64,000 bases of DNA from Spirulina sp. (GTDB lineage: Bacteria; Cyanobacteriota; Cyanobacteriia; Phormidesmidales; Phormidesmidaceae): contig JBIPSI010000004.1 in assembly GCA_044070495.1 (NCBI GenBank), positions 135,577 to 199,576 on the forward strand, given 5' to 3'. This document shows positions 1-64,000 of the stretch, one piece after another. The stretch's first letter is position 1, and each line of letters begins with the position of its first letter. The notes below the pieces were generated by a model. The model had not been told where the DNA came from and did not search any database. It saw nothing but the letters and a program-made list of their open reading frames with translations. A program made the translations under genes and the position numbers.

Positions 1-386
1 ATAAACAAGCCGCCACCTGTGCCAAAGAAGGACTTGGAACCGCCCCACTTGGTATCCAGGGTAATGCCGACATCCGAGGCCACGTAGGCCCCCGATTGAA
101 TCAGCATCGGCTCGGCTAGGGTCAACACATTCAAATCCCCCGGTAGAGAGGGGGCCACCCACACCTCGCCGCCCTGGGCTGGAGCGGTGTAGACATTCTG
201 GAAAAAGCTTTCTCCGCCCAAAAAGGATCGCTTCAGGGCTTGCATAAAGCCGCCCGTTTTGGTTTCCAGAGTCGTCCCGGCAGACATCCCCACCATCGAG
301 GATGCCTCCACCCGCACCTGTTCCCCGCCCCGCAGTTGGACACGACCGAGGGTAAAGGCGGGCTGATACATCAATTCAACTTGCAT
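1..386 (-). CDS. TIGR00266/AIM24 family protein (runs off the left edge of the window)
   Basis: Manual translation from ATG at 386: MQVELMYQPAFTLGRVQLRGGEQVRVEASSMVGMS...GFMQALKRSFLGGESFFQNVY...APSLPGD, the typical TIGR00266 N-terminus. Not in the ORF track because it is open at the edge. Confidence 0.8.
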   Translation of the reverse strand, partial: MQVELMYQPAFTLGRVQLRGGEQVRVEASSMVGMSAGTTLETKTGGFMQALKRSFLGGESFFQNVYTAPAQGGEVWVAPSLPGDLNVLTLAEPMLIQSGAYVASDVGITLDTKWGGSKSFFGTGGGLF

Positions 387-510
387 GGCGCATCATTCCT
401 GAGGTGAATTGGTCATTGCGATCATGGCTGGATTAGCGGAATCAGTAGAATAAGAAACATCAACGTCCCTGAAACGCCCCCTGAAAGACCTCTAAACGGA
501 GAGCATTCGG

Positions 511-1086
511 ATGAGCCAAACCGTTTCCCTTCCCCCCCCGATCACCTTTGAGGACTACTTGGCCCACGACGACGGCACCGACCGCCGCTACGAACTGGTG
601 AATGGAGTTTTAGTAGAGATGCCCCCTGAACGCGACGAAAACCTTGGTATTGCTAGAACCCTGCTGTTGGAATTGATCAAACATCTCCCGGCGGATCGGG
701 TGGTGTGGGGTACTGAGATAGAAGTCACAGGCCGACGGGCTACCGCACGAATTCCTGATTTGCTGGTGCATTCCGAAGAATCCAAGGCCGCTGTGGCCAG
801 TGCCCCCCGTGCTACCGTCACCCGCGATATGCCCCCTCCGGCCTTAGTGGTGGAAGTGGTCAGCCCTGGCCAAGCTAACCGAGAACGGGACTATCGCTAC
901 AAACACACCGAGTACGCGGCGCGGGGCATTGCCGAATACTGGATTGTGGATCCCGAAACCCGCCAAGTAACCCTTTGCCAATGGGTAAGCGGCCAGTACG
1001 AAGACCAGGTTTACAGCGGCGATGAGACCCTTCAATCCACCGTGGTACCTGGGTTTGGGTTAACAACCGCCGCGATTTTTGCATAG
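511..1086 (+). CDS. Uma2 family (DUF820) PD-(D/E)XK endonuclease-like protein
   Basis: YELVNG, RIPD, LVVEVVSP, DYRYK, GIAEYWIVDP motifs. Confidence 0.9.
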   Translation: MSQTVSLPPPITFEDYLAHDDGTDRRYELVNGVLVEMPPERDENLGIARTLLLELIKHLPADRVVWGTEIEVTGRRATARIPDLLVHSEESKAAVASAPRATVTRDMPPPALVVEVVSPGQANRERDYRYKHTEYAARGIAEYWIVDPETRQVTLCQWVSGQYEDQVYSGDETLQSTVVPGFGLTTAAIFA

Positions 1087-1154
1087 CTGGGATTGGGTTG
1101 CGCTGGGTTCAGATCCCAGGGTTCTTCAAGAATCCTGGGATCTCGCTTTGGGGG

Positions 1155-2111
1155 CTACGATGCGGGAGATCCGATAGTCGGGGCCGGGGTGGCTCCGTTT
1201 TGGCTGGTGGACGGCAAGGCGGGGATCTCCTTCATGACGCAGAAGTAGACATCCTCTAGGTCGGGTTCAACCACTTCAAAGCCAGCACCGGGGTCGGTTT
1301 CGCTGAAAATTCGCGCAATGATGTCGCCCATGAAGAAGCGGGTGGAGAGCACCTGGTACTGTTCTTCGTAGGTGGGCAGTTCATCGCGCCGAATTTTGAT
1401 CCGCCACACCTTGCCTGCGAGTTGTTGCATCAGGCCCATGGGTTGCCCGGTGGCGCGGATTTGTCCGGCAATCAGCACCGCCATTTGGGGGCACAGTTCG
1501 CTCACGTCCTCCACAATGTGGGTGGAGAGGACAATGGCTGCCCGCTCGGAAATTTCGCTGAGCAAGTTCAAAAAGCGCACCCGTTCGGCGGGGTCGAGGC
1601 CAGCGGTGGGTTCGTCCACAATCACCAACCGGGGATCGCCGACGAGGGCCTGGGCAATGCCAAACCGCTGCCGCATCCCACCAGAAAATCCGCTGACGGC
1701 ACGGTCACGGGCCTGGTACAGGTTCACCTGATTCAGCAAGTGCGTCACCAGTTCCTTGCGCTCCTTGCCGTTGGTGATCCCTTTTAAGGCGGCAAAGTGA
1801 TCCAGCAGTTTCTCAGCGGAAACCCCCGGATATACGCCAAAACTCTGGGGCAGATAGCCCAACACCTGGCGCACCCTCACCTTTTCCTCCAGCATGTTGA
1901 TGTCGCCCCACTGGATGCTGCCCTCCGTGGGTTCCTGAAGGGTGGAAATGGTACGCATGAGGCTAGATTTCCCGGCTCCGTTTGGCCCCAGCAGACCAAA
2001 CATGCCCATGGGAATATCGAGATTGACACCGTTCAGGGCTTTGTAGCCGTTGGGATAGGTTTTAGTTAGCCCCCGAATTTGAATCGGGGTAGCGGTTTGG
2101 GTGGCCGTCAT
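1155..2111 (-). CDS. ABC transporter ATP-binding protein
   Basis: Walker A GPNGAGKS, signature FSGGMRQR, Walker B VIVDEPTAGLD. Start moved to ATG 2111 because the longer ORF runs into a repeat element. Confidence 0.9.
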   Translation of the reverse strand: MTATQTATPIQIRGLTKTYPNGYKALNGVNLDIPMGMFGLLGPNGAGKSSLMRTISTLQEPTEGSIQWGDINMLEEKVRVRQVLGYLPQSFGVYPGVSAEKLLDHFAALKGITNGKERKELVTHLLNQVNLYQARDRAVSGFSGGMRQRFGIAQALVGDPRLVIVDEPTAGLDPAERVRFLNLLSEISERAAIVLSTHIVEDVSELCPQMAVLIAGQIRATGQPMGLMQQLAGKVWRIKIRRDELPTYEEQYQVLSTRFFMGDIIARIFSETDPGAGFEVVEPDLEDVYFCVMKEIPALPSTSQNGATPAPTIGSPAS

Positions 2112-2171
2112 GGTGGTTTGCAGTGGCAGGGAATGCGGAACTAAAGCGGAGTTTATCAGGGGAAGTGGAGT

Positions 2172-2440
2172 GGCCCTCGCCCTAAATTCCTTTTCCACAG
2201 GGCTGCTGTTTATACACATCTTGTTCCCATGTCGTCATGCCTGGAGGATCCCCCTAAATCCCCCTTGGAAAGGGGGACTTTGAATCCGGTTCCCCCCTTT
2301 TTAAGGGGGGCTAGGGGGGATCAACCCCAGGCATCAAGCCTAATAGGGCCTTATGTATAAGCAGTAGCTCACAGGGAGAGAGACTTTGAAGGATTGTCCG
2401 GCTCCCCTCTCCCACGGGGAGAGGGGCTGGGGGTGAGGGC
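2172..2440. repeat. Nested palindromic repeat/MITE composite, copy 1
   Basis: Host repeat CCCTCGCCCTAAAT...GGGAGAGGGGCTGGGGGTGAGGGC is split by an element (~2200-2370) with inverted ends GGGCTGCTGTTTATACA/TGTATAAGCAGTAGCTC. That element contains the CCCCCTAAATCCCCC...GGGGGGCTAGGGGGGATC palindrome. Confidence 0.75.
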
Positions 2441-2491
2441 GGCGGGGATGATGCGATCTACGAACCCTCCGTAAGCCTGATTTGGATTGCC

Positions 2492-3160
2492 CTAGGGCCG
2501 ACCTTGCTCGTAGCCGTCGGCATAGCCACGGGTATATTCCCGCGAGAGGTTCGAGGGCAGACCATGGCTTCCGGCCACGGGGTCGTAGGTGCGTCCGGCC
2601 CGACCATCCTCTAGGCCATGCTGGTAGCCGTCATCGTAGTAGCGCTGGAGGCCAGAGGGGTTGCCCGGTCGTCCGGCAGCATAGCCATCGGCATAGCCAC
2701 GGGTGTAGGCACGAGAGGCATCCGCTGGCAGATCGCGACTGCCGCCCACGGGGTCGTAGGTTTGTCCGGCTTGGGCAGCGGCCAACCCGTCTTGATAGCC
2801 TGTGTCGTAGTAGGAGCCTGAGGGCTGAGAATCCCGAATCTTCAGGTATGCGCCAGAGACCCAGCCTTCGGTTTGGGGATAGCCGCTGGTCATGGGCACA
2901 ATCCGGTACCAACTGTCGGCCCCGTCGCCATACTGGCCTGTAATGCGTACCACGGCATCGCGGTGAAGCACGTAGAGAACCCGACGATCCGTCCCCGCCC
3001 CATCCCGCACATTCAGTTCATTGGGAATCACGGTGCCGTAGAGTTGCGCCTGGGCAATGAGTTGGGGCGCAGGCTGGGGAACGGCCTGGGCCATTTCTGC
3101 CACGGGCCACAGCCCAACCATCATCGCCAACGGCCAATATCTCAACATGGGGTGTACCAC
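2492..3160 (-). CDS. Secreted SH3b-domain protein with two C-terminal YxxGYxxG repeat units
   Basis: Signal peptide (AMAQA-like). LNVRDGAGT...SWY...GWVSG is bacterial SH3. Duplicated unit YYDxGYQxGL...TYDPV...YTRGYADGYxxGRP. Confidence 0.75.
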   Translation of the reverse strand: MVHPMLRYWPLAMMVGLWPVAEMAQAVPQPAPQLIAQAQLYGTVIPNELNVRDGAGTDRRVLYVLHRDAVVRITGQYGDGADSWYRIVPMTSGYPQTEGWVSGAYLKIRDSQPSGSYYDTGYQDGLAAAQAGQTYDPVGGSRDLPADASRAYTRGYADGYAAGRPGNPSGLQRYYDDGYQHGLEDGRAGRTYDPVAGSHGLPSNLSREYTRGYADGYEQGRP

Positions 3161-3713
3161 TCCTTAAAAATCTCGTCAAAAGGCTTTAACTAAAAGGACG
3201 TTCACCGCTTATCTGCCAAGCCATGTTGGCCTGTCTAAGCATGGTGAATCAAACGTATAATACGCTTCCTTCGCCAATAGTAATAATTAAGATTTCTTTG
3301 AAATATAAAGTCATCTTTGGGTACTTTTACCGCTCTCCAAAAAAACAGACCTAGCTTCATGTAGGTCTTTAATTTCGTAAAAGTCTTTTGACGTTGTAGG
3401 GATAACATTTTTAGAGGGGTCGTCCTCGGCCTTGTTGGGTAAGGAATCTAGGGGCTGACTGGGTAAAGGATCTGACTAACACGAGGTCTGATGATAGGCG
3501 TTGAGATCGGCTTAATCATTGCTATTGTTCCCTCAAAACCATGGCGTAATGGGATATAAGTGGCCTAGGGTATGGCCGTCCTTCCTCTGACAAATCATCC
3601 GCAATCATGATGCCCCCTAACGTGTCTTGGCTAGGGATGCCGTCATAGGGCCAATGCCGTCTATCCGTGTAGGTTCATCGTTCAATCGATTCATTGTTCA
3701 AACTGTGAAAAGC

Positions 3714-4664
3714 ATGAAATGGTTTACGTTTGTCCTGTTGTTGGGCCTGTGGACAACGGCCTGCCAGCGGACGCCCCCGGTTTCCCAGGAGCCGGACAAT
3801 CCAGAGGTGGCCATCACCGAGCCGGAACCCGATCCGGGCAACCCCATCAAAACGGGTACCGTCCAGTCTCAGCCCTCCCTGCTGGTTCACAGCAGCCCTG
3901 GCACCGATACCCCCGTCCTCTACGATGCCCCCTACGGCATCCGGCTAGAGATTTTTGCCGAAACCGCCATGGGCGATAGCACCTGGTATCAGGTGAGGAG
4001 TGACCTATCCCCCGAATTAGGTTGGGCCTATGGCGGCAACATTGCCGTGGATGGCGAGGAAAACCTGACTCCGGATCGTCCGCCTAACCCGCCGATTAAA
4101 TCGGGCACCGTGCAGGCTCAGCCCTCCCTGCGGATTCACACCGCCCCCGGCACCGATACCCCCGTCATCTATGCGGCCCCCAACGGCACCCGGCTGGAGA
4201 TTTTTGCCGAAACGGCCATGGGCGATAGCACCTGGTACCAGGTGAGCAGCAACCTGTCGCCCCAACTGGGCTGGGCCTATGGCGGCAACATTGTGGTGGA
4301 TGGCCAGGAAAATCTGACCTCGGATCGTCCGCCGCCGCCAGAGCCGTCGCAACCGGATCGTCCACCCCCGACGGATAACCTCTCGATGACCTGCACCGGA
4401 ACGCTCTCTAACGGGTCAACCTTCACCGTCAACTACACCCGCGAGGCAGGCTTTAGCCGCTTTACCCTCAACTCTGGCAATGCTGAGCCCATGACGGCCA
4501 GCCTCAGCTATTCCGGCACCACCGAAGCCCAGCACGGGGTTTGGAAAGGCCAGCTTAGCGAGTCGGAGGTGAGGGTGGATCACCTGTCTAACCAAGCCGC
4601 CAAACCAGGGGATGAGATCACGGTGATCTACAACATCTTTAACGGTCGAACGGTGTGCCGTTAG
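3714..4664 (+). CDS. Lipoprotein with two tandem SH3b domains
   Basis: MKWF...WTTAC lipobox-like. Two near-identical units PIKxGTVQxQPSL...PGTDTPV...TWYQV...GWAYGGNI. Confidence 0.75.
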   Translation: MKWFTFVLLLGLWTTACQRTPPVSQEPDNPEVAITEPEPDPGNPIKTGTVQSQPSLLVHSSPGTDTPVLYDAPYGIRLEIFAETAMGDSTWYQVRSDLSPELGWAYGGNIAVDGEENLTPDRPPNPPIKSGTVQAQPSLRIHTAPGTDTPVIYAAPNGTRLEIFAETAMGDSTWYQVSSNLSPQLGWAYGGNIVVDGQENLTSDRPPPPEPSQPDRPPPTDNLSMTCTGTLSNGSTFTVNYTREAGFSRFTLNSGNAEPMTASLSYSGTTEAQHGVWKGQLSESEVRVDHLSNQAAKPGDEITVIYNIFNGRTVCR

Positions 4665-4891
4665 CGGATTACGTCTCCGGATGGGGCCGCGCCAGAGGAC
4701 TGCCGCCTACGGGTCGTAGGGATTGTTCGCCTGGGCATCGCTGGAGCCTCGCAGGTAGCACCCAGGTACCTATACCCTTCACTATCGCCGACAGCCCCAT
4801 CCGACGCTGGTTTCGGCTCAGCAGGCTTGGGTGGGTACCTTCTCGCCATTGAGCGCCCAGGTGGGCAAACGGGCCTGAGTGCGACTGTTTC

Positions 4892-6610
4892 CTAGCGAAA
4901 CTTGATCACTCGCTTAAAGTCAGAGTCCACGATGCGCGGCTGGCCATCCACTCTCTGCACGATAAAGGTGCGCTCCTCCCGTTGGGTGGTGCCATCGGGG
5001 TAAAAATAGGTGTTTTCGCCTAGTAGTGCCACGAAATCTGGGCCTTGCTCAAGAATTCGGAAGTTTTCTACGGTCACTTGGTCAAACTGCTCGAAGAAGC
5101 CCGGATCAAACTGTTCAGCTAAGGTTGGACTAAACTGGGCGCGGGCGTTTTCCCAGTTGCCGTTCGTAATGTGGTTATACAGTTCCACCACCGTTGACTG
5201 AGCCACACCAGGGTCGAGGGGCGGACTGGTGTGGCTGGCCTCAGAAAAGTCCGGTGGCGCTGAGGCGCTGTTGGTGGGAGGCGCTTCGGAGGACGCATTC
5301 CCTGGGGGAGCCACGGAAGGGGTTTTGTTCGCTGTTTCAGACGACCTAGGGACAGCGTTAGATGCAGTGGATGAGTCTAGCTGACCGTCATCATTTGAGC
5401 TGGGGGAAGCTGTAGGCGTTGCCGCCTCTGGGTTTGGGGTGTTGGCGACCGGAGCATTCCCCCCATTGCCAGGGTTAGAAAACGCGGTAACGGCTTGCCA
5501 TCCGACGGCTCCCAACACTCCTATCGTTGCCGCCAGCACCATTAGAGCCAAAATCGGTACCCAGGCAGGCTTAGAGGACGGAGATGGCCCAGAGGATCGA
5601 TGGGAGGCAGCAGGATGGGTGAGGGGGGTTACGGCGGTGAGAAAACTAGGGTGCCCAGGGGCCACGGCCACCGTCGGAGTCGCTTGGGTAGAACGACCGG
5701 GAGAAGACGGGCGAGATCCGATAGGTACCGCTTCGATGGGGATGTATTGGCTGAGGTTGCGGGGCAGTTGTCGTAGGGCGGCTAGGGCTTCGGCGGCGTG
5801 GCTATACCGCGCCCGAAAGTCGTAGCGCACCAGGCGATCTAAGAGGTCTAATAAATCGGGATAGCGTTGGGACGCATAGCCGCGCCAGTCGAGTTCGCCG
5901 CTGTGGGGGTGGGGATGTAAATCGGTGGGAGCGTAGCCTGTTAGGGCTTGAATGCCTAGGATGCCCACGGCATAGAGATCGCTGCTGAACTGGGGCCGCC
6001 CAGCCAGTTGTTCGCTGGGCATATAGCCCTGGGTGCCGATGGAAATGGTGTGGCTAAGGCCAGAACGCTGGCTGTGCAGTTGGGTGCTGACCTGTTTCAC
6101 CGCCCCAAAGTCGATCAACACCATCCGATTATCATCCTGGCGACGAATTAGATTAGAGGGTTTGATATCGCGGTGAATCACCCCCTTAGAATGCACAAAG
6201 GCCAGCACCCCCAGCAAATCCCCCAGAAAAGCCACGACCTGCTCCTCAGACCAAGGTTGACCCGACAGTTCCTCGGTCAAAGCGTGTCCTTGGATTAGTT
6301 CTTGGGCCAGGTAGAAGTCTTGATTCTCCTCAAAGTGGGCTAAAAGACCGGGAATTTGGGGATGGGAACTCAACTGATAGAGTACCTGTGCCTCGGTATC
6401 AAACAATCGCCGCGCTACCTGCAATTCTTCGGTGCTAGAGACCTGAGGTTTAAGCTGCTTAACCACACAGAGAGGATGCCCCGGCATGTGGAGATCCTGA
6501 GCCGTAAAGGTTCGTCCAAAGCCCCCTTCCCCTAAGGGCTGCACAATGTGGTAACGCCCCCCAAGGGGAGTGGATTCTCGATGAAAGGGGGGATACGTGG
6601 TCATAGCCAA
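4892..6610 (-). CDS. Membrane-anchored Ser/Thr protein kinase (Hanks type)
   Basis: LGEGGFG, VVK, HRDIKPSN, DFG, GTQGYMPSE. One TM helix, Pro/Ser-rich linker, C-terminal extracellular domain. Confidence 0.92.
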   Translation of the reverse strand: MAMTTYPPFHRESTPLGGRYHIVQPLGEGGFGRTFTAQDLHMPGHPLCVVKQLKPQVSSTEELQVARRLFDTEAQVLYQLSSHPQIPGLLAHFEENQDFYLAQELIQGHALTEELSGQPWSEEQVVAFLGDLLGVLAFVHSKGVIHRDIKPSNLIRRQDDNRMVLIDFGAVKQVSTQLHSQRSGLSHTISIGTQGYMPSEQLAGRPQFSSDLYAVGILGIQALTGYAPTDLHPHPHSGELDWRGYASQRYPDLLDLLDRLVRYDFRARYSHAAEALAALRQLPRNLSQYIPIEAVPIGSRPSSPGRSTQATPTVAVAPGHPSFLTAVTPLTHPAASHRSSGPSPSSKPAWVPILALMVLAATIGVLGAVGWQAVTAFSNPGNGGNAPVANTPNPEAATPTASPSSNDDGQLDSSTASNAVPRSSETANKTPSVAPPGNASSEAPPTNSASAPPDFSEASHTSPPLDPGVAQSTVVELYNHITNGNWENARAQFSPTLAEQFDPGFFEQFDQVTVENFRILEQGPDFVALLGENTYFYPDGTTQREERTFIVQRVDGQPRIVDSDFKRVIKFR

Positions 6611-6729
6611 ACCCGCAGGTCAACAACGGACAACTGACCACAAAGTATAAATGACCCGCCTTGTCCTGTGGGATGTCTCACCAGGCCGAGATCGGGCGCT
6701 GATTTCCCTCAGCGGGAGTCCCCTACCTC

Positions 6730-7056
6730 CTACCAAACCACGGTTTCGCCCTGGCCCCAAAAGCCATCGTATTTCGTGACCTTGATATCTCCTAGCACCT
6801 GGGTTTGGCAGGCCAGACGGAGATTTCGATCCGCCTTGTGGGGGGGCAGGGATCGGCGGGTTTTATCCTTCCAGGTGGGTTCCGAGACCTCGCCCTCAAT
6901 CTGCACGGCACAGGTACCGCAGGAACCCAGCCCCCGGCAGTTAATCACCGCAGATTGACCGTTGTAGAGGTCTATGCCATTGGCGAGGAGGGCCTTTCGC
7001 AGGTTGGCCCCAGTTTCGCATTCAAAGGTTTTTCCTTGGGCAGATACCGTTGGCAT
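6730..7056 (-). CDS. 2Fe-2S ferredoxin-like protein
   Basis: CRGLGSCGTC and RLACQ cysteine pattern. Confidence 0.9.
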   Translation of the reverse strand: MPTVSAQGKTFECETGANLRKALLANGIDLYNGQSAVINCRGLGSCGTCAVQIEGEVSEPTWKDKTRRSLPPHKADRNLRLACQTQVLGDIKVTKYDGFWGQGETVVW

Positions 7057-7555
7057 GGATGGCTTCTCCTAGGTAAAGATGACCAAATTTGAACTACCGT
7101 TAAAAATATAGAAGATTTTCAGGGTGAGATTCAAGAAGATCTACGTTTCATAACTTATTTTGTGGAATTGATGCTCAAACAAAGAGCTTAAACTGATGGC
7201 CTAACACCGATCTAAAATAGTTGAATGACAAGGAATCGAACACCGTTAGCCAATGGCTTCTAGGCCTAGCTTGGCCCGCATCCCCTAAGCTCTTCCCCCT
7301 AGGGAGAAGAGGAATCGAAATTTTATGTCCCTAGGGTGGGCAACAACGCTGAGATACGCCCCCTTCAAACCTTAAACCTTCATGTATAAATGCCTAAAAT
7401 TATCGGAGGATTCTATAGTCAAAATATCCGTGCAAGTCAGTTTGTTGGTTTTAGGTTGCAGGTTTTCCAGGTTGCAGGTTTTCTAAGTTGTAATTTGGCG
7501 ATCTTTACTTTCCCTGATTTGAACGGGTGATCCCGGCTCAATCGAGGGTTTTACT

Positions 7556-8971
7556 ATGGTTCAGGTGCTCATTAGGGGCGGTCGCATCATCACCGCTGTC
7601 GATGACTATATCGGCGATATTTTGGTGCAAGAGGGCCGCATTGAGGCCATTGGTCGCAGTCTTTCCGTCGAAAATGCCGAGGTGCATGATGCCACGGGGT
7701 TGATGGTGTTTCCGGGCGGCATTGATGCCCACGTTCACATGGAAACGCCCATGGGCAACGATGTCTACACCTGCGACACCTTTGAATCGGGCACCAAATC
7801 AGCGGCCTTTGGCGGCACCACCACGATTATCGACTTTGCCCAGCAATTCCATCACGACAGCCCCAAGGCGGCCCTAGATCGACGGCTGGCGGCGGCGGAA
7901 CCCCAGTGCTCGGTAGACTACGCCTTCCATGTGATTCTCACCGACGTCAACCGCGACTCCCTAGCAGAACTGCCGGATTTAATTAACCAGGACGGCGTTT
8001 CTAGCTACAAGCTCTACATGGCCTATCCCGGCGTGTTGATGGTGGATGATGCGGCTATTTTCAAAACCATGCGCCAGGTGGGGGGGCATGGTGGCATGGC
8101 CATCCTCCATGCCGAAAATGGGATTGTGATTCAAGCGCTAATCGAAGAAGCCCTCGAACAGGGCCACACCTCGCCCCAGTATCACCAACTCACCCGCCCC
8201 CGGTTGATGGAGGGGGAAGCCGCCCACCGGGTGATTCGCATTGCCGAACTGGCGGAGGTACCCTCCTACATCGTTCACCTTTCCGCAAAAGAAGCCCTGG
8301 AGGCGGTGGTAGAAGCGCGGGATCGGGGCGTCCATGCCTTTGCAGAAACCTGCCCCCACTACCTGTTTTTGGATCATTCCGAATACGACGCCCCCGGCTT
8401 TGAATCCGCCAAGTATGTGATGACCCCGCCCCTGCGCGATCACGACTGCCAACACGCCCTCTGGCGCGGCCTCCAGTTCGACGACCTGCAACTGGTGGCC
8501 ACCGACCACTGCCCCTTCTGCATGAACGAAAACCCCCTGGGCATCCTCAAATCCAAGCAGTTTGGCCGCGACAACTTCAACCGCATCCCCAACGGTGCCC
8601 CAGGGGTAGAACTGCGCCTGATGCTGCTCTACGATGGCGGCGTGCGGGCGGGCCGGATTAACCTCAACCGCTTCGTGCAACTCACCGCCACGGCCCCCGC
8701 CAAGATGTTTGGCCTCTTCCCTCGCAAGGGCACCATCGCCGTGGGCAGCGACGCCGACCTGGTGCTGTTCGACCCCAACGAAACCCATACCCTCAGCGCC
8801 AGCACCCACCATTCCCTAGTGGACTATTCCCTCTTTGAAGGCCGTGAGGTGACGGGCAAGGTGAAAAAAGTGTTCCTACGCGGCCAGTGCATTGTCGATG
8901 GCGATCAGTGGCTCGGTCGTCCCGGCATGGGCCAATACCAACCGCGAGGAGCCTCTGGGCGAGTGCTCTAG
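7556..8971 (+). CDS. hydA: Dihydropyrimidinase / D-hydantoinase
   Basis: PGGIDAHVH, GGTTTIIDF, SYKLYMAY, HAENG, ETCPHYL, TDHCPF. Confidence 0.9.
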   Translation: MVQVLIRGGRIITAVDDYIGDILVQEGRIEAIGRSLSVENAEVHDATGLMVFPGGIDAHVHMETPMGNDVYTCDTFESGTKSAAFGGTTTIIDFAQQFHHDSPKAALDRRLAAAEPQCSVDYAFHVILTDVNRDSLAELPDLINQDGVSSYKLYMAYPGVLMVDDAAIFKTMRQVGGHGGMAILHAENGIVIQALIEEALEQGHTSPQYHQLTRPRLMEGEAAHRVIRIAELAEVPSYIVHLSAKEALEAVVEARDRGVHAFAETCPHYLFLDHSEYDAPGFESAKYVMTPPLRDHDCQHALWRGLQFDDLQLVATDHCPFCMNENPLGILKSKQFGRDNFNRIPNGAPGVELRLMLLYDGGVRAGRINLNRFVQLTATAPAKMFGLFPRKGTIAVGSDADLVLFDPNETHTLSASTHHSLVDYSLFEGREVTGKVKKVFLRGQCIVDGDQWLGRPGMGQYQPRGASGRVL

Positions 8972-8991
8972 TCGATCCCACCATACCGTAG

Positions 8992-9206
8992 GGGCTTCCG
9001 CTTATACATAGGCCTCTGTTCCGCTGGTTTCCTTGAAGATCCCCCCTAGCCCCCCTTCACAAGGGGGGAACCGGAAGCCCCCCTTCACAAGGGGGGAACC
9101 GGATTCAAAGTCCCCCTTGTCAAGGGGGATTTAGGGGGATCTCCAAGGACTTACGGTATAAAAACAAGATGTGTATAAGCCGTAATCCCAAGGGAGAGGG
9201 ATTTGG
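8992..9206. repeat. MITE-like composite repeat, copy 2 (inverted relative to copy 1)
   Basis: Ends GGGCTTCCGCTTATACA / TGTATAAGCCGTAATCC. Internal CCCCCTTCACAAGGGGGGAACCGGA is tandemly duplicated. Followed by the GGGAGAGGGATTTGGG host half. Confidence 0.7.
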
Positions 9207-9286
9207 GATGTAGCTTGCTTGCGGTAAGGGTGGGCTGGATTGCAGCAAAAGAGAGCGTTTTTGACCTCATGAACCCAGATCAGAGC

Positions 9287-10060
9287 TTACTTGAGGGGCG
9301 GGTAGGCTTCGATTTCTTGAATCACCCTGGCTTTGCTAGCACTCAGGTGGCTGCGAATGGCGGCGACGGCCACCTCGGTATCGCGGGCGGCGATGGCTTG
9401 GTAAATTTGGCGATGTTCTAGGCGAATATCGAGCACATCGGGGTTTTGCTTGAGGGTTTGGATCCGCAGCAAGGCCATGGCATCAAACAGGCCATCGAGC
9501 AAGGAAATCAGCCGCCGATTGCCCGAACTTTCGGCAATTAAATGGTGAAACTGGTAGTCCACATCGAGCAACTGTTGGGGAGAGGGCTGTCCCTCCTTGG
9601 CCTTTGTCGCCTGGGATAGGGGAGCTTTTTTGCGCGGCTGTGCCCCTGAAGTCGGATTTTCTAGGGTTTGATTGACCTGCGCTTCTAGGGAATCGGCTTG
9701 CAACACACAGGCTTCGATGCGTCGAATTTGATCGGCGGTGGCGCTATGGCAGGCCCCAGCTACGGCAAGGCATTCTAGGGCCAAGCGGCAATCGTACAGT
9801 TCAGCGGCATCGGCGGCGGTGATGGTGGTGACCCGCAGCCCACCGCTGACATCGGCGGTGGCCAACCCCTCCTGCTGAAGCTGGCGCAGGGCTTCCCGCA
9901 GGGGGGTGCGGCTCACCTGGAGCCACTCGGCCAACTGGGTTTCCACCAGGCGATCCCCAGGGGCCAACTGCCCCGTGAGAATGGCCGAACGCAGCGCTTG
10001 ATACACCTGCTCGTAGAGGGACTTACCACGATGGATAGTAGGGGAGGAGGATAGAATCAC
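9287..10060 (-). CDS. GntR family transcriptional regulator (FCD domain)
   Basis: VYQALRSAILTG...LAEWLQVSRTPLREAL winged HTH; DYQFH...SGN...EH...HL FCD motifs. Confidence 0.9.
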   Translation of the reverse strand: MILSSSPTIHRGKSLYEQVYQALRSAILTGQLAPGDRLVETQLAEWLQVSRTPLREALRQLQQEGLATADVSGGLRVTTITAADAAELYDCRLALECLAVAGACHSATADQIRRIEACVLQADSLEAQVNQTLENPTSGAQPRKKAPLSQATKAKEGQPSPQQLLDVDYQFHHLIAESSGNRRLISLLDGLFDAMALLRIQTLKQNPDVLDIRLEHRQIYQAIAARDTEVAVAAIRSHLSASKARVIQEIEAYPPLK

Positions 10061-10346
10061 GGCAAATCTACAAAACGGGGCAAGCGGTCAGGAACCAGGG
10101 CAGAAAGGGTATCCAGAGGGGTATCTGTGGGAGATGGGAACCTTGGGATACGGCGACCTCTGCGACCTTTGGCCTTAGAGACACTTAGACCATTTTTAAC
10201 CTGATCCGACCAAGATAGGGGGTTACAAATGATAAAACATCTTTTTTCGGCCCCTCACCGCATCCTTGGCAACCGATTTTCCGCCATTGCTCGACTTGAG
10301 CAGACGCCAGAGCCAGGACGGATTATGATTTAGGCCAGCATTTTCC

Positions 10347-12404
10347 TTGATACAAAGGGAAACCAATTTGGGTAGGGCAATGGCCAAGGCTTGGGTGACA
10401 CAAATTTGGTGGCATGGGGTGTCCATGGTAGTCGCCACGGTGGCGGTGATGCTGCTCCAGGGGATGGCTTTTTCCTCGCCTTGGCCTGCCTTAGCGAGGT
10501 TGGAGGGTTCTTCTTGGCCAGCGGCTCCGACTCAGGACAGGATTTCTGAACTGGTGATTGTAGATGGGAGCTTGCTCCAGGCTGATCTACCCCTCACCCT
10601 TGCACCCCATCAGCAACTCGTGGTTCTAGAGGCTGATCCCGATCACGCCCTAACGGCCATCGCCCAAGCCCTGCGTCCTTATCGCAACCTAGCTGCTGTG
10701 CACCTGATCGCCCACGGTCAGCCCGGACATCTCTACCTGGGGCATACCGATGTCGATAGCCCCTGGCTGCTCCAGCATCGCCCTGAGATCCAAACTTGGC
10801 GGCGTGCCCTACGACCCCAGGCCGACCTGCTGATCTACGGTTGTGAAGTGGCCCAAGGAACCATCGGGGAGGATTTGCTAAACACTTGGCGCAGGGTGCT
10901 GCCCGTGGATGTGGCCGCCGCTGATATTCCCATCGGCGGGGTAGCTTTAGGCGGAAGTAGCCAGCTTGAACAACGGCGGGGTTCCATCGAAACTGCTTCC
11001 CTGACGGGCCTAGATACCTGGCCCATTCTGCTCAAGCAAATCACCGTCACCGCCGCCGCCGACCATGGCCCCGGCACCCTGCGAGAGGCCATCCTCCAGG
11101 CCAACCGCACCCCCGAAGACGACCGCATCTCCCTCGAAACCATCCACGACACCATCGCCCTCGCAGCCCCCCTGCCCCCCATCGCCGGAAACCTAGTTCT
11201 GGTGGGCAACGACGACACCGTGATCAGCGGCGAAAAGCAACACCGCGTTTTGGTGGTCAATCAGGGAGAGGTCACCCTACAAAATTTAACTATCGCCAAC
11301 GGGCTGGCCAGCGGCGATGACGGACTAGACGGGACGGGCGGCAGCGCCGGACTGGGGGGCGGACTGCTGATCAACGACGGCACCGTTACCCTGTCCACCG
11401 TGCGGTTTGTCGATAACCAAGCCATTGGCGGCACCAGTCTGCCCCGCCAAGACACCCAAGACACCGCCATTCGCCTAGAGAAGCAGCGCTACACCCTCAA
11501 TCGGGGGGGCATTGCCGGAGTCAACGGCATCGGCATCCATCAGGTCGGTACCTTGCCCGTGGCCCCCAATGGTCTCAGTATCGACGCCCTCGATAACCGA
11601 GTCAAGGCCAACCGGGGGGCGATGGCAGGGGTGAATGGCATTGGCGTGGGCGGCATTGGCACCATTGCCTTTGCGGGGGGCGGTGGCTTTGGCGGCCTGG
11701 GCAATGCAGGCAACGGCGGCAACGGCGGCGATGGCGGCACGGAGGGCGGCAACGGCGGCAACGGTGGCGATGGCGGCAACGGCGGCGTAGGAATCTTTGG
11801 CGGCAGCGGCCCCTGGGGCGACCTAGGAACCCTGGGTACAGCGGCCTTTAGCGGCGGCGGTGGCCTGGGCGGTGTGGGCAATGCGGGCAACGGCGGACGG
11901 GGAGGCAAGGCCGAAGCACCCACCGCCAGCGGCGGCAACGGCGGAGCTGGCGGCAACGGCGGCAATGGCGGCTTTGGCGGCGGCGGTGGGGCCGGGGGCC
12001 TTGGCGGCGAGGGCGGCTACTTTGGCATGGCTGGAAGCCCCGGCATTCCAGGCCAGGGCGGCTTTGGCGGCGGCGATGGGGCCGTGGGGCTGGGTGGCGG
12101 GGGCGGGGGCCTCGGTGGGGCCATCTTCCTTAAGGCGGGGCGGCTGATCCTACACAACACCGTCTTTGAACACAACGAAGCCATCGGCGGCGATGGGGCC
12201 AACCTGGGCCAGGGCAAGGGCGGAGCGATTTTTGTTAAACCTCAGCCCCAGGTATCAGCCGCCAACCGCCGTCAACAGCCCACCCCCCAAGTCAGAGCCT
12301 TCGGCCCACCCCCCACCTTTCGCGACAACCACGCCGCCGATGCCGATCAATCCCCCACCGACAACCCCGACCTCTACGGCCTGATCACCCTCAGCCGCCC
12401 CTAG
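10347..12404 (+). CDS. DUF4347 domain protein with glycine-rich (GGxGGxG) beta-helix-like C-terminal region
   Basis: HLIAHGQPG and LIYGCEVA DUF4347 motifs; GTLREAI; long GGNGGDGG tracts. Start codon uncertain. Confidence 0.75.
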   Translation: MIQRETNLGRAMAKAWVTQIWWHGVSMVVATVAVMLLQGMAFSSPWPALARLEGSSWPAAPTQDRISELVIVDGSLLQADLPLTLAPHQQLVVLEADPDHALTAIAQALRPYRNLAAVHLIAHGQPGHLYLGHTDVDSPWLLQHRPEIQTWRRALRPQADLLIYGCEVAQGTIGEDLLNTWRRVLPVDVAAADIPIGGVALGGSSQLEQRRGSIETASLTGLDTWPILLKQITVTAAADHGPGTLREAILQANRTPEDDRISLETIHDTIALAAPLPPIAGNLVLVGNDDTVISGEKQHRVLVVNQGEVTLQNLTIANGLASGDDGLDGTGGSAGLGGGLLINDGTVTLSTVRFVDNQAIGGTSLPRQDTQDTAIRLEKQRYTLNRGGIAGVNGIGIHQVGTLPVAPNGLSIDALDNRVKANRGAMAGVNGIGVGGIGTIAFAGGGGFGGLGNAGNGGNGGDGGTEGGNGGNGGDGGNGGVGIFGGSGPWGDLGTLGTAAFSGGGGLGGVGNAGNGGRGGKAEAPTASGGNGGAGGNGGNGGFGGGGGAGGLGGEGGYFGMAGSPGIPGQGGFGGGDGAVGLGGGGGGLGGAIFLKAGRLILHNTVFEHNEAIGGDGANLGQGKGGAIFVKPQPQVSAANRRQQPTPQVRAFGPPPTFRDNHAADADQSPTDNPDLYGLITLSRP

Positions 12405-12437
12405 GCCCCCATCCTCCTAGCATCTACCCTGTCCAAC

Positions 12438-12485
12438 CGTAGGGGCGAGGTCTCCTCGCCCGTCCAACGAGGTTTCCTCGCCCGC
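12438..12485. repeat. GTAG-type REP-like palindrome
   Basis: GTAGGGGCGAGGTCTCCTCGCCC followed by a partial second copy CGAGGTTTCCTCGCCC. Confidence 0.55.
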
Positions 12486-12541
12486 CTCAGTCGGGGACGA
12501 TCAACCAGGATTTAGGAAAACCAGGTTAGGAAAACCAGGGT

Positions 12542-13285
12542 TCACAAAATCGTAATTTCAGTGGGTTGGGCCAGCTTGGTTTCGTAGTAGCGGCAGGCCC
12601 AATAGCCAACGCTGTAGATCAAGGTGGTGTCGGTGGCCACATCCACGGCTATCCCCAGGAGAGGGATCAGGTCAAAGAACCCTTGGCCCGCCTTCACCAG
12701 CCCCGCCGCCGAGGCCGAGAGCAGCCAGATGGTAAACACCTCCCCCCGTCGCTCGCTGTCTTCGGGGGAGTAGCCATAGATGGCGGCAATGCGGTAGATC
12801 ATGTCGGCTTGCAGGGCGGCCAGAGCACCCAAATCTACCAGGGACAGCAACAGGGTGAGGGGTGGAGCTAGGCGAGTGAGGTGGGTGGCAAGGCTGACCC
12901 CGGCGGATTTGAGGCTGGTATCGGCCATCACCTGACGGGCGAGGGCGCGTTGACTGGCCTGGGGATAGGCGCGGCGCAGGTCATCCACCCCTTGGCGCAC
13001 CTGGTTCACATCGACCTGGCCCAAGGCCGCCAGCAGCCATCGCCACCCCGGCACCAGCGTTAGGCCCTGAATGATGGGGTGGGTGGCCACGGGCGTGATG
13101 CCTTGGCCCACGGTGGCCGTCAGAGGCTCTAACCAGGGCTGACAGGGTGCCATCAGCCCATTGCCCACCTGGGCAGCGGCGGCATCCAGGGTTTCCACCA
13201 TGCCTTGGGCTAAGGCCGCAAGGGTTTGCAGGGCTTCTTGGGTGGGATCGGATGCGGGGATATCGGAATTGGGGGACGAGGTCAC
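12542..13285 (-). CDS. EcsC/DUF697-like protein
   Basis: LQADMIYRIAAIYG...ERRGE...IPLLG pattern typical of cyanobacterial EcsC-like proteins. Confidence 0.65.
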   Translation of the reverse strand: MTSSPNSDIPASDPTQEALQTLAALAQGMVETLDAAAAQVGNGLMAPCQPWLEPLTATVGQGITPVATHPIIQGLTLVPGWRWLLAALGQVDVNQVRQGVDDLRRAYPQASQRALARQVMADTSLKSAGVSLATHLTRLAPPLTLLLSLVDLGALAALQADMIYRIAAIYGYSPEDSERRGEVFTIWLLSASAAGLVKAGQGFFDLIPLLGIAVDVATDTTLIYSVGYWACRYYETKLAQPTEITIL

Positions 13286-13295
13286 AGAGATAGCC

Positions 13296-15098
13296 TCAAC
13301 TGGCGGGGTAGACAGGGTCTTTGTCGATGAGAACGGGGGCTTGGTAGAGCAGGGCGGTGAAGGTCACCGTTGAACCCAAGCCCTCTCCCATACTAATAAA
13401 ATGAACGGTGCCGCCCATGGCCTCCACCAAGCGCTGGGAAATGGCCAACCCCAGCCCCGTACCGCCATACTGACGGGTGCGCTCGCCATCCACCTGGCTA
13501 AAGGATTGAAACAGCCGATCCTGTTTTTCTAACGAAACACCAATGCCGGTGTCGATGACGCTGATCTTCACCGTCCCCGGCCAGGTGGTGCCTTGATACT
13601 CGGCCTTTTGGGACTTCACCTCGGCCTGGATGGTAATGCCCCCTTCGTGGGTAAATTTGACGGCGTTGCTCACCAGGTTCAGCAATACCTGGAGCAGCCG
13701 TTGATAGTTGCCGTTGATGGTGATTTCGTCGCGGGTGGCGGGCAGCAAAATTTGAAAGGATAGCCCCTTTTGTTCCGCCAGGGGACGGGAGAAGTTTTCT
13801 ACCCCCGCCAGCAGTTCCTTTAGGTTTACGGGCACCATGTCGATCTGCATTTTGCCCGCTTCAATTTTGGCAATGTCGAGGACATCGTTGATTAAATCCA
13901 GCAGGTGAATAGCGGATTTGTGGGCCTCTTGGATGAACTCCTCCTGTTCCTCCGGGTCGTCGGCCATACCATCGAGCACCAGCTTTAGAAAACCGATGAT
14001 GCCATTTAGGGGGGTGCGCAGTTCGTGGGAGGTATTGGCTAGAAATTCGCTCTTCAGCCGTGAGGCTTCCTCCGCCTGCTGGCGGGCTTCCTCCGCTTGG
14101 CGACGGGCCTCCTGAAATTCTCGCTGCTTCTCTAGCAGGCTGGCGTTGGCCTGTTGAAGCTTGATGGCGAGGGCGTGGCTTTCGGCAAAGAGATGGGCGT
14201 GGGCCATGGCCGTCCCCACCTGATCGGCCAGATCGGTAATCAACGCCAGTTCCACCTCCGTCCACTCGCGGGCAGCGGCGTCGTAGAGGAGGATAAACCC
14301 GTTGATCTGTCCCTGGTTGCGGGTCGCCACCGCCACCGTGCTCTGTCCTGGCGCATCGGGCGACTGAAACCGCACCGCCCCCGGAAACTGCGCGGCCTGC
14401 TCCAGGTACGGATATTCCGTGGGGGGGAGGGGTTGCCCTTGCCAGCGGGGCAGGCTGTGGTCGTTGAGGCATTCTGCAACCACCTGGAAGGGCTGCACCG
14501 TGGCGGGTACCACCAGGCAACGACTAACCGCAAACAGGTCGCCCAGCCCTTCTACGGTCTGCTGCTGAATGATGTCTAGATCCAGCGTCCAGCGCACATT
14601 GCGGGTAATTTGGTTGAGCCGGGGGGAGTAGGTCTGAAGCTGAGCACAGAGCTGATCGGCCTGGGATAGGACGGTGCTGGTGGCAACCTGGGGGTAGCGA
14701 TTGGGGTGTGACCGTGACCAGCCCGATGGAATGGCCCAATAGCCCACGGCACTAATTCCTAGGCGCTGCTGATCGGGGGTAAACAGGGGATGGAGCACCC
14801 AACGTACTTCAATGCTGTGGGCACCGAGGGCAAACCGCCCAACCAAGGTGAGGGGAGCGGTCTGCTGCGCCAACGTAGCGAGGGCCTGGGGTAAGGCGGG
14901 TTCCTCAGCAAAGCAAACCACCTCAGACAGCAACCGCCCCACCCAGCTTTGGGGCAAGGTTGGAGGGAGGACCTCTGGCCCCAGGGTCTGCACCGCTTGA
15001 ACCACCCCAACCGGACTCAGCAACACCACCCAAATGGCTGACTCTTCCCCTAGGCTAGGGACTGAATCGGCGGGCTGAGGCGTGGAATTAGCAGCCAT
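13296..15098 (-). CDS. GAF-containing sensor histidine kinase (no receiver domain)
   Basis: GAF (TLDL...SRC...WTEVE...LADQVGTA), H-box SHELRTPLNG, N-box NLVSNAVKFT, DTGIG, GGTGLGL. Start placed at ATG 15098. Confidence 0.88.
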   Translation of the reverse strand: MAANSTPQPADSVPSLGEESAIWVVLLSPVGVVQAVQTLGPEVLPPTLPQSWVGRLLSEVVCFAEEPALPQALATLAQQTAPLTLVGRFALGAHSIEVRWVLHPLFTPDQQRLGISAVGYWAIPSGWSRSHPNRYPQVATSTVLSQADQLCAQLQTYSPRLNQITRNVRWTLDLDIIQQQTVEGLGDLFAVSRCLVVPATVQPFQVVAECLNDHSLPRWQGQPLPPTEYPYLEQAAQFPGAVRFQSPDAPGQSTVAVATRNQGQINGFILLYDAAAREWTEVELALITDLADQVGTAMAHAHLFAESHALAIKLQQANASLLEKQREFQEARRQAEEARQQAEEASRLKSEFLANTSHELRTPLNGIIGFLKLVLDGMADDPEEQEEFIQEAHKSAIHLLDLINDVLDIAKIEAGKMQIDMVPVNLKELLAGVENFSRPLAEQKGLSFQILLPATRDEITINGNYQRLLQVLLNLVSNAVKFTHEGGITIQAEVKSQKAEYQGTTWPGTVKISVIDTGIGVSLEKQDRLFQSFSQVDGERTRQYGGTGLGLAISQRLVEAMGGTVHFISMGEGLGSTVTFTALLYQAPVLIDKDPVYPAS

Positions 15099-15132
15099 TA
15101 GACCATCAAAACGGGAGTCAGGAGCAGGGGGT

Positions 15133-15366
15133 TCAATCGTTCCATTCGCCCTTGGGGGGCACCGTAGGATTGCGGGGCAGGGTACGCACAAGGTCATCCT
15201 CAGAGCGGCGATCCCCTCGCAGCCATTGCCGTAGGGCGACTTCAATCACCTTGGCGGGGTCGGAGGTGAGGTGTTTGACCTGATCCAGCAATTCTCGATC
15301 GAGCTGTACCGAAAGCTCTACCTTATCGCCCTGGGGAGGGGCAGCGGGAGTCGCAACGTCTTCCAT
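15133..15366 (-). CDS. Small ribbon-helix-helix-like conserved cyanobacterial protein
   Basis: KVELSVQLDRELL...VIEVALRQWL beta-alpha-alpha pattern. Confidence 0.6.
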   Translation of the reverse strand: MEDVATPAAPPQGDKVELSVQLDRELLDQVKHLTSDPAKVIEVALRQWLRGDRRSEDDLVRTLPRNPTVPPKGEWND

Positions 15367-15602
15367 AGTTTTGTGTGTAGTGCCGTGGGCTGCAATCGCA
15401 ATTCATTCTACTGCTTTCAGTTTAATCCTTCTCTAGGGGCGGGTGGCAGTGGATGGAGAACCGGGGCGTCTGGGATAGCTTGAGTTAGCCCTGCCTGGGG
15501 AAGATATCGTCTCTGGAGAACGTTGGTTGGATAACCCATTACAATAGGTAAAGTCTTCCCAACGACCTTTTTAGCACCCTTTATCCCCCTGGTAAGCCTT
15601 TT

Positions 15603-17408
15603 ATGACAGAGGTTCCCGTCTCTCAGATTCGTAACTTTTCGATTATTGCCCACATCGACCACGGCAAATCGACCCTGGCGGATCGCCTATTGCAGCGCAC
15701 CGGCACCGTCAGCGACCGCGAAATGAAAGAGCAGTTCCTCGACAGCATGGATCTGGAACGGGAACGGGGCATCACCATCAAGCTCCAGGCCGCCCGCATG
15801 AACTACAAAGCCCAGGACGGCAAAGACTACATTCTTAACCTGATCGACACACCGGGCCACGTCGATTTTTCCTACGAAGTGTCCCGATCCCTAATTGCCT
15901 GCGAAGGGGCGCTGCTGGTGGTGGATGCCTCCCAGGGCGTGGAGGCCCAAACCCTGGCCAACGTCTACCTGGCCCTAGAGAACGACCTGGAAATTATTCC
16001 CGTCCTCAACAAAATTGACCTGCCCGGTGCCGACCCAGAGCGCATCAAGGCCGAAATTGAGGAAATCATCGGCCTAGATTGCAGCGGCGCGATTCTGGCC
16101 TCGGCCAAGGAAGGGATCGGCATTGATGAGATTCTAGAATCCATCGTCTACCTGGTGCCGCCGCCCCAAGACACCGTGGATCAACCCCTGCGGGCGCTGA
16201 TTTTTGACAGCTACTACGACCCCTATCGCGGCGTGATCGTCTACTTCCGGGTGATGGATGGCAGCATTCGCCACAAGGATAAAGTGCGTCTGATGGCCTC
16301 CGGCAAAGAATACGAAATCGACGAACTGGGCGTGTTGGCCCCCACCCAAATTAAAGTAGACGAACTCCATGCCGGGGAAGTGGGCTATTTCGCCGCCTCC
16401 ATCAAGGCCGTTGAAGATGCCCGCGTGGGCGATACCATCACCCTGGTGCAAAACCCTGCCACCGAAGCCCTGCCCGGCTACGCCGAAGCTAAGCCCATGG
16501 TATTCTGTGGCCTCTTCCCCACCTCGTCCGACCAGTTTGAGGAACTGCGAGAAGCCCTGGAAAAACTGCGCCTCAGCGATGCCGCCCTACAGTACGAGCC
16601 GGAAACCTCCAGCGCCATGGGGTTTGGCTTCCGCTGCGGCTTCTTGGGCCTGCTGCACATGGAAATTGTACAGGAACGCCTAGAGCGGGAATACAACCTG
16701 GATCTGATCACCACCGCCCCTTCGGTAATCTACCGGGTCACCACCATCCAGGGCGAACTGCTGGAAATCGACAACCCCAGCACCCTACCCGACCCCCAGG
16801 CCCGCGAAAAAATCGAAGAACCCTACGTCCAGCTCGACATGATTACCCCCGAAGAGTACGTGGGGACGCTGATGGAGCTGTGTCAGGGGCGGCGGGGCGA
16901 GTTCAAGGACATGAAATACCTGGCCCAGGGCCGCACGACGCTGATCTACGAAGTGCCCCTGGCCGAAGTGGTAACGGACTTTTTCGACCAAATGAAGTCC
17001 CGCACCAAGGGCTACGCCAGCATGGAATACCACCTGATTGGCTACCGGGAAAATCATCTGGTGCGGCTCGATATTCTAATCAACGGCGATCAGGTCGATT
17101 CCCTCGCCTCCATCGTCCACCGCGACAAAGCCTACTACGTGGGCAAAGCCCTGGTGGAAAAACTCAAGGAACTGATCCCCCGCCACCAGTTCAAAATTCC
17201 CATCCAGGCCGCCATTGGTAGCCGCGTCGTCGCCAGCGAAAGCATCCCCGCCCTGCGCAAGGATGTGTTGGCCAAGTGCTACGGGGGCGACATTTCCCGG
17301 AAGAAAAAACTGCTGCAAAAGCAGGCTAAGGGTAAGAAGCGCCTGAAGGCCATCGGCACCGTGGATGTGCCCCAAGAAGCCTTCATGGCCGTCCTCAAGC
17401 TCTCCTAG
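15603..17408 (+). CDS. lepA: Translation elongation factor 4
   Basis: [63 protein letters not shown]. Confidence 0.98.
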
Positions 17409-17425
17409 GCCCATCCCCTAGCCCT

Positions 17426-17454
17426 AAAAAAAGGGTGCAGACACGCTGCACCCT
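17426..17454 (-). terminator. Intrinsic terminator between convergent lepA and ssb
   Basis: AGGGTGCAG-loop-CTGCACCCT hairpin with a T7 tract on the minus strand. Confidence 0.7.
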
Positions 17455-17504
17455 CGCTCTCGTCCACGGCGCTCTCTCCGTGGAAATCTGTGGATTACCT
17501 GGCC

Positions 17505-17891
17505 CTAAAACGTCTGTGCCGCAGTCGCCACAGGGGCCTCGGCGGTTTTGGGGCTAGAGTCCAAAAAGATGTCGTTGGCTTGCAATTTCAGGCCAGCCCG
17601 TGCCTGGGCATCGGTTTTGCTCACGTAGGGGGAGGCGTCAATGGTACCGCTGGCAATGATGAGCGACCCCTTGCGAATGTGGGAGAGCTTGCGCCAAGCC
17701 GCTGATCCTTCCCACACGCTCACATCTACCGTAAAGCTGTCGTTCTCCTTGCGGCTAGGGATGCGATCCACATAAATGGTTAGATTAGCGACCTGTAAAC
17801 TGCCCCCGGCTTTGCGATCAATGCTGCGAACTTCTGGGTCTGCGGCCACATTACCGGCTAGGGTACAAAGATTTAAACCACGGCTGGACAT
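17505..17891 (-). CDS. ssb: Single-stranded DNA-binding protein (short form)
   Basis: NLCTLAGNVAADPEVR...VSVW...RKGSLIIASG OB-fold pattern; C-terminal Phe but weakly acidic tail. Confidence 0.8.
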   Translation of the reverse strand: MSSRGLNLCTLAGNVAADPEVRSIDRKAGGSLQVANLTIYVDRIPSRKENDSFTVDVSVWEGSAAWRKLSHIRKGSLIIASGTIDASPYVSKTDAQARAGLKLQANDIFLDSSPKTAEAPVATAAQTF

Positions 17892-18370
17892 AGGGAAAAA
17901 CTCCTAACGGTTAAACATAACAATGGCCATTGCAATGGCCCCTCCAACAACCAGATGACCTAGGTTGCCATCGTCTTAGACGTTAGGGTTTCCTTGTCGT
18001 TGACTCGGTGGCATGTGTATCCATCGAGCCAACGCAGAGGTGAGATGCACCCTGGTCTAAATCCTCGTTGCTGAGAATAGATAACGAATCGGCAGGCCCA
18101 TGCTGGTAGGCTCAATATGCACAGCCCCAGGGGCAAATTTACTAAGGGTAATCACTGAACTTTTCGATTTTCTAATTCCCCATGGGGCACATTACGGCTG
18201 ATGGAGTCCCTTGGGGTATGGCTGGGGGAGCTTGCCGTCGCGACGGCAGCCTAGGATTGCGTCCTGCGGGTAAAGGTTCAATGTTCAATGATTTGGCTGA
18301 GGGGTGGATTCAGCGATGTACATGGGGCCGAGGCATTTTTCGTGTCGAAAGGACACTTAAGAAAGGACGC

Positions 18371-19084
18371 CTAAAAGGGGTCAAAAATATAGTTGTCGGC
18401 GCAGTGTTGGGCCTTGGCTTGGTCGGAGGGGTTGCGCACCGTCCAGGTAATCAGCGGTAGGTGAAAAGCGCACTTGGCCACTGTGGTCGATAGCTTGGGC
18501 AAGGAACGCAGGTCGTAGGCGATGAAGTGGGGCTGGCTAGCCCAGTTAAACAGTAGATTACTGTGGGCCATGGCCAGATGCCACGGCGCAGGATCCCAGC
18601 CCATTCCGCTGGAGAGTTGCCCCCGCCGGATGTGGGGAGCATGGTGCTTAAACCACTGCAAGGAGAGAGGATTGAAGGACTGCACCGCAAACTCGCCTTG
18701 GTAGTGGCTGAGGGTTTTGAGCAGGGCATGTTCTAGGGCACCCACGCGACCCTCGTTTTTAATTTCAATCAATACCGGCACCTGGCCTTGGATCAAATCC
18801 AGCGCCTCGGCGAGGGAGGGGATGGTTTGGTCGGTTTGGTAAAGATGGTACTGCTTTAGGCTGGTGAGGGTTTGGGCGTTGATGGTGCCTGGTTGCCCGG
18901 TGAGGCGGGTCAGGGTTTTGTCGTGAAACACCGCCAACTCACCATCGGCCAAAAGCTGGATATCCATCTCAATGGGATACCCCTGGGCAATGGCGTGCTC
19001 AAAGGCCCGCAGGGAGTTTTCCGGCACCGTTTGGCCTCGATGCAGGCCGCGATGGGCAATGGGTCGAGCGGTAATCCAGTCCAT
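18371..19084 (-). CDS. Glycerophosphodiester phosphodiesterase
   Basis: IAHRG, PENSL, EMDIQ, HD, LIEIK, SFNP, WTV. Confidence 0.9.
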   Translation of the reverse strand: MDWITARPIAHRGLHRGQTVPENSLRAFEHAIAQGYPIEMDIQLLADGELAVFHDKTLTRLTGQPGTINAQTLTSLKQYHLYQTDQTIPSLAEALDLIQGQVPVLIEIKNEGRVGALEHALLKTLSHYQGEFAVQSFNPLSLQWFKHHAPHIRRGQLSSGMGWDPAPWHLAMAHSNLLFNWASQPHFIAYDLRSLPKLSTTVAKCAFHLPLITWTVRNPSDQAKAQHCADNYIFDPF

Positions 19085-19396
19085 GGCTCAGCATTTTAGA
19101 CCACAATTAAGACCACACTTTAGACCACAGGATTCCCCAATCGGGTTAAGGAACCCTTGCCATTTTGGCTGGGAGCCTTAACCTAACCGTCCTGCCCTAT
19201 CCATGGAAAGCACCACGGGGCCAGGAACAGGGCGATGTCGCCTGCCTCAAATTGAGGGAACCCCCCACGGTGTGTTTTAAGCTAGTATGGCCGACCCGTT
19301 GCGCCGTTGGACATGGGCCGCTGGTCTAGGTCACGACCGCCCCATTGCACAACCACCGATGGGACGACAACCCCAAACCCCCATTCTAAGGATTCG

Positions 19397-20383
19397 ATGG
19401 CCCTCTCTGAAGCGTTTACCCAAGATCCATCCTCGGCCCAGGATCCATCCTCGGCTCCATTGGCCCAGCCGCCGCTACGGATTGTATCCCTGATTCCTAG
19501 CGCCACCGAAATTGTGGATGCCCTGGGATTGACCAAAAACTTGGTGGGTCGCAGCCACGAGTGCGACTATCCGCTAGCGGTGAAGGATCTGCCCGTTTGC
19601 ACCGCCCCCAAGTTCGACCCCGTGGGCGACAGCGCCACCATTCACCAGCGCGTCACCGATCTGCTGACCTCGGCCCTCAGCGTCTATCGAGTCAACCTAG
19701 CGGTGCTGGAATCTCTGCAACCCACCCACATCCTCACCCAGGCCCAGTGTGAGGTGTGCGCCGTTAGCCTGGGGGATGTGGAGGCAGCGGTGGCCAAACT
19801 CGTCCACAGCCAGCCCCAGATTCTTTCCCTATCGCCCAACCAGTTAGCCGATGTGTGGGCCGATATTGAGCGGGTGGGGCTGGCCCTGGGGGTAGCGTCT
19901 ACGGCAACGGTGGTGGGCGACCTGCAAAACCGAATCCGGGATCTGGCGGATCGGGCGGCGGCCTGTGCGCCCCAACCCACGGTGACCTGCATTGAATGGA
20001 CAGAACCCCTCATGGCCGCTGGCAACTGGGTGCCGGAACTGGTGGCCATGGCGGGGGGTGTCTCGTTGTTTGGCACCGCCGGACAGCATTCGCCCTGGAT
20101 CACCTGGGAGGATCTGGTGGCCGCTGACCCCGACAAAATCGTGATTATGCCCTGCGGCTACGACCTCGCCGTCACCCGTCGCGAAACGGAAGCGCTGACC
20201 CAGCATCCAGCCTGGGCCACCCTCAAAGCGGTGCGCCAGGGTGATGTGTATGTCGTCGATGGCAACCAGTATTTCAATCGACCTGGGCCACGCCTGGTGG
20301 AATCCCTAGAGATTTTGGCCGAAATTTTCCATCCCAACACCTTTGCCCCCCAACACCAAAGCTCAGGCTGGGAACGTTGGTAA
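19397..20383 (+). CDS. Cobalamin-binding (BtuF-like) periplasmic-binding-fold protein
   Basis: RIVSLIPSATE, GRSHECDYP, NRPGPRL. No signal peptide evident. Confidence 0.8.
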   Translation: MALSEAFTQDPSSAQDPSSAPLAQPPLRIVSLIPSATEIVDALGLTKNLVGRSHECDYPLAVKDLPVCTAPKFDPVGDSATIHQRVTDLLTSALSVYRVNLAVLESLQPTHILTQAQCEVCAVSLGDVEAAVAKLVHSQPQILSLSPNQLADVWADIERVGLALGVASTATVVGDLQNRIRDLADRAAACAPQPTVTCIEWTEPLMAAGNWVPELVAMAGGVSLFGTAGQHSPWITWEDLVAADPDKIVIMPCGYDLAVTRRETEALTQHPAWATLKAVRQGDVYVVDGNQYFNRPGPRLVESLEILAEIFHPNTFAPQHQSSGWERW

Positions 20384-20492
20384 TCCCCAACACCGACCCC
20401 AACAGCATGAAAGCCTTGACCGAAGACAACCTGCGGGCTTGCGGGCCATGCGGCAACGATGTATGGAACCCTGGCCTCTGATTTCCGTCGAA

Positions 20493-20906
20493 CTATGGCA
20501 CCTGCAACCATTGCCGGACGTGGTGCAAAATTTGCTCGGCGGCGGCTAGGGCCGATTCAGCTTCCCGTTGGGTGAAGGCTTCCCCAGGGGTAAGTTCGGC
20601 CAGGGCATCGGGGTAGCGGGTGGGGATATAGAGCTTGTCCAGGGCGAGGGCGAGTTCTAGCAGCGGGGAGAACTGGGCGAGGGCGGGTTCTGGTAGATCG
20701 CGTAGGAGCCGGGTGCAGGAATGGCCCCAGGGATCGCCGTCGAGACTAATCCACACGGCCTTGAGGCTTTTTTCGGCGGATTGCTGGGCATAGAAACAGG
20801 CCTGGGCAAATTTCTTGGCCGCAATCAACGCCTGGGCCGCTTCTAGGTCGTCCAAGCCCTGGCGATACCAGCGGATGGCTTCTTGGTGGAGTTTTTCGCG
20901 GCTCAT
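20493..20906 (-). CDS. HEPN domain protein
   Basis: W...DL..A...CFYAQQSAEKSLKA...GHS...YIPTRYP. Confidence 0.85.
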   Translation of the reverse strand: MSREKLHQEAIRWYRQGLDDLEAAQALIAAKKFAQACFYAQQSAEKSLKAVWISLDGDPWGHSCTRLLRDLPEPALAQFSPLLELALALDKLYIPTRYPDALAELTPGEAFTQREAESALAAAEQILHHVRQWLQVP

Positions 20907-21253
20907 TGGGGGGCTTGCGGATATAGGGTTTTACCTTCGGCTAAGAGTTGACGGATAAAGGGCCGATTGGCCCGCTGGGCTAGTTCCGCTGGGGTGTAGA
21001 CGATCACCTCTACTGGGGCAGGGGCATCCACTAACAGGGCCAACACCTGACCCATGCGCTCCAGGGGCGGCAACGTGCAATCCCACACGAGGAAGAGATC
21101 AATATCGGAGCGACGGGTGGCACTGCCCCTGGCCCAAGACCCAAATAAAATAATGCGCTCTGGGGCGATGTGCTGGCAGAGGCGGGCTACGGCGATGGTA
21201 AGCCAGTCGGCGAGGGTGGCGGCGGTGGGGCTGGGCGGCTGGGGGAACGGCAT
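20903..21253 (-). CDS. Minimal nucleotidyltransferase (MNT), partner of HEPN
   Basis: LFGSWARG...SDIDL motif; 4-bp ATGA overlap with the HEPN gene. Confidence 0.85.
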   Translation of the reverse strand: MPFPQPPSPTAATLADWLTIAVARLCQHIAPERIILFGSWARGSATRRSDIDLFLVWDCTLPPLERMGQVLALLVDAPAPVEVIVYTPAELAQRANRPFIRQLLAEGKTLYPQAPQ

Positions 21254-21296
21254 GGGTTAGGCCTAGTGGGTGGCTGAGATCAAGCGGTCTACCATG

Positions 21297-24200
21297 TTAC
21301 GGGATGGGCGGATGGTTTTGGAGGTGGGTGGCGCACTGGGCGCTGAGGTCGGGGTCGGGGCGAACACGCAGGAAGGATTGAATTTGGGTGCAGCCACGGG
21401 TAATGAGATCGTCAAGGCCGTTGTCAATGGGCCAAATGCGGTGGGTGTCATTGTCGAAATAAGTGACGATATATCGCTCATCTGGGGTAACGGAATCATG
21501 GCCAACCCTGCCAGGAAACTCAGCGAGAAGATCACCCCTAGGGCTCCAAATCCGGGTAATGCCATCAGCAGAGTTAGTCATGATATTGCCCATCCTCGGC
21601 GTAAAGGCGATGAACTCGCCCTCCAACAGCACCCCCTCCTGGTCAAGACTATCAAAGCTATACCACCGAGATTGGCCGTTGCTGGAGACGGTAATGAGGC
21701 CATCGGGCGTAAAGCCTGTAACCATGCCCTCCAACGGCATGCCCTCCCGGTCAAGACTATCAAAGCTATACCACCGAGATTGGCGGTCGCTACGGGAGTA
21801 GGTAGCAAAACCATCGGGCGTCAAGGTGCTGAACGCGCCCTCCAACGGCATGCCCTCCCAGGCAAGACCATCGAAGCTGTACCACCGAAATTGGCCGTCG
21901 CTAGGGGAGTAGGTAATCAAGCCATCGGGTATAAAGTCTCTGAACTCACCCTCCAGCGGCACGCCCTCCTGGTCAAGACCATCGAGGCTGTACCACCAGG
22001 ATTGGCCGTCGGAGACGGTAATCAAACCATCTTTATTGGGTGTAAAGGCCTGGAACCCACCCTCCAACGGCACGCCCTCCTGGTCGAGACCGTTGAGGCT
22101 GTACCACCAGGATTGGCCATCGCGCCAGGAGTAGGTAATCAAGCCATCTTTATTGGGTGTAAAGGCCTGGAACATACCCAAAAGCGGTACGCCCTCCTGG
22201 TCGAGACCATCGAGGCTGTACCACCAGGATTGGTCATCGCTAGAGGAGTAGGTAATCAAGCCATTGGGCGTAAACTCTCTGAACTCGCCCTTCAACGGGA
22301 TTCCTTCCTGGTCAAGACCATCCAGGCTGTACCACCAGGATTGGCCGTCGTTGGAGACAGTAATCAGGCCATTGGGCGTAGATTCTCTGAACGTGCCCTC
22401 TAACGGCACACCCTCCCGGTCGAGACCATCGAGGCTGTACCACCAGGATTGGGCATCGCTAGAGGAGTAGGTAATCAAGCCATAGGGCGTAAATTCTCTG
22501 AACTCGCCCTTCAACGGGATTCCTTCCTGGTCAAGATCATCCAGGCTGTACCACCGAGATTGGCCGTCGCCACGGGAGTAAGTAATCAGGCCATCGTTAT
22601 TGGGTGTAAAGTCTCTGAACTCACCCTCCAACGGCACGCCCTCCTGGTCAAGACCATCGAGGCTGTACCACCGAGATTGGCCGTCGTTGGAGACGGTAAT
22701 CAGGCCATCGCCCTTGGGTGTAAAGGTTCTGACCCTCCCTTTGCCTGGATAAAACGCAGATCGTAAGGATACAAAGTGAGTAATGTCACGAGTGCTGGAA
22801 ACGGTAATGAAGCCATCGTTCTTGGGCGTAAATTCTCTGAAGATGCCCACAAAGGACACCCCTTCCTGCTCTTGGCCATCGAAGCTGTACCACCGGGATT
22901 GGTGATCAAACAAGGATAAAGTAATCAGGCCATCGCCCTCAGGTGTAAAGGCCATAAACTCGCCCACAAATGGCCCCCGTTCCTGCTCTTGGCCATCGAA
23001 GCTGTACCACCGATACTGGCCATAACCGCTATAGGTAATCAGGCCATCGCCCTTGGGCGTAAATGCCTTAAACTTGCCCTCAAACGTCACTCGTTCCTGC
23101 TCTTGACCACCAAGGCTGTACCACCAGGATTGGCCATTAGAGGCGGTAATCAGGCCATCGCCCTCAGGTGTAAAGGCCATGAATTCGCCCACAAATGGCA
23201 CCCCCTCCTGGGAAAGACCATTGAGGCTGTACCACCGATACTGGCCATCGCTAGGGGAGAAGGTAATCAGGCCATCGCCCTTGGGCGTAAAGGCTCTGAA
23301 CTCGCCCTCAAACGTCACCCCCTCCTGCTCTTGGCCATCGAGGCTGTACCACCGGGATTGGCCGTCAGAGTAGGTAATCAGACCATCGCCATTGAGTGTA
23401 AAGGCTAGGAACTCACCCTCAAACGCCAGTGTCTCCGGTGAACTGTTGAGCACCAGCCTGAGGGCAAGAACAGGGCTATGGGCGGGATAGTTTTGCAGCG
23501 TGAGGAAGTGGCTAGGCTGGTCTCTGAGCAGTCCTTTCAAATCCAGTGCCATCTTTAAAGCCTGCTGCAACCCTTCAAAGGTTCTAATTCTCTCCTCTGG
23601 TAGCCGCAGAAAGGCCATACCAGCTTGCTCTAGGCGGGTTCCTCGTATGGCAATATCCCGCGCACCTGTCGCTGCATCTCTTGCGGCTTCGGCTTCGGCC
23701 TTAGCAATTTCTGCCCCATCATAGGCTCTCTGGGCCGCATCAGCCCGCCGCTCATTTTCATCCGCCAAACGACTAGCTATCAGCCGTTCCTGCTCCGCCT
23801 GCTGCCGCTCTCTCTCCGCCACCAATTTAGCCTGTCGTGCCGCTGCCGCCGTTTGTTGGGCTGTCGCTGCACCTTGCCTCACTCTCTCCATCTCGCTCTT
23901 ATTTTCCGCCAACTCTTCCCGGTTTTGCCGTAGTTCCTGCTTCTGTTCGACTAACTCTGTCTGGGCAGCAGCTAACTCTGTCTCGGCAGCAGCTACTGTT
24001 TGGCTAAGTTCTCTGGCCCGTGTACTACGTTCTCCTGCCACAGTAAAACTCACTATCGAAGCAACAATGCCCACGACCGAAATACCAGAGGCGATTTTGG
24101 CTAACCTAGATCGACTCTTGACCTTACGGGTCTTGTCCTGAAGCAGTATTTCCGCATCCTGAAGCTTTTTTCCCTGCTCCTGAAGCTGTATCTCAGCATC

Positions 24201-25622
24201 TTGACTCAGCCGTTCAAATTCCTGGCGCTTGGCTTCTGTCTGCTGGGTAATAACTTCCTTTTGCCGTAACGCTTCATCCTTTTGTCGTAATGCTTCATCC
24301 TTTTCCTGCAAGGCCAACTGCGCTTCCCGGTTCTCTAACTCATGACTCGCCCGGAAATAGCGCTGATCCTGATCGCCCAGCGCCCGATCCTTCGCCCACT
24401 CCTGGGCATCTGTTAAATCCTGGCCCTGAAGCAACAGCGACTCATCCATACAGCCTGATTGCACCCAAGCATTCAACCTCTCGGCATAGGGCCGCAGCCG
24501 ATCCAAGGTCTGCTGCACCCAGGTCTGGTTAAAAATATGTTGATAAATCGGGTTATAGACCCGGAGGTAGCCATCCTTCGCCACCACCAGCCCCGACAAC
24601 CGCAGTTCTATTTGGGCCTCGCTGTTATCCTGGGGCACCTGGCCCTGCTGCAATATTTCCCCATAGATGCCTAGGATCTGTCCGGTCAGCCGTTCTTGCC
24701 GCAGCAGCCGCTGGCGAATGGTGCCTAGGTGCGATTGCTCATCCGCCACCGCCCAGTTTTGCACTAGTTTTTCATCCACCAAAGCGGCAATGGCGGCAGC
24801 CTCATTCCCCGCCGCTATCCAGGGCAGGGCATCGGCCTTCTGGGCCTGCTCTTGCACCAGCTCACACAGCCGCTGGGTTAGGTAGGGCTGCCCCCCCGTC
24901 CAGGCAAAAATTTCGACCAGCACCCGCTGGGGGTCGGCCACCCAACCGGCCAACCCCTCTGCTAACCCCGCCGCATTCTCCAGGGGCAGGGGTGTTAGCT
25001 CAATGGCTGTGCCAATGTTAAAGGGCGTGCGGGTGGTATCACGAATTAGTTGCGAGGGGGTGGTCACCCCCAGCAGTACAAAGGTCAGGCGGTTGTAGTC
25101 GGGGTTATCAGCCCGGCGGTTATAGCAGGCGCGAATCCAGGCAAAAAAGTCGTCTGGTGGAAAATCTAGGGCCAACACCGTATCAACTTCATCAACAAAA
25201 ATGGTGATCGGCTGGTGAGGTCGCTGCACCAGCAGCACCTCGTCGATAAAGCGATCTAGCCGATATGCCGGGGTCACATCCCCCTGGCGGTTGTACCAGG
25301 CAACTAGCTCCAAGGGGTGCAGTAGCTCTAGGATACGGTTGAGTTCGCTGATCAGGGTGCGGTACCACTGGGCCGCCGTCACCTGATCTGCCCCAGGCCC
25401 GCTCAGGTCGAGGGATACACAACATCCCCCCTCCGCCTTCAGTCGCTTTTCCGTCCGCACCCGCAGGCTCGACTTGCCCATCTGCCGACAGTTAAACACA
25501 TAGACAAACTTGCCCGCTTTCACCGCCCGGTAAATAGCCTCATCGGCCTCCCGCTCCACATAGCTGGGGTCGTTGTAGGGCAGACTGCCGCTAGTTCGGT
25601 AGATGTAGGAGGAAAAGTCCAT
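21297..25622 (-). CDS. AAA_35 P-loop NTPase with TM helix, coiled coil and WD40-like beta-propeller repeats (NLR-like)
   Basis: YVEREAD, Walker A RQMGKSS, Walker B IFVDEVD, TPFNIG, WTGGQPYLTQ; hydrophobic segment; about 18 C-terminal blades. Confidence 0.88.
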   Translation of the reverse strand: MDFSSYIYRTSGSLPYNDPSYVEREADEAIYRAVKAGKFVYVFNCRQMGKSSLRVRTEKRLKAEGGCCVSLDLSGPGADQVTAAQWYRTLISELNRILELLHPLELVAWYNRQGDVTPAYRLDRFIDEVLLVQRPHQPITIFVDEVDTVLALDFPPDDFFAWIRACYNRRADNPDYNRLTFVLLGVTTPSQLIRDTTRTPFNIGTAIELTPLPLENAAGLAEGLAGWVADPQRVLVEIFAWTGGQPYLTQRLCELVQEQAQKADALPWIAAGNEAAAIAALVDEKLVQNWAVADEQSHLGTIRQRLLRQERLTGQILGIYGEILQQGQVPQDNSEAQIELRLSGLVVAKDGYLRVYNPIYQHIFNQTWVQQTLDRLRPYAERLNAWVQSGCMDESLLLQGQDLTDAQEWAKDRALGDQDQRYFRASHELENREAQLALQEKDEALRQKDEALRQKEVITQQTEAKRQEFERLSQDAEIQLQEQGKKLQDAEILLQDKTRKVKSRSRLAKIASGISVVGIVASIVSFTVAGERSTRARELSQTVAAAETELAAAQTELVEQKQELRQNREELAENKSEMERVRQGAATAQQTAAAARQAKLVAERERQQAEQERLIASRLADENERRADAAQRAYDGAEIAKAEAEAARDAATGARDIAIRGTRLEQAGMAFLRLPEERIRTFEGLQQALKMALDLKGLLRDQPSHFLTLQNYPAHSPVLALRLVLNSSPETLAFEGEFLAFTLNGDGLITYSDGQSRWYSLDGQEQEGVTFEGEFRAFTPKGDGLITFSPSDGQYRWYSLNGLSQEGVPFVGEFMAFTPEGDGLITASNGQSWWYSLGGQEQERVTFEGKFKAFTPKGDGLITYSGYGQYRWYSFDGQEQERGPFVGEFMAFTPEGDGLITLSLFDHQSRWYSFDGQEQEGVSFVGIFREFTPKNDGFITVSSTRDITHFVSLRSAFYPGKGRVRTFTPKGDGLITVSNDGQSRWYSLDGLDQEGVPLEGEFRDFTPNNDGLITYSRGDGQSRWYSLDDLDQEGIPLKGEFREFTPYGLITYSSSDAQSWWYSLDGLDREGVPLEGTFRESTPNGLITVSNDGQSWWYSLDGLDQEGIPLKGEFREFTPNGLITYSSSDDQSWWYSLDGLDQEGVPLLGMFQAFTPNKDGLITYSWRDGQSWWYSLNGLDQEGVPLEGGFQAFTPNKDGLITVSDGQSWWYSLDGLDQEGVPLEGEFRDFIPDGLITYSPSDGQFRWYSFDGLAWEGMPLEGAFSTLTPDGFATYSRSDRQSRWYSFDSLDREGMPLEGMVTGFTPDGLITVSSNGQSRWYSFDSLDQEGVLLEGEFIAFTPRMGNIMTNSADGITRIWSPRGDLLAEFPGRVGHDSVTPDERYIVTYFDNDTHRIWPIDNGLDDLITRGCTQIQSFLRVRPDPDLSAQCATHLQNHPPIP
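21400..23430 (-). repeat. Intragenic array of ~36-39 aa near-identical WD40-like repeats
   Basis: 15 units of FTPxxDGLITxSxxDGQSxWYSLDGxxQEGVPLEGEF plus 3 degenerate blades; DNA-level repeats are obvious (e.g. GCTGTACCACC). Confidence 0.9.
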
Positions 25623-25708
25623 GGGGGTTGGGGGGTGAAAGGGAACTGTTCACAAGGCAGAGGGCCAGATCGCCCATCCAAAACTTTGACTTTTGACTTT
25701 TGAATGCT

Positions 25709-27082
25709 CTAACCCAACAAGCGGCCCTGGAAATAGCGTTGATAGAGTTGGCAACTAACGGTCACGGTGTCGTTTTGGCGAGTGACTAGGCCCATGCCTT
25801 CCAGCTTTTTGGCGGTAGTGTCATCCATGGCGATGGGTTTACCCTGGGCGGCAATGACGGCATCAAAGGCCGAGGCCAGATCTGGGGCATTGCCTAGCTT
25901 GCCCGTTAGCGTTCGCAGGTGGTTGCCGTAGATTTGGGTGGGGCTGGTGGCAACCTTGGCCAATTCAGCCATGGATAGGTTGCTATCTTGATGCAAGGAA
26001 TACAGCGCCAACTGCACCAAATAGGGATGTCCGGCCACCAGATCCATCAGGGTTTGGGCATCGGCCCCGGTGAATTGGAACAGGCCGTACTGCTGGGCTA
26101 GGGTTTGAATCTGGCTGAGGCTGAGGGGCAGGAGTGTGATGGCCGTACCCACATTAAAGGGCGATCCATAGTAGCCCCCTAGGTCGATGTAAACATCGGT
26201 GGCGTAGACCATCACCTGACGAAGGTTTTGCCAAACCTCCGAGACCTTGCCCTCCTCCGACCAGCCCCGCACCAGCCTAAAAAAGGCCTGGGCGGTTTGG
26301 GGATATTCAAACAAGCGGTCGGCCTCGTCAATCGCCACCACCAGGGGTTGGTCAAGATTTCTTAAAATATAGCGTTGCAGATAGCTGGAGCAACTGCTGG
26401 TATGGCCCTGTTGGGTGCTCCAGTAGTCCTCTAGGTTGGGAGGCAAGCCCACCTTCTCGCTCACCTGCAAGCAAAACCAATGTAGAAACCGCTCTAAGTC
26501 TTGCAAAATATCAGACTCAGGCTTGTATAGCCCGACAATAGCCGTGTAGTACTGCTGGGCCTGGGCAGAATGTATCATCCGGTTGAGCAACGAGGTTTTG
26601 CCCGTCCTGCGGGGGCCACGGATACGCACCAAGGCGGCTGGATCGGATATTCGGAGGGCTTTCCTTTCGGCTAGGGGACGGTTGATGTAGAAGCGTGAAT
26701 CCACGGTGAATGGGCGACCAGGGAAATCGGGCTGTTCTGCCTGGGTGCCCAGTTTTTCTTTCCACCCAGGGCCAACCTTCTCAGGGAGGTGCTGCAAAAA
26801 GTCTTCTACTAGGTCATTCCGATAGGAGTAGAATTCGCCGTCGCCATTGCTATAGCCAAAGGCTTTACAGATGTTAGAGATGTGTCGGCGAACGTTGGGC
26901 TGACCACATATGAGGGTTGCCGCAATCTCCGCAATGGTTTTGTCATCGAGGAACAGCCACAGTATTTTTTTCTGTCCAGGGGTTAGCGTCTCCAGGCAGT
27001 CGTCAAATTCTTCGCGGGTCATGGGGCTATTGAGTAGGGGGCTTACCCGATCACTACATAGGGTCATCACCAAACTCCGCAC
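25709..27082 (-). CDS. HTH-AAA_35 NTPase (LuxR/sigma-like HTH fused to AAA_35)
   Basis: LTPGQKKIL...IAEIA...NVRRHISNIC HTH; GPRRTGKTS; IDEAD; SPFNVG; GHPYLVQ. True start may be ATG ~27022. Confidence 0.85.
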   Translation of the reverse strand: MRSLVMTLCSDRVSPLLNSPMTREEFDDCLETLTPGQKKILWLFLDDKTIAEIAATLICGQPNVRRHISNICKAFGYSNGDGEFYSYRNDLVEDFLQHLPEKVGPGWKEKLGTQAEQPDFPGRPFTVDSRFYINRPLAERKALRISDPAALVRIRGPRRTGKTSLLNRMIHSAQAQQYYTAIVGLYKPESDILQDLERFLHWFCLQVSEKVGLPPNLEDYWSTQQGHTSSCSSYLQRYILRNLDQPLVVAIDEADRLFEYPQTAQAFFRLVRGWSEEGKVSEVWQNLRQVMVYATDVYIDLGGYYGSPFNVGTAITLLPLSLSQIQTLAQQYGLFQFTGADAQTLMDLVAGHPYLVQLALYSLHQDSNLSMAELAKVATSPTQIYGNHLRTLTGKLGNAPDLASAFDAVIAAQGKPIAMDDTTAKKLEGMGLVTRQNDTVTVSCQLYQRYFQGRLLG

Positions 27083-27309
27083 AAATCAAGGATTGCTATC
27101 TCTGTTTTACGCTCCACGTCAGCATTCGATGGCTTTGTGAGCAAAAACTCACGGATTTTGGCATTCGAGGGTTTGCCCTAGCCCCCCGGTTTGCCCTGCC
27201 GCCCCCAGTGATCGTAGTTACCAACAGATCCCAGTCACGCTAGGGATTCAAGGGATGCTTGTCGTGTCCTCAACCGGACATTGTTGTCATCGCTCTGGAG
27301 ACCATCACC

Positions 27310-27519
27310 ATGTGTCATCGCCGTTGTGGGTGTTCCCATTGTTGCTCTAGCTGCGGCTGTGATTGTGGTCACGACTGCAACGATGGCCCCAATGGGGTTG
27401 GGATATTTTTCATGATTTTCTTCGTGTTGGCCTTTGCCATTTTGTTGGCTGGCTGCACAGAACCAGAGGGTAATCATCGAGTCAGCCTGTCTTTTCCTGA
27501 GCATAAAGCGTTGGCCTAA
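27310..27519 (+). CDS. Small Cys/His-rich membrane protein (hypothetical)
   Basis: GGAG about 10 nt upstream; MCHRRCGCSHCCSSCGCDCGHDC, then a hydrophobic helix ending LLAGC. Confidence 0.55.
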   Translation: MCHRRCGCSHCCSSCGCDCGHDCNDGPNGVGIFFMIFFVLAFAILLAGCTEPEGNHRVSLSFPEHKALA

Positions 27520-27715
27520 TTCTGCCTTTTTAGGGCTCTATTTTGCGCCACCCAAGTTACAGATTCTGTTCTCTATTTTTGTTGATTGCCATGATTCGTC
27601 GATTTTTTCTACGCCATCGCGTGACCGACCCAGAGGGGCGCGAAGCAGCGTTGTGGGTTGTGTTGTTGATGCGGTTTGCCTAAGTCAACGTTCATCTATC
27701 GTTTGGGGCCATGCC

Positions 27716-27961
27716 ATGTCTATTTTTTCCCCAGCCCGTTCAATCGAGTACTTCGACCATCCGGTTAGCGGGCAAGTAACCCAGACCATTCAGGGCAATC
27801 GCCTTGGCCAAGTGTTCTGCGACGGCACCCACTGGCGAGCCAAGCTGGCAGGTTGGATGCTCGATGAGGTGATCACCCTGTCCGTTGGAGAGTGTGTTGC
27901 GGTTGTGGGTCGCCAGGGCAACATCCTGGTGGTCAGCAGCGATTGGATCAATGGGCTATAG
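27716..27961 (+). CDS. NfeD-like OB-fold protein (short cyanobacterial form)
   Basis: GQV...GQVFCDGTHWRAKL...L..GE.V.VVGRQGNILVV. Confidence 0.75.
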   Translation: MSIFSPARSIEYFDHPVSGQVTQTIQGNRLGQVFCDGTHWRAKLAGWMLDEVITLSVGECVAVVGRQGNILVVSSDWINGL

Positions 27962-28181
27962 CCAGGTCGCTCCTGGATTAGTCCTGCCTCAGCGCCGCCA
28001 ACCTGCCGGGTGTTGTGCGGCCAGGGTTTGAACGTACCCGGTTTGTGCGAGTTACGGAATCGATTCAACCACCCGTTGGATGCCGGGGACACCGTCGGGC
28101 CTTTCCCTTTCCCCACTTGAGTCTGAAGCGCTTCAGCCCCTTGTCTGCACTCATATTTCTCAACTTTTTTGGAGCTTAATC

Positions 28182-29921
28182 ATGATGCAACGCACGTTTG
28201 TGGCGATGATGGCGCTTGGCCTGATGGCCGCTCAGGGGTCTACCGTTCTGGCCCAAGGGATTCCCCTCGTCCTGGATCAGCCCACCCCCTTCCCCCCGCG
28301 TCAGGCTGAGCTTGCCGCCGAGGGTGCACCCACCCTGGCCGAACCCACCCTATTGGTCGCCTTTGAGGCCGATGTTTCTGCCACCCTGGCCGCAGTTACC
28401 CTGGCCCCTTTGGGGTTGGAGTTGGTGCAGCCCCTGCGCTTTACCGAGTTGAACCTGTGGCTGGTGAAGGCCAAGCCGGATCGGCCCGATATCCATCTGA
28501 CCCATTTCAAGGCGTCGCTACAACAGTTGCCGGGGGTGCTTTCGGTGGAGTTTAATCCGGGTCAGACCAGCGCTGCCACCCTGGATATCCTGCCCCATGC
28601 CGGGGTATCCGGGGAAATCGCCAATCCCCAGGCCCAGGCTTGGCATGTGGATAGTCGGCCCTACCGAGGGCAACGGCTGCCCCGCGTGGATGTGCAGGCT
28701 CCGGAGGCCTGGGAGATCGGGCAACAGGGCCGCCAGGTCACGGTTGCGGTTATCGACAGCACCATCCAGTGGGATCATCCCGACTTGGTAAACCAGGTGA
28801 TGTGCTTGGGGGAGGACGATGAACCCCTGCTTCCCGACGAAACCTGCGGCTACGACTTTGTGGAGGAGGATGGCGATACCCGCCTGAGCCCCACCGAGAT
28901 TGAAGCCCTGCGGCCTGGGTTCCAGGATAGTTTTCAACTGAGTGATCGCGAGTTGTTGCGCCAATATCCCCACCTGGCCCAGCGGTTTGGCCATCTTCCC
29001 CATCGGCAACAGGTGGCCGAAGTGCGCCACCGCCTCCGGCAACGGGTGGAGTCTGCTTTTCATGGCACTTGGGTTGCCGGAGTCATCGCCGCCCAAGGGG
29101 AAGGGGGCCATGGCTTGATGGGGGTTGCTCCCCAGGCCCAAATCCTCCCTGTGCGGGTGTTTGATGTCTATGGCGGCACCACCACCGCACGGCTGATTGA
29201 GGCCACGGGCTATGCCGCTGCCCGTGGGGTCGATGTTATCAACCTCAGCCTCGGTGCCCTGATCCCCCACCCCACCCTGACCCAGCATCTCTTTGCCTTG
29301 CAGGATGCCTACCCTAACCTGGTGATTGTGGCCTCGGCGGGCAACGAAAACCTGGATGGGGCGGGCTTCCCGGCGGGCGTGCCGGGGGTGCTTTCGGTGG
29401 GGGCCACCACCCTAGAGGGTCAGCGTGCGCCCTATTCCAACTATGGCGCACAGGTGGATCTGGTGGCACCGGGGGGCGATCTCAGCCGGGGTGAGCGCGG
29501 CGGCATCCTCACCACCAGCGGTACTTGGATTCCGGCCCTGTGGGAAGGGCTAGCGGTGCCAGAACAGGGGGATGCGTCCACCGGGTACTATGCTCAGGTG
29601 CAGGGTACGTCCTTCGCGGCTCCGGCAGTGGCGGGGGTGGTGGCTCTCATGCGCAGCGAAGACCCCCACCATCGGGTCAGCCGGGAGGCATTGATCGCTC
29701 GCCTGAAGGAAAGCGCCACCTACGAGGCCATCTCCCTGACGGACGCCGATCAGGCCCACTATCGGCTGCAAAGGGATCTAGGGTTTAATACCCTGCTTGA
29801 CCTACCTTTCGTGCGGATTTCGGGAATTTATCCCCCAAAAACCCCAGTGAGTGCAGAGCAGTACTACTTTGGGGCGGGTTTGGTGAATGCGTTGCGAGCC
29901 GTACAGGCGATGCAGCGCTAG
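28182..29921 (+). CDS. Secreted S8 family subtilase
   Basis: Signal peptide; catalytic triad VAVIDS / HGTWVAG / GTSFAAP; oxyanion SAGN; RBS GGAG before ATG 28182. Confidence 0.9.
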   Translation: MMQRTFVAMMALGLMAAQGSTVLAQGIPLVLDQPTPFPPRQAELAAEGAPTLAEPTLLVAFEADVSATLAAVTLAPLGLELVQPLRFTELNLWLVKAKPDRPDIHLTHFKASLQQLPGVLSVEFNPGQTSAATLDILPHAGVSGEIANPQAQAWHVDSRPYRGQRLPRVDVQAPEAWEIGQQGRQVTVAVIDSTIQWDHPDLVNQVMCLGEDDEPLLPDETCGYDFVEEDGDTRLSPTEIEALRPGFQDSFQLSDRELLRQYPHLAQRFGHLPHRQQVAEVRHRLRQRVESAFHGTWVAGVIAAQGEGGHGLMGVAPQAQILPVRVFDVYGGTTTARLIEATGYAAARGVDVINLSLGALIPHPTLTQHLFALQDAYPNLVIVASAGNENLDGAGFPAGVPGVLSVGATTLEGQRAPYSNYGAQVDLVAPGGDLSRGERGGILTTSGTWIPALWEGLAVPEQGDASTGYYAQVQGTSFAAPAVAGVVALMRSEDPHHRVSREALIARLKESATYEAISLTDADQAHYRLQRDLGFNTLLDLPFVRISGIYPPKTPVSAEQYYFGAGLVNALRAVQAMQR

Positions 29922-29950
29922 GCTAGCACTGCTCAAGGCACTGGTTCTGT

Positions 29951-29983
29951 GGGGGATGTCATACCGGGTGGCATCCCCCTTTT
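29951..29983 (+). terminator. Intrinsic terminator after subtilase
   Basis: GGGGGATGTCA...TGGCATCCCCC hairpin followed by TTTT. Confidence 0.65.
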
Positions 29984-30151
29984 CCTACCGTCCTCCCAGG
30001 CCAAGGCTTTAGGGCTACGACTTAGCCTAAAACCGACATATCTGGCCTTCCTGGCGTTTGTGCCTCCGGGAACCTGTCTGTGGGTCAGGTAAGATGGCGG
30101 TTCTACTGTGAGCGTTTCGTCTGGCGGTTCTCGCTGTATTCAGATTTTCAA

Positions 30152-31963
30152 ATGGTGTCTACCCCGTTACCCATGCCCACTCCCTCCAAACCGCCCCATC
30201 CCCTGCGCCGTTTGTTGCGCTATGGCCGTCAGTATCGCCGTCGGGTGTGGCTGGCCAGTGTTTGTTCGGTGCTGAACAAAGCCTTCGACCTCGCGCCCCC
30301 GGTGTTAATTGGTTTGGCGGTGGATGTGGTGGTGCAGCAGCAGGATTCCTGGATTGCCCGTTGGGGTATTGCGTCGATTCCGGGGCAATTTGTGGCCTTG
30401 ACGCTACTGACGGTGGTGATTTGGGGGCTGGAATCGACCTTTGAGTATGCCTACGATGTGCTGTGGCGCAATCTGGCCCAGTCCATCCAAAAAGACCTAC
30501 GGGTAGAAGCCTATGCCCACCTGCAAAGCCTGGATATGGTCTACTTTGAAGACCGCAGCAGTGGCCGCCTGATGGCGGTGCTGAATGACGACATCAACCA
30601 GCTCGAACGCTTTTTAGACCGAGGGGCAAATGAAGTTCTCCAGGTGATTACGACGGTGATTTTGATTGGGGGGGCGTTCTTTGTGCTGGCTCCCCAGGTG
30701 GCGTGGCTGGCGATGCTGCCCATGCCCGTGATTGTTTGGGGGGCGGTGGCCTTTCAAAACAAGCTGGCCCCCCGCTACGCCGATGTGCGCGAAAAAGTGA
30801 GTTTGCTGAACAGCCGCCTCTCGAACAACCTCAGCGGCATGGTAACGATCAAAAGCTTCACCGCCGAAGACTACGAAATCCAGCGCATTCAGGCCGAAAG
30901 CGAAGCCTATCGCCTCAGCAACCAGCGGGCCATTGCCCTCAGTGCGCTGTTTATTCCGCTGATTCGCGTCCTCATCCTATTTGGCTTCACCGCCACCCTG
31001 GTCTATGGCGGCTTGGCCACCGTGGCCGGACAAATGGCCGTCGGCACCTACAGCGTCCTCGTGTTCCTCACCCAGCGCTTGCTGTGGCCCCTGACCCGTT
31101 TGGGCGAAACCTTCGACCAATACCAGCGGGCCATGGCTTCGACGAACCGGGTGATGGATTTGCTGGATGCGCCGATTGTCCTGACGCCCGGTTCCCTGCG
31201 CGTGCCCGTCAGCGAAATCCGGGGCGACATCCGCTTCGAGAATGTCAGCTTTGCCTACCCCGACCGCCCCCCCGTGGTCGAAAACTTGACCCTAAAAGTC
31301 CCCGCTGGGCAAACCGTCGCCATTGTGGGGTCTACCGGGTCGGGCAAAAGCACCCTCGTAAAGCTGCTGCTGCGGTTCTACGACGTTAGCCAAGGCCAGA
31401 TCGTCCTAGACGGGGTGGATATCCGCGACATCAACCCCACCGACCTGCGCCGAGGCATTGGCCTAGTCAGCCAGGATGTGTTTCTGTTCCACGGCACCGT
31501 GGCGGAAAACATCACCTACGGCACCTTCGCCGCCAGTAGAGAAGAAGTCATCCAAGCCGCCAAACTAGCCGAGGCCCACGAGTTCATCCAAACCCTGCCC
31601 CAGGGCTACGATACCCTCGTCGGCGAACGGGGCCAAAAGCTCTCTGGAGGCCAACGCCAGCGCATCGCCATCGCCAGGGCCATCCTCAAAAATCCGCCCA
31701 TTTTGGTACTCGATGAAGCCACCTCAGCGGTCGATAACGAAACCGAAGCCGCCATCCAGCGCTCCCTCGACACTATCACCCAAAACCGCACGACCATCGC
31801 CATCGCCCACCGCCTCTCCACCATCCGCAACGCCCACCAAATTTATGTGATGGAGGACGGCCAACTGGTGGAATCCGGTACCCATGAGGAATTGCTATCT
31901 CACCAGGGCATCTACGCCAGCTTATGGCAAGTGCAAATGGGGCAACGGGATCGGTTGGCTTAG
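30152..31963 (+). CDS. ABC exporter, fused permease/ATPase (MsbA-like family)
   Basis: Multi-TM N-terminal domain; [32 protein letters not shown]. Confidence 0.9.
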
Positions 31964-31965
31964 CT

Positions 31966-32051
31966 AGTAGGTTGGGTGGCGCGATAGCAGAACCCAACAA
32001 GCCCTAAACCCTTGGTGAGCGTTGGGTTTCGCTTCGCTGCACCCAACCTCC
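31966..32051. repeat. GTAG-type REP doublet (REPIN-like)
   Basis: GTAGGTTGGGT...AACCCAAC - spacer - GTTGGGTTT...ACCCAACCT; an inverted relative lies at 56277-56361. Confidence 0.7.
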
Positions 32052-32124
32052 GAGATATCGAGGTTCTTCGGTATGGGATCAGCCAATTAGCCTAGCCCTA
32101 ATCAGAAATCCCAGCGGCCAAAGG

Positions 32125-33138
32125 TCAAGTAGCGTTAGGGGCAATGGCTTTTACCAGGCGAAACCCGATGTGGGTAGTGCCTGTATCGGGGGCTTGGGAT
32201 TCGCGGGCGGCGGGGCGGTAGCGGCTGCAATAGTTTTTGGCACAGAGGTAGGAACCGCCTTTAATGACGTGGGTGGCTCCATCCTGGGGCTTTTTGGGGT
32301 CGTAGCTGACGGCTTGGGTGGGGCCAGTGGGGTCGTGCTGGTGGGCGAGGTCGTCGTGGTAGACCGTGAACCAGCTAGAGGTGAGTTCCCACACGTTGCC
32401 CGCCATGTCGTACAGCCCATAGCCATTGGGTGGATAGGACATCACCGGAGCCGTGCCCAAGTGGCCATCGGCCTTGGTGTTGAAGAAGGGAAATAGCCCC
32501 TGCCAGGTGTTGGCCTGCTTGGCGGAATATTGCTCGCCCCAGGTGTAGGTCCAGCCTTCGGATCCTCCACGGGCGGCGTATTCCCACTGGGCTTCGGTGG
32601 GCAGTTGACGACCTACCCAATTGGCGTAGGCTTCGGCGTCTTCGTAGGCGATGTGAACTACGGGATGATTCTCCTTGCCTTGCAGGTCGCTGTCTGGGCC
32701 AAAGGGATGTTGCCAGTTGGCCCCCGGCACCCAATGCCACCAGCTTAGGTAGGCCACCTGCTGCACCCTCTCCTCCGGCGGCTGAAAGACCAGTGAACCC
32801 GCTGCCCGCTGATCCTCCGGCAAATCCGGGAACTGCTCCTTCGACAGGGGTCGCTCCGCCACCGTCACATAGCCCGTCGCCGTCACAAAGGCCGCAAACT
32901 GGGCGTTGGTCACCTCATGGGGTTCGATACAAAAACTGCTGACAGAGACATCCTCAGCGATTTTTTCCTCCACAAAATCAGAGTCTTTATCCCCCATGGT
33001 GAAGGTGCCCCCAGCGATGAAGATCATGTCGCTAGGGCAGGGGGAAGGCTCCGCCAGGGCGGGGAGGGGGAAGCAAAGAAGGGTGAGGATGGTGAGGATG
33101 GTGAGGATGGTGAGGATGAGAGGGCGAGGAATAGGCAT
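32125..33138 (-). CDS. Formylglycine-generating enzyme (sulfatase-modifying factor, SUMF1/FGE family), with signal peptide
   Basis: FTMG, EVTNAQF, HPVVH, LPTEAQWEYAARGG, NGYGLYDMAGNVWE, KGGSYLCAKNYCSRYRPAAR, GFR. Start at ATG 33138. Confidence 0.92.
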   Translation of the reverse strand: MPIPRPLILTILTILTILTLLCFPLPALAEPSPCPSDMIFIAGGTFTMGDKDSDFVEEKIAEDVSVSSFCIEPHEVTNAQFAAFVTATGYVTVAERPLSKEQFPDLPEDQRAAGSLVFQPPEERVQQVAYLSWWHWVPGANWQHPFGPDSDLQGKENHPVVHIAYEDAEAYANWVGRQLPTEAQWEYAARGGSEGWTYTWGEQYSAKQANTWQGLFPFFNTKADGHLGTAPVMSYPPNGYGLYDMAGNVWELTSSWFTVYHDDLAHQHDPTGPTQAVSYDPKKPQDGATHVIKGGSYLCAKNYCSRYRPAARESQAPDTGTTHIGFRLVKAIAPNAT

Positions 33139-33214
33139 AGAGTCGAGGGAGTAGGAAGGGTGAGGATGGTGAGGATGAGAGGGCGAGGAATAGGCATAGA
33201 GTCGAGGGAGTAGG
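33082..33214. repeat. (GGTGAGGAT)4 microsatellite plus a 56-bp direct duplication of the FGE start region
   Basis: 33100-33155 is repeated at 33159-33214. Confidence 0.9.
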
Positions 33215-33470
33215 GAGATTCGTAGGGTGCATTCGCGCAGCAATGCACCACTTAGGAAATCGGTGCAGGGTGCGTCTAGTGATTGGAAAGGTGCAAAGAC
33301 AATTTTGTTAGCGAATTGCGCTTGTGATGGGTTTGGCCCTCACCCCCAGCCCCTCTCCCCCCTGGGAGAGGGGGGCCGGAAGGGTGGAGATTTAACGAGA
33401 TCCCAGAGTTTTTTGGCTTACTGGCCATGAATTACTGCCTATTTCAAGTCAGAACCCTGGGATCTTGGGT

Positions 33471-34961
33471 CTACGTCAGATTTTCCACGGCTTTCGTTTG
33501 TCGTTTGGCCCAGACGTTGTAGGGCAGGGCGCTGAGGGCACCAATGACCACGTAGGCAATCACGGTAGGGATGGCGTTTCCGCCTCCGTTGGCGGCGAGG
33601 AGGAAGAGGGCCATTCCGGCGTTGCGGGCAATGGTTCCGGTGGCGACGGCGGATCGTACGGCAATCTCTGGCCCACCGAGGAAGTGACCACAGGCGAGGC
33701 CAAAGATCACAATCAGCGGAATCGCCACCAAGCCGCGCCACGCGATGGTGGGCAACACCACAATGCTGATGCCGAGGGCAAACACCAGCAGCACCGCAAA
33801 CAGGGTGCTGGCAATGGTGGAGAGCAGTTGGCCTACGTTGGCGGCTTGCTCACCGCTGAATTGGCGAATGGCGAGCCCCAGCCCCAGGGGCAAAAACTGA
33901 GCTAGAAGCACCTGTTTAGCAATCGTCAGATAGTCGGCGCTGGCATCGATGGGGGCGAACAGGCTGGTGAGTACCCACAGCGTTAACGGCGTGGTGACGG
34001 TGGCCAATAGGGCCAGGGTTACTTGCAGGCTAATGGCCACATCGGGGTTGCTCCCCGCCATCGCCGCCCGCCGAGACAGCAGGGGTGCCCCCGGTGCCGC
34101 CGCCAGGACTGCCAACCCCAAGGCCACCCGCCCAACCCCCGGATGACCACCGCTGAGCACCAGGTAGCCAATCACCGCCGCCCCCACCGGGAATAGAACT
34201 AGGGTGGATAGCAGGGAACGTCCCAGCAGAGCAGGCTGCTGCCATAGGGTGGCCAGGCTGCTAGGCGAGGTTTGCGCCCCCAGGCTGAGCATCAAAATGA
34301 ATACGATCAGGGCCGCTAGGGTGGTGATGACGCGACTGTTGAGGGTAAACACCTCCGCCATTTGCACGCCCCCCACCACCAGGGGAATGAAGGCCGCCAG
34401 CCCTAAAAACAGCAGCACCGTGGCCACCACCAAGCCCTGCGACCAAGTGGGGCCATACTTGTAATCGTCGGATTCAATGGTTTTTAGCGTCGTCCAGTGG
34501 TTGATAATCGCCATCACCAGCGTCACCAAGCCCAGGGTCATCAGGCTCAGGCCCAGCACCCGTTCCTCGGTCAGGCGGTTGATTCCGGCGGCGGTCTCGG
34601 TGTGATCCAGGTAGGTGAACAGGCGATCAATGCCAAAGCCAAAGCTAATCATCGATAACGCCGTGCGAATCCAGGCCATCAGGGTGCGCTCTTCGGCGGC
34701 ACGGGTACGTTCCTTGGCCAGTTCCGTCCGCAGTTCTGCCAGGTCGGTGCGCTCGATGGAAAGCCCCGTGCGCTTCTCGGCCAGCTCGGTGCGCTGTTCC
34801 GCCAGTTCGGTGCGGTTTTCGGCTAGCTCAGTACGTTTTTCGGCCATGGCCGTACGATTTTCGGCTAGCTCAGTGCGCTTCTCGGCCATGACCGTCCGCT
34901 GCATGGCTAGCTCATTGTTGTTGGGCAGAGGAGTAGGGGATGGGGGTTCAGTAGAAGACAT
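33471..34961 (-). CDS. DUF202 (YidH/VTC1-like) domain with heptad-repeat extension fused to a bile-acid:Na+ symporter (BASS/SBF)-like domain
   Basis: 11 LAExRT heptads, then ERTLMAWIRTALSMISFGF; C-terminal multi-TM with LAAAPGAP, TTPL, RNAG. Confidence 0.8.
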   Translation of the reverse strand: MSSTEPPSPTPLPNNNELAMQRTVMAEKRTELAENRTAMAEKRTELAENRTELAEQRTELAEKRTGLSIERTDLAELRTELAKERTRAAEERTLMAWIRTALSMISFGFGIDRLFTYLDHTETAAGINRLTEERVLGLSLMTLGLVTLVMAIINHWTTLKTIESDDYKYGPTWSQGLVVATVLLFLGLAAFIPLVVGGVQMAEVFTLNSRVITTLAALIVFILMLSLGAQTSPSSLATLWQQPALLGRSLLSTLVLFPVGAAVIGYLVLSGGHPGVGRVALGLAVLAAAPGAPLLSRRAAMAGSNPDVAISLQVTLALLATVTTPLTLWVLTSLFAPIDASADYLTIAKQVLLAQFLPLGLGLAIRQFSGEQAANVGQLLSTIASTLFAVLLVFALGISIVVLPTIAWRGLVAIPLIVIFGLACGHFLGGPEIAVRSAVATGTIARNAGMALFLLAANGGGNAIPTVIAYVVIGALSALPYNVWAKRQTKAVENLT

Positions 34962-35085
34962 AGGGATGAGGTAGGGGACAGGGGACAGGGGTGAGATGTT
35001 GGCGCATCCTTCACAGCGTGGGCCGAATTTTGAACCTTGAATTTTGAACCTTGAACCTCAAATTCCGCCTCTGCGTCTCTGGGGA

Positions 35086-35475
35086 TCAGGTGACCAGGGG
35101 ACTGATCAGGATGCCGAGGAAGGCGATCACGCCGAGTCCCGTGAGGATGCAGGCCACCACCAGGGATGGAGATTGGCGGGATTGGTAGATCAGGTCGTTG
35201 CGCTGGATGCGTTTGAGCTGGTGCTGGTGATCGAGGGCCGCAAACAGCATGGCAAAGGTGCCCAGGGCCACAAAGGACAGGCCCAAAATGCGAGACAGTC
35301 TAAACGGGTTGACGACATCGCCGAGGGCTTGGTGGATAGCGGCCACAATGCGCTCAATCCCGAAGCCAAAGCCAATCAGGGCTAGGGAGGTGCGAATCCA
35401 GGCCATCAGGGTACGTTCTTCGGCAGCGCGGTTGCGTTCTTTGGCGAGTTCGGTGGCGGGGTTCGGTTCGGTCAT
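35086..35475 (-). CDS. DUF202/YidH family membrane protein
   Basis: ELAKERNRAAEERTLMAWIRTSLALIGFGFGI, 3 TM. Confidence 0.88.
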   Translation of the reverse strand: MTEPNPATELAKERNRAAEERTLMAWIRTSLALIGFGFGIERIVAAIHQALGDVVNPFRLSRILGLSFVALGTFAMLFAALDHQHQLKRIQRNDLIYQSRQSPSLVVACILTGLGVIAFLGILISPLVT

Positions 35476-35607
35476 AGGGGTCAGTGAACAAATGGATAAG
35501 GGTAATTTTGAACTTTGAACTTTAAACCTTGAACTTTAGATCGTTAAAAATTGGGCTATTCTCAAAACAACTATAAATGTCCTCACGGATAAGGGAGAAC
35601 GGGGGCT

Positions 35608-36012
35608 ATGACAGATTCGGCACCGCAAAAGCCCATCAATACAACCAATGAGCTAGCGAAGGAGCGCAATCGGGCAGCGGCGGAACGAACGATCAACGCC
35701 TGGCTGGGAATTTGTCTAAGCCTGATTGGTTTTGGCATTGCCTTTGACCAAATTTTTCTCAGCTTAAGACAGCGCTTTCCTGAGATAAATCCAGTCATGA
35801 CTAGGGAAGCAGCTACGCTAGTTGGCATGGGTTTTGTAGAAGTAGGACTGATTTTATTAGGTATAGGACTGATACAACATCGGTTAGCAATTAAAAGCAT
35901 TGAGCACCCCAATTATGTAATGCTATCGACAAGCAAGTTAAATCGCATCGTAGTAATTGGCATTGTGATTCTTGGTACAGCGGGATTCTTTGCCGCCTTG
36001 TTTGTAATTTAG
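35608..36012 (+). CDS. DUF202/YidH family membrane protein (divergent copy)
   Basis: ELAKERNRAAAERTINAWLGICLSLIGFG, 3 TM. Confidence 0.82.
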   Translation: MTDSAPQKPINTTNELAKERNRAAAERTINAWLGICLSLIGFGIAFDQIFLSLRQRFPEINPVMTREAATLVGMGFVEVGLILLGIGLIQHRLAIKSIEHPNYVMLSTSKLNRIVVIGIVILGTAGFFAALFVI

Positions 36013-36114
36013 AGAGTGCTTGCTTTATACCAAATCCACATTCAAAGAACCGTTCCCAATCTGCCAGGTCGTAGAAGCAAAGTCTCCTTGCCCAACAACC
36101 GTCAAAACTATTCG

Positions 36115-36504
36115 TCAAAACCATAGGTGAAACCCCAACCAGAAAAAGGCAAGGATACCGAGGATAAGCGCCATTAGGCCCGTCGTAGATCCTAGGGGCC
36201 AACGGGGCGTATAGCGATAGATAGGGGCTTTCAGACGCTGCATTTCGCCTTGATAATCACGAATGGCTAGGGCCAGAGTAACGACCCCCAAACCCACCAG
36301 CAGCAGACTGAGGACGTAGGCCCAGGTGTCAATAAAGCGACCACTCGGAGCGATGGCGCTAACCACCTGATCGACCCCCACCCCAATACCAATGAGGGTA
36401 AGGCTGCTGCGGGCAAAGGACAGCAGGGAGCGATCAGCGGCCAGGTGGTTGCGCTCGCGGGCCAGCTCATCTTGGGGGTTGAAATCAGGGGTGGGGTTGG
36501 TCAT
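36115..36504 (-). CDS. DUF202/YidH family membrane protein
   Basis: ELARERNHLAADRSLLSFARSSLTLIGIG, 3 TM; start ATG 36504. Confidence 0.8.
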   Translation of the reverse strand: MTNPTPDFNPQDELARERNHLAADRSLLSFARSSLTLIGIGVGVDQVVSAIAPSGRFIDTWAYVLSLLLVGLGVVTLALAIRDYQGEMQRLKAPIYRYTPRWPLGSTTGLMALILGILAFFWLGFHLWF

Positions 36505-36958
36505 GGGTGGGAAGTGGGGGGGTAACATCCTGGGGAATTTCCATGAATTCCATGGGACTATCCAGCATATACAGTGGGGGATAGTTGTGGGTAATGGCTT
36601 TTTCTCGAAATTCCATTTGGGCCTCAATTTCTTTATTCAAAAAGTAGTTTAAGAAGGTGCGAATCACCGCAATGACCGAGAGGCGAATGAGGGCTTCATT
36701 GGTAGGAGCAATGGCCGTACTCAAAATATCGGCCCCAAGTTGAAATTCCAGCGCTAGGGCCAGCCAAAGGCCAAATTTTAGCCGAATTTGAATAAAAGGT
36801 AGCATCACCCGACGGCGATGTTTGAGGATTTTCAGCGTTAGCCGAGCCGTAACGATGATCCCCACAAAAATGCAGATTACCCCTAGGGCTTCTAGGATGG
36901 TTTCGCCAAGGGTGGCCAGGTGAAAAGAGAAGGTTTCGATAACCTCTAACCAGGACAT
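36485..36958 (-). CDS. DUF1622 domain membrane protein
   Basis: RLKFGLWLALALEFQLGADILST...IRTFLNYFL. Confidence 0.85.
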   Translation of the reverse strand: MSWLEVIETFSFHLATLGETILEALGVICIFVGIIVTARLTLKILKHRRRVMLPFIQIRLKFGLWLALALEFQLGADILSTAIAPTNEALIRLSVIAVIRTFLNYFLNKEIEAQMEFREKAITHNYPPLYMLDSPMEFMEIPQDVTPPLPTHDQPHP

Positions 36959-36961
36959 AGA

Positions 36962-38449
36962 CTAACCTCCTTGAGGGGGTGAAGTGCGGGATAGGGCGGG
37001 TTGGGGGATGGCTTGTGATCGCTCCCAGTCCTGCACCGCTTCGAGGGATTGCCCCGTGGTTTCGATGCGGAAGCGATGGGTGATCAGCGCTGCTAGGACA
37101 CAAATCACCGCTAACCCCACCAGCAGGGGCGGAATCCCCCAGGATTTGGCCACAATCGGCAGCACAAAGGTGCCCAACACCGCCCCCGCCTTGGCAAAGG
37201 AGGCGGCAAACCCAGCCCCAGTGGCCCGTAGGTGAGTGGGGAAGACCTCCCCCGACAGCAAAAAGGTGGTGGCATTGGGGCCAGCATTCATCATTAGGTT
37301 GAACACCAGAAATCCCGCTAACACCAGCCCCGTTTCGGCCCCGCTGCCCGCTGTCACCAGGCCAGAGGCCGCCAATAGCAGCAGTCCCCCAGCCATGCCA
37401 ATAAAGCCGATGATTTGCAAGCGCATCCGTCCCCAACGATCCACCAGGGCCACCGCGCAGAGAAAGCCAACAATCAAAAATACATCTACCAGAGCCGCCC
37501 CCTGGGCCGATTTGATTTCTCGTACCAGGAAGTTGGTTTCTGTGGATAGGGCCAGCTTGGCAATGATCACCGGGGTAAAAATGCCGATGCCGTAGGTGGC
37601 GATGTCCTGCAAAAACCAGGGCAGCGAGGCCAATAGGGTGCTACGGCGATGGGTTGGCGTAAACAGCGTGGCCAGGGCGACGGGTTCGGTTTCTGGGGGC
37701 GGTTCCTCCTCGGCGGTGATGACGATGGCTTCGCCCAAAAGCTGGCTGGCTGCCTCGGAGGCTTCGGCATACTCGCCCCGGCTGATGTGGTAGCGGGGGC
37801 TTTCAAGCTGAACGCTCAGCCGCACCGCCGCCACGATCACTGCCAAGGCCACCCCCACGCCCAGCATCCAGCGCCAGGCATACTGCACCGCCATGGGTTC
37901 CGGGTCGGGATAGATCACCTGAAAAAGATAGATCACCCCCACCCCGGTCAACGCCCCCAGCATGGCCCCCACCGCCTGAAAGGTGAAGGCTCCGATCACC
38001 AAGCGGCCCCGGTAGCGGGCAGGCACGTTTTCGGTGATGTAGGCGACGCTGATCGGGTAGTCGGCCCCGATGGCCACCCCCACCAAAAACCGAAAGACAA
38101 TCAACGAGGCGGCATTCCAGGCCAGGGCCGTTCCCGCTGTGGCCACCACAAACAGCGCCACATCCACAATCAGCATCGGCTTGCGGCCCACCTTATCGGT
38201 GATTGGCCCCAGGGTGATTGACCCCACCAGGGAACCCACCACCGCCGCCGTGGCCACCGCCCCCACGGTGACGGCATCCAGGCCAAAATCCCGCTTCAAA
38301 AAAGGTAGGGCTACGCCGATCACAAAAAAGTCGAAGCCATCCAGGGCGATTAGCCCCGCCGACAGCAGCCACAGCAACCCCATCGCACGGGTCAGCCCCG
38401 CCTTGTCCAAGCGCTGCTCAAAGGATTGGGAAGGGATCGTCGCCGTCAT
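36962..38449 (-). CDS. MFS transporter resembling the phosphate:H+ symporter (Pho84/PHT1)/sugar-porter branch
   Basis: DGFDFF, DKVGRK, GVAIGADYPIS, WFLQDIATYG, GPNATTF...EVFP..R.T. Confidence 0.8.
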   Translation of the reverse strand: MTATIPSQSFEQRLDKAGLTRAMGLLWLLSAGLIALDGFDFFVIGVALPFLKRDFGLDAVTVGAVATAAVVGSLVGSITLGPITDKVGRKPMLIVDVALFVVATAGTALAWNAASLIVFRFLVGVAIGADYPISVAYITENVPARYRGRLVIGAFTFQAVGAMLGALTGVGVIYLFQVIYPDPEPMAVQYAWRWMLGVGVALAVIVAAVRLSVQLESPRYHISRGEYAEASEAASQLLGEAIVITAEEEPPPETEPVALATLFTPTHRRSTLLASLPWFLQDIATYGIGIFTPVIIAKLALSTETNFLVREIKSAQGAALVDVFLIVGFLCAVALVDRWGRMRLQIIGFIGMAGGLLLLAASGLVTAGSGAETGLVLAGFLVFNLMMNAGPNATTFLLSGEVFPTHLRATGAGFAASFAKAGAVLGTFVLPIVAKSWGIPPLLVGLAVICVLAALITHRFRIETTGQSLEAVQDWERSQAIPQPALSRTSPPQGG

Positions 38450-39018
38450 TCCTCAGACTCCTTAGACTTAGCGCCATCGGCCCCTTCAAATTGCAGCAGG
38501 CGGGTACTGGCGGCGAGGGCCAAAATCGACAGGGGAATGACCAAATACGTCCACTCTAGACCTCGAAACGACAGCCGTTCGAGTAGTCCTTTGACAAAGA
38601 TCACCGTTAACAGCACAATCAGCACTTCCATCAAGGTCTTTTTGAGGGTGCTGATACCGCCCAATTTCGCCCAAGTACCCGCTTCGGTATCAGACTTTTC
38701 AAGCTGAATAAACAGTGCATAAATGCCGTAGGCAAAATATAAAAATGCCAGCCCTACCAGAAATTCATCCAGACATTCCAATAGCTCAATGGTGGCCAGT
38801 TCTGTGGGAGAAATGCGGCTCCCTTCGATTACAGATTCCTCGGCATTGATAGCCAGTATCACAGCCTTTAGGGTGTTGACCGTGCCAATTCCAAACATCA
38901 GCAACGCCCCAATCAAAGACGATGCCACCGCCAGCACACTCATAAAGCGAGTCCAGCGAATGGCCAAGACCAAACGAGGCATAGGTGTGGCCGTTTTGGA
39001 GGAAGAGGAATCGGTCAT
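38446..39018 (-). CDS. YqhA/UPF0114 family membrane protein
   Basis: LLECLDEFLVG...YGIYALFI...I.TLK pattern, 4 TM. Confidence 0.7.
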   Translation of the reverse strand: MTDSSSSKTATPMPRLVLAIRWTRFMSVLAVASSLIGALLMFGIGTVNTLKAVILAINAEESVIEGSRISPTELATIELLECLDEFLVGLAFLYFAYGIYALFIQLEKSDTEAGTWAKLGGISTLKKTLMEVLIVLLTVIFVKGLLERLSFRGLEWTYLVIPLSILALAASTRLLQFEGADGAKSKESEE

Positions 39019-39074
39019 GAATTGGTGATGAATCGGGATAGGAAAACTCAGCGACGGCTACCAAAAGACTGGCC

Positions 39075-39758
39075 CTAGCCCTGGGGCAGATTTTCGGAGC
39101 GGTGAGTGTAGCTTTTCGTCAGAATATGGAGGCTGACCAGCAGCACCCACAGGGGGAACAGCAGCATGACCCAGCCCAAACTGTTGATATAGCCAATTCT
39201 AAGTAGCATGATGGCGGCAAACCCAAAGCCGATCCAGGCTGTCCAGCGGGGAATCACCCCCGTTCGCAGAAATAGGGTGCAGCTAGAAATCATAAACACC
39301 CCGGCCATGCGAATGCTGTAGGTACTGAGGGTTTCGCGGGCGATGATCCGGCCTAGGTCGTAGACAGCGGGCAGATCAGATTCGGGGAGGCGGGTGGTGA
39401 GCAAAATTAGGCTACCTGTTACCGCTGAACTAACAAACAGCATGGCCACAAACAGTAGACCGCTGCCCAGAAACACCGTGGCAAAAAATTGGTCTTCCCG
39501 CTCCCCCAGCACGTCGCGCACCACCCCCATAAACCAGAGGAAGGCAATCCCGGCAAAGGGCACCAGGTTCAGGGCCAGCAGCACGGCGGGCGTTTGGCTG
39601 AATAGTCCGCTCTCATTGTCTAAGGGCGTGGGTGGGGTCGCCAACAAGATCAGGACGGAACTGATGATGAGCAACACCGAAAACAAAATGCCCGCGACGG
39701 CAGCCGCCTTGGGTGCTCGTAGGCGAGTGCGGGGGGGAAGCGGAGTATCTGAGGTCAT
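39075..39758 (-). CDS. Multi-pass membrane protein (hypothetical)
   Basis: About 6 hydrophobic segments; PFAGIAFLWF motif. Confidence 0.7.
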   Translation of the reverse strand: MTSDTPLPPRTRLRAPKAAAVAGILFSVLLIISSVLILLATPPTPLDNESGLFSQTPAVLLALNLVPFAGIAFLWFMGVVRDVLGEREDQFFATVFLGSGLLFVAMLFVSSAVTGSLILLTTRLPESDLPAVYDLGRIIARETLSTYSIRMAGVFMISSCTLFLRTGVIPRWTAWIGFGFAAIMLLRIGYINSLGWVMLLFPLWVLLVSLHILTKSYTHRSENLPQG

Positions 39759-39835
39759 AGGGGTGTGCGTCGGGGTAAGAGGCCAGCATGGGGGTAGCCA
39801 AGATCCTAGGATCTGTAGATCGCAAAGTCCCTGAA

Positions 39836-40062
39836 CCCCTCACCCCCAGCCCCTCTCCCAGAGGGCTACCGTATATACCCATCTTGTTTTCATGCTGTAA
39901 GTCCTTGGAGATCCCCCTAAATCCCCCTTAAAAAGGGGGACTTTGACTCCGATTCCCCCCTTTTTAAGGGGGGCTAGGGGGGATCAACCCCAAGCATCAC
40001 GTAACACAGAGACTTATGTATAAGCCGTAGCCCAAGTTGGGAGAGGGATTTAGGGTAAGGGC
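39836..40062. repeat. Nested palindromic repeat/MITE composite, copy 3
   Basis: CCCTCACCCCCAGCCCCTCTCCCA | GGGCTACCGTATATAC...TGTATAAGCCGTAGCCC (39863-40033) | TTGGGAGAGGGATTTAGGGTAAGGGC. Confidence 0.8.
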
Positions 40063-40072
40063 AGCAACACCC

Positions 40073-41755
40073 TTAGTTGCTGCCGGGGGGGATGGATTGC
40101 AGTTGTTCTAGCACCTGATCCACCGTAAAGCTGGCGGCTTTTTGGCGGGGGGGATACTGCTTGAAGGTGGACAGGAATTCGGCCACCTTGCCCTGGGCGG
40201 GCACCAGCAGGAAGATGTGATCCAAAATCCAATCCCAGTAGGTGTTGGAGGTTAGGGTGGCCCGTTCGTAGGGGTCTGTCCTCAGGTTAAAGATGTAGGG
40301 GAAGCGCAGGGGCCGGAATTCCCGCTGCCAAACATCCAGGGTGCCCATGGCGTCTTGCACTTTAAAGTGCAGTTTCCAGTTGTCGTAGCGCATGGCCAGC
40401 AGGTCGCCATCGTCGGAGAAGTAGAAGAACTCCTGGCGAGGCGCTTCGGCGGTTTGTCCGGTCAAATAAGGCAGGAAGTTGTAGCCATCCAAATGCACCT
40501 TAAAGTTCCGGCCAGCGGCCTTGTATCCGGTGAGCAATTTGTCTTTCACCTCCGGGGCACCCGCCGCCGCAAGGATGGTGGGCATCCAGTCGAGGTGAGA
40601 CATCACATCGTTCGACACGGTACCCGGTTGGATGTGTCCCGGCCAGCGCACCATGGCCGGAATCCGGAACGCCCCTTCCCAGCCAGAGTTTTTCTCGTTG
40701 CGGAAGGGGGTCATGGCCGCATCGGGCCAGGAGTTCATGTGGGGGCCGTTGTCGGTACTGTAGAAAACGATGGTGTTTTCGGCAAGGCCCAACTCATCCA
40801 GGGCATCCAGGATTTGACCCACATTTTTGTCGTGGTCAACCATCACATCGTGGTAGGGCGACTGCCAGCGTCCGGCCTGCCCCACGCTTTCGGGCTTGGG
40901 GTGGGTACGGAAGTGCATGTGGGTGAAGTTCGTCCACATAAAGAAGGGTTGCCCCGCTGTCGCCTGCTTCTTCAGGTAGTCCACGGAGCGGTCGGCGATG
41001 TCGTCGTCGATGGTTTCCATCCGCTTTTTGGTCAGTGGGCCAGTGTCTTCAATGCGGCCATCGGCGAAGGTGTGAAGCACCCCACGGGGGCCAAAGCGCT
41101 TGGCAAAGTTCGGGAATTCCTGGGGATCGGGATAGTCGGGCAGTTCCGGCTCTTCCTCGGCATTGAGGTGGTAGAGGTTGCCGTAGAACTCATCGAAGCC
41201 GTGGTTGGTGGGCAAAAATTCGTCCTTGTCGCCCAGGTGGTTTTTGCCAAACTGGGCGGTGGCATAGCCCTGGGCCTTAAGCAATTCGGCAATGGTGGGA
41301 TCCTCAGGCCGCAGCCCCAAATCCGATCCAGGCAGACCCACTTTGCTCATCCCAGTACGAAACACGCTCTGTCCCGTAATAAAGGCGGCGCGTCCGGCGG
41401 TGCAGCTTTGCTCACCGTAGTAGTCGGTAAAAATCACCCCTTCTTCGGCAATGCGGTCAATATTAGGGGTGCGAAAACCCATCAGCCCCTTGGTGTAGGC
41501 GCTGATGTCGCTCTGGCCAATGTCGTCGCCCCAAATCACCACAATGTTGGGCTTGGTGGGAGCGGTTGTCGCTGCGCCAGGGGTGGCACTCGCCGAAGGA
41601 TAGACGGCGGCCATGGCCTGACCATTCCCCAACCCCAGCCAGCTAGAGGGGGACAAGATCAGGGTGAATGCTAAAACTCCGGCAATTAAACGAGTTAGGA
41701 GGCGAGGGGAGCTAAATTTCCCACCCCATCCATCCTGAAGAGGAGGATTACTCAT
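40073..41755 (-). CDS. Arylsulfatase (formylglycine-dependent, exported)
   Basis: KPNIVVIWGDDIG, CTAGR (CxxxR variant), GKNHLG, TDNG. Probable start ATG 41755 (GGAG upstream), then a signal peptide. Confidence 0.9.
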   Translation of the reverse strand: MSNPPLQDGWGGKFSSPRLLTRLIAGVLAFTLILSPSSWLGLGNGQAMAAVYPSASATPGAATTAPTKPNIVVIWGDDIGQSDISAYTKGLMGFRTPNIDRIAEEGVIFTDYYGEQSCTAGRAAFITGQSVFRTGMSKVGLPGSDLGLRPEDPTIAELLKAQGYATAQFGKNHLGDKDEFLPTNHGFDEFYGNLYHLNAEEEPELPDYPDPQEFPNFAKRFGPRGVLHTFADGRIEDTGPLTKKRMETIDDDIADRSVDYLKKQATAGQPFFMWTNFTHMHFRTHPKPESVGQAGRWQSPYHDVMVDHDKNVGQILDALDELGLAENTIVFYSTDNGPHMNSWPDAAMTPFRNEKNSGWEGAFRIPAMVRWPGHIQPGTVSNDVMSHLDWMPTILAAAGAPEVKDKLLTGYKAAGRNFKVHLDGYNFLPYLTGQTAEAPRQEFFYFSDDGDLLAMRYDNWKLHFKVQDAMGTLDVWQREFRPLRFPYIFNLRTDPYERATLTSNTYWDWILDHIFLLVPAQGKVAEFLSTFKQYPPRQKAASFTVDQVLEQLQSIPPGSN

Positions 41756-41862
41756 AGGGTTGATGTCTCCATTGGGGCTGTATCTCCATTCCGTGATGCT
41801 GACGTTAACAATGCCATTCAACAGTGATTGAGCGGATTGTACGCTGAAGTCTTTTGCGGTCA

Positions 41863-41878
41863 CTATTCAAAAAACGCA
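41863..41878 (-). promoter_or_regulatory. Conserved 16-bp upstream motif TGCGTTTTTTGAATAG, copy 1
   Basis: Identical to copies at 50277-50292 and 58994-59009; all lie upstream of minus-strand hydrolase genes. Confidence 0.65.
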
Positions 41879-42251
41879 AGTTAACATAGCAGTGGCCCAG
41901 ACCCCTGTCTAATCAAACGCTGTAACCCTTGGGTTTCCGGTGATTCGGGCAGCATGGAAGAGGCATGAAGCTTGCATTCTGCTGTGGATCATTAAGAACT
42001 GTCTAGAGTGTTGTGTGTAGTTTAGCCCTAGTGTAAGCACAGTGCGGTCGTTAATTTTTCTGTATTTCACGCCTTCTAGCATCTTTTGATTTATCTTGAT
42101 TGAGTGCCAATCAAGATAAATCATCTTGGTCAAGTCTTAGGACAGATTCTTATGGTGTTTTTATCTAGGTTTTCGCTTCGACAACTTGAGAATTAGCCTA
42201 TTCTCCCAGAGTAAAATCCTAGAGTTGGATTGAGTTTTCCCTGCTTTAATC

Positions 42252-42818
42252 ATGGATATCATGGGCATGAAGTCAAAGTTTTTGGTCTATTCCACGGCAG
42301 TTTTTTGTCTGGCCGTAGGGAATATTGTTTTGCCTGTAAAAGCGATGCCTGCGACCCACCCCGTCAACGTTGCCCAGGCTAGCACCTCGCTGACAGAAGC
42401 CAATGTTCAAGCCGTTATTGAGCAGTTGGAGGCAGCACGGGATAGTCGCGATGTTGAGGGAACCCTAGCGCTGATTGCTCCCTTTGCGGTGACAGTCGTA
42501 ACCGTTGAGTCTGGGAATGGGCTTTCAACCGTGACCACTCGCCTAGAAGGGATAGATGCCCATCGGCAAATGTTAGAGCAAACCTTTGGTCAGGTTCAGA
42601 GCCGAGAAATGCTGAGGGGCCACATCGACATCGACATCGTTAATGACGGCTTTGGTGTCGCTAAAATCTATCAGATGGAAAACATTCAAACCTCAGAGGG
42701 GGAAGCCTTGATAGCCGCTAGTCAGACGGTGCTTCGCTTTGGGCAAGTCAATGGTCGCGTACTAGTCACCTCCGCCACCGTCGAGGGTTGGATTGCCGCA
42801 CGGCCTACGGAAAATTGA
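42252..42818 (+). CDS. Secreted NTF2/SnoaL-like protein
   Basis: Signal peptide; helix (LEAARDSRDVEGTLALIAP) followed by beta strands. Confidence 0.55.
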   Translation: MDIMGMKSKFLVYSTAVFCLAVGNIVLPVKAMPATHPVNVAQASTSLTEANVQAVIEQLEAARDSRDVEGTLALIAPFAVTVVTVESGNGLSTVTTRLEGIDAHRQMLEQTFGQVQSREMLRGHIDIDIVNDGFGVAKIYQMENIQTSEGEALIAASQTVLRFGQVNGRVLVTSATVEGWIAARPTEN

Positions 42819-42882
42819 TACCCAGTCGGGTATTAAAATTACGGAAAATGTGAACGTCGTAGCATGACATGAAAGGGATAAA

Positions 42883-43242
42883 ATGATGAAGCGATCAATA
42901 GCTGTTGGCTTATCTATCTTGACTGCAATGGCGTCTTTAGTACCTACCGCTAACGTAGCCCAAGCCAGCTTTGGAAATTTTATGCTGGGGGTCGGGGCTG
43001 CTGCGGGAACCAGTGCCGTGATTAATGCAAATCGCCGCGCCAATGAAGCAGAACAGCGAGCCGCAGAGGCTGAGAGTCAGCAACCTGTATCCTCCGAGGA
43101 AGAATTCTTTCGCGGGCTTCAGGACGCCCTCAATGGGCTTCCCTACGACAACTTTCGGGCAACCACGTATTATGACGAAGGCTTTCAGGAAGGTGTGCAA
43201 CGTTTGCAGCTTGGCACGGGTTCGCGAACAGAAGATGAGTGA
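42883..43242 (+). CDS. Secreted hypothetical protein with a glycine-zipper-like segment and YDEGFQEG motif
   Basis: Signal peptide AQA; FMLGVGAAAG; FFRGLQD...YDEGFQEG. Confidence 0.55.
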   Translation: MMKRSIAVGLSILTAMASLVPTANVAQASFGNFMLGVGAAAGTSAVINANRRANEAEQRAAEAESQQPVSSEEEFFRGLQDALNGLPYDNFRATTYYDEGFQEGVQRLQLGTGSRTEDE

Positions 43243-43289
43243 CTATTGGATAACCCTTCACACCATCTTGGGTTGAGGTAGGGATAGCT

Positions 43290-43541
43290 TCAGATTGGGT
43301 TTTTCCCAGGGGAGTGCTCCTTCTTGGCAAAGCGGTCGATGTTGGGGGTGCGGAAGCCCATCAGACCCTTGGTATAGGCGCTGATGTCACTCTGGCCAAT
43401 GTCGTCGCCCCAAATCACCACCATGTTGCGCTTGGTGGGAGCGGTAGGAACGGCGGTTCCAGGGGCGTTACTGGCCGAGGGATAAACGACGGCCATGGCC
43501 TGACCTGTCCCCAACTCCAGCCACTTCGTCGGCCCAGCCAT
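43290..43541 (-). pseudogene. Truncated duplicate of the arylsulfatase N-terminus
   Basis: GQAMAVVYPSAS...VVIWGDDIGQSDISAYTKGLMGFRTPNIDR is near-identical to 41450-41630, ends before the catalytic Cys and lacks the signal peptide. Confidence 0.85.
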
Positions 43542-43651
43542 AACGCATCGAAGGCTTGTCCTGCATGGGTTACGCTTTACTCCAGCATCCCAATCTCACG
43601 GAAATTTACCTGATTTCGGCCTCTCCATATTTTTAGGTTTGCTTTTCAGAT

Positions 43652-44230
43652 TTAGAGGTCTGAAGTCAGGGTTAGTCCACGGTAGACCTGCTCGATGGCA
43701 AAACCTAGGCCAATGCTTTTTAACTCGATGGTGTCGCCTGGTTGATAGTTAATGATCACCCAGTCACCAGCCTCATTTTTGTGGTACAAATCCATCTCAA
43801 TCTTGGTGGAACTTACCAATAAGTAATCCTGTAGAACTGGATTTTGGCGATACAGCCTGAACTTGCTGCCCCTATCGTAAGCTTCGGTGCTTTCTGATAG
43901 CACGTCAACGATCAAGCAGGGATAGGTAATGTATTGAGGCGTTTGCCTGTCACGATCATCGCAGGTGACGCTGGCATCGGGATAGGTATAGTTTTGGCTG
44001 GCCACACTCTTAACTTTGATGTCAGAGTTTCCAGTGATGCAAGGGCTTCCCTCTAGATGGGTCTCAAAGAGGCTGGTTAAACGAATGGCAATGCGTCCAT
44101 GGTTCACACTGCCGCCGCCCATGGCATAGACTTCACCGTCGATATACTCATACTTTTCTGGCTGGGTTTCTTCCCAAACCAGATATTGATCGGGGGTGAG
44201 GCGAGGTACGTTATCGTTGGCGGCAATCAT
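43652..44230 (-). CDS. Uma2 family endonuclease-like protein
   Basis: YEYIDG, YPD, PCLIVDVLSESTEAYDRGSKF (the usual E is D here), QDYLLV. Confidence 0.88.
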   Translation of the reverse strand: MIAANDNVPRLTPDQYLVWEETQPEKYEYIDGEVYAMGGGSVNHGRIAIRLTSLFETHLEGSPCITGNSDIKVKSVASQNYTYPDASVTCDDRDRQTPQYITYPCLIVDVLSESTEAYDRGSKFRLYRQNPVLQDYLLVSSTKIEMDLYHKNEAGDWVIINYQPGDTIELKSIGLGFAIEQVYRGLTLTSDL

Positions 44231-44326
44231 ACGATTAAGCTATATGAGAAACGGCAACTTTTACCTAATAAAATGATAGCTATTGTTTGATTTTAGCAGC
44301 GCATAGCTCAACCGATCACCTCATCA

Positions 44327-44533
44327 GCCTAACGTCAAAGTTGTGCGGCGGCAGACAAACTCAAACTCTCACCGATGGTAGTCCTATTTCGTACAGGCTA
44401 GAGAATAATCAGGCGACCCTAAAGACCTTACGGCAGTAGATTGCTGTTTCTGGCTGATTTTTCTCTGACCCGTAGATTAATGCACTACCTCACCGATAAC
44501 CTCTGTACCGTCCGCACCAACGCAGTGTTATGC
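44327..44533 (-). other. Integron attC site (86 bp once the inserted MITE and one TSD copy are removed)
   Basis: Minus strand: R'' GCATAAC - 5 bp - L'' GTTGGTGC ... L' GCACAAC - 6 bp - R' GTTAGGC, with two extrahelical bases. Confidence 0.85.
44377..44489. mobile_element. 113-bp MITE with GGTAGT...ACTACC termini and 8-bp target duplication
   Basis: TCACCGAT at 44369-44376 and 44490-44497; imperfect ~21-bp TIRs. Confidence 0.85.
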
Positions 44534-44599
44534 CGCGTATGAACGTAATATGTCAACGATTACAGAAAAGGGCTGGATGCAAAAAATTGAGTATTACAA

Positions 44600-46363
44600 T
44601 CACAAACTTTCTTCTTCTGGAATTTCAATTCTATAGATGAACTTTACCCTCTTCCTATTCAACGGATTTAGTTTAGCTACTCTAATTAGTGCAGCTATTG
44701 TTATATCGGCAATAGTTTTATAATCTTGAGACTCCTTTTCATTGTTTGAACTTAGCCCTTTAAATGTCAATAGTCCCTTTCTGATTTTTGAAACGATTCT
44801 ATCTGGCTTTGACATCATCCATTCATAAATATCATCTTCGGTAAGAGAACTTAAAAAGTTAATATCTTCTCGACCCCACCCTTGATTTTTAACGATTCCG
44901 TCAAGCACATCATTTATATTTAAAATTTTGCTATTGTCTCGTAATTCTTGTATTTTAAACTCCAAAATAACATTTTTTATCTTTCTAATAGACGAGAAAT
45001 CCTCCGGATCAGTGTTAGCCAGTTCATTGGCGTGAAGAGATACATATTTATCAATATAACTATTCACATCATCACCATATTCTTCGAGCAAGTCTATCGA
45101 TTGAGAGAAGTCCCAGAGACTAATTTTACTCAGATCGGATTCCAAAATATCTCGAATGGTTGACTTTAACTGATCTAAGTTGTCATCAAATGAGTCAGCA
45201 TATATATCCCATGCATCGCGTAGTTTTTGCTGAGTAATATCTATCTGTTTTTTATAATTTGCTTTATCTACCTCTTTTTTAAACTCTTCTTCATTTAAAT
45301 ATCCGTCTGTAAGTAATGAGACAAGATAATCATCGTAGCATGAAGGAAATAGAGCTAAATAACTAGCTATCTGGCTCCACGATTTCTCTTCCTCAGTCCT
45401 GGCTTGTTCATTCTCACGTTCTGACAATAGTGAAAGCCATGTAGTCTCTTTTATACTACTACTAATGAATGATAGAGAGAGATTATTTTCCGAGTTGAAG
45501 AACCCCCAGCAAAATACTGCAAGATGCACTAAAATCTCTTCCTGAAGGCTGGTTTCACAAGTTTTAGCGAAGTTCCAAATTTTACTTATACTCCATTTCA
45601 TTTTCTTAAAGATCCTGATATTTGAAATATCAAGAGCCTGAAACACATTTAGGAGGCTTTCAAAGTATTCATCTTCAGAATTAAAGACCTTTAGGATGTT
45701 TTCTTTTATCGTAGGTTTGTATTCAACCTCTAGGTCAATAACTTTTTCGCGATATTTATTGAACTCACTTAAATCTTGCTCACTCAATGTTTTCTCATTA
45801 AGAATGAGAATGACTTTGCACTGCTTTCTCTTGCTTAGTTCATCGACAAACCCCATGATTTGTCTTATCTTTAAGCTCTCTTCCTTTCGCTCAATATCAT
45901 CTAGGCAAATAAGATAATTACTAATCAACTGATATTCCGCTAAGTCGATTATTGAAGAAAACCCCTTGACTTGAGGAACATACTTGGCAAATTGATATAG
46001 CGGAGCTAGAAATCGCAAGAAGTCCTGACTACCTGAACGCGCACCAAATAATGCTTCCGAAATTCGATTCTCATTTAAAGAAAAGCTTTTAAGTTCTTCT
46101 TTGAATTGCTCTCTTGATTTCAATAACTTTCCTGTTCGGAAAATCTTTGATTTCAATTCTGATAAATCATGTAAGCCAAATAAGGATATATAGGAGTATG
46201 CTGTTTGCTTTAGCTCTTTTTTGTCTATCCTATTTTGAACGTAGTTCTCCCAAAAATAGGTTTTTCCAATCCCCCATGAACCCCTTATAACAAGAACGGC
46301 TAAGTCCTTTTCACTAAAAAATGAATCTAGTGTGTTTCTAATGGCTAAGGTGCTGCTATCCAT
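44600..46363 (-). CDS. KAP-family-like P-loop NTPase (integron cassette cargo)
   Basis: GSWGIGKT Walker A, YISLFG, LDDIER Walker B, YREKVID, NIR; markedly AT-rich. Confidence 0.8.
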   Translation of the reverse strand: MDSSTLAIRNTLDSFFSEKDLAVLVIRGSWGIGKTYFWENYVQNRIDKKELKQTAYSYISLFGLHDLSELKSKIFRTGKLLKSREQFKEELKSFSLNENRISEALFGARSGSQDFLRFLAPLYQFAKYVPQVKGFSSIIDLAEYQLISNYLICLDDIERKEESLKIRQIMGFVDELSKRKQCKVILILNEKTLSEQDLSEFNKYREKVIDLEVEYKPTIKENILKVFNSEDEYFESLLNVFQALDISNIRIFKKMKWSISKIWNFAKTCETSLQEEILVHLAVFCWGFFNSENNLSLSFISSSIKETTWLSLLSERENEQARTEEEKSWSQIASYLALFPSCYDDYLVSLLTDGYLNEEEFKKEVDKANYKKQIDITQQKLRDAWDIYADSFDDNLDQLKSTIRDILESDLSKISLWDFSQSIDLLEEYGDDVNSYIDKYVSLHANELANTDPEDFSSIRKIKNVILEFKIQELRDNSKILNINDVLDGIVKNQGWGREDINFLSSLTEDDIYEWMMSKPDRIVSKIRKGLLTFKGLSSNNEKESQDYKTIADITIAALIRVAKLNPLNRKRVKFIYRIEIPEEESL

Positions 46364-46459
46364 ACTCTTTCCCTACTAGCGATAGAAAATTAATGGTTAC
46401 TGAGCCTCATTCGGCAAACCGCTAACCCTTTGCCTGCCGCCCTACCAAGAAGCCAAGCG

Positions 46460-46545
46460 GCATAACGGTGAAGTGCAGCGGCGGCAGACAATCTCGAACT
46501 TAGTACCAGTAGCTTTCGACCGTCCGCTGCCACGCAGTGTTAGCT
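46460..46545 (-). other. Integron attC site (86 bp)
   Basis: Minus strand: R'' AGCTAAC - ACTGC - L'' GTGGCAGC ... L' GCTGCAC - TTCACC - R' GTTATGC. Confidence 0.88.
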
Positions 46546-46576
46546 GGCTTTCTCCACAAACTATCTCGGCTTATCC

Positions 46577-47068
46577 TTACTCAGGCTCTTGGGCAAGGGT
46601 TAAGATACGCTGATATAGCTGAGGGCTGACGCGAAAACCAGCCTGGTTGATTAAGGCATCCATAACAGGTTGAACTTGAGGGATGAGGCTTCTTTGTTTA
46701 GCCACAAGCAGAATACCCAGAATACCAACGATAGATAGTCCAAGCCGGATAGCTTCTTGTCGTCCCAATCGTTCATCAATGAGCAAATCATCGGCTTGTA
46801 GCTCAAATGCCAATGCAATAGCATTCGCTTCTCCGGCATCAAGTCCCCGTTCTTGTTGTAATTGGTCAGCAAGTTTGAAGTTGATGAGTGATTGGGTTTG
46901 AATCCAACCTAATTTGAGAATAGCTGAAATAGTGGAATTGCTGGCGGCTGCGAGTTCAGTAGCAACAACATCAGGAATAATCACGTTTTGGTAAATAGCT
47001 TCTAGCAACCAGAGATGATCAACAATGGCAAGATTGGAAAGGGCGGAGGTATCGCTAACGACGATCAT
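46577..47068 (-). CDS. DUF3368 family PIN-like protein (putative toxin)
   Basis: MIVVSDTS.L, IPDVV..E, LDAGEANAIALA, LLIDERLGR. Confidence 0.88.
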   Translation of the reverse strand: MIVVSDTSALSNLAIVDHLWLLEAIYQNVIIPDVVATELAAASNSTISAILKLGWIQTQSLINFKLADQLQQERGLDAGEANAIALAFELQADDLLIDERLGRQEAIRLGLSIVGILGILLVAKQRSLIPQVQPVMDALINQAGFRVSPQLYQRILTLAQEPE

Positions 47069-47334
47069 AACCAGCCCCGCTCACGCAGATGCTGAACATC
47101 CTGCTCAAAATCTTCTACGTCGTAATGGACACAGATGCCACGATCTGCTAGCAGCTTTTGAAATTCCATGATTTCCATCCCAGCAATTTTACTGGCGCGG
47201 CTGAGAGAAATCTGCTCCTGCTGAAACAGGGCGATGGCAATTTCCCGGAGCCAATCGCTTTGGTTAAAGATTCCAGTTGCGCCAAGGCTATCGGGTAGGT
47301 TCAGGGTAATTTGCATTGAGTTATCCTCACGCAC
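47065..47334 (-). CDS. UPF0175 family protein (putative antitoxin)
   Basis: EIAIALFQQEQISLSRASKIAGM...F..LL..RGI..HYD; 4-bp overlap with DUF3368. Confidence 0.88.
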   Translation of the reverse strand: MREDNSMQITLNLPDSLGATGIFNQSDWLREIAIALFQQEQISLSRASKIAGMEIMEFQKLLADRGICVHYDVEDFEQDVQHLRERGWL

Positions 47335-47377
47335 TTATCTTTAATTTTAACGATTCGCTAGCATGACTTGTTGGGCT

Positions 47378-47941
47378 TCATGCCGACTGACCACGAGTGA
47401 GATTCGGCATTAGCGCGAAGAACTTCTCGCATCTTTCTTCGACCGCTTGAAGTGAAGGCGCTCGAAACACTTCGGTATGCAAGCGCTCGCAGCCTTCGGT
47501 CACGCATTCAATAGCAGTTTTCTCCCAGAGCCTGCGACATGGCCATGCTTTGATCACCTGAGTATAAGGAGCTGAACAGCGATGTTGGCGAAGGCGTTCA
47601 TTTAGGTTGCTTGCGAAGCCAACCTTGAAACGAGTTGGATCATGCTCCGGCTCTAGGATCAGCAGATAGAAAACACCAAGGTCGTATAGAGCAGCCTCAG
47701 TAGTAAATTCGTCCTCTTCGCCTTCTTGCCCGTCTTGGGTGCTTCTGGTTGCAGCGAGGGATTCCAATACCCGGCGACCATCTTCTTCGGTTATGTAGGA
47801 AATAGTCTGACCGCGATGCTGGTTGCCACCGCGCGACTTAGAAGGCTCGATTTCGAGACGCTTAAGAACTTTGAAAACGGTCTGCTTGTGTAACCCGTTC
47901 TTCTCTGCAAAGTCTTTAACCGAAATGAGATGCTCCATCAT
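47378..47941 (-). CDS. Hypothetical protein: N-terminal HTH-like plus GIY-YIG/T5orf172-like domain
   Basis: SVKDFAEKNGLHKQTVFKVLKR; GVFYLL...RFKVGFASNLNERLRQH...WE...EVF. Confidence 0.6.
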   Translation of the reverse strand: MMEHLISVKDFAEKNGLHKQTVFKVLKRLEIEPSKSRGGNQHRGQTISYITEEDGRRVLESLAATRSTQDGQEGEEDEFTTEAALYDLGVFYLLILEPEHDPTRFKVGFASNLNERLRQHRCSAPYTQVIKAWPCRRLWEKTAIECVTEGCERLHTEVFRAPSLQAVEERCEKFFALMPNLTRGQSA

Positions 47942-47990
47942 TTACTCCATAACCATTCAACAACGGAGTGCAAGGACTGGATGCGGAGCC

Positions 47991-48009
47991 AGCTAACTCT
48001 TTATTAGAG
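47991..48009 (-). other. attI-like recombination core
   Basis: Minus strand CTCTAAT-AAAGA-GTTAGCT (7-5-7). The following TTAGCTGGC is complementary to the R'' end (GCCAGCTAAC) of the 46460-46545 attC. Confidence 0.7.
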
Positions 48010-48148
48010 GGAAACTTTCCACCTAATACCCCTATACGGGATCTTAGGTAGAAATCTGTCTGCCTAAATACCCCTGGGGGGATCTTAGGTGGGAAAAAAT
48101 CAGCCTAAATGCCGGATATGGGATCTTAGGTGGAAAGTTTCAGTATAA
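48004..48148. repeat. Phased ~41-bp tandem palindromic repeats next to the attI-like core
   Basis: GGGATCTTAGGT at 48038, 48079 and 48120; CCTAA-N17-TTAGG three times. Confidence 0.85.
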
Positions 48149-48287
48149 ATACTCGATCCCCTAGATGTCCTGCAACTTAAGATTTCTCTTAACATTGCTG
48201 GAATCCTCCCCACACAACAATCCCGGGCTCTAATCAAAACTAGCGTTACCGTCCCCCCGGCGTAGGGTTGAACGGAATCGGTTTTGT

Positions 48288-50210
48288 TTAACGAGCCTTA
48301 ATACCCCGTACTTCCCTGGCGCGATCATCTTTCACTAGCATGGAAAGACCGTCTGAATTTTTGGTGGGCAAGTTCACCAGATAGTCCATAATCGCTTGCC
48401 ACTCTTTAATCTCTCGGCTGGCGGCATTGATGGCGGCGAGGTCGGCACTGAGGTGGGTGGTGGCAGGGAGAACGTAGGGGCTGGTAGAGTCCCTGGGGTC
48501 AACAATGGCCTCGTCTTTGCGGGTGAGGGGGCTACCATCGGCCTGTTTGGGCTGGAGGGGTAACGCGCCTTTAGTGAGTTGGGGAATGTACACCAGAATG
48601 GAGCCGATGTACAAACTGGTGGCAAAGCTGTAGAGGGTTGGGGCAGCGAGGTCGAGGGGGGTGTAGCCGTCGTCCAGGTTACCCAGTTCTAGGGCAGTAA
48701 CTTGGTCAAAGCGGGGGCGACTGGGGTCGTAGTAGAACCGCAGGCCGGAGGTTCTGGGATAGTATTCGCCCGGATGGTTGGGGTCGTCGATGAGCAGAAA
48801 TTCCAGGATGTTCTTGATCTCCGCCGCCGTGAAATAACCCTTCACCATGGCACTGCCAGCGGTAGGATCCACAATGCCATTGCCGAGGGGAGCCAGGGTA
48901 AAGATGTCGTACACCGTTTGCACCCCGGTGTTGCCCTTGGTAAGTCCGGCCCGGATGGCCCCGTTGGCGGTGAAGGCGATTTGGCTGGTGGTGGCAAGGC
49001 GTAGGGCGTCCGTCACCACGTTGGCTAGGGGCGTGCCGGATTCAATATCCCCGTAGTCCATGGGCCAGTCTTCGGTGATCATCACCAGGGGTTGGCTGGT
49101 GGCATAGCCCCGTGGGGCAAAGGTAATCTCTCCCGACCGCTGCAAGAAGCGTTCCACCTCAGCCTGAATGGCGGCATCGCCCTGAATTTGGTCATCCACC
49201 GGAATCAGCCGATAGGACTCCACCGTCACCCGACCATCCTCCAGGCTCAGCACCAGTTCGCCCAGGTGTTCGCCATATTTTCCGGTCTGCACCACGGGGC
49301 GATGATCCACCAAAAGCGGCTGCCGCAGTTCGCTGTGGGTATGGCCACCAATCACCACATCCAGCTCAGGAATGGCCTCCAGCAGGTTCAGGTCTTCCCC
49401 CTGGAAAGACCCATCTGGGCGCTTCACCACGCCCCCGTGGCTGAGGGCAATCACCACATCCACCTTGTCCGCTTGCTTTAGCCGTTGCGCTGCCGCCCTG
49501 GCCGTTTCAATTGGGTCGCCAAAGGCCACCGCGCCCACATCCGCCGCGTACTTAAAGGCGTCGTAGCCAATGATGCCCACCAGCCCAAACCGCAGCCCAC
49601 CCCGCTCAATGATCCGGTAGGGCTGAAGCACCCCCCGCTGGGCCAAGTCTTGCAGGTCAGCCAAGCGTTCCGAGTCGGCACTGACATCGCTATTTGTCAC
49701 CACAATGGCCGGAATCTCGCCCGCATCCGCCGCCCGCTTGATCGCCTGCCCCAGGCCATCCGGCCCTAGGTCAAACTCGTGGTTGCCCAGGGTGGTGGCG
49801 TCGTAGCCCAGGGTGGCCATCAGTTGCAGTTCCGCTCCCAATTCTCGACAGGCGGCGGCTACAGCGGTACCCATGCTAAAGTCCCCGGCATCCAGCACCA
49901 AAACGGGGCCAAGCTGCCCTAGGTCGGCCTTGCGCTGGGCAATCAACGCCCCTAGGCGGGCATAGCCACCCTTGGTCTGGTCATCCCCCAACGTGGTGGG
50001 CGTGTAGTCTCGCAGCGGCCCCACCCCCACCACGTTAGAGTGCATGTCGTTGGTGTGGAGGATGGAAAAAATTTGCTTGCCTGGGGTAGCCGCAAGGGCG
50101 TCTAGAGCGTGGGAAGACAACATGACAGCAGGGGCTAGGGCCAGAGAGGCCTTCAAAGACGTTTCCAAAAAGGTGCGGCGATTGAGATCGGGACGTTGCA
50201 TCGGGATCAC
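48288..50210 (-). CDS. Tat-exported 5'-nucleotidase / bifunctional metallophosphoesterase
   Basis: NRRTFL Tat motif; LHTNDMHS, LDAGDF, LGNHEFD, LSHGG, IGGHTH; NGAIR C-terminal domain. Confidence 0.9.
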   Translation of the reverse strand: MIPMQRPDLNRRTFLETSLKASLALAPAVMLSSHALDALAATPGKQIFSILHTNDMHSNVVGVGPLRDYTPTTLGDDQTKGGYARLGALIAQRKADLGQLGPVLVLDAGDFSMGTAVAAACRELGAELQLMATLGYDATTLGNHEFDLGPDGLGQAIKRAADAGEIPAIVVTNSDVSADSERLADLQDLAQRGVLQPYRIIERGGLRFGLVGIIGYDAFKYAADVGAVAFGDPIETARAAAQRLKQADKVDVVIALSHGGVVKRPDGSFQGEDLNLLEAIPELDVVIGGHTHSELRQPLLVDHRPVVQTGKYGEHLGELVLSLEDGRVTVESYRLIPVDDQIQGDAAIQAEVERFLQRSGEITFAPRGYATSQPLVMITEDWPMDYGDIESGTPLANVVTDALRLATTSQIAFTANGAIRAGLTKGNTGVQTVYDIFTLAPLGNGIVDPTAGSAMVKGYFTAAEIKNILEFLLIDDPNHPGEYYPRTSGLRFYYDPSRPRFDQVTALELGNLDDGYTPLDLAAPTLYSFATSLYIGSILVYIPQLTKGALPLQPKQADGSPLTRKDEAIVDPRDSTSPYVLPATTHLSADLAAINAASREIKEWQAIMDYLVNLPTKNSDGLSMLVKDDRAREVRGIKAR

Positions 50211-50276
50211 GCCTCAGTAGTGCCAATCTGTGGAAATTAAATCAGGCAAATTGTAGGCCGAAGCCCGCTGGCTCCA

Positions 50277-50292
50277 CTATTCAAAAAACGCA
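50277..50292 (-). promoter_or_regulatory. Conserved 16-bp upstream motif, copy 2
   Basis: CTATTCAAAAAACGCA about 67 bp upstream of the nucleotidase start. Confidence 0.65.
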
Positions 50293-50434
50293 CATTAACG
50301 GATTCGGTCTCATTAGGAGATTTCTGGAAAACGTTCTCTCATGGTAGGCCGTGCCCACCCTACGGTGGCTATAGTTCCTGCCTAACGCAGGGATCTGCTT
50401 TCCCAGACATCTCCTTATTTGGGTTGGCGATGGT

Positions 50435-53233
50435 TCATGGCGTAGGGGCCAAGGGGTTCGCAATCTGCTGCAATCGCTGACTTTCGAGGGCAATTACCCG
50501 TCGGGCAAAATCGGGGTCGTGGTCGATCAGGCTATCAAAGGCATCCACGGGCACGGCCAAAATGCGCGTGTGATCGCCATCCGCTAGGATCGCATTGTCT
50601 AGGTTAGCGTGGGCCAACACCTCTAGCTCGTCGAGGGTCTGCCCAGGGTGGAACCGCTCCACCACCACCCCTGCGGCCCGTTGGTAATGGATGCTGGCTT
50701 CTCCATCAATGAGGATCAATAGCTCTCGGCAGGTGTCGCCTGCGTGGGTGATGGCATCACCAGGGGCATAGGTTCTGACCTCGGCCAAGGCGGCGAGGGC
50801 CAGCAGGGTTTTGGGTTGCAACGGGTTGAAGAAGTCGCTGTGGGCCAGGTAAACCACCTTTTCGAGGTCGGGAATCGCCGCTAGGTCTGGGGCGGTGGTC
50901 TGAGCCTGGATGACCTTGGCGGTGGCTTGGGTTAGATCGGAGGTGGTCTCTGGAACTAGGGTTTGGCTGATTCCTTGGGCGCGGGCGGGATCGATCTGGG
51001 CGATCAGAAAGATTGCGGCGGCGGGCACCAGGGGATTGGGATGGTCGATCAGGTTGGCCAAATAGCTGAGGGTGTCGGTGTCGGTCGGCGGGGCAAGGGG
51101 GGCCGCAGGTTCCGTCGGGGTAGCCTTGAGGAGGTTGACCACTTCGGGGGCAAGCTGATCCTCCCAGTCCGACCCTAGGTGGTCAGCCAGGAGCACGGGG
51201 GCCACTGAGGACAGGGTTTCGGCCAAGGATTGAGCCAGGGGCAGGGCCTCGGTGGCGGGCAAGGTGGCCAGGGTCTCTAGTAGGGATCGCATAATCAGCC
51301 CCTGCTTGCGGCGCACCACCGCCAGCACTAGGTCTACCACCGGGGCTTGGGCCTGGAGGGTGGGCAGGGTGAGGGCGTGGTCATAGGCTAGCCATTCGCG
51401 CAGACGAGCCATCAGCCCCTCAGCCTTTTGGCTGTTCTGGGAGGAGAGGCCGCTGAGCACCCAGGCTTCTTCCTGGGGGGTGATGGCATACTCCTGGCGC
51501 AGGGATTGTAGGGAGGGAACCTCGGCCTCGGCCATTAGGTTGGGCTGGGCCTGCTGGAGCCGCAGCAGTCGTTCCAGAGATCTTTGGTAGCCAGTGATGC
51601 GTACCTGATTCTCTAGGCTGCGCTGGCGGTCGGGGTTGAGCAAGTCGGGGTCTTCTACCCCCAGTTCCTCCAAAATTTCCTGGTGTTCGTCGGCGGAAAT
51701 GCCCAATTCCTGGCGCATTTGCTGGAGCACATCCAGGCTGTTGGCGGTATTGATATAGCCCTCGGCCAGGGCCTCGCGCACCACCCCTTTGTAAGCCTGG
51801 TGGCGTTTTTCGCGGGTAAAGTCGGGCAGCACCTTGGCCAGCACGTAGACCTCGTCGGCATGGAGGTCGTCGAGGGAGCGGCCATCCAGCAACGCCCCTA
51901 TCTCCAGCCCCAGCTTGGCCAACTGCTTGCGGAAGCGGCTGGCCAGGTTCTCACGGGTATAGCGTTCGGGGCTGCGTTGCCAGCTCTGTTGCAGCCACAG
52001 GGTACTTAAAAACAGCACCAGTCCGTCAAAGCCAAACTGCACCCAGCCGGGGGTGAGCCGCAGCAGGGGCCGTCCGGCAAAAAAGAAAAAGAAATTAAAG
52101 GCAATGAAGGTGACGATCACAAAGATCCGGTGCTGTACCCGGTCGGGGTTGGGGGCCACGGAGTTTCGGGCATAGACCTTGGCTCGCTTGGCGATCAGCG
52201 TGCCCAGCCCAATGCCCCCCAGGGTAAACGCCCCCAGCACCAGGGGCACCGCCACCAGCTTGGGTATGGCGATGGCCTGCCCCCCCAGGTACAGCCCTGG
52301 GCTAAATAGCGCCGCCAGTTGGTTGGGGTCGCGGTTCCACACCCCCGAAAAGTAGTAGTCCCAATTGCCCGCATAGAGGTAGTAGTAGACGAAGTAGCCC
52401 ACCATCAGGCCCAGGTAGCCGTAGCGCATCACCGACTCATCGCGACGGTGCAGCCCATCCCAGTAGGTGCGCTCCGAGTCGATGTCAAAACAGGGGCTTT
52501 GGCAGGCGACACAGGCACTTTTTTCGCTGCCGTCGGCCTCCACCGTGCGGCACATGGATTGGGTAATGCGGCTTTCGCTGGTGTGGGCTTGGCTGCCCAG
52601 CAGACCACGGGGTTCGCTAAACACCGTCTGCACCGGGGCCATCGGGCAAATGTATTGGCACCACGATTTGCCGCCGTAAAAATAGCCCACCGCCATGGCC
52701 GCAACGATGGTGAATACCAGCCAACTGCCCAACACCAGGCGATCCGCGTTGAAGAACAAAATTCGTCCGCACAGCCCAACGAAGAGATAGGCAAACTGCA
52801 CGTACAAATAGTTGCGCCCCAGCCACGACTCAGGCCGCACCTTGGCCAATTCGTAGCGCACCTTGCCGGTCTTCGGGTTTTCCCGTTTAAACTGCCGCTG
52901 CCAGCCCAGGGCGCGGGGAATCTGCGAGAGAAACGACAGGGGACAGATCCGCCGCCATAGCTCGTGGCTAAATACCAGCAAAATAAAAATGCCCGAGGGC
53001 ACAATGGCCCCCCAAAATAGCGTCGCCCCAATCGGCTGAGGGGTCTCCTCCACACAGACCCCTTGCACCGGAACGCATTCCCCCGTCAGTCGTAGGGGGC
53101 TCCAGGGGTGATCAGGCTGGGTCAGCGATGCCGTCCAAGGGTCGAAAAACAACGAGAGAATCAGCAGCACCCATCCGGTGGTCACGACCCAGCGAATCCA
53201 ATGCATGCGGCGCTCAGGAATTTGGGCAAACAT
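50435..53233 (-). CDS. Membrane 4Fe-4S-binding protein with C-terminal cyclic-nucleotide-binding domain
   Basis: WRRICPLS, WCQYICPM, CVACQSPC, many TM helices; C-terminal GDAITHAGD...LIDG...ELE cNMP-like fold. Confidence 0.8.
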   Translation of the reverse strand: MFAQIPERRMHWIRWVVTTGWVLLILSLFFDPWTASLTQPDHPWSPLRLTGECVPVQGVCVEETPQPIGATLFWGAIVPSGIFILLVFSHELWRRICPLSFLSQIPRALGWQRQFKRENPKTGKVRYELAKVRPESWLGRNYLYVQFAYLFVGLCGRILFFNADRLVLGSWLVFTIVAAMAVGYFYGGKSWCQYICPMAPVQTVFSEPRGLLGSQAHTSESRITQSMCRTVEADGSEKSACVACQSPCFDIDSERTYWDGLHRRDESVMRYGYLGLMVGYFVYYYLYAGNWDYYFSGVWNRDPNQLAALFSPGLYLGGQAIAIPKLVAVPLVLGAFTLGGIGLGTLIAKRAKVYARNSVAPNPDRVQHRIFVIVTFIAFNFFFFFAGRPLLRLTPGWVQFGFDGLVLFLSTLWLQQSWQRSPERYTRENLASRFRKQLAKLGLEIGALLDGRSLDDLHADEVYVLAKVLPDFTREKRHQAYKGVVREALAEGYINTANSLDVLQQMRQELGISADEHQEILEELGVEDPDLLNPDRQRSLENQVRITGYQRSLERLLRLQQAQPNLMAEAEVPSLQSLRQEYAITPQEEAWVLSGLSSQNSQKAEGLMARLREWLAYDHALTLPTLQAQAPVVDLVLAVVRRKQGLIMRSLLETLATLPATEALPLAQSLAETLSSVAPVLLADHLGSDWEDQLAPEVVNLLKATPTEPAAPLAPPTDTDTLSYLANLIDHPNPLVPAAAIFLIAQIDPARAQGISQTLVPETTSDLTQATAKVIQAQTTAPDLAAIPDLEKVVYLAHSDFFNPLQPKTLLALAALAEVRTYAPGDAITHAGDTCRELLILIDGEASIHYQRAAGVVVERFHPGQTLDELEVLAHANLDNAILADGDHTRILAVPVDAFDSLIDHDPDFARRVIALESQRLQQIANPLAPTP

Positions 53234-53470
53234 AGAAGAGGGCTCCTCGGTTAACAAGGCCTGGTGACCAGGGGCGTTGAGAAAGGGGCTTTAAAGAGAG
53301 GCATTGGGTGGACGATCACCCCTAGCCTACAGCCATGCTTTGAATTCTTACGCGCCATTCTAAGGCTCGGCTCGGCGCTGGGCAATCACCCCCCTAGGCG
53401 GGCCTAGCCACCCTTAGGCTGCCGCTGCGGTAAGCTAGCCTACTCGCCTAGATCGTCTGAATATCCGACA

Positions 53471-53772
53471 TAAGGGTTAAGCCACGGTAAACGTGCTCGA
53501 TGGCGAAACTTAGGCCAATGCTGTTTAGCTCGATGGGGTCGCCCAGTTGATAGTTAGTTAATGATGACCCGGTCACCAGACTGATTTTTGTGGCATGTAG
53601 CGGATTTAACACGGGTTAAGTACATTGCGATGATCCCCCTGCCCCCCTTAAAAAGGAGGATATAGCGTGAAACTTAGACAACTAGGCACTGGGGGGATCT
53701 AGAACTCAGCAACGGTGTATCTCACGCTATCGAGAACCGCTATAAATCCATTTCAGTGCTAGTGCTGGCCCA
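53471..53772 (-). pseudogene. Degenerate 3' fragment of a Uma2 paralog of 43652-44230, interrupted by a MITE
   Basis: GGGTTAAGCCACGGTAAACGTGCTCGATGGCGAAACTTAGGCCAATGC... aligns to 43668-43810, with a 4-bp GTTA duplication frameshift. Confidence 0.8.
53598..53742. mobile_element. ~145-bp MITE-like insertion with TAGCGG...CCGCTA ends
   Basis: Uma2 homology stops at 53597 and resumes at 53743; inverted termini; carries CCCCC palindrome remnants. Confidence 0.7.
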
Positions 53773-53822
53773 TACCCCCGTTGAATATCGATCATGATAT
53801 CGGTTCTAGACACATTATCCGA

Positions 53823-53921
53823 TTATAAACCTCCCATACCCAATACCTTTGAATAAAAGGACAATGTGGTGTCGATATCTCTGACGGTCAGCACGAAGTG
53901 GTCAAGACTGTCGATTTTCAT
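53823..53921 (-). pseudogene. Truncated VOC/glyoxalase-family gene (probable cassette remnant)
   Basis: Manual translation MKIDSLDHFVLTVRDIDTTLSFYSKVLGMGGL*, the typical VOC N-terminus. Confidence 0.75.
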
Positions 53922-53939
53922 ATAATGACGATTTCTTGT

Positions 53940-53958
53940 GTCTAACTACGCATTAAGC
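53940..53958 (-). other. Second attI-like core
   Basis: Minus strand GCTTAAT-GCGTA-GTTAGAC, about 18 bp before the VOC ATG. Confidence 0.5.
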
Positions 53959-54270
53959 GTCAGTTTTACTAGATAGCTTCTCCGACCCTAGCGTTTGTCT
54001 AGCGGATCTACGGAATAATGCCTGCATTTTAAGGAATGAATTATTTTTCGCCGATTCGGGGGCGCTAGATGGCTAACGTGGGGTGCCTTTGAACTTAGTA
54101 GGCTGGATTACGGCAGGGTCTAATCCTAAATCCCCTGCTTGGCTACCCCCGATTTCCTTGTGATGCATTGCGGCTAATCAAAACGCTCAGAACCTTGCTA
54201 GACAGGGGATCGCCGCGTAGGCTCTGCCGCGCCCTTCGTGCTATGCACCCTACGGTTCTACCCATATCAA

Positions 54271-55608
54271 CTAATAGGGAAGGCTACTCTCTAAATAGCT
54301 GGCAGATTGAGGAGAGGAAATCAGCCCATTATTTTCAAGTATTGATTCGACAGTCTGCGAACTCACCTTAAAGTATTCAGCCGCATCTTCCATGGCCGAC
54401 TCCGAATAATCATTTTCTAAGTAGGCTTGTAAACTACTAAGGGGGCAAAGAAATTCTGCGGCAAAGGCCCGTTGATACTTCTGTCTTGATGTTCTTAGAT
54501 CGGTGTTTGCAAGCCAGGATTCTCCAGAATTTCCATAAAGTAGGTAATCGCCAATAAACCTGGCTAGCTCAAATCTTTTAGCAATTGGGTGTCTTTTTCT
54601 AGTATGAAATCTAAATCCGGTTTTTCCTGATGGAACTGCAACCGCAATACGTCGCTGACGTGGCGGATCAAACGCTTCATATTCAGCTTTTTGTAGGCCA
54701 AGTAAGTCGTAGAGTTGATCGTCGGTGACTGGCTTTTCGCCAATATCAACCACAGCACGTAAGCGACAAGCTAATTCGTTGGCTTTTTGCCATGGTGCCT
54801 TTGAAAATTCTTGTGAAGCAGCGTGATCAACAGAAATTTCTGGTTTCCCATCAAATCCTGATTCTTGGAGAAGTTCATCAATTTTGGCGCTGAGTGGGCT
54901 TGCTTCTAACATCTCTTTACTATACGCAGGAGCCACCTCTGATAATGTTTGGTCTCCCATCTGCTCAGCAAGACTTAGGACGTCTTCTACAAGGTCTTCA
55001 GGACAATCGTCGGGGTCAAAGCCTAACTCAGCTTCACGACGACGATACTGACTGGCATAGGGATCAGCCAGTTCTTCTTGAACTTCTTGCCAAAGGCTAG
55101 CTAATGGAGTGTCGGTAATTCCTGTTGCGTCAAGACGAGATAAGACAGATTCAATAAAGACCCTAGCCGTTTGCTCGAATTCGAGTAAACCCACTGGAAA
55201 TGGTCGATCTAGACTATTGATGTACCGAACCGACTGTTGTTCAACGGCGCTAGATGCTATAGACCATATCTGCATTAACTCAGTATCTGAAGCGAGTATT
55301 ACTCTTGGCCAAATAAATCCTTGGTTTGCTGCCGTAAGCTCGTGCGCCATCCTCCAACTAACTGAAGGCTTAGTTCCTGTTGGTGGAAGAGGTTCGTAAA
55401 GTAGCCTCCACCAAGAAGAGACTATCCATGCAGCGAGAGGGTAAGCGGAAACAAGAACGCTGTCGCGGATCGTTTGAGACCAAGTATCCTCATTTTTCGT
55501 AAGACTGATATCTCCCACCTTTAACCCAAACATTCCCATCGTCTGTCGGATTTCGGGCGAATCATTTCCACTGGTAAGCCATTCAAAATTAAGACTTAGC
55601 GAGTTCAC
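54271..55608 (-). CDS. Hypothetical protein with C-terminal ImmA/IrrE (M78)-like domain lacking HExxH
   Basis: KRFELARFIGDYL in place of RFTLAHELGH; QRAFAAEFLCP; AAEYFKVS. Confidence 0.6.
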   Translation of the reverse strand: MNSLSLNFEWLTSGNDSPEIRQTMGMFGLKVGDISLTKNEDTWSQTIRDSVLVSAYPLAAWIVSSWWRLLYEPLPPTGTKPSVSWRMAHELTAANQGFIWPRVILASDTELMQIWSIASSAVEQQSVRYINSLDRPFPVGLLEFEQTARVFIESVLSRLDATGITDTPLASLWQEVQEELADPYASQYRRREAELGFDPDDCPEDLVEDVLSLAEQMGDQTLSEVAPAYSKEMLEASPLSAKIDELLQESGFDGKPEISVDHAASQEFSKAPWQKANELACRLRAVVDIGEKPVTDDQLYDLLGLQKAEYEAFDPPRQRRIAVAVPSGKTGFRFHTRKRHPIAKRFELARFIGDYLLYGNSGESWLANTDLRTSRQKYQRAFAAEFLCPLSSLQAYLENDYSESAMEDAAEYFKVSSQTVESILENNGLISSPQSASYLESSLPY

Positions 55609-56035
55609 TCCGAAGCCTCCATTGCTGGATTACCTCTTCACAAAATGGATCTTCAGCTTGCATAGGATAGCCATGGTATGCTCCCTGCTCGGCTGACTCA
55701 AGCTGTGCTTCTAGCGGAGTTTCATCCTCCGTCACCGACCAAACATTCTTGGGCCACTGTCCTTCAAATCGTTCACTGACTAGTCCATTTTCAATGCCTT
55801 TCTTTAGTAGCTCTAGAGCTTCTTGCCTGGTAAAAACTTTAATAGCGTCACAGAGAGATTTGCCTGGTCGAGGCCCACTAGGCGGTGTTAATCCGAAGTC
55901 GCCTGGATTCCTCTTGTGCTCAGGATTTCCACCATACTTAGCCTGAGATGCAAGTTCAGAAAGGCTCTTGAAATTACACGCTTCAACCTTCAGCATTTTG
56001 CGTTTGGGGTTAAATTGACCATTGCGCCTTTTCAT
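55589..56035 (-). CDS. Hypothetical protein, possibly a nuclease-type toxin
   Basis: YGGNPEHK...WPKNVW...EAQLE...YHGYP; overlaps the next gene by 20 bp. Confidence 0.55.
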   Translation of the reverse strand: MKRRNGQFNPKRKMLKVEACNFKSLSELASQAKYGGNPEHKRNPGDFGLTPPSGPRPGKSLCDAIKVFTRQEALELLKKGIENGLVSERFEGQWPKNVWSVTEDETPLEAQLESAEQGAYHGYPMQAEDPFCEEVIQQWRLRSELAKS

Positions 56036-56260
56036 AACGCCAAGAACATAACTCAGTCTTAGCATACTGCGAGAACGGCGTGGTGAATCTGAAGGCTGGT
56101 CGGCTGAATCTATGGGGCCTTGAATCTGTCTTCGATGCTGGGCTGCTCACGTGAGTACTCCTTAGCACCCCTGGCGGTACAAGGCTTCTGAACAACGAGA
56201 AATCAGGGATTGTACTTCGATAAACCATTTTCTCCAGGCCAGACGTTAAGCCCTGATGGC

Positions 56261-56392
56261 CTGACACATCTCCAAAGTAGGTTGGGTGCAGCGAAGCGGA
56301 ACCCAACACTCGCCGAGGATTTTGGGCTTGTTGGGTTCTGTGATCGCGCCACACAACCTACGAGAGATCAAGGCTTTTCGGCGTTGTGTCAG
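56261..56392. repeat. REP doublet enclosed by CTGACACA...TGTGTCAG inverted ends
   Basis: GTAGGTTGGGT...ACCCAACA / TGTTGGGTT...CAACCTAC inside short TIRs. Confidence 0.65.
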
Positions 56393-56429
56393 TTAGCCAG
56401 CGTTAAGCCTAGCCTGGAGTCAAGACGGC

Positions 56430-58805
56430 TTAGTTCAGGTCGATGGCCACCTCATCCAGCTTGCCCGTAAAGGCAAAGGGCAACTCGTAGGATTCGGTGA
56501 CGGGGGTTCCCGTGTCGAAGCCGATATCGAGGGTTTCGTCGAGGGTAAAGCGGTTGGGGATGCTCTTGTCTACGCGCCCCTGGCCAATTTTTTTGTTGTT
56601 GGCGTAGAGCGTTACCGTGCCTCCGGCGTAGGGTTGAACGGCGTCGGTTTTGTAGTCGGCCTTGAGGACAACCTTACCCGCAGGCAAACGGGTGCTGGAC
56701 TCCACCTCGTAGCGCTCTACCCCGGCCAGGTTGTAGTGGTAGACGAGTTTGCCGTCCTTCACAAACAGGCCATAGCCGGAGAAGCGCCCCCCAACGGTGA
56801 TCAGCATTCCCTCTGCGCCCTGGGGCGGGATTTCCACGTTGGCGCTGATGGTGTGGTTGCGGTACTTCACATCTGGGGCCGACCCCTCCGGTAGGCGCAT
56901 GCCGCGAGGATAGGCAAAGTGGGTGCGTCCTGCGGTGAGGCTGGGGCGGTTGGCCACATTCAGGCGGGCGACCTTGCGGCCATCCAGGGGCAGCACGTTG
57001 TACTTGGCGGCCTCGGCGTAGAACAGGGTCTTCATCTCCTGGAGCTTTTCGGGCATCTGGGCGGCCAAGTCCACCGCCTGGGTGAAGTCTTCGTCGATGT
57101 GGTAAAGCTCCCAATCGAGGTTGAGGATGTCTTTGTCCGCCGAGGGTTCGGGCACCCAGGGTTCGCTCCAGAGGGCGCTGGCCATCCATCCGTCGCTATA
57201 GATGCCCTGGTTACCCGCCATCTCAAAGTATTGGGTGCTGTGGCGGGTGGGCACTTTGGCATCGGCGAAGGTGTAGGCCAAACTGGTACCTTCAATGGGC
57301 TTTTGGTCAATGCCGTTGATCTGCACGGGCTGGGGAATCCCCGCCGCCTCCAGAATCGTCGGCGCAATGTCGATCACATGGCTGAACTGAAAGCGCTTGC
57401 CGCCCTTGTCTTTGATGCCCGCTGGCCAAGCCATGGCCATACCGTTGCGGGTGCCGCCAAAGTGGGAGGCAATCTGCTTTGTCCACTGGAAGGGGCTATC
57501 CATCGCCCAGGCCCAGGCGGCGGGGAAGTGGTTGTAGTACTTTGGCCCACCCAGGTCATCGATGGCGGCAACTTTGGTTTCTAGGTCTTCGGGCAGGCCG
57601 TTGAAGAAGGTCATCTCGTTCAGCAGGCCATTGAAGCCCCCCTCGGCGCTGGATCCGTTGTCTCCGGCGATGTAGATCACCAGGGTGTTGGCCAGTTCGC
57701 CAATCTGGTCAATCGCATCAACGACCCGACCCACCTCATGATCCACATGGGCGGTAAACCCGGCAAACACCTCCATCATCCGCGCATAGACCCGTTGCTC
57801 TTCGGGGGAAAGGGTATCCCAGGCGGCGAGGGCGGCGGGTCTGGGGGTGAGCTTCGCATCGGCGGGAATCACGCCCAGCTTTTTCTGCCGCTCGAAGGTG
57901 TCGATGCGGTACTGATCCCAGCCCATGTCGAACTGGCCTTTGAATTGGTCGATCCAGTCTTGGGGCGCTTGGTGGGGGGCATGGGTGGCCCCAGGAGCCA
58001 AGTACACCAAAAAGGGCTTTTCGGGGGAAACCGCATTCACCTGGCGAATGTAGTTAATGGCGTGGTCGGCCAGGTCGGTACTGAGGTGATAGGGGGTGCC
58101 GTCGGCGTTGGTTTCCGGCGGTTCGATGCGGGTGGTGTTTTCCACCAGGGCGGGGCGAAACTGGTCGGTGTCGCCGCCCACAAAGCCATAGAAATAGTCG
58201 AAGCCTAGCCCCTGGGGCCAGCGATCAAACGGCCCCGCCATGCTGCTTTCCCAGTCGGGCACGTTGTGGTTTTTGCCAAACCAGGCGGTGGCATAGCCGT
58301 AGGCCTGCAAAATTTGGGCAAAGGTGCCCGCATTATCGGGAATTACCCCGGTATAGCCCGGAAAACCTGTCCCCGCTTCGGTAATCACGCCGTTACCCAC
58401 GGAATGGTGATTGCGCCCGGTCAACAAAGCCGCCCGCGTGGGGGAACAGAGCGCCGTGGTGTGGAACTGGGTAAATTGCAGGCCGCTCTTCACCACCCGA
58501 TCCATCGTCGGCGTGGGAATGCTGCCGCCAAAGCTGCTGAACTGCCCAAAGCCCACATCGTCAATCAGCACCAGCAGTACGTTAGGGGCGTTTTCAATGC
58601 CAAAGGTGCTAGGCAATTTGAGCTGACTTTTAACGGCTTCCGAGGTCTGATAGCTCAGCCCAATTTTGCCCGAAAAGGGCTTGTCAGGATGGGGCAGAAT
58701 TTCCTGGGCCAAGGCCGGGGGCACAGCGGATTGCAGCACCAAAATAGCAATCATCGCCCCAGTGAAAAGCAAGGATCTAATCCGAGAAAGCATGATTTGC
58801 GACAC
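56430..58805 (-). CDS. Arylsulfatase (large type, exported)
   Basis: Signal peptide; APNVLLVLIDDVG, LCSPTRAALLTGR (canonical CxPxR), GKNH, GDNG; C-terminal beta domain. Confidence 0.93.
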   Translation of the reverse strand: MSQIMLSRIRSLLFTGAMIAILVLQSAVPPALAQEILPHPDKPFSGKIGLSYQTSEAVKSQLKLPSTFGIENAPNVLLVLIDDVGFGQFSSFGGSIPTPTMDRVVKSGLQFTQFHTTALCSPTRAALLTGRNHHSVGNGVITEAGTGFPGYTGVIPDNAGTFAQILQAYGYATAWFGKNHNVPDWESSMAGPFDRWPQGLGFDYFYGFVGGDTDQFRPALVENTTRIEPPETNADGTPYHLSTDLADHAINYIRQVNAVSPEKPFLVYLAPGATHAPHQAPQDWIDQFKGQFDMGWDQYRIDTFERQKKLGVIPADAKLTPRPAALAAWDTLSPEEQRVYARMMEVFAGFTAHVDHEVGRVVDAIDQIGELANTLVIYIAGDNGSSAEGGFNGLLNEMTFFNGLPEDLETKVAAIDDLGGPKYYNHFPAAWAWAMDSPFQWTKQIASHFGGTRNGMAMAWPAGIKDKGGKRFQFSHVIDIAPTILEAAGIPQPVQINGIDQKPIEGTSLAYTFADAKVPTRHSTQYFEMAGNQGIYSDGWMASALWSEPWVPEPSADKDILNLDWELYHIDEDFTQAVDLAAQMPEKLQEMKTLFYAEAAKYNVLPLDGRKVARLNVANRPSLTAGRTHFAYPRGMRLPEGSAPDVKYRNHTISANVEIPPQGAEGMLITVGGRFSGYGLFVKDGKLVYHYNLAGVERYEVESSTRLPAGKVVLKADYKTDAVQPYAGGTVTLYANNKKIGQGRVDKSIPNRFTLDETLDIGFDTGTPVTESYELPFAFTGKLDEVAIDLN

Positions 58806-58993
58806 CAGTATGATTTACGACATCCGTAATGATTGAAAACATCCGTACAAAAGACGTACCCAGCAAAGGCCGCTCACGCACAGCCAACGCCTCACAAAAA
58901 TGACTAGCGCGATTGATGCTATCTCCCCAGCCAGAGGCCAAACAATACCCTGGCTACAAAACGACATAGACCATCGGCACAACGCCTCAGCCT

Positions 58994-59009
58994 CTATTCA
59001 AAAAACGCA
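58994..59009 (-). promoter_or_regulatory. Conserved 16-bp upstream motif, copy 3
   Basis: CTATTCAAAAAACGCA about 190 bp upstream of the arylsulfatase start. Confidence 0.65.
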
Positions 59010-59296
59010 AGTTTAGGCGAGGTCGCTTTACTTTCCTAGATCCCTCCTCTATAGGTGATTGAAGTAGACCGTCTCACACCACGCTGAAGCCATTCGTCGC
59101 TGTATTGTGCTTGGTCTGGTCTATGCTGGCACCCGCAGCGGAGGATGGCTTTTCCAAAACGTCTTTATTTCTCCAAACGTCTGAAATGTCCTAGGTATTC
59201 ACAGCCGCTCAGAGCGGATTTACCTGGAAGGTGAGAATTTTTATCGGCTCAGTAATTCTCCTAAAAATACCAGGGTAAAAAATTAGACCCCACAGG

Positions 59297-60427
59297 ATGG
59301 AAGTTCCCATGTCTCTCCCCCTCAATCCGCAGGAAATCGTCAGCTTAGCCCCCCTCAACCGGGAACCCTCCCCCCCGGAGATGGATCAGGCCATCCGCGA
59401 GGCAACCTTGGCCGTCGATTCCCTCGACTGGCTGCAATCCGGCGATACCGTGCTGATTAAACCCGTGCTGAACTCCGGTAAGCCCTACCCCTCCACCACC
59501 AGTCCCCTCGCCATTGCCAGTATGGTGCGGCTGCTGAGGGGGCGCGGCGCAGGGCGGGTGATTGTGGCCGACATGAGCGGCGTGGGCCATCTCGATCAGA
59601 AACCGGAAGGTTGCAAGGGCAGTAGTCGCGCTCTGGCCAAGAGTGCGGGGCTGTTCAACCCTGTGCTAGAGGCTGGCGCAGAATGGGCCTTCTTTGAAGA
59701 ATCGGGCTGGGACAGCTTCTACGAAGAACCACCTGCCCCCGGTTCCCACTGGCGAGGAGGCGTCACGCTACCCAACATTCTGCGGGAGGTAGACCATATT
59801 GTGTCTATGCCTCGCTGTAGCCGCCACGCCCTGCTGGGCAACACCCTGGCCCTCAAGTCGGTGGTGGGCTACATGCGCTACGACACCCGCCTGGAATACC
59901 ACCACGACGCCAAAACCATCCAAGAAAAAACCGCCGAGGCCAACACCGTACCCACCCTGTTGCAAAAGCAGCGCCTCGTCGTCACCGCCGCCGATAAGGT
60001 ACTGGCCACCTTTGGCCCCGACCTCGGCTATGTCATCGCCCCACCCCAGGGCTTGGTGATCGCCTCCCGTTCTGTGGTGGCCCACGATATGGTTTCCCTG
60101 GCCTGGTTAATCACCCACTGGCGACAGGCTCCGTGGCACCGCAAACAAGCCTTGAATGACCCCAGCAGTAACTGGCTCGTGGCTAATCTAGCCAACCGTG
60201 CCGTGGCGGGAATGCTGGGCGGCTGGAAACAGAGCCTCAGCGCCGAGGGCATCAAACATTCGCCCCAACCCGATATCTGGCGAGATCGCACCCTACAACG
60301 GGCCTTTCAACTCATGGGCGGCGTGCCCAACATTCAACTGCAACCCACCCAGCCCAGCCTTGCCCCCCAAACCCTAGCCGAGCTAGCCGACCTCGTGGCA
60401 TTGCCCGCCGCGACACGAGCAGCGTAA
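59297..60427 (+). CDS. DUF362 domain protein
   Basis: GDTVLIKP...TTSP...GAGRVIVAD...H...TLALK..VG. Confidence 0.75.
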   Translation: MEVPMSLPLNPQEIVSLAPLNREPSPPEMDQAIREATLAVDSLDWLQSGDTVLIKPVLNSGKPYPSTTSPLAIASMVRLLRGRGAGRVIVADMSGVGHLDQKPEGCKGSSRALAKSAGLFNPVLEAGAEWAFFEESGWDSFYEEPPAPGSHWRGGVTLPNILREVDHIVSMPRCSRHALLGNTLALKSVVGYMRYDTRLEYHHDAKTIQEKTAEANTVPTLLQKQRLVVTAADKVLATFGPDLGYVIAPPQGLVIASRSVVAHDMVSLAWLITHWRQAPWHRKQALNDPSSNWLVANLANRAVAGMLGGWKQSLSAEGIKHSPQPDIWRDRTLQRAFQLMGGVPNIQLQPTQPSLAPQTLAELADLVALPAATRAA

Positions 60428-60488
60428 GCAAGACAATTTTGGGTCATCTCTTGTCAGTTGTTACAGCCCAAACACCCGCTGAAACCGA

Positions 60489-62117
60489 GTGAATTATCGC
60501 TATAGACAAACTCCTAGGCAGACCATCTGGCCCCTGTCTGTCTTGGGCAGTGGGGCGCTGATCCTTCCCCTGCTGGGATGGAGTGCTCCAGGCTATACCG
60601 CTCCCTGCCAAGGTCCTATTGCCCTCCAAGCAACCGATTGCGCCGATTGGATCGCAGGTTTTCCTAGGGATAATTTAGGGATAACCAAGGAAACAACGGT
60701 CAAACCGTCAACATCGCTGCTTCCCTTGCAATATGAGGCATCTGCGGCTCAACCCAGCCCGGAGTTATCGTCCAATTGTGAGAACGCCACGCCGCCATGG
60801 CTCACCCCATCCAATGATGCGGAGTCAGCGATGTCGAGTCAGGCGGCTGATCGGTATCCGGTGTCAACCGGCCTAGCAGCGGCCTCTCTCACCGGGGATG
60901 CTCCTATTCCAACAGCGCCAGCCTTGGCCCAAACCAGCAGTGGTTCACCGCCACTTAGTGTTTGGGAACGCTCAACGTTAACAGGGGATTGGGGCGGGCT
61001 GCGATCAGACTTTGCCGATAGTGGCGTCACCTTCGACCTCTACTTCACGCAGTTTTTGCAGGGGGCCGTGATCAGCTCCGGCTCCCGTGAATTCAACTAC
61101 GGGGGGCGCTTCGATGCCCTGATCAATTTTGATACGGAAAAGCTGGGCCTCTGGGAGGGGGGAAGTTTCAATACCCACCTGGAACTACGGTACGGCAGTA
61201 TTCCTCCCTTGCCGACGGCCCAGGGAGCCTTTTGGCCTGTCAATACAGGAGCCGCGCTTCCCTTGGGAGACTCAGGAAATTTAGTGGCCTCCTCGCTCTA
61301 CCTATCCCAGCGGTTGGGCGATGTTTCGCTGCTCATTGGCAAAATTAACGTACTCGACTTGTTAGCCCGTGACCCGTTCTTTGGTGGTTGGGGTACACAG
61401 CGATTTATGAACCTTTCCTTCGTTGCTCCTCCCAGTGGTGTCCTGCCACCCACCATCTTTGGAGCGATCACCAACATCCGCCTCGACCCCATTACCCTCA
61501 CCTTCATGGTCTATGACCCCAACGACCAGACCAACAATTACTGGCCCAATAATTTGTTTGAAGACGGCGTAACCTTCTCGGCTGGGGCCACCTACGCCAC
61601 GACGATTAGCCATCGACCAACCACCGTTAGCCTCGCGGGCACCTACAGCACTCAAGCAGGGCCAGACCTAAACGATATTCTGTTGCCGCCGGACATCGAA
61701 GGTGGCACTCAACAAGGCTCCTACGCGATTGCGTTCCAGTTCAGCCATTTACTCCAACAACTGCCCGATAACCCCCGTGAAGGCTGGGGCATCTACTTCA
61801 GAGGGTTGCTGGCCGATGGCAACCCCAACCCGATTCAAGGGTCAGTGGTGACAGGCATCGGTGGTAGAGGGCTATTCGCTAACAGACCTCAAGATCGTTT
61901 CGGGCTGGGTGTTTTTTACTGGAACTTCAGTGATGAGCTTCAAAGCACGGTCAATCCCATCATTGACTTTGGGAATGGCTCTGGTTTGGAAGCCTATTAT
62001 AGCTATGCGATTACGCCATGGTTTCACTTGACGGGGGATGTGCAATACATCAATCCCGCAAACCAGAGTTTCAGCGACGCTCTGTTTCTAGGATTGCGGG
62101 CTGGTCTGCGATTTTAG
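60489..62117 (+). CDS. OprB-family carbohydrate-selective porin
   Basis: LTGDWGGLRS, RPQDRFGLG, EAYY, DVQYINP, C-terminal GLRAGLRF. Confidence 0.85.
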   Translation: MNYRYRQTPRQTIWPLSVLGSGALILPLLGWSAPGYTAPCQGPIALQATDCADWIAGFPRDNLGITKETTVKPSTSLLPLQYEASAAQPSPELSSNCENATPPWLTPSNDAESAMSSQAADRYPVSTGLAAASLTGDAPIPTAPALAQTSSGSPPLSVWERSTLTGDWGGLRSDFADSGVTFDLYFTQFLQGAVISSGSREFNYGGRFDALINFDTEKLGLWEGGSFNTHLELRYGSIPPLPTAQGAFWPVNTGAALPLGDSGNLVASSLYLSQRLGDVSLLIGKINVLDLLARDPFFGGWGTQRFMNLSFVAPPSGVLPPTIFGAITNIRLDPITLTFMVYDPNDQTNNYWPNNLFEDGVTFSAGATYATTISHRPTTVSLAGTYSTQAGPDLNDILLPPDIEGGTQQGSYAIAFQFSHLLQQLPDNPREGWGIYFRGLLADGNPNPIQGSVVTGIGGRGLFANRPQDRFGLGVFYWNFSDELQSTVNPIIDFGNGSGLEAYYSYAITPWFHLTGDVQYINPANQSFSDALFLGLRAGLRF

Positions 62118-62386
62118 AGGGTTTATATTCTAGGGCGCGTCATCCTTTAGTTGCTCATAGTTGCTCAAAGTCGAGGTTATCTGCCGCCGCACAAATTTCA
62201 CGATAGATTTTCAGTGTGTTTTCTTTAAGTAGAGGCTTCTTATGGCAATTTCTGTTCCGGGTGATCCCATTGATAGTATTTGGCTCAGTTTGCCCCTAGC
62301 AACCTGGCAAGATACCTATGCAACTGTCCATCTATGGACAGGTAGCCGTAGATCGTACCCCAACCGCATAAGGAGCATACCCGAAA

Positions 62387-62962
62387 ATGGTTAAAGGCAG
62401 GTTAGAAGCATTCAGTGATGGGGTAATTGCTATTATTATCACCATTATGGTGCTGGAGTTGAAAAGACCTCACGAGTCAGATCTAGCGGCGCTACTTCCC
62501 CTGATTCCAACATTCCTAAGCTACGTGTTGAGTTTCGTGTATGTTGGTATTTACTGGAATAATCACCATCACCTATTTCAGGCCGTCCGACACGTCAATG
62601 GTGCAACTTTGTGGGCAAACCTACATTTGTTGTTCTGGTTATCATTATTTCCCTTTGCTACAGCATGGATGGGTGAAAATCACTTTGCGGCGATGCCCGT
62701 TGCGCTTTATGGTGTGATTCTATTGTTGGCTGCGATTTCCTACTTTGCTCTAACCCGCACGCTTATTTTGTACCATGGCCAAAATTCCACCCTTGCGAAC
62801 GCTCTTGGTCGGGATCTTAAAGGAAAGTTATCGGTATTGATTTATGCCGTTGCAATTCCCCTTGCTTTTGCAATCCCTTGGCTTGCCTGTGCGTTGTATA
62901 TTCTGGTTGCCGTCATGTGGCTCGTTCCTGATCGCCGCATTGAAAAGACATTGAACTCATAA
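62387..62962 (+). CDS. TMEM175 family (DUF1211) K+ channel
   Basis: RLEAFSDGVIAIIITIMVLE, YWNNHHHLF. Confidence 0.9.
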   Translation: MVKGRLEAFSDGVIAIIITIMVLELKRPHESDLAALLPLIPTFLSYVLSFVYVGIYWNNHHHLFQAVRHVNGATLWANLHLLFWLSLFPFATAWMGENHFAAMPVALYGVILLLAAISYFALTRTLILYHGQNSTLANALGRDLKGKLSVLIYAVAIPLAFAIPWLACALYILVAVMWLVPDRRIEKTLNS

Positions 62963-63105
62963 CGTTTCATGTTCTGATGCGACAAAAAACAGCTAACAAT
63001 CCCGCTGCACCAGAACGAAGTCAATCTATCAGCAAGAAGCAGAGGTTATCTAGGTTCGGTGAGCGGGGGCGTTAGATTGCCTATACAATTGGCCTACTGC
63101 CTAAG

Positions 63106-63609
63106 TCAGACTACCTTTTCAGAATCCGACAAAACGGCTTGTGAAGAACTCTCCAAATCAGCGGTCATAGATGGGAACGCAATCTCTGGATCGGGAAAGA
63201 TAGATCGCTGCTCGATCCAATAGCCCAGCGTCCAGAGAGACACCAAGGAATCCACGACCAACACCGGGAAATAGCCGTAGGTATTGGGGTTAGCAAATCC
63301 GCGAGAAATGACATAAAGCCCAACCATCCAGGCTTTTTCCGCAAAAGAGTAGAACACCACCGGGGCACGCCAGGATTTCTTGAACGCAGCTACCACCATA
63401 ACCACCCCCATAAACCCAACCATGACACCCCAGTGGTTATAAAAGAAGTAGTGCCCCTGATTGAAATAATCAGATTTAAAGGTCTCATCATAGGGAATTT
63501 TCAGGATGTTCACGATTCCCCACGTTGGCGCAATGGCATAGATAAAACAAGAGGCTGTCGCCAGCCCCATAACGAAGAGCATTTTAGGGAGGTGGCGGGT
63601 AAAAAACAT
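63106..63609 (-). CDS. Hypothetical membrane protein
   Basis: 4 hydrophobic segments; HWGVMVG...EK pattern. Confidence 0.6.
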   Translation of the reverse strand: MFFTRHLPKMLFVMGLATASCFIYAIAPTWGIVNILKIPYDETFKSDYFNQGHYFFYNHWGVMVGFMGVVMVVAAFKKSWRAPVVFYSFAEKAWMVGLYVISRGFANPNTYGYFPVLVVDSLVSLWTLGYWIEQRSIFPDPEIAFPSMTADLESSSQAVLSDSEKVV

Positions 63610-64000
63610 GATCAGGTTCTTGAGATTGACACCTCAGAATAAGATGATTAACTACAAAAAACAATATTTTAGACATTTCTTTAATGTTAAAAATTAAGAA
63701 TCGAAAACCCATGATTTGAGTTGAAGTCATCTAGAGATGCAAGGTGCTGGGATAAAAGTTGAGGTGAGCAGTCTGTAAGCCCGACCAGTGGAGGGATTGA
63801 CAAAGGGAGAAACGAGGAGGTGAGCTAGGAATTACCACAAACTTAGCAACACCCTCCTCAGAGGATATTTGGAAAGTAGCAATTGGCACAGAGTGACCCG
63901 GAACGCAGAAAAGGCTTCCTGGGTATTAGGCTCAGAGTAACGAACACTGTAGCTCCTTGGAAGCCATGACATCAGAGTATTCCAGCCACCTGACCTGTGA

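Follow-up and report, generated by a model that had tools for sequence, protein, structure and literature searches.

An integron cassette array with a putative attI region, and without an adjacent integrase gene, in a Spirulina genome

Organization of the locus

We analyzed a 64,000-nucleotide stretch of the genome of a filamentous cyanobacterium, Spirulina sp. (hereafter the window), which lies on contig C4 of this assembly (G000). Positions 44327-47997, together with an adjoining attI-like region, almost certainly constitute an integron cassette array. It is made up of an attI-like docking site at 47997-48191 and two minus-strand cassettes, each with its attC site, and it has the following features.

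43652-44230, minus strand: Uma2-family gene at the far end of the array (Pfam PF05685, E 3e-34)
44327-44533, minus strand: attC1, the attC site of cassette B, its variable loop split by a MITE
44333-46465, minus strand: cassette B, 2133 bp (2012 bp without the MITE and duplication)
44377-44488, no strand assigned: MITE, 112 bp, with a 9-bp target duplication at 44368-44376 and 44489-44497
44600-46363, minus strand: KAP-family P-loop NTPase gene, 587 aa (Pfam PF07693, 22.9 bits, cut-off 20)
46460-46545, minus strand: attC2, 86 nt, the attC site of cassette A, folding as the plus (bottom) strand
46466-47996, minus strand: cassette A, 1531 bp, boundaries from G|TT crossovers
46577-47068, minus strand: DUF3368 (PIN-like) toxin-like gene, 163 aa (Pfam PF11848, E 2.2e-16; PADLOC PDC-S70, E 1e-62)
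47065-47334, minus strand: UPF0175 antitoxin-like gene, 89 aa (Pfam PF03683, E 3.6e-22; PADLOC PDC-S70, E 1.8e-6)
47378-47941, minus strand: T5orf172 ORF, 187 aa, carrying a T5orf172 (GIY-YIG-like) domain after a weak N-terminal HTH
47997-48191, minus strand: attI-like docking region, 195 bp; crossover between 47997 and 47996, top strand G|TT
48142-48171, minus strand: promoter-like site (AGGACA, 18 nt, TATACT) facing the cassettes, candidate Pc

Both cassettes have a foreign GC content, 48.5% in cassette A and 36.5% in cassette B as compared with 55.8% for the window. Judged from its predicted products, cassette A is of the toxin-antitoxin type, and its leader contains an extra gene. The cassette is found at 80-87% identity in arrays of other cyanobacterial families, and those copies share both of its end points, with the boundary directly after GCCAGCTAAC at the start and directly after YTAAC at the attC. 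The extra gene is the T5orf172 ORF (Pfam T5orf172, 21.8 bits, cut-off 20), which lies in a 604-bp stretch (47351-47954) where the other cassette copies have ~66 nt of leader instead; the homologous cassettes of L117 and L121 lack it. An earlier sequence-only reading of this DNA had overlooked both the wide distribution of this toxin-antitoxin cassette and the gene inserted into it. A third attC site considered at 47344-47412, in the gap between the antitoxin gene and the T5orf172 ORF, was rejected: it gave no covariance-model match, its fold was weak (z = -2.05), and other copies of the cassette continue past it to the same GCCAGCTAAC end.

The KAP NTPase of cassette B matches the PADLOC candidate defence family PDC-S49 (E 6e-26), and by their profile matches cassette B and the toxin-antitoxin pair look like candidate anti-phage genes. 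Toxin-antitoxin cassettes are known to stabilize integron arrays, and the pair in cassette A probably stabilizes this one. We also considered the Uma2 gene as a cassette and set this aside because no attC was found behind it with filters off. In the related genome G005, the Uma2 gene on contig C70 (G005:C70) is orthologous not to the gene at 43652 but to a Uma2 remnant at window 53477-53597.

Structure of the attC sites and the MITE

The two attC sites have the canonical geometry. On the top (minus) strand, cassette A begins GTTAGCTGGC and its attC R'' side reads GCCAGCTAAC, and cassette B begins GTTATGCCGC with an R'' side of GCGGCATAAC. The R boxes read GCATAAC...GTTAGCT in attC2 and GCCTAAC...GTTATGC in attC1, and attC1 also measures 86 nt once the 112-bp MITE and one copy of the 9-bp duplication CTCACCGAT are removed. 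The cassette boundaries and end strings quoted in the sequence-only reading are all present to the base, and the two canonical 86-bp sites that it had described after removal of the MITE were borne out by the sequence, the folds and the covariation.

We built a covariance model from five sites of this genome, attC2 among them, whose consensus fold combines a TAAC/GTTA R box and an L stem with two unpaired bases on the plus-strand 3' arm. The unpaired bases are T and C; the usual extrahelical pair of attC sites is T and G. Across 27 sites from this and other genomes, in an alignment fitted to the model, pairing is found in 94.9% of cells as compared with 73.3% in shuffles, and 13 of the 19 pairs show both-sided changes. 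In the same 27 sites the covariation score was 0.562, as against 0.174 in shuffles; it was reached by none of 500 shuffles and fell to at most 0.058 when the partner was slid. The inverted R boxes that characterize attC sites (AAC/GTT) appear as a nearly invariant TAAC/GTTA, the commonest pair between columns 4-7 and 127-130 being kept in 23-27 of the 27 sites. The L stem, with the extrahelical bases, is kept by structure: 11 of its 12 pairs change on both sides and 97.2% of its cells pair. The variable terminal structure is represented by 35 unpaired loop columns per 86-nt site.

An unfiltered scan of the window with this model gave three matches at E<0.05, namely attC2, the left half of attC1 (17.8 bits) and 62991-63077. 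attC2, itself a training-set member, scores 103.4 bits on the plus strand versus 13.8 on the minus strand; its homologues in other families, outside the training set, score 70-92 bits. With 150 of 729 candidates scored, the genome has at least 15 sites at E<0.01, five of them training sites. At intI loci of other species there are nine model matches, each of them upstream of intI and on its strand. The fold energy of attC2 is -18.8 kcal/mol on the plus strand versus -14.6 on the minus strand, with a single-sequence z of -1.8 (10 of 200 shuffles fold equally well or better), and the two strands of MITE-free attC1 give -11.0 and -11.3, with no strand preference by energy. Single-site fold energies were thus weak and inconsistent, so they were dropped as a strand test and covariation was used in their place.

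The insertion in attC1 has the properties of a MITE. It is short and non-coding, has inverted ends (GGTAGT.../...ACTACC), is flanked by a target duplication of the sequence CTCACCGAT and is multi-copy, with eight BLAST matches in the genome, three of them at 100% over 112 nt (C25, C1 and the window copy). The corresponding empty site is found in G005, where a MITE-free attC1 homologue (L026:2111-2196) of 86 nt carries a single CTCACCGAT, matches at 73 of 86 positions and scores 80.7 bits. The 121-bp insertion makes attC1 207 bp long, which places its loop outside the ~20-100 nt given for the variable terminal structure in the attC description of Cury 2016 (PMC4889954), and a site of this length may hinder excision of cassette B. 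When all 213 nt are folded, the prediction retains both the R and the L stem and gives the MITE a separate hairpin.

A putative attI region at the head of the array

On the basis of its position and junctions, we regard the 195-bp region next to cassette A as a putative attI. From the crossover onward it consists of CTCTAATAAAGA, three 41-bp repeats (48009-48136), each carrying inverted CCTAA/TTAGG motifs, and a conserved 50-bp tail. Two stretches just upstream of intI genes, C33:122-317 and C60:122-317, match it at 88-90% identity, and in other species related DNA occurs at most 225 bp upstream of intI in 12 of 80 intI loci. An attI lies between intI and the first cassette and is joined to the latter at G|TT; for the window region this placement follows from homology and junctions. 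Among the copies, homology begins exactly after YTAAC, the left flanks being unrelated, and the junction of YTAAC with TCTTTATTAGAGGG is conserved among attI-carrying loci, other species included. As a single strand the region is strongly structured (z = -5.9). The sequence-only reading had overlooked this region, which fell within the span it covered.

The genome contains seven attI copies with four different left flanks, and one intact intI; different copies carry different first cassettes, each joined exactly at G|TT. In a closed genome of the same genus (G048) we found ten copies, eight of them orphan and dispersed over the chromosome, and nine of the ten have a co-oriented attC on the expected side. 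Of 41 genomes of the genus, 27 contain the element. A full-text literature search returned no account of orphan attI copies or of a cyanobacterial attI, an absence that such a search does not prove.

The attI1 site of class 1 integrons has a core of two inverted boxes around G|TT, with two direct repeats as further motifs on the intI side. The window region resembles it in its core, CTCTAA, 6 nt and G|TTAG, inverted around the crossover, and in having further repeats on the intI side. In contrast to attI1, with which it shares no sequence homology, its repeats are three tandem 41-bp palindromes with R-box-like CCTAA/TTAGG halves instead of two direct repeats. The TATACT hexamer of the candidate Pc falls in the conserved tail of the attI copies; the candidate is a lead only, because promoter-like sites in the region are not above chance (6 found versus 7.7 expected).

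An intact integrase gene on another contig

We detected neither TIGR02249 nor PF00589 matches, and hence no tyrosine recombinase, on contig C4, and no intI remnant in the 64-kb window, where the top tblastn match of IntI has E=4; the absence of a recombinase from the window, asserted from the letters alone, holds. The gene next beyond the attI region is 5'-nucleotidase-like, so that the array is not a complete integron, in which intI adjoins attI and array. The search elsewhere in the genome that had been suggested did locate an intact intI, on contig C33. It encodes 323 aa with RHRY-type motifs in place and scores 466.7 bits with the IntI-specific model TIGR02249 (cut-off 265; exceeded by none of 14 control genomes). 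It aligns full length to VchIntIA (2A3V; E 5e-93), and the alignment to VchIntIA residues 6-317 is gap-poor, including the region around residues 190-250 that contains the extra segment of integron integrases.

The attI paralogues stand at different stages of intI decay: the C60 gene has an internal deletion, that on C53 has its ATG changed to ATA, and at the window locus nothing is left. By sequence comparison, the attI homology and this series are consistent with a platform whose intI was lost or never carried along. The sequence-only reading had offered two possibilities, a landing pad served in trans or a remnant whose intI was lost, and each of them is partly right. The remnant fits the attI homology and the decay series, and the intact intI on another contig makes service of the window array in trans possible.

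Variation among relatives and in public sequencing runs

Close relatives differ at the locus, in line with the comparison that had been proposed. In G004 (84% identity) the site is empty, window positions 43523 and 48284 mapping 224 bp apart, and the Uma2 gene at 43652-44230 is missing along with the array. In G005 (92% identity) the flanks are the same, intI is absent and the cassettes are different. The orthologous attI of G005 has lost its left 145 bp, with the break beside an IS end and not at G|TT, implying that at least part of the turnover there was not made by IntI. The region is rearranged between G000 and G005, and the G005 contigs are short at the locus. In public sequencing runs, at most 0.14 of the sampled words of 43600-48400 were present in any one run. 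Runs X1, X2, X3 and X24, analyzed as contigs, yielded fragments of Uma2, attI, the attC halves and the KAP gene; three pieces from X1 show 0-2 differences, and X24 has one contig of 1684 nt over 44501-46178 with 85 differences. Joints in the runs include MITE-less attC forms and attC beside attI, on short sides for which other organisms are possible sources.

Discussion

The locus is a CALIN element in the sense of Cury 2016, probably one that arose through intI loss: its two attC sites are clustered 2 kb apart, and no intI lies beside them in a profile search of the contig and a tblastn of the window. In that work (PMC4889954), CALIN are arrays without a nearby integrase and are common, half of them sit in genomes encoding IntI elsewhere, and intI loss, rearrangement and off-target insertion are proposed as routes of origin; an intI pseudogene was less than 10 kb away in 15 of 279 CALIN, and attI was searched for in classes 1-3 only. 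The window array agrees with this class in having at least two attC sites, no intI nearby and an IntI encoded elsewhere in the host genome. Unlike the CALIN so described, it keeps an attached attI homologue, and for that reason its origin is directly readable. This type of decay, in which docking site and cassettes are kept and the recombinase is gone, is known and fairly common. Nemergut et al. 2008 (PMC2426708) state that about one third of intI genes are pseudogenes and that multiple intI genes occur in one fifth of integron-bearing lineages, and they propose intragenomic duplication followed by decay for integrons; a paper on the Xanthomonas integron also concerns decayed integrons with intI pseudogenes. 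In contrast to such cases, intI is wholly gone from the window, whereas attI and the cassette boundaries are intact.

It is reasonably probable, taking both parts together, that the array is an integron platform whose intI was lost or left behind on copying and that it is still recombined in trans by the C33 IntI today. In this mechanism, the C33-encoded IntI would act on the window locus in trans by turning the plus (bottom) strand of each attC site into a hairpin; exchange between two attC sites would free cassettes as circles, and incoming circles would enter attI at its G|TT, between 47997 and 47996.

A decayed platform of the same origin might also be an inert fossil by now, the relatives differing through deletion, IS and MITE activity and homologous recombination. 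The MITE within attC1, the loss of most of attI beside an IS end in G005 with a break off G|TT, and the divergence of G000 and G005 at the Uma2 end, 5-6 nt outside the expected crossover, all speak for such inertness. We nevertheless consider it rather unlikely, given that the attI core and three repeats remain intact, matching the intI-linked copy at 88-90% identity, that attC2 and IntI are intact as well, that different attI copies carry different first cassettes exactly at G|TT, and that the MITE sits in the variable loop with the R and L stems kept in the predicted fold. Chromosomal rearrangement, one of the CALIN routes described by Cury et al. (PMC4889954), could instead have split a fragment off the main integron with no separate platform ever formed; the region is rearranged between G000 and G005, and several arrays of the genome stop at contig breaks. 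Yet the array has its own attI copy, 10-12% different from the intI-linked one, and its intI-free attI-to-flank junction is old because it is shared with G005 at 92% identity. Eight orphan attI scattered over the chromosome of the closed genome likewise argue against a split, which we regard as very improbable.

Insertion of cassettes by IntI into a secondary chromosomal site that was never an integron platform is a known route (Cury 2016, PMC4889954; Loot et al., bioRxiv 10.1101/2022.09.11.507474). It is scarcely credible for this locus, where the first cassette abuts, at the conserved crossover, a full-length homologue of the intI-linked attI. Similarly slight is the chance that the 195-bp element moves independently as a MITE-like repeat, with a 134-bp core and 16-bp inverted ends, and just happens to lie beside cassettes. 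It is indeed strongly palindromic and multi-copy across the genus (seven copies in G000, ten in G048), and the G005 locus lacks exactly its left part, to the end of the 134-bp core. However, homology runs 13 nt to the left of the inverted ends and ~50 nt to the right, the left neighbour ends in YTAAC every time, and no target duplication was seen. Moreover, all 12 other-species loci having the element carry it upstream of intI, and a co-oriented attC stands on the expected side of 9 of the 10 G048 copies.

A platform without its own intI, possibly served from C33, can be compared with sedentary chromosomal integrons such as the Vibrio cholerae superintegron (IntI4/VchIntIA, PDB 2A3V). The two are alike in the full-length IntI alignment, in attC sites that are homogeneous within the genome and in the presence of a toxin-antitoxin cassette. 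Unlike the single large array served by one intI in V. cholerae, there are many small arrays here, each with its own attI copy and most without intI. In the genus attI copies far outnumber intI genes, and nearly all have cassettes on the correct side. We tentatively suggest, at somewhat less than even confidence, that the integron of the genus is a dispersed network in which one or two working IntI serve many scattered orphan attI, each growing a small array, with the window locus as a working node and an attI made of three tandem 41-bp palindromes whose halves are like attC R boxes.

The window locus is a well-preserved case of a described class, its origin legible with attI kept and intI gone. 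Chromosomal integrons have recently come to be viewed as stores of defence genes, and the matches of the toxin-antitoxin pair and the KAP NTPase to candidate anti-phage families agree with this view. If orphan attI are used in trans, surveys treating CALIN as debris would undercount the working capture capacity of a genome, and cyanobacteria would offer a natural system for the functional requirements of attI.

Locus layout and genes

The window is the final 64 kb of the 199.6-kb contig C4 of the Spirulina sp. genome. Within it, four minus-strand ORFs stand between a Uma2-family gene and a 5'-nucleotidase-like gene, and two related palindromic sites divide them into cassettes A (46466-47996) and B (44333-46465).

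Table. Features of the array locus (window coordinates)
43652-44230, minus: Uma2-family gene, one flank of the array; matches PADLOC candidate family PDC-S03
44327-44533: attC1, the attC site of cassette B, interrupted by a MITE; 86 nt after removal of the MITE and one duplication copy
44377-44488: MITE inside attC1, 112 bp, with a 9-bp target duplication
44600-46363, minus: KAP P-loop NTPase ORF; matches PADLOC candidate family PDC-S49 (E 6e-26)
46460-46545: attC2, the attC site of cassette A, 86 nt
46577-47068, minus: DUF3368 toxin-like gene; PADLOC PDC-S70 (toxin-antitoxin pair, E 1e-62 and 1.8e-6)
47065-47334, minus: UPF0175 antitoxin-like gene; PADLOC PDC-S70, same pair
47378-47941, minus: HTH/T5orf172 ORF
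47997-48191: attI-like region, 195 bp, preceding cassette A on the top strand; three 41-bp repeats
48288-50210, minus: 5'-nucleotidase-like gene, other flank of the array

The KAP NTPase, the toxin-antitoxin pair and Uma2 match candidate defence families, and a role in defence is putative, judged from these sequence matches. GC content is 36.5% in cassette B and 48.5% in cassette A, against 55.8% in the window. The sulfatase gene adjoining the array (about 42800-43541, minus strand) is apparently split into several short frames and can be read intact for its N-terminal 83 codons only (43290-43541); the counterpart of this stretch in the relative G004 is 78% identical.

The attC sites and the cassette boundaries

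We trained a covariance model on five similar sites, each from a different contig of the genome. The fold they share has an R box (TAAC/GTTA), a bubble and an L stem, in which two bases stay unpaired in the 3' arm on the plus strand. With 150 of 729 candidates scored, the model found at least 15 sites in the genome at E<0.01, five of them the training sites; the sites found include a run of four on contig C17, spaced at about 1 kb. At intI loci of other species, all nine model sites lay on the intI strand and upstream of intI, which is the place and orientation expected of a divergent cassette array. Over 27 sites, in an alignment that was fitted to the model, 94.9% of cells were paired versus 73.3% in shuffles, 13 of 19 pairs had changes on both sides, and the covariation score was 0.562, compared with 0.174 in shuffles (0 of 500 reached the observed value) and at most 0.058 with the partner slid. 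attC2 reached 103.4 bits for the plus strand, as against 13.8 for the minus strand, indicating that plus is the folding (bottom) strand and that the genes are on the top strand, an arrangement that matches ordinary cassettes. Single-site fold energies are weak evidence, with z = -1.8 for attC2 and no strand preference for attC1 minus its MITE. The two attC sites, 86 nt without the MITE, that had been proposed from the sequence alone are confirmed.

The MITE has eight matches in the genome, three of them identical. In the relative G005, the attC1 homologue is unsplit, 86 nt long, equal at 73 of 86 positions and has one CTCACCGAT; it scored 80.7 bits with our home-built model. The evidence suggests that the MITE descended from an IS making 9-bp target duplications. 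An end of the same MITE family adjoins a zinc-finger, transposase-like reading frame in G005 (locus L018, C221:1-196).

On the top strand, cassette A starts with G|TTAGCTGGC, and its attC has GCCAGCTAAC on the R'' side; cassette B starts with G|TTATGCCGC, its R'' side is GCGGCATAAC, and GTTAGGC closes the array. Some part of 44534-47996 was matched by 58 of 301 genomes at E<=1e-20, and the toxin-antitoxin cassette was found in other families of the class at 80-87% identity. In five of nine loci taken from other genomes, homology begins with the first bases of attC2 (window 46461-46463), and the DNA beyond YTAAC is unrelated; at two loci, L117 and L121, the opposite end is identical, GCCAGCTAAC|, with the next cassette's attC immediately after it. 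Because the same ends recur in other genomes, cassette A is a mobile unit bounded precisely by them, and the cassette coordinates of the sequence-only reading proved exact. The toxin-antitoxin cassette of L117 is about 1.0 kb long. The copy in the window carries 604 bp (47351-47954), containing the T5orf172 ORF, where the other copies have a leader stretch of about 66 nt. This GIY-YIG-like HTH/T5orf172 ORF is perhaps a selfish gene of nuclease type that invaded a cassette.

A small cassette in the opposite orientation lies at 62095-63077, about 0.9 kb short of the contig end. Its 191-aa ORF (62387-62962, plus), which resembles a small membrane protein, sits between an attC at 62991-63077 (minus strand, 30.2 bits) and a half attC at 62095-62191 (10.3 bits).

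An attI-like region and a distant integrase

The attI-like region had been overlooked in the sequence-only reading. It matches C33:122-317 and C60:122-317 at 88-90% identity, and the C33 copy stops about 20 bp short of an intact intI. Seven such copies are present in the genome, and their alignment places the start of homology exactly past YTAAC; the left flanks of the copies in the window, C53 and C33b all differ from each other. Of 80 intI loci from other species, whose record titles point mainly to filamentous cyanobacteria and Chloroflexota, 12 showed a recognisable homologue, in every case within 225 bp upstream of intI and with the junction YTAAC|TCTTTATTAGAGGG after unrelated DNA. Judged by its sequence, the 195-bp region has the appearance of an attI site, with putative binding of IntI. 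A promoter-like site in its conserved tail points to the cassettes, and such sites are no commoner here than expected by chance.

The three 41-bp repeats (48009-48136; C33:136-263) are imperfect palindromes whose halves, RCCTAAR and YTTAGGY, are akin to attC R boxes, and the region, as single-stranded DNA, forms a much stronger fold than shuffles do (z = -5.9). Four of the seven copies share a very short, ORF-less first cassette with a 9-bp-stem hairpin and a weak attC (C33a, C33:1-124; C60:1-124; C17:122071-122194; C43:4200-4323), which may be a fixed platform component. At two loci of other species, L063 and L050, an attC lies 60-105 bp away from attI.

As the sequence-only reading had noted, no integrase is present in the window; none was found anywhere on C4 either. 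Elsewhere in the genome there is an intact intI (C33:338-1309, 323 aa), which scores 466.7 bits on TIGR02249 (cut-off 265) and aligns over its full length with VchIntIA (E 5e-93). At the paralogous platforms, intI is intact on C33, has an internal deletion on C60 and is a remnant on C53, where ATG has become ATA; N-terminal fragments are found on C28 and C23. The window's similarity to the intI-linked copies ends about 25 bp before the expected intI start. Both ends of C28 carry the same N-terminal fragment (C28:3-149 and 73653-73799; residues 13-61, 90-92% identical to C33 IntI), implying further platform copies at assembly breaks. Arrays also reach the ends of contigs C23, C25, C39 and C60.

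History of the locus in relatives

Comparison with relatives revealed an empty site in G004 and different cassettes in G005. G004 is about 84% identical in the 5'-nucleotidase gene, and 224 bp separate its counterparts of window 43523 and 48284, indicating that it lacks the array together with Uma2 and attI. G005 (about 92% identical) shares the intI-less junction, with window 48141-50291 matching C221:454-2591. To the left of 48141 the attI repeats are replaced in G005 by a different ORF of low GC and the end of an IS, and at the Uma2 flank (C154:815-1438, matching window 43699-44327) G005 has another attC (26.5 bits) and another cassette. It follows that the intI-less state predates the split and that cassette content changed later. 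At least some of the change in G005 is not at G|TT, so that IntI is not needed as its cause.

The remains of another Uma2 gene lie at window 53477-53597, and the matching place on C70 of G005 has a full Uma2 gene, a MITE copy and the unsplit attC1 homologue. Arrays repeatedly have a Uma2 gene at their far end.

Classification and genus-wide pattern

CALIN, attC clusters without a nearby intI, were defined by Cury et al. 2016 (PMC4889954), who also recorded cyanobacterial integrons, noted that half of all CALIN came from genomes possessing IntI and gave intI loss as one proposed origin. According to Nemergut et al. 2008 (PMC2426708), pseudogenes make up about a third of intI genes, and more than one intI is present in a fifth of integron-bearing lineages. 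In our tests the sites behaved as attC sites and the locus as a CALIN, not as a complete integron; it is a further example of this already described class. The earlier interpretation, an integrase-less array served in trans or left as a remnant after intI loss, is supported and sharpened.

attI-like DNA occurs in 27 of the 41 genus genomes searched. Of the 10 substantial attI copies in the closed genome G048, one is beside an intact intI, one beside a truncated intI and eight are without intI; with 150 of 382 candidates scored, at least nine of the 10 have, on the side of the cassettes, one or more co-oriented attC sites no more than 8 kb away. Tentatively, these genomes might hold a dispersed network, in which orphan attI sites would be served in trans by IntI.
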